Origin: a virus
Reading direction: 5' to 3' (one strand)
Virus genome (UHGV): UHGV-0296476
DNA: 5,840 nucleotides
Shown here: positions 1 through 5,840 of the stretch, piece by piece
How positions within the stretch are numbered: position 1 is the stretch's first letter
Layout of the letters: the number at the start of each line of letters is the position of its first letter
Translations under genes and position numbers: made by a program
The notes under the pieces: model-generated
What the model was told of the DNA's origin: nothing
What the model saw: only the letters and a program-made list of their open reading frames with translations
The model's database searches: none

Positions 1-115
1 GGGCAGAGCTCTACTACTTCGTAGTCGTCATAATACATGTCCGAGGAGCGGACGAGTAACAACGCGCGGACCATTCTTGCGCTTCGACGACTTACGACGA
101 CGATAGGTCGAATCA

Positions 116-475
116 TCAGCCTTCATTTTCCTTTTTATTAAAAGTTAACACCAGCATTCCCGGATACAGTTGGACCGTAACACAGGAGTCAGAAAAATAA
201 CGCACAAACTCATTAAAATGCTCCTGCGAAAGATACCCAAAGCGACCAAATTCCTTTTCAGCGTCACTAAGACTTTCCACAAAGGCTACTACAAACGTAG
301 CAGGGACGGCGAGGCTTTCCAAGAAATCCCAGAAACTCAATTCAGATTCCTCATCAAAACTGCCGGCAGGAAGAAGATGGCCATAATGGAAACGATAATA
401 ACCACGGCACTCCGCAGAGGGGCGAAAGATAACCTGAGCGACTGCGCCCAAACTTGTTTTTTCTTCTGTCTTCAT
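116..475 (-). CDS. hypothetical protein, 119 aa, unknown function
   Basis: ATG at 473-475 and TGA at 116-118. It lies on the same strand as all other genes, after a terminator-like hairpin downstream of VP2. There are no recognisable motifs. The overlapping plus-strand 116-aa ORF is K/R-rich antisense noise. Confidence 0.4.
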   Translation of the reverse strand: MKTEEKTSLGAVAQVIFRPSAECRGYYRFHYGHLLPAGSFDEESELSFWDFLESLAVPATFVVAFVESLSDAEKEFGRFGYLSQEHFNEFVRYFSDSCVTVQLYPGMLVLTFNKKENEG

Positions 476-539
476 AACTATACGTTTTTAAAAGGTTTTC
501 AGCACAAAGGAAACATATAGGCTCATTCAACGCAAGTAC

Positions 540-571
540 AAAACCGCGCAAATATTGTTCATTATTCGCGC
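540..571 (-). terminator. terminator-like hairpin overlapping the VP2 stop codon
   Basis: On the coding strand the sequence reads GCGCGAATA-ATGAACAA-TATTTGCGC, a 9-bp stem that includes one G.U pair (the same position is an A/C mismatch on the plus strand). It is followed by GG then TTTTG. The T-run is short, so this is a weak intrinsic terminator or attenuator. Confidence 0.25.
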
Positions 572-1794
572 AGATAGCGACGACGAACATGCGTACCACC
601 GACATAATCACCACGACGGTCGTATGACTCCTGATACGTATCATAATCACGAGGCTCAACAGGAGACGCCGAAGTGAGCCCCTTTGTAGCAACAGCACCA
701 GCAACACCAGCACCAACACCAACAAGCGTACGAAGGATGCCATAGCCAAGTGCATTCTTTTCACTACGAAGACGCCAACGATTAAGGCCACGCGACAGAT
801 CAGCCTCAGAGAGATCAAGGCTAAGGAGTGCAGCAAAAATATCCTTACCAGTAAGTTCCTGAACGCCAATCTGTTTACCTTTATCATCGTAGCGGGGAAC
901 CTTAACCTTTGTTTCCCAGTTAACGCTAAACCAATTCTGCATATCTTTAAGACGGAGCGACGCAACATCGCTCTCGATACCAATATTCTCCGCACGAGCG
1001 GCCGTCTCAAAGACGCGCATCCAAGTCAAGGCAATACCAGCCTCATACTCACGATTCAAATACTTAACATTATACTCACGAAGGCCAAAATATTCCTCCT
1101 TCAACCGTGCAACACGAGCCATATACTCATCCAGGCGATACGACTCCGTAGACTTCATAAAGTCACGATTCAACTCCACAATATCAGCCTGTGCAGCATT
1201 CAAACGTGCAAGATCCTTAGCAGACGAGGCATTCGACTCAGCAAGCGACAAATTAAAGGCATCCATAGAAGCACGCCAATCGCGAGAATGAGACTCACCA
1301 GCCAAACGTTCAGCCTCAGCATTATCACGATTCGCAGCAGCACGATTACGCTCAACACCAGAGCGAGCCAGCATCATCTCACCAGAGGCAGAACTAGCTG
1401 CCGTGATACCGGAACCAAGAGCACCTAAGGAATTTTGAACATCCATACCAGCAGCACCTACACCTTGACCAGAAGAACCGGGGCCAGAAGCAGAATTACC
1501 AGAGACAGCGACACCAGACTGTCCAAGAACACCGGCAGGTGTAACACCAGCAGAACGCCAACGGGCAAGCAACGCCGAGGGATCATTATACGCATTCAGA
1601 TAATCTGTTTGCTGCTTCCAATAGTCATATTGCTTTTGCATCTGAGTAAGGGCATACTCCTGTTGCAAGGCCATTTCCTTCTGGCGATATCTCCACTGCT
1701 TCCTAGTACGTACAGCAGAACCAAGCGCAGAAACACCTCCTCCTGCTATCGACGTTCCGGCACCAATGAGGGCACCTGTAACAATAGGATCCAT
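562..1794 (-). CDS. minor capsid / DNA pilot protein VP2 (gpH-like)
   Basis: 410-aa ORF with ATG at 1792-1794. Gly-rich N-terminus IVTGALIGAGTSIAGGGVSALGS, a Q/Y-rich coiled-coil-like stretch, then NDPSALLARWRSAGVTPAGVLGQ and a Gly/Ser low-complexity tract. This architecture is typical of Microviridae VP2/H proteins, and the gene sits in the structural module. Confidence 0.65.
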   Translation of the reverse strand: MDPIVTGALIGAGTSIAGGGVSALGSAVRTRKQWRYRQKEMALQQEYALTQMQKQYDYWKQQTDYLNAYNDPSALLARWRSAGVTPAGVLGQSGVAVSGNSASGPGSSGQGVGAAGMDVQNSLGALGSGITAASSASGEMMLARSGVERNRAAANRDNAEAERLAGESHSRDWRASMDAFNLSLAESNASSAKDLARLNAAQADIVELNRDFMKSTESYRLDEYMARVARLKEEYFGLREYNVKYLNREYEAGIALTWMRVFETAARAENIGIESDVASLRLKDMQNWFSVNWETKVKVPRYDDKGKQIGVQELTGKDIFAALLSLDLSEADLSRGLNRWRLRSEKNALGYGILRTLVGVGAGVAGAVATKGLTSASPVEPRDYDTYQESYDRRGDYVGGTHVRRRYLRE

Positions 1795-1796
1795 AA

Positions 1797-2105
1797 CTAC
1801 GGGGTAGTAAAGGAACGAGAACGAATAATATAATCCACACGGACAGTGTCAATGTGAACACCTTCGCGCTGCACCTTAGCCTGGGCAGAACAGCCAACAG
1901 TAAAGAACGCGGCAAGGGCTGCAACAATCGCCGCAATCAACGTCCAAAACTTTTTTGACGTGATCAAATCTACAAATCTAGACATAAAGAGAACGATAGA
2001 GAAAAGCGCGGACACTACCGCAGTAGTTGCATCACATATAGCTATGGACAAAGGTTTTACGCAGTTCACTGCATCTCTCTGCGACAATGCCCGCGCACAT
2101 AACAT
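1797..2105 (-). CDS. small membrane / signal-peptide protein (candidate lysis or exclusion protein); alternative internal start at 1985
   Basis: ATG at 2103-2105, 18 nt after the acidic-protein stop, gives 102 aa with two hydrophobic segments (TTAVVSALFSIVLF and FWTLIAAIVAALAAFFTVG) and a charged C-terminal tail. The internal ATG at 1983-1985 gives 62 aa, MSRFVDLITSKKFWTLIAAIVAALAAFFTVGC|SAQAKVQREGVHIDTVRVDYIIRSRSFTTP, which has a basic n-region, an h-region and a lipobox-like TVGC (or an SPase I site CSA|Q). Stop TAG at 1797-1799 is followed by TT and then the VP2 ATG (TAGTTATG), indicating translational coupling in the same gene flow. Confidence 0.5.
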   Translation of the reverse strand: MLCARALSQRDAVNCVKPLSIAICDATTAVVSALFSIVLFMSRFVDLITSKKFWTLIAAIVAALAAFFTVGCSAQAKVQREGVHIDTVRVDYIIRSRSFTTP

Positions 2106-2125
2106 ATATTGTCGAGTAAAGGGGG

Positions 2126-2434
2126 CTATTTTTTCTCTTCACTATTCGAATCAGCAGCCTCAGAAGCCTTAGCAGGACGAGACGACAATTCACTCTCAAT
2201 CAACTCCTGACCAACTTCAACGCCATCGAATTTATCCATACGAGCAAAAGAATTCGGATCAAAATCGATATCGGGATCAAACTTCTCACCTTTGGCCCAT
2301 TCATTCTGTCCAGCCTGAACATCAGGACGACCAGGCAATATGTCCACATTGCCTGAACCGTCCAGGATCGAACGAATACGCTGACCTCGGGAAACATATT
2401 CAGGAAGATCTTCAACTAAATACTCAATCATCAC
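2126..2434 (-). CDS. small strongly acidic protein, possible internal scaffolding protein (VP3 / gpB-like)
   Basis: 102-aa ORF on the coding strand, 57 nt downstream of the VP1 stop. It is rich in D/E (DPDIDFDPNSF, ESELSS, SEEKK). First codon is GTG at 2432-2434 followed by ATG at 2429-2431. Its size, charge and position beside the capsid gene fit a scaffold role, but I see no sequence-level identity. Confidence 0.5.
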   Translation of the reverse strand: MMIEYLVEDLPEYVSRGQRIRSILDGSGNVDILPGRPDVQAGQNEWAKGEKFDPDIDFDPNSFARMDKFDGVEVGQELIESELSSRPAKASEAADSNSEEKK

Positions 2435-2491
2435 TCAACAAATTATAAATTATCCAACAAACAATAAAACCTAACACAGTCCACTCCATGA

Positions 2492-4339
2492 CTAACGATT
2501 CGCAAGACGGGTCGCAAACGTCTTATTAACAAGATTCTTCTTTCTCACACTGTACGACAAGTTCACAAAGAAATTATCCTCAGTAGTCGAAGAAAAAGGA
2601 CTATTCACCGTAGACATATCGACAAACAAAAGAGAGTAAACTTTCAAAGCCGTCGAGGTACCAAAAACAGAAACCGATCGTTGTTGAACCCAATACGAAT
2701 ACAAGGGAATCTCCTCAGAAGCAGACACATCACCAGCAGGCACACCATACGCAAACTGACCCTGCACACGATCATAAGAGGCACGGAACTCATTAAAGCA
2801 AGGCTCCTGAGCAACAGAAGTAAACGCAGCATAGGGAAAATCATAAGCAAGCTGAACCAAAGAAACATCCTGATAACCGATATCATTATACACGGGGTTG
2901 AAATAATCAGCGCCCTGATAACGAGCCCAATCCGGCAAAATACCAGTCCAATAATACACAGGACGGATACTAAACATATCAATCATATAGCCAGGCTCAC
3001 GGAAATAATACGATTGAGAGCGCCCAAGCTTCGAGTTAAATGCAATGGCACCACCTTGCGAACCAAGAACACCAGTAGAACCAAAATTACTCGAACCAGC
3101 TTGATTAAGGACAACCTGGACATTAACCGTCTGAGAAGCCGAAAAAAGCAACTTCGGACGATCGACATGCTCAATCTTCGAGGCAAAGAACGTTTCAAGC
3201 CAATCACTAAAACGAGAGCCACCAGCACCAAGAAGGTCCTTATACTCCTGCAAACGTGCAGCAACAGCCAACTGCGGGATCGTAGTAACACCATGCATCG
3301 ACACAGAACTATTCGAGGTTCCAGGAGGCAAGAGCCGGCTGAACCGGTCAGGAGACGACGGAACAACAGCCATAGGATGAGCTATACTCAAATACGAATA
3401 TCCAGTACCATTCGTAACTACCGAAGCAGAGGTCGAGCTAAACTGGGTAGAGGGGTAACTAAAATAACCAGTAGTAGCAAACGGACTCAAAGAAGCAACA
3501 GGATAACCATCAGACATAGACGACGATACCGTAACATTCAAATCCGAATTCACAATCTGCAAGAACAAATTACCACGATTGAACGTACCGTCGGGGCTTG
3601 TCACAGCATTAGGATAAAACTGCGATTCATAATAAGCATCAAGATACTCCAAATTACCATAACGTTGAGTAAAATAAGCAGTCTCAGATTTAGCAACAGA
3701 ATATTCAGAATGATCAGAAACCAAAGTATGCGCAAGATACCAAGAAGCAGGCCAAGCAAACGAATACGTCTTCCACTGAGAAAACGAATAATAATTACGA
3801 ACTATATCCCAATATGCAAGATACGGATCAGCATTCACCCAAATGTTTTCAAGACCAGAAACGCTAGAAACACCAGACAGAGAAACCGAAGAATATTTTT
3901 GCGGAGTCATCACAGAACCACTATAAGCAATATCACGCGAGACTCCATACAACCACGACATCAAAGAATTAGGATAAGCTGTCTGACCAACACCGGCTTC
4001 ATAAAAACCAATTCCAGGAGTAGAGTTAAACAAAAAATTCAACGAAAGATCGTTCATATCAAACGCACTGGAATTAGTACGCATCTCAGGATGATACAAC
4101 TGCAAAGGCACCCAGAAACGATGCAGACGCACCGTATACGGGTTGAACGAAGGTACAGCGAGAGGATTCGAACGGACATCAATGCCCTGATCAATTGTCA
4201 CACGGTCACGAGCATTGATAAAGTCCACACGCACAGGATACAAAATACCGGGAGTGCAGGTAAAAGCCACACTCTCCGGCAAGTCATATCGCGAATAACC
4301 ATTCACGACATGCGAGATATAAGGCTGCTTAGCCATCAC
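2492..4339 (-). CDS. major capsid protein VP1 (Microviridae F-like jelly-roll capsid)
   Basis: 615-aa ORF, the largest in the window. The N-terminal block ...FTCTPGILYPVRVDFINARDRVTIDQ...NPYTVRLHRFWVPLQLYHPEM has the pattern I recall from gokushovirus/phiX174 F proteins (PGD..., R.H.FFVP.R..W). The first codon at 4337-4339 is GTG (shown as M in the track) and the next is ATG at 4334-4336, so the true start may be 4336. Stop is TAG at 2492-2494. Ser-rich surface-loop-like segments fall at aa 149-163 and ~296-318. Confidence 0.85.
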   Translation of the reverse strand: MMAKQPYISHVVNGYSRYDLPESVAFTCTPGILYPVRVDFINARDRVTIDQGIDVRSNPLAVPSFNPYTVRLHRFWVPLQLYHPEMRTNSSAFDMNDLSLNFLFNSTPGIGFYEAGVGQTAYPNSLMSWLYGVSRDIAYSGSVMTPQKYSSVSLSGVSSVSGLENIWVNADPYLAYWDIVRNYYSFSQWKTYSFAWPASWYLAHTLVSDHSEYSVAKSETAYFTQRYGNLEYLDAYYESQFYPNAVTSPDGTFNRGNLFLQIVNSDLNVTVSSSMSDGYPVASLSPFATTGYFSYPSTQFSSTSASVVTNGTGYSYLSIAHPMAVVPSSPDRFSRLLPPGTSNSSVSMHGVTTIPQLAVAARLQEYKDLLGAGGSRFSDWLETFFASKIEHVDRPKLLFSASQTVNVQVVLNQAGSSNFGSTGVLGSQGGAIAFNSKLGRSQSYYFREPGYMIDMFSIRPVYYWTGILPDWARYQGADYFNPVYNDIGYQDVSLVQLAYDFPYAAFTSVAQEPCFNEFRASYDRVQGQFAYGVPAGDVSASEEIPLYSYWVQQRSVSVFGTSTALKVYSLLFVDMSTVNSPFSSTTEDNFFVNLSYSVRKKNLVNKTFATRLANR

Positions 4340-5456
4340 AACTATATTTAAGGGTTAAACATGAGAACAAATCATCGTACTCCTTCTCAAAATACAAATC
4401 TGCCATATAATCTCCAAGATCGTTATCTGAGCCGACTATTCTACGCCGAATAGACGAAAAAACTCGGCTTGCAACGTCCGGACTCAGAAGACAACTAGGA
4501 AGATCACCAGTGCAATGAGAAGGAGCGGGGGTACGCAAATAAGGAACCAACCGAGGGGAGAGATACGAATATCGACGCCAACGGGCCAAGGTTGAAGCAC
4601 CAAATTGTAACTCAGCAAGTTTATCAACGATGCGACAAGCCAGGGAAGAAACGCAAACATGTGAATAATACCAAGAAGAACGAAGCTCCCGGGCTTGCTT
4701 ATCTTCTTCGGCCATATACTTATCATAGTATCGAGGAATGCGATAGTTAAACCGAGTACCGCGCGCAAAATCCAGATAAGACCAGGTCGAAACACGAAGT
4801 GAAGGGCGAGGCATGCGACCAAGATAATCGCCAACATGAGCAGAAACGAACTTACGTCGGTAAATCCGGGGGTTATACCAGTCACGCTGCTGCAAGTACT
4901 CGGGGACCATAGCGCCGACATCTTTAAGAATATACTTGACGCAATACCGGGCTCGGTTATGGGTAGCTTTACTAATCCAGACATATCCGAGGTCACCAAT
5001 GACACGTCGAAGCTCCGCATAGGAACAGGGGAGACCGAACAAGAACCCATGAAAATGGAGGCGGGGCACATCTCCTGTAACGGGATGAGTACCGAACTCC
5101 TGAAAGAAGGCATGCTTGATGCTTTTACCGAAAGCACGCCGAACACGCTCATTCCAAGCGCGAATAAAAGCCGAAGGGAATTGAACTGCAACCGCATAAA
5201 GCTTTGGAGAAATAGTTATTGTCACAAATACTGCCTGACGACGCTCATCTCGACAACGTGCAAGCTCACGTTCAAGACGGACGTACCACGCATTACGCTC
5301 GGCACGAAGACACTCTTCACACTTGCCGCAAGGAACAAGCAAGCGTTGACGGGCAAGGTCGCCAGGATGCTCAGCGAGCTGAACCGCGATCTCCTCAAAG
5401 GTGATGTCTCGTTTATAATAACGACGGTTGCGAATCCAAAGGGGCGACGTACACAT
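4329..5456 (-). CDS. Microviridae replication initiation protein, rolling-circle HUH endonuclease (VP4 / gpA-like)
   Basis: 375-aa ORF with an ATG start; the CATATG at 5454-5459 contains it. Motif 1 is FVTITI at aa 77-82. Motif 2 (HUH) is LHFHGFLF at aa 133-140, with codons checked at 5049-5057. Motif 3 is YCVKYILKD at aa 171-179 (two catalytic Tyr, YxxKY), with codons checked at 4932-4946. An N-terminal CGKCEEC cysteine cluster sits at aa 43-49 (nt 5310-5330). The stop codon TAA at 4329-4331 overlaps the capsid gene start by 8-11 nt. Confidence 0.85.
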   Translation of the reverse strand: MCTSPLWIRNRRYYKRDITFEEIAVQLAEHPGDLARQRLLVPCGKCEECLRAERNAWYVRLERELARCRDERRQAVFVTITISPKLYAVAVQFPSAFIRAWNERVRRAFGKSIKHAFFQEFGTHPVTGDVPRLHFHGFLFGLPCSYAELRRVIGDLGYVWISKATHNRARYCVKYILKDVGAMVPEYLQQRDWYNPRIYRRKFVSAHVGDYLGRMPRPSLRVSTWSYLDFARGTRFNYRIPRYYDKYMAEEDKQARELRSSWYYSHVCVSSLACRIVDKLAELQFGASTLARWRRYSYLSPRLVPYLRTPAPSHCTGDLPSCLLSPDVASRVFSSIRRRIVGSDNDLGDYMADLYFEKEYDDLFSCLTLKYSCDG

Positions 5457-5550
5457 ATGAAAGTATTAAAAGTAAAAGGTAAGTAAGAATAAAAGTGTAC
5501 GGCCGTAGATGGATTCACAACCGTCGCTACCACAAACGAGCCATCGAATA

Positions 5551-5655
5551 TATGCATCTCGCGGTAAGCGCTCGATGCGTTCAAAAGAGCTCGTACAACT
5601 CGCGGGAGATCTAATCCGACTCGCACTTCGGCGGTAAGCGCCGAGTGCTTGTCGG
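5551..5655. repeat. two hairpins presenting the same GTAAG loop, plus an 11-nt direct repeat GCGGTAAGCGC (5561-5571 and 5631-5641)
   Basis: Hairpin A: GCATC (5554-5558) pairs with GATGC (5574-5578), enclosing an inner GCG-GTAAG-CGC. Hairpin B: CCGAC (5616-5620) pairs with GTCGG (5651-5655), GCACT (5623-5627) with AGTGC (5644-5648), and CGGCG (5629-5633) with CGCCG (5639-5643), with loop GTAAG (5634-5638); that is 15 bp in total with a 1-nt bulge and a 2x2 internal loop. ACTCGC also repeats at 5598-5603 and 5619-5624. Confidence 0.6.
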
Positions 5656-5735
5656 ATATTTATTTCTTCCTTGCTCTGCCTCTGAGCAGTTACACAGCTC
5701 TTTGTCGTCTTATGCAAAGGTCGATAGAGCGCATC

Positions 5736-5782
5736 CACATACAAGGATATACAAGCGCTCCTTCGGAGCGTCCTTGTATGTG
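5736..5782. other. 47-nt compound stem-loop in the rep leader (candidate origin or regulatory hairpin)
   Basis: A perfect 12-bp outer stem pairs 5736-5747 (CACATACAAGGA) with 5771-5782 (TCCTTGTATGTG). An inner 6-bp stem pairs 5756-5761 with 5765-5770 around a TTC tri-loop. The 8-nt bulge TATACAAG duplicates the ATACAAG of the outer stem, so an alternative register exists. Confidence 0.55.
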
Positions 5783-5840
5783 TCTGCTTGCTCTATCTGT
5801 TTTTGCATTGCGACGCCGACGAGCAGTTTAACTGCCACGA

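Follow-up and report, generated by a model that had tools for sequence, protein, structure and literature searches.

The gene for the E protein of phiX174 is overprinted within gene D; the protein lacks a lipobox, requires Pro21 in its transmembrane domain (TMD), which is its active part, and has a cytoplasmic C-terminus. Colicin lysis proteins act by quasi-lysis through OMPLA in enterobacteria. One such protein is made as a 47-aa precursor with a 19-aa signal peptide, and a terminator stem-loop, T1, lies just upstream of its gene, cel (PMC2896534); lethal signal peptides have also been described for colicin lysis proteins (PMC2896534, its refs 47, 48). Outside phiX174 and its relatives, the exit of microviruses from the cell is unexplained: gokushoviruses are without the phiX174-type inhibitor of peptidoglycan synthesis, and a peptidase has been acquired by some only (PMC7062461, PMC3394797, PMC9239249). 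Such peptidases are lysis-associated accessory genes of microviruses (PMC9239249, PMC3394797), and one is carried by phiHBP1, the one isolated Bacteroidota microvirus (PMC13064476). Microviruses have been described as possessing almost no accessory genes and as rarely exchanging genes between families, the lysis-associated peptidase being a documented case of such exchange (PMC9239249).

The gene, its product and the upstream element

We analyzed a 5,840-nt stretch of a microvirus genome (UHGV-0296476; here referred to as the window), in which a minus-strand ORF at 2105..1797 encodes 102 aa and contains an in-frame ATG at 1985..1983 that gives 62 aa. Most homologues cover only the shorter form (MSRFVDLITSKKFWTLIAAIVAALAAFFTVGCSAQAKVQREGVHIDTVRVDYIIRSRSFTTP, 1985..1797, with the stop codon TAG at 1799..1797). 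Its signal peptide (residues 1-31, 1893..1985), delimited by hydropathy and the PROSITE PS51257 rule, has a basic n-region (R3, K11, K12) and an Ala-rich h-region (FWTLIAAIVAALAAFF) followed by the lipobox F-T-V-G and Cys32 (codon at 1890..1892), the +1 residue of the mature lipopeptide. The stretch AALAAFFTVGC satisfies the PS51257 pattern, {DERK}(6)-[LIVMFWSTAG](2)-[LIVMFYSTAGCQ]-[AGS]-C, and the short form also passes the accompanying rule (Cys at 15-35 and K/R in the first 7 residues) by virtue of Cys32 and R3, whereas the long form, in which the Cys is at position 72, fails it. The mature lipopeptide of 31 aa (1800..1892; type A core AKVxRxGVHIDTVRVDYIIRS) is basic, with a pI of 9.3; the lipobox Cys is its only Cys and, in the window allele, a terminal residue its one Pro. 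From an alignment of 24 sequences, AlphaFold2 modeled only the signal-peptide helix with confidence and drew the mature part, at a pLDDT of about 50, as a helix without support; the mature core alternates hydrophobic and polar residues. Judging from these features, the precursor would follow the standard lipoprotein pathway, with Sec-dependent insertion, diacylglyceryl transfer to Cys32 by Lgt and cleavage by signal peptidase II. No acidic residues follow the Cys, which speaks against surface export in Bacteroidota. The reading of the short form in the first-pass annotation, a signal peptide with a lipobox and a mature part of about 30 aa, is supported by this anatomy and strongly so by its conservation (see below).

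The gene adjoins that of the VP2 DNA pilot protein (562..1794, minus strand), which was assigned by PHROG pilot-protein matches and by synteny in about 125 genomes. The lipoprotein stop codon stands 2 nt ahead of the VP2 ATG at 1794 (TAGTTATG, 1799..1792, minus strand), and the arrangement of a stop codon, 1-2 nt and the VP2 ATG is kept in 114 of 116 related genomes, bearing out the earlier proposal that the two genes are translationally coupled. The lipoprotein gene is the first cistron of this coupled pair and lies directly behind a conserved stem-loop with a U-rich tail, and its product is therefore probably made at an attenuated level alongside the structural proteins. A sigma-70-like promoter match inside the gene (1852..1825) was discounted, as promoters differ in the host phylum and the codons under the match are variable.

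Between an acidic 102-aa ORF and the lipoprotein gene lies a conserved structured non-coding element (1986..2122, minus strand) that comprises a 5' motif (CCTTTACTCGACAATATATG), a closing GC helix in which 2096..2091 pairs with 2011..2006, inner helices and a T-rich tail (2005..1986). The folding energy of the element RNA is -43.9 kcal/mol (z = -2.9). In an alignment of 47 loci, 97% of the cells are paired and helix 2 shows compensatory changes in 7 of 8 pairs, and the covariation score of 0.26 compares with 0.13 in shuffled alignments (0 of 500) and with 0.03-0.09 when the structure is slid. A terminator-like site was called at 2022..2007, and the stem-loop and T-tail end 2 nt ahead of the ATG in the window and 7-12 nt ahead of it in most relatives. 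We infer a terminator role from the shape only; a search of Rfam with the element gave no match. That the structured block is a dif/XerCD attP site was rejected, as the window contains no dif-like match; the att repeats of Alistipes prophages are different sequences, placed elsewhere, in a lineage without the structured block.

The start codon of the long form (2105..2103) is spurious and sits within this element, which bears directly on the proposal that the 102-aa form is the product and acts as a two-TMD class II holin or pinholin. In its favor, the long ORF is open from the ATG at 2105 in the window and its closest relatives, and long-form residues 19-42 are moderately hydrophobic. However, only 35 of 80 relatives have an extension with an ATG that stays open over 35 codons or more, in 24 of the 80 a stop codon lies no more than 5 codons from the short-form Met, and relatives read this block of DNA in three frames. 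In two close relatives with lipoproteins 84-87% identical (L009 and L013), insertions of 226 and 111 nt, respectively, separate the block from the ATG. The first of the two hydrophobic segments previously described is thus a translation of the covarying non-coding structure, and no endolysin was found for a holin to serve. A two-TMD product is refuted by these comparative data, and we give it next to no credence. Of the ORF first called, the last 62 codons (1985..1797) stand, while the first 40 (2105..1986) belong to the structured element. Collectively, these data make it very probable that a prolipoprotein of 62 aa is encoded by a free-standing late gene at 1985..1797 (minus strand). In GenBank records, the gene is unannotated or labeled "hypothetical," and the 102-aa call is wrong.

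Conservation and distribution among microviruses

We found 296 homologues, mostly of 61-62 aa. The entropy at codon positions 1, 2 and 3 (27.5, 16.7 and 76.7, respectively) places most of the variation at third positions, and the median dN/dS over 1461 pairs is 0.086, with 0.075 for the signal peptide and 0.10 for the mature part. The ORF is not a chance product, and purifying selection on it is strong. Among 24 sequences, S10, K11, F13, W14, T15, L16, V21-A23 and A26-F28 are invariant in the signal peptide and G42, H44, D46-D51, I53 and S56 in the mature part. All 129 typed loci keep the lipobox Cys, which lies at precursor position 31-35 and is preceded by S or G at -1. Most alleles of a second peptide type, type B, carry E at -2 (LESC), a residue that the PS51257 pattern disallows.

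Conservation in related genomes, on which the first-pass annotation had made its reading depend, was found on both counts: the short ORF is kept across about 130 related microvirus genomes with mostly third-position variation, and the gene occupies the same locus in every complete genome of the clade defined by the capsid, being itself more conserved than the capsid. Among 48 newly fetched loci, taken from the 80 best VP1 relatives, 35 carry a type A and 10 a type B lipoprotein at this locus, and the remaining three "absences" are two partial contigs and one contig end. The contig end is that of L113, where the apparent lack of the gene is an artifact, since the contig has no terminal repeat and breaks within the locus; the ten type B loci had at first been taken for "absences" as well. 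Furthermore, three GenBank relatives overlooked by BLAST carry the gene too. The clade, gut Bacteroidales phages with a genome of about 5.8 kb, has been sampled in feces of pigs, rodents, lemurs and other animals.

The A and B types are two unrelated mature peptides on one constant signal peptide, and further types exist. Close relatives swap them, as in L128 (type B) and L120 (type A), whose VP1 proteins are 91% identical. The type A mature peptide also occurs behind two other signal peptides (three in all), and the conserved signal peptide is therefore not the sole effector. The mature part bears the family hallmark [H/C/V]-D-[T/S]-[V/L]-x-[V/Y]. Homologues of 180-220 aa were considered as carriers of a true fusion domain, which was rejected because their middle part is unconserved; in one of them (L003), an ORF lying in a different reading frame overlaps the middle, and the product of that ORF matches a portion of P0141.

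Four microvirus lineages, with Rep and VP1 proteins only 25-35% identical, carry versions of the lipoprotein that share at least 70% identity. Among these lineages are dif-integrated Alistipes prophages, sharing one Alistipes-type chromosomal locus, in which the gene is intact and the first next to attL. Between the prophage lineage and the window, synonymous sites have reached saturation (pS 0.65-0.75), and recent horizontal transfer between lineages is for this reason unsupported; either ancient transfer or extreme constraint may explain the likeness across lineages, the two being inseparable here. No dif-like sites were found in the window, and its clade lacks them too. The clade is therefore probably lytic (PMC7062461) and as such needs a mechanism of exit.

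Searches of Pfam, PHROGs, NCBIfam, PADLOC and PDB sequences with the long, short and mature forms and other alleles gave no family match. Only weak matches (E >= 0.007), to other families and confined to the signal-peptide/TMD region, appeared in PHROGs and Pfam. For the colicin lysis family Lysis_col (PF02402), the long form gave no entry at E <= 1, and none appeared at E <= 10 with the short form, the mature peptide or four further alleles. Neither an endolysin nor a peptidase was found in the six main ORFs with Pfam and PHROGs, and a search for M15 peptidases in the window and 141 related loci was equally negative, in agreement with the earlier remark that no such gene is recognizable elsewhere in this genome.

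Candidate functions of the lipoprotein

By analogy, we tentatively place first the possibility that the lipoprotein is a phage release or lysis factor that would work like colicin lysis proteins, also known as bacteriocin release proteins (BRP). The lipopeptide would accumulate in the envelope and compromise it, as colicin lysis proteins do; the signal peptide would add to the toxicity, and the upstream terminator hairpin would hold the dose below the lethal level. In support of this, the gene combines strong selection at the protein level with lipoprotein features and core status in the clade, and no other lysis candidate was seen among the main ORFs with Pfam and PHROGs or by the M15 search of all 142 loci. 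Its conservation also tracks the host, as its identity across the four lineages illustrates. Against release stand the lack of sequence similarity to Lysis_col or any lysis family, the intact state of the gene in prophages and the occurrence of the type A mature peptide behind other signal peptides; quasi-lysis of the colicin kind would also have to free virions of 25-30 nm through the peptidoglycan of Bacteroidota. In addition, an overprinted E-like lysis gene may lie elsewhere in the genome, and an arms-race function, exclusion for example, would account no less well for the swapping of A and B mature peptides.

Exclusion ranks second among the readings, and we regard it as possible though rather doubtful. 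A lipoprotein like T5 Llp or Cor would exclude superinfecting phages or mask their receptor: as a periplasmic lipopeptide, it would bind the inner face of an outer-membrane receptor, in Bacteroidota probably a SusC-type TonB-dependent transporter (TBDT), or block the incoming VP2 conduit, protecting the infected or lysogenic cell and sparing progeny inactivation on debris and vesicles. The topology is that of Llp, whose binding to the FhuA plug takes place on the periplasmic side (PMC9586334), and the gene adjoins and is coupled with that of the pilot protein. Alternative mature peptides are exchanged between phages that share 91% identity in VP1, as is typical of loci under an arms race or for specificity; in the dif-integrated Alistipes prophages, the gene is intact and stands first next to attL; and gokushovirus carrier and lysogenic states confer superinfection immunity by a mechanism that is unknown (PMC7062461). 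However, the type A peptide is nearly invariant although the capsids are about 26% and VP2 25-40% identical, which is hard to square with phage-specific masking, and the gene is universal in an apparently non-integrating, lytic clade with so small a genome. Its apparent late expression behind an attenuator-like hairpin also contrasts with Llp, which is made shortly after infection (bioRxiv 10.64898/2026.03.26.714494). Membership in the Llp/Cor family itself, suggested previously from the size of the peptide, did not hold: the sequence resembles neither Llp nor Cor, the mature part is half as large as theirs, and the Cys11-Cys58 disulfide of Llp, common to Cor (PMC9586334), has no intramolecular counterpart in the mature peptide.

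Within the release reading, the invariant strand-prone core (GVHIDTVRVDYIIRS) may point to docking by beta-strand addition onto a conserved envelope protein. In its boldest form, which we consider conceivable but doubtful, the gene would encode a single-gene lysis effector of lipoprotein type, the first of its kind, and would give peptidase-less Bacteroidota microviruses their first lysis gene, with a tethered peptide of ~30 residues killing by beta-strand addition through D-T-V-R-V-D-Y. The target would be a conserved envelope machine, e.g., TonB, a transporter plug or BAM, and interchangeable "warheads" would be shuffled among unrelated microvirus lineages sharing a host genus.

The same core could act as a mimic of a TonB box or beta-signal, the lipid-tethered D-T-V-R-V-D-Y pairing with the C-terminal domain of TonB or another strand acceptor (a TBDT plug, BamA/BamD). 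TonB-dependent transport would then be shut down, leading either to exclusion of TonB-dependent phages or to envelope failure. In enterobacteria, the Ton box has the form D-T-[ILV]-[VT]-V, and TonB-dependent processes are inhibited by a Ton-box pentapeptide in the periplasm. DEVVVTG, the Ton box of the B. thetaiotaomicron SusC protein Bt1763 (PMC7782687), shares D-x-V-x-V with the core, and both the family hallmark and the alternation of hydrophobic and polar residues agree with such a role. We nevertheless find it improbable, since the match, of five residues, was made post hoc and on a rough estimate would turn up by chance in some 0.3% of 30-mers, the fit of type B (TARHYVVQSASSIKSGDTTRTTITYEQIGNFKRP) is poor, and AlphaFold2 confidence is low for the mature part.

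A last reading turns from the mature part to the N-terminal helix. In an uncleaved signal-anchor protein resembling phiX174 E or an Sgl of ssRNA phages, this helix, acting within the inner membrane, would inhibit a membrane step in making or flipping peptidoglycan precursors, with a target of the MraY/MurJ type. It is unusually long for a lipoprotein signal (about 17-19 residues), Ala-rich and placed so that the Cys falls at 31-35; it is under purifying selection as strong as that on the mature part and stays constant while the C-terminal part is swapped. However, the invariant Cys and the small -1 residue would be unexplained in a protein that is never processed, the type A mature peptide, which can follow any of three signal peptides, is highly conserved too, and the helix lacks a proline, with a positive-inside n-region that would put the C-terminus in the periplasm, opposite to E. 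We hold this reading to be quite unlikely. The E-like single-gene lysis function raised in the first-pass annotation also finds no support as a matter of family membership, as the gene is free-standing, varies at third positions of its own frame, encodes an invariant lipobox Cys and lacks the TMD proline.

Collectively, this gene is the best candidate to date for the means by which these phages exit their host or exclude others; it is universal in a gut clade and common to four deeply divergent, Alistipes-linked lineages, and its product is predicted to act in the periplasm. At 62 codons, it is short enough for direct synthesis. A lytic phenotype, if true, would define a new class of "protein antibiotic" against Bacteroidales envelopes, and an exclusion phenotype, if true, would provide the first such factor for ssDNA phages of Bacteroidota.

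Comparison with known systems

Like phiX174 E, an MraY inhibitor, the protein has a conserved N-terminal hydrophobic helix and a replaceable C-terminal part and is the only small membrane-targeted protein of a microvirus without a muralytic enzyme. Unlike E, it is encoded by a free-standing gene and has an invariant lipobox Cys and a predicted periplasmic C-terminus.

The mature part of Llp is about 61 aa. T5 Llp and Cor are also small, phage-encoded lipoproteins that face the periplasm, and they and the present protein could plausibly act on an outer-membrane transporter from its inner side; the latter differs in being the product of a late, VP2-coupled gene of an ssDNA phage and in its mature part of 31 aa.

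The o-spanins (Rz1-like) are small phage lipoproteins as well, and their gene lies beside one encoding an N-terminal TMD and coiled coils, features that VP2 shares (PMC3394797). Weak PHROG matches to "Rz-like spanin" (E = 0.13-0.48) covered the signal peptide only. The present protein is not Pro-rich and has no periplasmic Cys for intermolecular disulfides, and VP2 is a virion pilot protein rather than an i-spanin. With one terminal Pro, no extra Cys and no holin or endolysin found, an o-spanin identity was rejected.

The colicin lysis proteins (PF02402; ColE7 Cel, pCloDF13 BRP) differ in sequence, to which we found no similarity, and in the size of the precursor and signal peptide, 47 and 19 aa (PMC2896534) compared with 62 and 31 aa here; moreover, the host phylum here is Bacteroidota, and the cargo would be a virion of 25-30 nm. 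They are, however, also very small lipoproteins with a mature part of ~30 residues, and their genes, too, belong to small selfish replicons; the putative counterpart of T1, the terminator stem-loop ahead of cel, would be the covarying stem-loop and T-tail upstream of the ATG. A role of the signal peptide in its own right is known for BRP and is seemingly indicated here by its dN/dS of 0.075. By this analogy, the function that the two would share is that of letting a macromolecular product out of the cell.

A short lipoprotein gene coupled to VP2

The window represents a microvirus genome of approximately 5.8 kb in which every gene lies on the minus strand: Rep/VP4 (5456..4329), the major capsid protein VP1 (4339..2492), an acidic 102-amino-acid (aa) ORF (2434..2126), the ORF under study in its long form (2105..1797), the pilot protein VP2 (1794..562) and a 119-aa ORF (475..116). 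The end of the latter is overlapped by a highly basic 32-aa ORF (MKADDSTYRRRKSSKRKNGPRVVTRPLLGHVL; 28-126, minus strand), which has the clade-wide conserved form ...RKKKK..G.RVVTRPLGGKVL, looks like a J/VP8-type DNA-binding protein and carries no annotation in relatives. The GenBank relatives of the window are uncultured Microviridae from the faeces of pigs, rodents and lemurs.

When 5.8 billion proteins were searched, 296 homologues of the ORF under study emerged. Only the closest of them (at least 86% identity) keep the length of 102 aa; most others comprise 61-62 aa, and their alignment is confined to the C-terminal 60% of the query. This corresponds to the 62-aa short form (1985..1797, minus strand). 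Its ATG (1985, internal to the long ORF), its FTVGC motif and its junction with VP2 (TAGTTATG) all agree with the first-pass annotation. Alignment of 24 short forms revealed invariant residues in the hydrophobic leader (S10, K11, F13, W14, T15, L16, V21-A23 and A26-F28) and in the distal peptide (G42, H44, D46-D51, I53 and S56), and the lipobox Cys32 was invariant as well. The short form satisfies the PROSITE prolipoprotein pattern and rule, which the long form fails because its Cys sits at position 72. Codon alignment of 82 distinct sequences taken from the fetched genomes gave summed entropies of 27.5, 16.7 and 76.7 bits (codon positions 1, 2 and 3, respectively), with up to four synonymous codons used at invariant residues. 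The median pairwise dN/dS was 0.086 (signal peptide, 0.075; mature part, 0.10). The third-position variation and the dN/dS value bear out the short form as a gene. Furthermore, the VP2 ATG lies 1-2 nt past the lipoprotein stop codon in 114 of 116 genomes, in agreement with the proposed translational coupling. Collectively, these data make it very probable that the product of the locus is a small lipoprotein that is exported, and that its gene is coupled to VP2 and lies behind a structured element. The searchable literature yielded no account of this family.

In four GenBank records (MG945498, MG945683, MG945680 and MG945716) the lipoprotein ORF falls under a feature labeled 'similar to VP2' (3403-5028 in MG945498), in 10 others it is unannotated and elsewhere it is 'hypothetical'; these are annotation gaps. 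A sigma-70-type promoter match (TTGACA, 16 nt, TATTAT; 11 of 12 positions) is located within the gene, close upstream of VP2, at 1825-1852 on the minus strand. It arises from conserved codons for I-D-T and Y-I-I and is probably irrelevant in Bacteroidota.

A conserved structured element beneath the long form

In 35 of 80 genomes, the reading frame stays open for at least 35 codons ahead of the short-form Met and includes an ATG; in 24 of the 80, a stop codon lies within 5 codons of that Met. The translations MLRARTP..., ...ICYVRGPL... and ...YVTCADP... proved to be one DNA block in three reading frames. This conserved element (1986-2122, minus strand), which separates the acidic ORF from the lipoprotein gene, begins with the 5′ motif CCTTTACT(T/C)GAC(G/A)ATATATG and continues with GTGCGCGG, approximately 70-90 nt, CCGCGC and a T-rich tail, TTTTTCTATCGTTCTTT. 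A gap of 2 nt separates the end of the element from the lipoprotein ATG in the window clade. Most genomes have 7-12 nt at this point, and the gap widens to 68-226 nt in a further group to which the close relatives L009 and L013 belong. The window element folds as RNA with -43.9 kcal/mol (z = -2.9). In an alignment of 47 loci (A2), 97% of cells were paired, the outer 6-bp GC helix was invariant and the inner helix displayed compensatory changes at 7 of 8 pairs. The covariation score was 0.26, compared with 0.13 after shuffling (0 of 500 as high) and 0.03-0.09 with partners slid. A search against Rfam returned no match for the element.

With an extension open in 35 of 80 genomes, three reading frames and a covarying structure, the 'first transmembrane segment' of the long form was rejected as a translation artefact of structured non-coding DNA, and the two-segment holin/pinholin topology proposed in the first-pass annotation therefore falls; that the long form acts as a pinholin is scarcely credible. 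Thus, only the short form of the annotated ORF is real. The element itself may serve as an attenuator/terminator or an mRNA stabiliser; a complementary-strand origin and a Rep site are further possibilities. Its 5′ motif is similar to ACTTGATAT, the core of the phiX174 origin.

Distribution and exchange of the lipoprotein gene

Approximately 75 IMG/VR genomes share the gene order Rep, VP1, acidic ORF, lipoprotein and VP2. Compared with the window, the lipoprotein is the best-conserved protein of these genomes (72-79% identity; VP1, ~62%; Rep, ~50%; VP2, ~35-40%). A second set of relatives, picked via VP1 and not via the lipoprotein, added 48 loci, 35 of which encode a lipoprotein with the mature peptide of the window (type A). 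In ten others, this position is taken by a type B lipoprotein, with a shared signal peptide and an unrelated mature peptide (TARHYVVQSASSIKSGDTTRTTITYEQIGNFKRP), and the remaining three are partial contigs or broken within the locus. The gene was also present in three GenBank relatives unreported by tblastn, and no complete genome of the clade among those examined lacked it. Homologues in both the IMG/VR and the VP1-chosen sets thus occupy the same position in related microviruses.

Type B (L102, L104, L108, L117, L119, L122, L124, L126-L128, L135 and L136) and type A are distributed at odds with the capsid tree. The type B locus L128 shares 91% identity in VP1 with the type A locus L120, and its VP2 is 79% identical to that of a type A genome. 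Identity between L128 and L120 drops precisely where the conserved element lies and the lipoprotein gene starts, and the recombination breakpoint lies at the element. The discordance and this collapse therefore point to the lipoprotein gene as an exchangeable cassette. Separately, L005 (IMGVR_UViG_3300029605_000092) is 99% identical to the window in Rep, 95% in VP2 and 98% in the lipoprotein, but only ~65-69% in VP1, which indicates capsid-gene replacement through recombination between otherwise near-identical genomes.

Lipoproteins of at least 70% identity also occur in prophages of Alistipes genomes and in metagenomic contigs. The prophages share a chromosomal site (Alistipes-type) between znuA and a relA-HIT-HTH cluster and have dif-like direct repeats on either side that contain TTATGTTAAA (L001, 9614-9642 and 15490-15512; L003, 6907 and 12637; also L142 and L143), as described for Bacteroidales microvirus proviruses (PMC3091885). 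They fall into three further lineages, with Rep and VP1 only 25-35% identical to those of the window and to each other. Their lipoprotein gene is the first after attL and does not adjoin VP2, and the conserved element is absent. As synonymous sites of the gene are saturated between lineages, its recent transfer cannot be claimed. The dif-like motif was not found in the window clade, which is therefore probably strictly lytic. Past VP2 in L001, two short ORFs read by eye (14937-15085 and 15092-15217) seem to specify peptides with one TMD and a basic tail (MANSFLFLGNFGAGEVIIIFIFVVPFLIF... and MDSVIIIQILGVLVFVAFIWTL...), which may be membrane or lysis candidates for this prophage lineage.

Among 1.84 billion representatives, a profile search detected 68 proteins at E <= 0.001. 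Some carry the type A peptide behind two other signal peptides, others have more divergent mature peptides with G-[VLF]-H-x-D-[TS]-V in common, and a further group joins the usual signal peptide to unrelated peptides. In approximately 35 representatives (among P0121-P0159), the lipoprotein ORF has no stop and runs for ~130 codons more, giving 180-220 aa that terminate in a conserved J-like basic tail (RRGGRRGKPRPKxKTIPLGGSHL) directly before Rep (L003, 7001-7609; L137, 174-791). At the locus inspected, L003, the ORF crosses the next gene in an alternative frame; these long ORFs represent either tolerated read-through or a real fusion.

Candidate functions and known systems

Profile libraries and solved structures provided no functional lead for the lipoprotein, and AlphaFold2 was confident for the leader helix only; the roles considered here are those we infer. 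The invariant strand DTVRVDY might speculatively mimic a Ton box, which reads DEVVVTG in Bt1763 (PMC7782687), or a strand, but this is improbable, and an E-like uncleaved anchor is slightly less probable still.

Superinfection exclusion or receptor masking by an Llp-like factor is possible and ranks second. The topology is that of Llp (PMC9586334), mature-peptide alleles are exchanged between near-identical phages, the gene is kept beside attL in prophages, and microviral superinfection immunity still lacks an explanation (PMC7062461). However, the type A peptide is near-invariant although the phage capsids and pilot proteins are almost unrelated, which argues against receptor masking. Moreover, the lipoprotein shares no sequence similarity with Llp/Cor, is half the size and has no disulfide, so the suggested membership in that family was not upheld.

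We tentatively rank first a release or lysis factor resembling BRP. Peptidases are recognised lysis-associated accessory genes of microviruses (PMC9239249, PMC3394797), and the sole isolated Bacteroidota microvirus has one (PMC13064476). As noted in the first-pass annotation, no endolysin or peptidase is apparent here: an M15 peptidase occurs in 0 of 142 loci, and the main ORFs include no other lysis candidate. A release role would also be consistent with the universal presence of the gene in a lytic clade of minimal genome size and with a conservation that follows host genus, not phage lineage. Finally, three architectural parallels link the lipoprotein to the colicin lysis proteins: both are very small lipoproteins (PMC2896534); the signal peptide, functionally important in the colicin proteins (PMC2896534, its refs 47, 48), is strongly constrained here; and the terminator-type stem-loop found directly upstream of the colicin lysis genes (PMC2896534) is matched, by shape, by the conserved element.

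What the first reader, a model, noticed from the sequence alone, without database searches (positions are those of the whole stretch)
5551..5655. Two hairpins displaying an identical GTAAG loop, with an 11-nt direct repeat, in the rep leader
GCGGTAAGCGC occurs twice, 70 nt apart, and each copy sits at the tip of a hairpin so that GTAAG is presented as the loop. Hairpin B is a long 15-bp compound stem. A repeated loop on different stems suggests a recognition element such as a Rep nick or binding site, a complementary-strand origin or primosome assembly site on the ssDNA, or a packaging signal, rather than chance. Where the origin of non-phiX microviruses lies is poorly defined, as far as I know.
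Basis: seen in the sequence. Interest (0 to 1): 0.6.

Follow-up and report, generated by a model that had tools for sequence, protein, structure and literature searches.

The report
Dispensable twin-hairpin module in microvirus intergenic region
Two DNA hairpins with the same 11-base tip are real and kept by selection in this small gut phage, but a close relative lives without them, so they are probably an optional replication helper and not the site where the phage's Rep protein cuts.

Summary
GCGGTAAGCGC occurs at 5561-5571 and 5631-5641, and each copy caps a predicted hairpin (A 5554-5578, weak; B 5614-5657, strong). The window is a complete microvirus whose genes all lie on the minus strand. 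That strand is T-rich and is probably the packaged one, so the biologically relevant tip reads GCG-CTTAC-CGC.

Hairpin B, a 34-nt spacer and hairpin A form one module of about 110 nt. Sixteen close relatives carry it. Its pairwise identity is 0.97, against 0.86-0.89 at four-fold sites, which indicates purifying selection.

One sublineage, including a complete circular genome, lacks exactly this module. Relatives with about 50% Rep identity carry other hairpin cassettes at the same place. This argues against an essential Rep nick site.

My best reading (confidence about 0.35) is an accessory, exchangeable single-strand replication signal, like a complementary-strand origin or a plasmid sso. Covariation is uninformative and no function was tested.

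Two side findings may matter more. Neighbouring non-coding cassettes keep their polarity relative to the T-rich strand, not relative to the genes. One microvirus lineage encodes its genes on the A-rich strand.

The parts
5631..5641 (-). 11-nt repeat, copy in hairpin B. It reads GCGCTTACCGC on the coding strand and GCGGTAAGCGC on +.
   Evidence: Five of 16 relatives have GCGTTTACCGC.
5561..5571 (-). 11-nt repeat, copy in hairpin A.
   Evidence: One relative has CTTGC in the loop and one has GCA in place of GCG in the stem.
5614..5657 (-). Hairpin B, on the coding strand: ATCCGAC-AA-GCAC-T-CGGCG-[CTTAC]-CGCCG-A-(A)-GTGC-GA-GTCGGAT.
   Evidence: -18 kcal/mol as DNA, z = -6. One compensatory A:T to G:C change in the outer stem in L090, and an A indel confined to the bulge.
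5579..5613 (-). Spacer between the hairpins (coding strand: TAGATCTCCCGCGAGTTGTACGAGCTCTTTTGAAC). It is conserved as strongly as the stems.
   Evidence: pairwise identity 0.971, measured over window 5580-5613.
5554..5578 (-). Hairpin A, on the coding strand: GCATC-GA-GCG-[CTTAC]-CGC-GA-GATGC. The 2x2 internal loop is a tandem G.A/A.G on this strand.
   Evidence: -6.9 kcal/mol as DNA, z = -2.2. Pairwise identity 0.983 over 5553-5579.
5552..5662 (-). The indel module, about 110 nt. It is present in 16 sampled relatives and absent as one block from L104, L116 and one copy in L082. The boundaries are ambiguous by a few nt because both ends lie in ATAT-type A/T-rich sequence.
   Evidence: The module-less sequences form one clade nested among the carriers in a midpoint-rooted NJ tree.
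5670..5840 (-). Context: the adjacent large imperfect hairpin. It runs on across the window ends to about position 10. It shares 17- and 18-nt identical cores with very distant microviruses.
5499..5524 (-). Context: a hairpin with two G.T wobbles on the coding strand, followed by a T-rich run, 43 nt before the rep ATG. Module-less relatives keep it.
28..126 (-). Context: a 32-aa basic ORF (MKADDSTYRRRKSSKRKNGPRVVTRPLLGHVL) resembling phiX J or gokushovirus VP8. It bounds the non-coding region on the other side.
   Evidence: A similar ORF with ..VVTRPLGG.VL* occurs in distant relatives. No PHROG match.

Best explanation
Hairpin B, a 34-nt spacer and hairpin A form one non-coding module of about 110 nt. 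It lies in the roughly 410-nt structured region between the J-like gene and rep, on the T-rich coding strand that is most likely packaged.

I propose it is an accessory single-strand replication signal. After the phage injects its DNA, or after rolling-circle displacement, the hairpins would stay double-stranded while SSB coats the rest of the strand. They would then present the repeated tip GCG-CTTAC-CGC to a host priming enzyme (RNA polymerase, primase or PriA-type) and speed synthesis of the complementary strand.

The module helps but is not required, like the minus-strand origin of Ff phages or the exchangeable sso cassettes of rolling-circle plasmids. The Rep nick site is elsewhere.

Shown here: the structure prediction, conservation, purifying selection, block loss in a viable-looking lineage, turnover of cassettes among relatives, and strand polarity of the neighbouring elements. 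Inferred, not shown: the ssDNA-level function, the identity of the binding protein, and priming itself.
For: (1) The repeat and hairpins are real.

(2) The module's pairwise identity is 0.972 among 12 complete module-bearing genomes, and the spacer's is 0.971. Four-fold sites give 0.892 in rep and 0.855 in VP2, and the rep-proximal leader gives 0.845.

(3) The module is lost as one block in L104, L116 (a circular 5756-nt genome with a 1061-nt terminal overlap) and one strain in L082. These form a single nested clade. The module is therefore dispensable, as an accessory origin can be.

(4) Substitution asymmetries on the coding strand mark it as the ssDNA-exposed strand: C>T 139 against G>A 87 per 1000 sites, and G>T 38.5 against C>A 16.3. 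Its four-fold sites are 57% T.

(5) Other non-coding cassettes in this virus group keep their polarity relative to the T-rich strand, not the genes. The adjacent big hairpin is antisense to the genes in this window and in a Dipodfec virus, but sense in the goose viruses. The TACCGY hairpin lies on the T-rich strand in 81 of 82 contexts, including 5 where the genes are on the other strand. This fits a replication or ssDNA role and not a transcriptional one.

(6) Cassettes turn over among genomes with more than 90% identical Rep proteins. L063 lacks only the TACCGY hairpin; L066 and L080 carry different hairpins.

(7) The inner part of hairpin B aligns with the TACCGY hairpin as GCRC-TCG...TACCG...CGA-A-GYGC, including the bulged A. 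The score is weak (rank 2, 6.7 bits, E about 2).

(8) Conserved hairpins before rep in other microviruses have been proposed, without proof, as complementary-strand initiation sites (PMC9865509).
Against: There is no functional evidence.

Covariation is uninformative: 20 of 25 pairs are invariant, there is one compensatory change, and 80 of 500 shuffles score as high.

Folding energies are the same on both strands, so the acting strand is inferred only from composition and substitution spectra.

Homology to the TACCGY hairpin is not significant: nhmmer gives no hit and the covariance model gives E about 2. The polarity argument is therefore transferred from neighbouring elements, not measured on hairpins A and B, which occur only in one clade and one orientation.

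A TACCG-tipped hairpin also lies on the A-rich strand inside rep (5120-5136).

Low diversity of the module could partly reflect recent spread by recombination.

RNA-level roles are not excluded.
Confidence: 0.35

Rival explanations
1. Rep (+)-strand origin: the hairpins display the Rep binding or nick site, in two copies.
For: HUH Rep proteins often recognise hairpin-displayed motifs (general knowledge). The module lies just upstream of rep. No phiX-type ori sequence is present anywhere in the window, so the origin is unassigned. A third YTTACCG copy on the coding strand sits in a hairpin inside rep (4847-4868). It could be a primary site, as in phiX174, where the origin lies in gene A.
Against: A complete circular genome (L116) and two other sequences (L104, and one strain in L082) lack both hairpins. 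Rep is about 94% identical where it was measured (L104 and the L082 contig). The loop varies (TTTAC, CTTGC). In relatives, hairpin cassettes differ between genomes with more than 90% identical Rep proteins, and the same cassette occurs with Rep proteins below 32% identity.
Confidence: 0.12
2. RNA-level element. On the sense strand, the hairpins would stabilise the 3' end of the late mRNA or structure the rep 5' UTR. On the antisense strand, a small counter-transcript (hairpin A, spacer, then hairpin B as terminator) would control rep, as in rolling-circle plasmids.
For: On the + strand hairpin B is followed by ATATTTATTTCTTCC and is scored as terminator-like. The hairpins are more stable as RNA. 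No canonical terminator follows the J-like gene before the module on the coding strand, so late transcripts probably run through it. The sense loop CUUAC contains a YUNR (CUUA) motif of the kind found in kissing loops (general knowledge).
Against: The scan reports no promoter-like site on the + strand upstream of hairpin A. Hairpins A and B have no U-tract after them on the coding strand. The T-rich linker is the least conserved part (0.876). The spacer is as constrained as the stems, which simple stabiliser hairpins would not need. Homologous neighbouring cassettes flip relative to the genes, which does not fit a transcriptional role for this region as a whole.
Confidence: 0.2
3. Double-strand operator sites: GCG-N5-CGC is a small dyad, and two copies 70 bp apart bind a dimeric regulator on the replicative form.
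For: The two copies share an exact 11-bp core with dyad symmetry. The spacer sequence is conserved.
Against: Each copy is embedded in a longer inverted repeat of different sequence (16 and 8 pairs). One change in B's outer stem, outside the shared core, is compensatory. That is expected for an extruded or single-stranded hairpin and is unnecessary for a duplex operator. No regulator gene is evident.
Confidence: 0.08
4. Selfish or neutral insertion: a MITE- or PATE-like element with two subterminal hairpins, or a local duplication remnant, with no function for the phage.
For: The module behaves as a discrete indel flanked by ATAT-type microhomology. IS200/IS605-type elements carry similar hairpins at both ends and move through ssDNA (general knowledge).
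Against: A scan for the two-11-mer pattern found no related copy in 185,579 bacterial and archaeal genomes or in IMG/VR outside this clade. All other hits were unrelated repeats or chance. The module is more conserved than four-fold sites. The tree favours loss, not gain.
Confidence: 0.07
5. Packaging or condensation signal bound by the J-like basic protein or the capsid.
For: It would be a repeated motif on the packaged strand, next to the J-like gene.
Against: In studied Microviridae, packaging is coupled to Rep-driven synthesis and no separate signal is known (general knowledge). The module is dispensable.
Confidence: 0.05

Closest known systems
Complementary (minus)-strand origin of Ff phages (M13/f1 intergenic hairpins B and C)
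   Same: Two adjacent hairpins on the packaged strand, inside a multi-hairpin intergenic region next to the replication gene. Viable deletions exist (from memory: Kim, Hines and Ray 1981). The region is conserved but not essential.
   Different: No sequence similarity. The promoter-like -35/-10 mimicry that RNA polymerase recognises was not found here. It is a different phage family, and the host is probably different (inferred only). The function of A and B is untested.
Single-strand origins (ssoA, ssoT, ssoU, ssoW) of rolling-circle plasmids
   Same: Non-coding, strongly folded and strand-specific. They are exchangeable cassettes that vary among replicons with the same Rep, can be deleted at a fitness cost, and carry a conserved short motif in a loop.
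   Different: RS_B and CS-6 were not identified at the hairpin tips. A TAGCGA hexamer nearby on the coding strand is not in a predicted loop and is expected by chance. These are plasmid elements, not phage elements.
phiX174 n' (PriA) primosome assembly site and the G4-type primase origin
   Same: Hairpins in a microvirus intergenic region on the viral strand that start complementary-strand synthesis.
   Different: They lie elsewhere in the genome (the F-G/H region) and share no sequence with this module. PriA or DnaG dependence cannot be tested here.
Conserved intergenic hairpins of reekeekee- and roodoodooviruses (PMC9865509)
   Same: Conserved hairpins just before rep in uncultured microviruses, with an identical loop across divergent genomes and compensatory stem changes. 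The authors also proposed, without proof, a role in minus-strand initiation.
   Different: The sequences and virus clades are unrelated. Here the tip is repeated on two different stems, and the module is demonstrably dispensable.
TACCGY hairpin (GCGC-TCGAAAG-TACCGY-CTTTCGA-A-GCGC) of related gut microviruses, defined here
   Same: Same region (upstream of rep) and same strand (T-rich). TACCG sits at the tip. The base helix is the same, GCRC-TCG/CGA-A-GYGC with a bulged A. It is also an indel in some genomes (L063).
   Different: The similarity is not statistically significant (no hit; E about 2). The upper helix and loop differ. It is present as a single copy in those genomes.

Membership tests
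phiX174-type (+) origin (gene A protein site) | The conserved roughly 30-nt origin sequence CAACTTGATATTAATAAC... | tested here: not met
   No match with up to 3 mismatches on either strand.
phiX174-type (+) origin (gene A protein site) | Indispensable for replication by the cognate Rep. | tested here: not met
   A complete circular relative (L116) and L104 and L082a lack the module. Rep is about 94% identical where measured.
phiX174-type (+) origin (gene A protein site) | Site-specific nicking by Rep. | not testable with these tools
   This needs purified Rep and oligonucleotide or supercoiled substrates.
Complementary-strand origin / sso-like signal | Non-coding, strongly folded segment on the packaged strand. 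| tested here: met
   The 384-nt intergenic stretch folds with z = -7.0 and hairpin B with z = -6. An A indel within hairpin B makes an ORF through the module unlikely. Composition and substitution spectra infer that the coding strand is the packaged one.
Complementary-strand origin / sso-like signal | Strand-specific: it works in only one orientation relative to the displaced strand. | tested here: inconclusive
   A and B occur in only one clade and one orientation. Neighbouring cassettes do follow the T-rich strand.
Complementary-strand origin / sso-like signal | Dispensable or exchangeable cassette, independent of Rep type. | tested here: met
   Block loss within the clade. Different cassettes occur in genomes with more than 90% identical Rep proteins.
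Complementary-strand origin / sso-like signal | Primer synthesis by a host enzyme at the site. | not testable with these tools
   This needs in vitro ssDNA-to-RF conversion with primer mapping.
Intrinsic terminator | GC-rich hairpin directly followed by a T/U tract on the transcribed strand. | tested here: not met
   On the coding strand neither A nor B is followed by a T-run. Only B on the antisense (+) strand meets the loose scan criterion.
Antisense counter-transcript of rolling-circle replicons | A promoter on the strand opposite rep, followed by stem-loops and a terminator. | tested here: inconclusive
   A terminator-like site is present on + at 5632-5654, but no promoter-like site lies upstream of hairpin A. 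That scan covers sigma-70-type promoters only.
MITE / IS200-IS605-derived PATE | Multiple dispersed copies in host or phage genomes. | tested here: not met
   The two-11-mer pattern found no related copy outside this phage clade, either in IMG/VR or in 185,579 genomes.
Known RNA families (Rfam 15) | A match to any covariance model. | tested here: not met
   No match at E up to 1 over the whole window, both strands.
TACCGY hairpin family of related microviruses | A significant match to the family profile or covariance model. | tested here: not met
   nhmmer gives no hit on A or B. With model R1, hairpin B ranks second at 6.7 bits, E about 1.9.

The most novel reading that the evidence does not exclude
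The hairpin cassettes in the non-coding region of these gut microviruses, A and B among them, are interchangeable, strand-specific replication origins. Their polarity defines or follows the packaged strand.

Both the big hairpin and the TACCGY hairpin keep their orientation to the T-rich strand while the gene block is flipped in the goose and dog lineage. That lineage would then package the strand antisense to its genes. These would be the first negative-sense microviruses.
Probability: 0.3. Interest if true: 0.75.

Novelty: new variant of a known kind. Interest (0 to 1): 0.42.

Why it matters
Where non-phiX microviruses start each strand of replication is still unknown, and these phages are abundant in gut viromes.

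This case supplies a natural experiment. Near-isogenic genomes exist with and without a defined two-hairpin module, so the module's role can be tested directly with synthetic genomes.

It also shows that microvirus non-coding regions are mosaics of small hairpin cassettes that are gained, lost and exchanged independently of Rep. That parallels the sso cassettes of rolling-circle plasmids.

The wider pattern deserves follow-up: cassette polarity tracks the T-rich strand, and one lineage has its genes on the A-rich strand. If virion DNA confirms this, it would overturn the assumption that all Microviridae are positive-sense. It would also give a simple sequence rule for locating their origins.

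Tried and rejected
- Rfam scan of the whole window: no hits.
- CRISPR-like or tandem-repeat reading of the 70-nt spacing: rejected, because only the 11-mer is shared. Other contigs with the same two-11-mer pattern are unrelated coding repeats.
- MITE/PATE idea, including the IS608 TTAC target coincidence: no copies in bacterial genomes.
- phiX ori motif: absent.
- Deciding the strand from folding energy: A and B are equally stable on both strands, as DNA and as RNA.
- Deciding the strand from wobble pairs: 3 stem sites (7 cells) give U.G on the coding strand, and 2 cells are unpaired on it but would be G.U on the other strand. This is too few to decide, and it is confounded by C>T bias.
- Covariation: uninformative.
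- Homology of A and B to the TACCGY hairpin by nhmmer and by a covariance model: not significant. A search for intermediate forms in 16 other genomes found none.
- 'TACCG at a hairpin tip always lies on the T-rich strand': not strictly true, since the window has one on the A-rich strand inside rep.
- dif/XerCD or integron attC reading of the adjacent big hairpin: considered by eye only. The arm motifs are in the wrong arrangement for attC and I saw no convincing dif core. Not tested further.
- Literature searches found no description of these cassettes or of negative-sense microviruses.

Full report
**What the window is.** The 5840-nt window is a complete-looking microvirus genome with every gene on the minus strand.
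- Rep: 5456->4329 (PF23343, phrog_942).
- Major capsid protein: 4339->2492 (Phage_F, phrog_514).
- Two 102-aa ORFs.
- A 410-aa pilot-like protein: 1794->562 (phrog_8689).
- A 119-aa ORF.
- A 32-aa basic ORF resembling phiX J or gokushovirus VP8: 126->28.

The non-coding region therefore runs, on the coding strand, from about window 27 across the window ends to 5457, roughly 410 nt. The finding lies inside it. None of the gene starts I inspected by eye has a Shine-Dalgarno sequence. That hints at a Bacteroidota host, but this is inference only.

**Check of the observation.**
- GCGGTAAGCGC occurs at 5561-5571 and 5631-5641 and nowhere else. None of 200 shuffles gave two matches.
- Each copy caps a predicted hairpin.
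- Hairpin B (5614-5657) is strong: -18 kcal/mol as DNA, z = -6.
- Hairpin A (5554-5578) is weak alone: -6.9 kcal/mol, with 5 of 200 shuffles as good.
- The whole 384-nt stretch folds far better than shuffles on either strand (z about -7).
- Because the genes are on the minus strand, the loop on the coding strand is CTTAC and the shared tip is GCG-CTTAC-CGC.

**Which strand is packaged.** The coding strand is T-rich: 33.8% T overall and 57% T against 8% A at four-fold sites. Among 13 related genomes, rare-allele substitutions are asymmetric on the coding strand. C>T is 139 against G>A 87 per 1000 source bases, and G>T is 38.5 against C>A 16.3. Both are the signatures expected for the strand that spends time single-stranded. 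This agrees with the usual microvirus arrangement, so CTTAC is the form exposed in viral ssDNA.

**Relatives.**
- The Rep belongs to one 90%-identity cluster of 357 sequences. The next relatives are only about 54% identical.
- I collected 19 non-coding regions of this clade from IMG/VR and metagenome contigs.
- Sixteen carry both hairpins. The variation is small: hairpin B's loop is TTTAC in five, hairpin A's loop is CTTGC in one, an A indel sits in B's bulge, and a few stem sites change C>T to give T.G on the coding strand. There is one fully compensatory A:T to G:C change in B's outer stem, in L090.
- A formal pair count on 13 distinct sequences is uninformative. Twenty of 25 pairs never vary and 80 of 500 shuffles score as high.

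**Selection.** Among 12 complete module-bearing genomes the pairwise identities are:
- hairpin B 0.966, spacer 0.971, hairpin A 0.983, whole module 0.972;
- four-fold sites 0.892 in rep and 0.855 in VP2;
- rep-proximal leader 0.845;
- codon positions 1 and 2 of rep 0.966.

The module, including its unpaired spacer, is thus as constrained as protein-coding positions. An A indel within hairpin B makes a reading frame through the module unlikely.

**The decisive observation: the module can be lost.**
- L104, L116 and one of the two strains joined in contig L082 lack a block of about 110 nt that contains exactly hairpin B, the spacer and hairpin A. The flanking sequence, including the big hairpin and the rep-proximal hairpin, is intact.
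- L116 has a 1061-nt exact terminal overlap, so it is a complete circular genome of 5756 nt.
- The three share derived substitutions and form one clade nested among module-bearing genomes in a midpoint-rooted tree of the rep 5' region. A single deletion is the simplest history.
- The junctions lie in ATAT-type A/T-rich sequence.
- Rep is about 94% identical where it was measured (L104 and the L082 contig).

An element that a lineage can lose while keeping a near-identical Rep cannot be the only Rep nick site.

**Not a mobile element.** The pattern of two 11-mers 45-75 nt apart found only this clade among viral contigs; the other hits were coding tandem repeats. None of 59 hits in 185,579 prokaryotic genomes is related to the module. 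No Rfam family matches and no phiX-type origin sequence is present.

**What distant relatives have there.** Microviruses with about 50% identical Rep have no CTTAC-loop hairpins. They do have a conserved structured block of about 200 nt after the J-like gene and a canonical terminator, with several hairpins showing compensatory changes.
- Its last hairpin, GCGC-TCGAAAG-TACCGY-CTTTCGA-A-GCGC, is nearly invariant in 43 of 74 loci and in about 80 IMG/VR contigs.
- That hairpin is also an indel. L063 lacks exactly it, although its Rep is 91% identical to a carrier's. L066 and L080 (about 92%) carry other hairpins.
- The same hairpin occurs with Rep proteins that share less than 32% identity with this window's Rep.

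So these cassettes are not tied to Rep specificity.

**Similarity of hairpin B to the TACCGY hairpin.** The tips of A and B contain TACCGC. A covariance model of the TACCGY hairpin places B's inner part as the second-best hit in the window. It aligns GCAC-TCG...TACCG...CGA-A-GTGC with the family's GCGC-TCG...TACCG...CGA-A-GCGC, including the bulged A. The score is only 6.7 bits (E about 2), and a sequence profile sees nothing. I treat this as a lead, not as homology.

**Polarity of the neighbouring cassettes.**
- The large imperfect hairpin next to the module (about 5670 to 5840 and on to position 10) has clear homologues in two goose-faeces microviruses and a Dipodfec virus. These include identical cores GCTCTGCCTCTGAGCAG and TGCGACGCCGACGAGCAG. 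Yet those viruses' Rep proteins are only 26-28% identical to this window's, and their capsid proteins are barely alignable to it.
- Its orientation is unambiguous: alignment scores are 50-70 in one orientation against 8-30 in the other.
- It lies antisense to the genes in the window and in the Dipodfec virus, but sense in the goose viruses. The goose viruses have A-rich coding strands, with four-fold sites about 50% A and 10% T. The element is therefore on the same compositional strand in all four.
- Likewise, the TACCGY hairpin is on the T-rich strand in 81 of 82 contexts. These include a five-member clade (dog-faeces MG945515 and four IMG/VR contigs) whose genes are on the other, A-rich strand.
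- In that clade the transversion asymmetry is mirrored: C>A 31 against G>T 11 on the coding strand. Transitions are roughly symmetric.

Elements that keep their polarity to the T-rich strand while the genes flip are hard to explain as promoters, terminators or UTRs. They are easy to explain as replication or ssDNA signals.

**Interpretation.**
- My best explanation (about 0.35) is that A and B are an accessory single-strand replication signal on the packaged strand. This is a complementary-strand initiation or enhancer site, analogous to the dispensable minus-strand origin of Ff phages and to the exchangeable sso cassettes of rolling-circle plasmids. The repeated tip would be the recognition determinant for a host enzyme.
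- A similar but unproven proposal exists for conserved hairpins before rep in other uncultured microviruses (PMC9865509).
- The Rep-origin reading (about 0.12) survives only if the primary site is elsewhere. One candidate is the third YTTACCG copy on the coding strand, inside rep at 4847-4868.
- RNA-level roles (about 0.2) remain open. On the antisense strand, hairpin B plus its T-rich tail looks like a terminator, but the scan reports no promoter-like site upstream of hairpin A.
- A duplex operator, a selfish insertion and a packaging signal are less likely, for the reasons given under the rival explanations.

**Limits.**
- All functional statements are inference.
- The polarity argument rests on neighbouring elements and on one A-rich lineage, so it covers few independent events.
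- The packaged strand is inferred from composition and substitution spectra, not measured.
- The tree root is a midpoint root in a recombining group.
- Low diversity in the module could partly reflect recent recombinational spread.

**Verdict.** It is a new variant of a known kind of element, of moderate interest in itself. The side observation on strand polarity and A-rich-coding microviruses merits its own follow-up.

Noticed in passing
window 5670-5840 continuing to 1-10; L181 (MG945634) about 5700-5880; L193 (MG945396) about 5695-5880; L192 (OM869608) 3368-3478: A large imperfect hairpin of about 180 nt next to the finding is shared with very distant microviruses (Rep 26-28% identical). 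It has identical 17- and 18-nt cores, a conserved one-sided bulge TATAYARA, and an apical mini-hairpin whose sequence differs between genomes while its pairing is kept. Its function is unknown. I considered dif/XerCD, attC and ssDNA-promoter readings only by eye.
   Followed up: partly
L181, L193 (goose), L194 (dog MG945515), L208, L233, L238, L250: These microviruses have strongly A-rich coding strands (four-fold sites 45-51% A, 9-11% T), the mirror image of the window and of most relatives. Their non-coding cassettes are inverted relative to the genes, so they still sit on the T-rich strand. The C>A against G>T asymmetry is mirrored as well. This suggests the lineage packages the strand antisense to its genes. 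I found no literature on this.
   Followed up: partly
L010-L077 and L195-L269, about 240 nt upstream of rep; for example L028 2740-2775: A near-invariant hairpin GCGC-TCGAAAG-TACCGY-CTTTCGA-A-GCGC closes a structured non-coding block of about 200 nt in about 80 IMG/VR microvirus contigs. It is missing as a clean indel in L063, and L066 and L080 have other hairpins in its place although their Rep proteins are more than 90% identical to those of carriers.
   Followed up: yes
window 126-28, minus strand: An unlisted 32-aa basic ORF (MKADDSTYRRRKSSKRKNGPRVVTRPLLGHVL) overlaps the stop of the 119-aa ORF. It is a likely J/VP8-type DNA-binding protein. A similar C-terminus, VVTRPLGG.VL, occurs in distant relatives.
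   Followed up: partly
window 5499-5524, minus strand: A hairpin with two G.T wobbles on the coding strand is followed by a T-rich run only 43 nt before the rep ATG. It looks like an intrinsic terminator or attenuator directly upstream of rep. Module-less relatives keep it.
   Followed up: no
window 4847-4868 (minus strand) and 5120-5136 (plus strand), both inside rep: Two hairpins inside the rep gene carry TACCG in or next to their tips: CGGATTTACCGACGTAAGTTCG on the coding strand and TGCTTT-TACCG-AAAGCA on the other strand. Both are also present in the module-less L116. They may be chance, or relevant to an origin inside rep as in phiX174.
   Followed up: partly
L082 (IMGVR_UViG_3300020029_000058, 10519 nt): This contig joins about 1.8 genome lengths from two strains roughly 89% identical, one with and one without the A/B module. 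It is probably an assembly chimera of co-occurring strains and not a true dimer.
   Followed up: partly
L181 (MG945634) 5600-5700: A tandem duplication of a two-hairpin unit (GTGYGC-TTC-GCRC and GAGGC-TCC-GCCTC, each twice) sits on the same side of the big hairpin as A and B do in the window. This is a second case of repeated hairpin tips beside that element, with unrelated sequence.
   Followed up: partly
L192 (OM869608) 3085-3122, plus strand: A perfect hairpin TCGAGAT-TACCG-ATCTCGA lies on the T-rich strand inside the pilot-protein gene, about 250 nt before that virus's big hairpin. The covariance-model score is weak (9.5 bits, E about 2.4).
   Followed up: no
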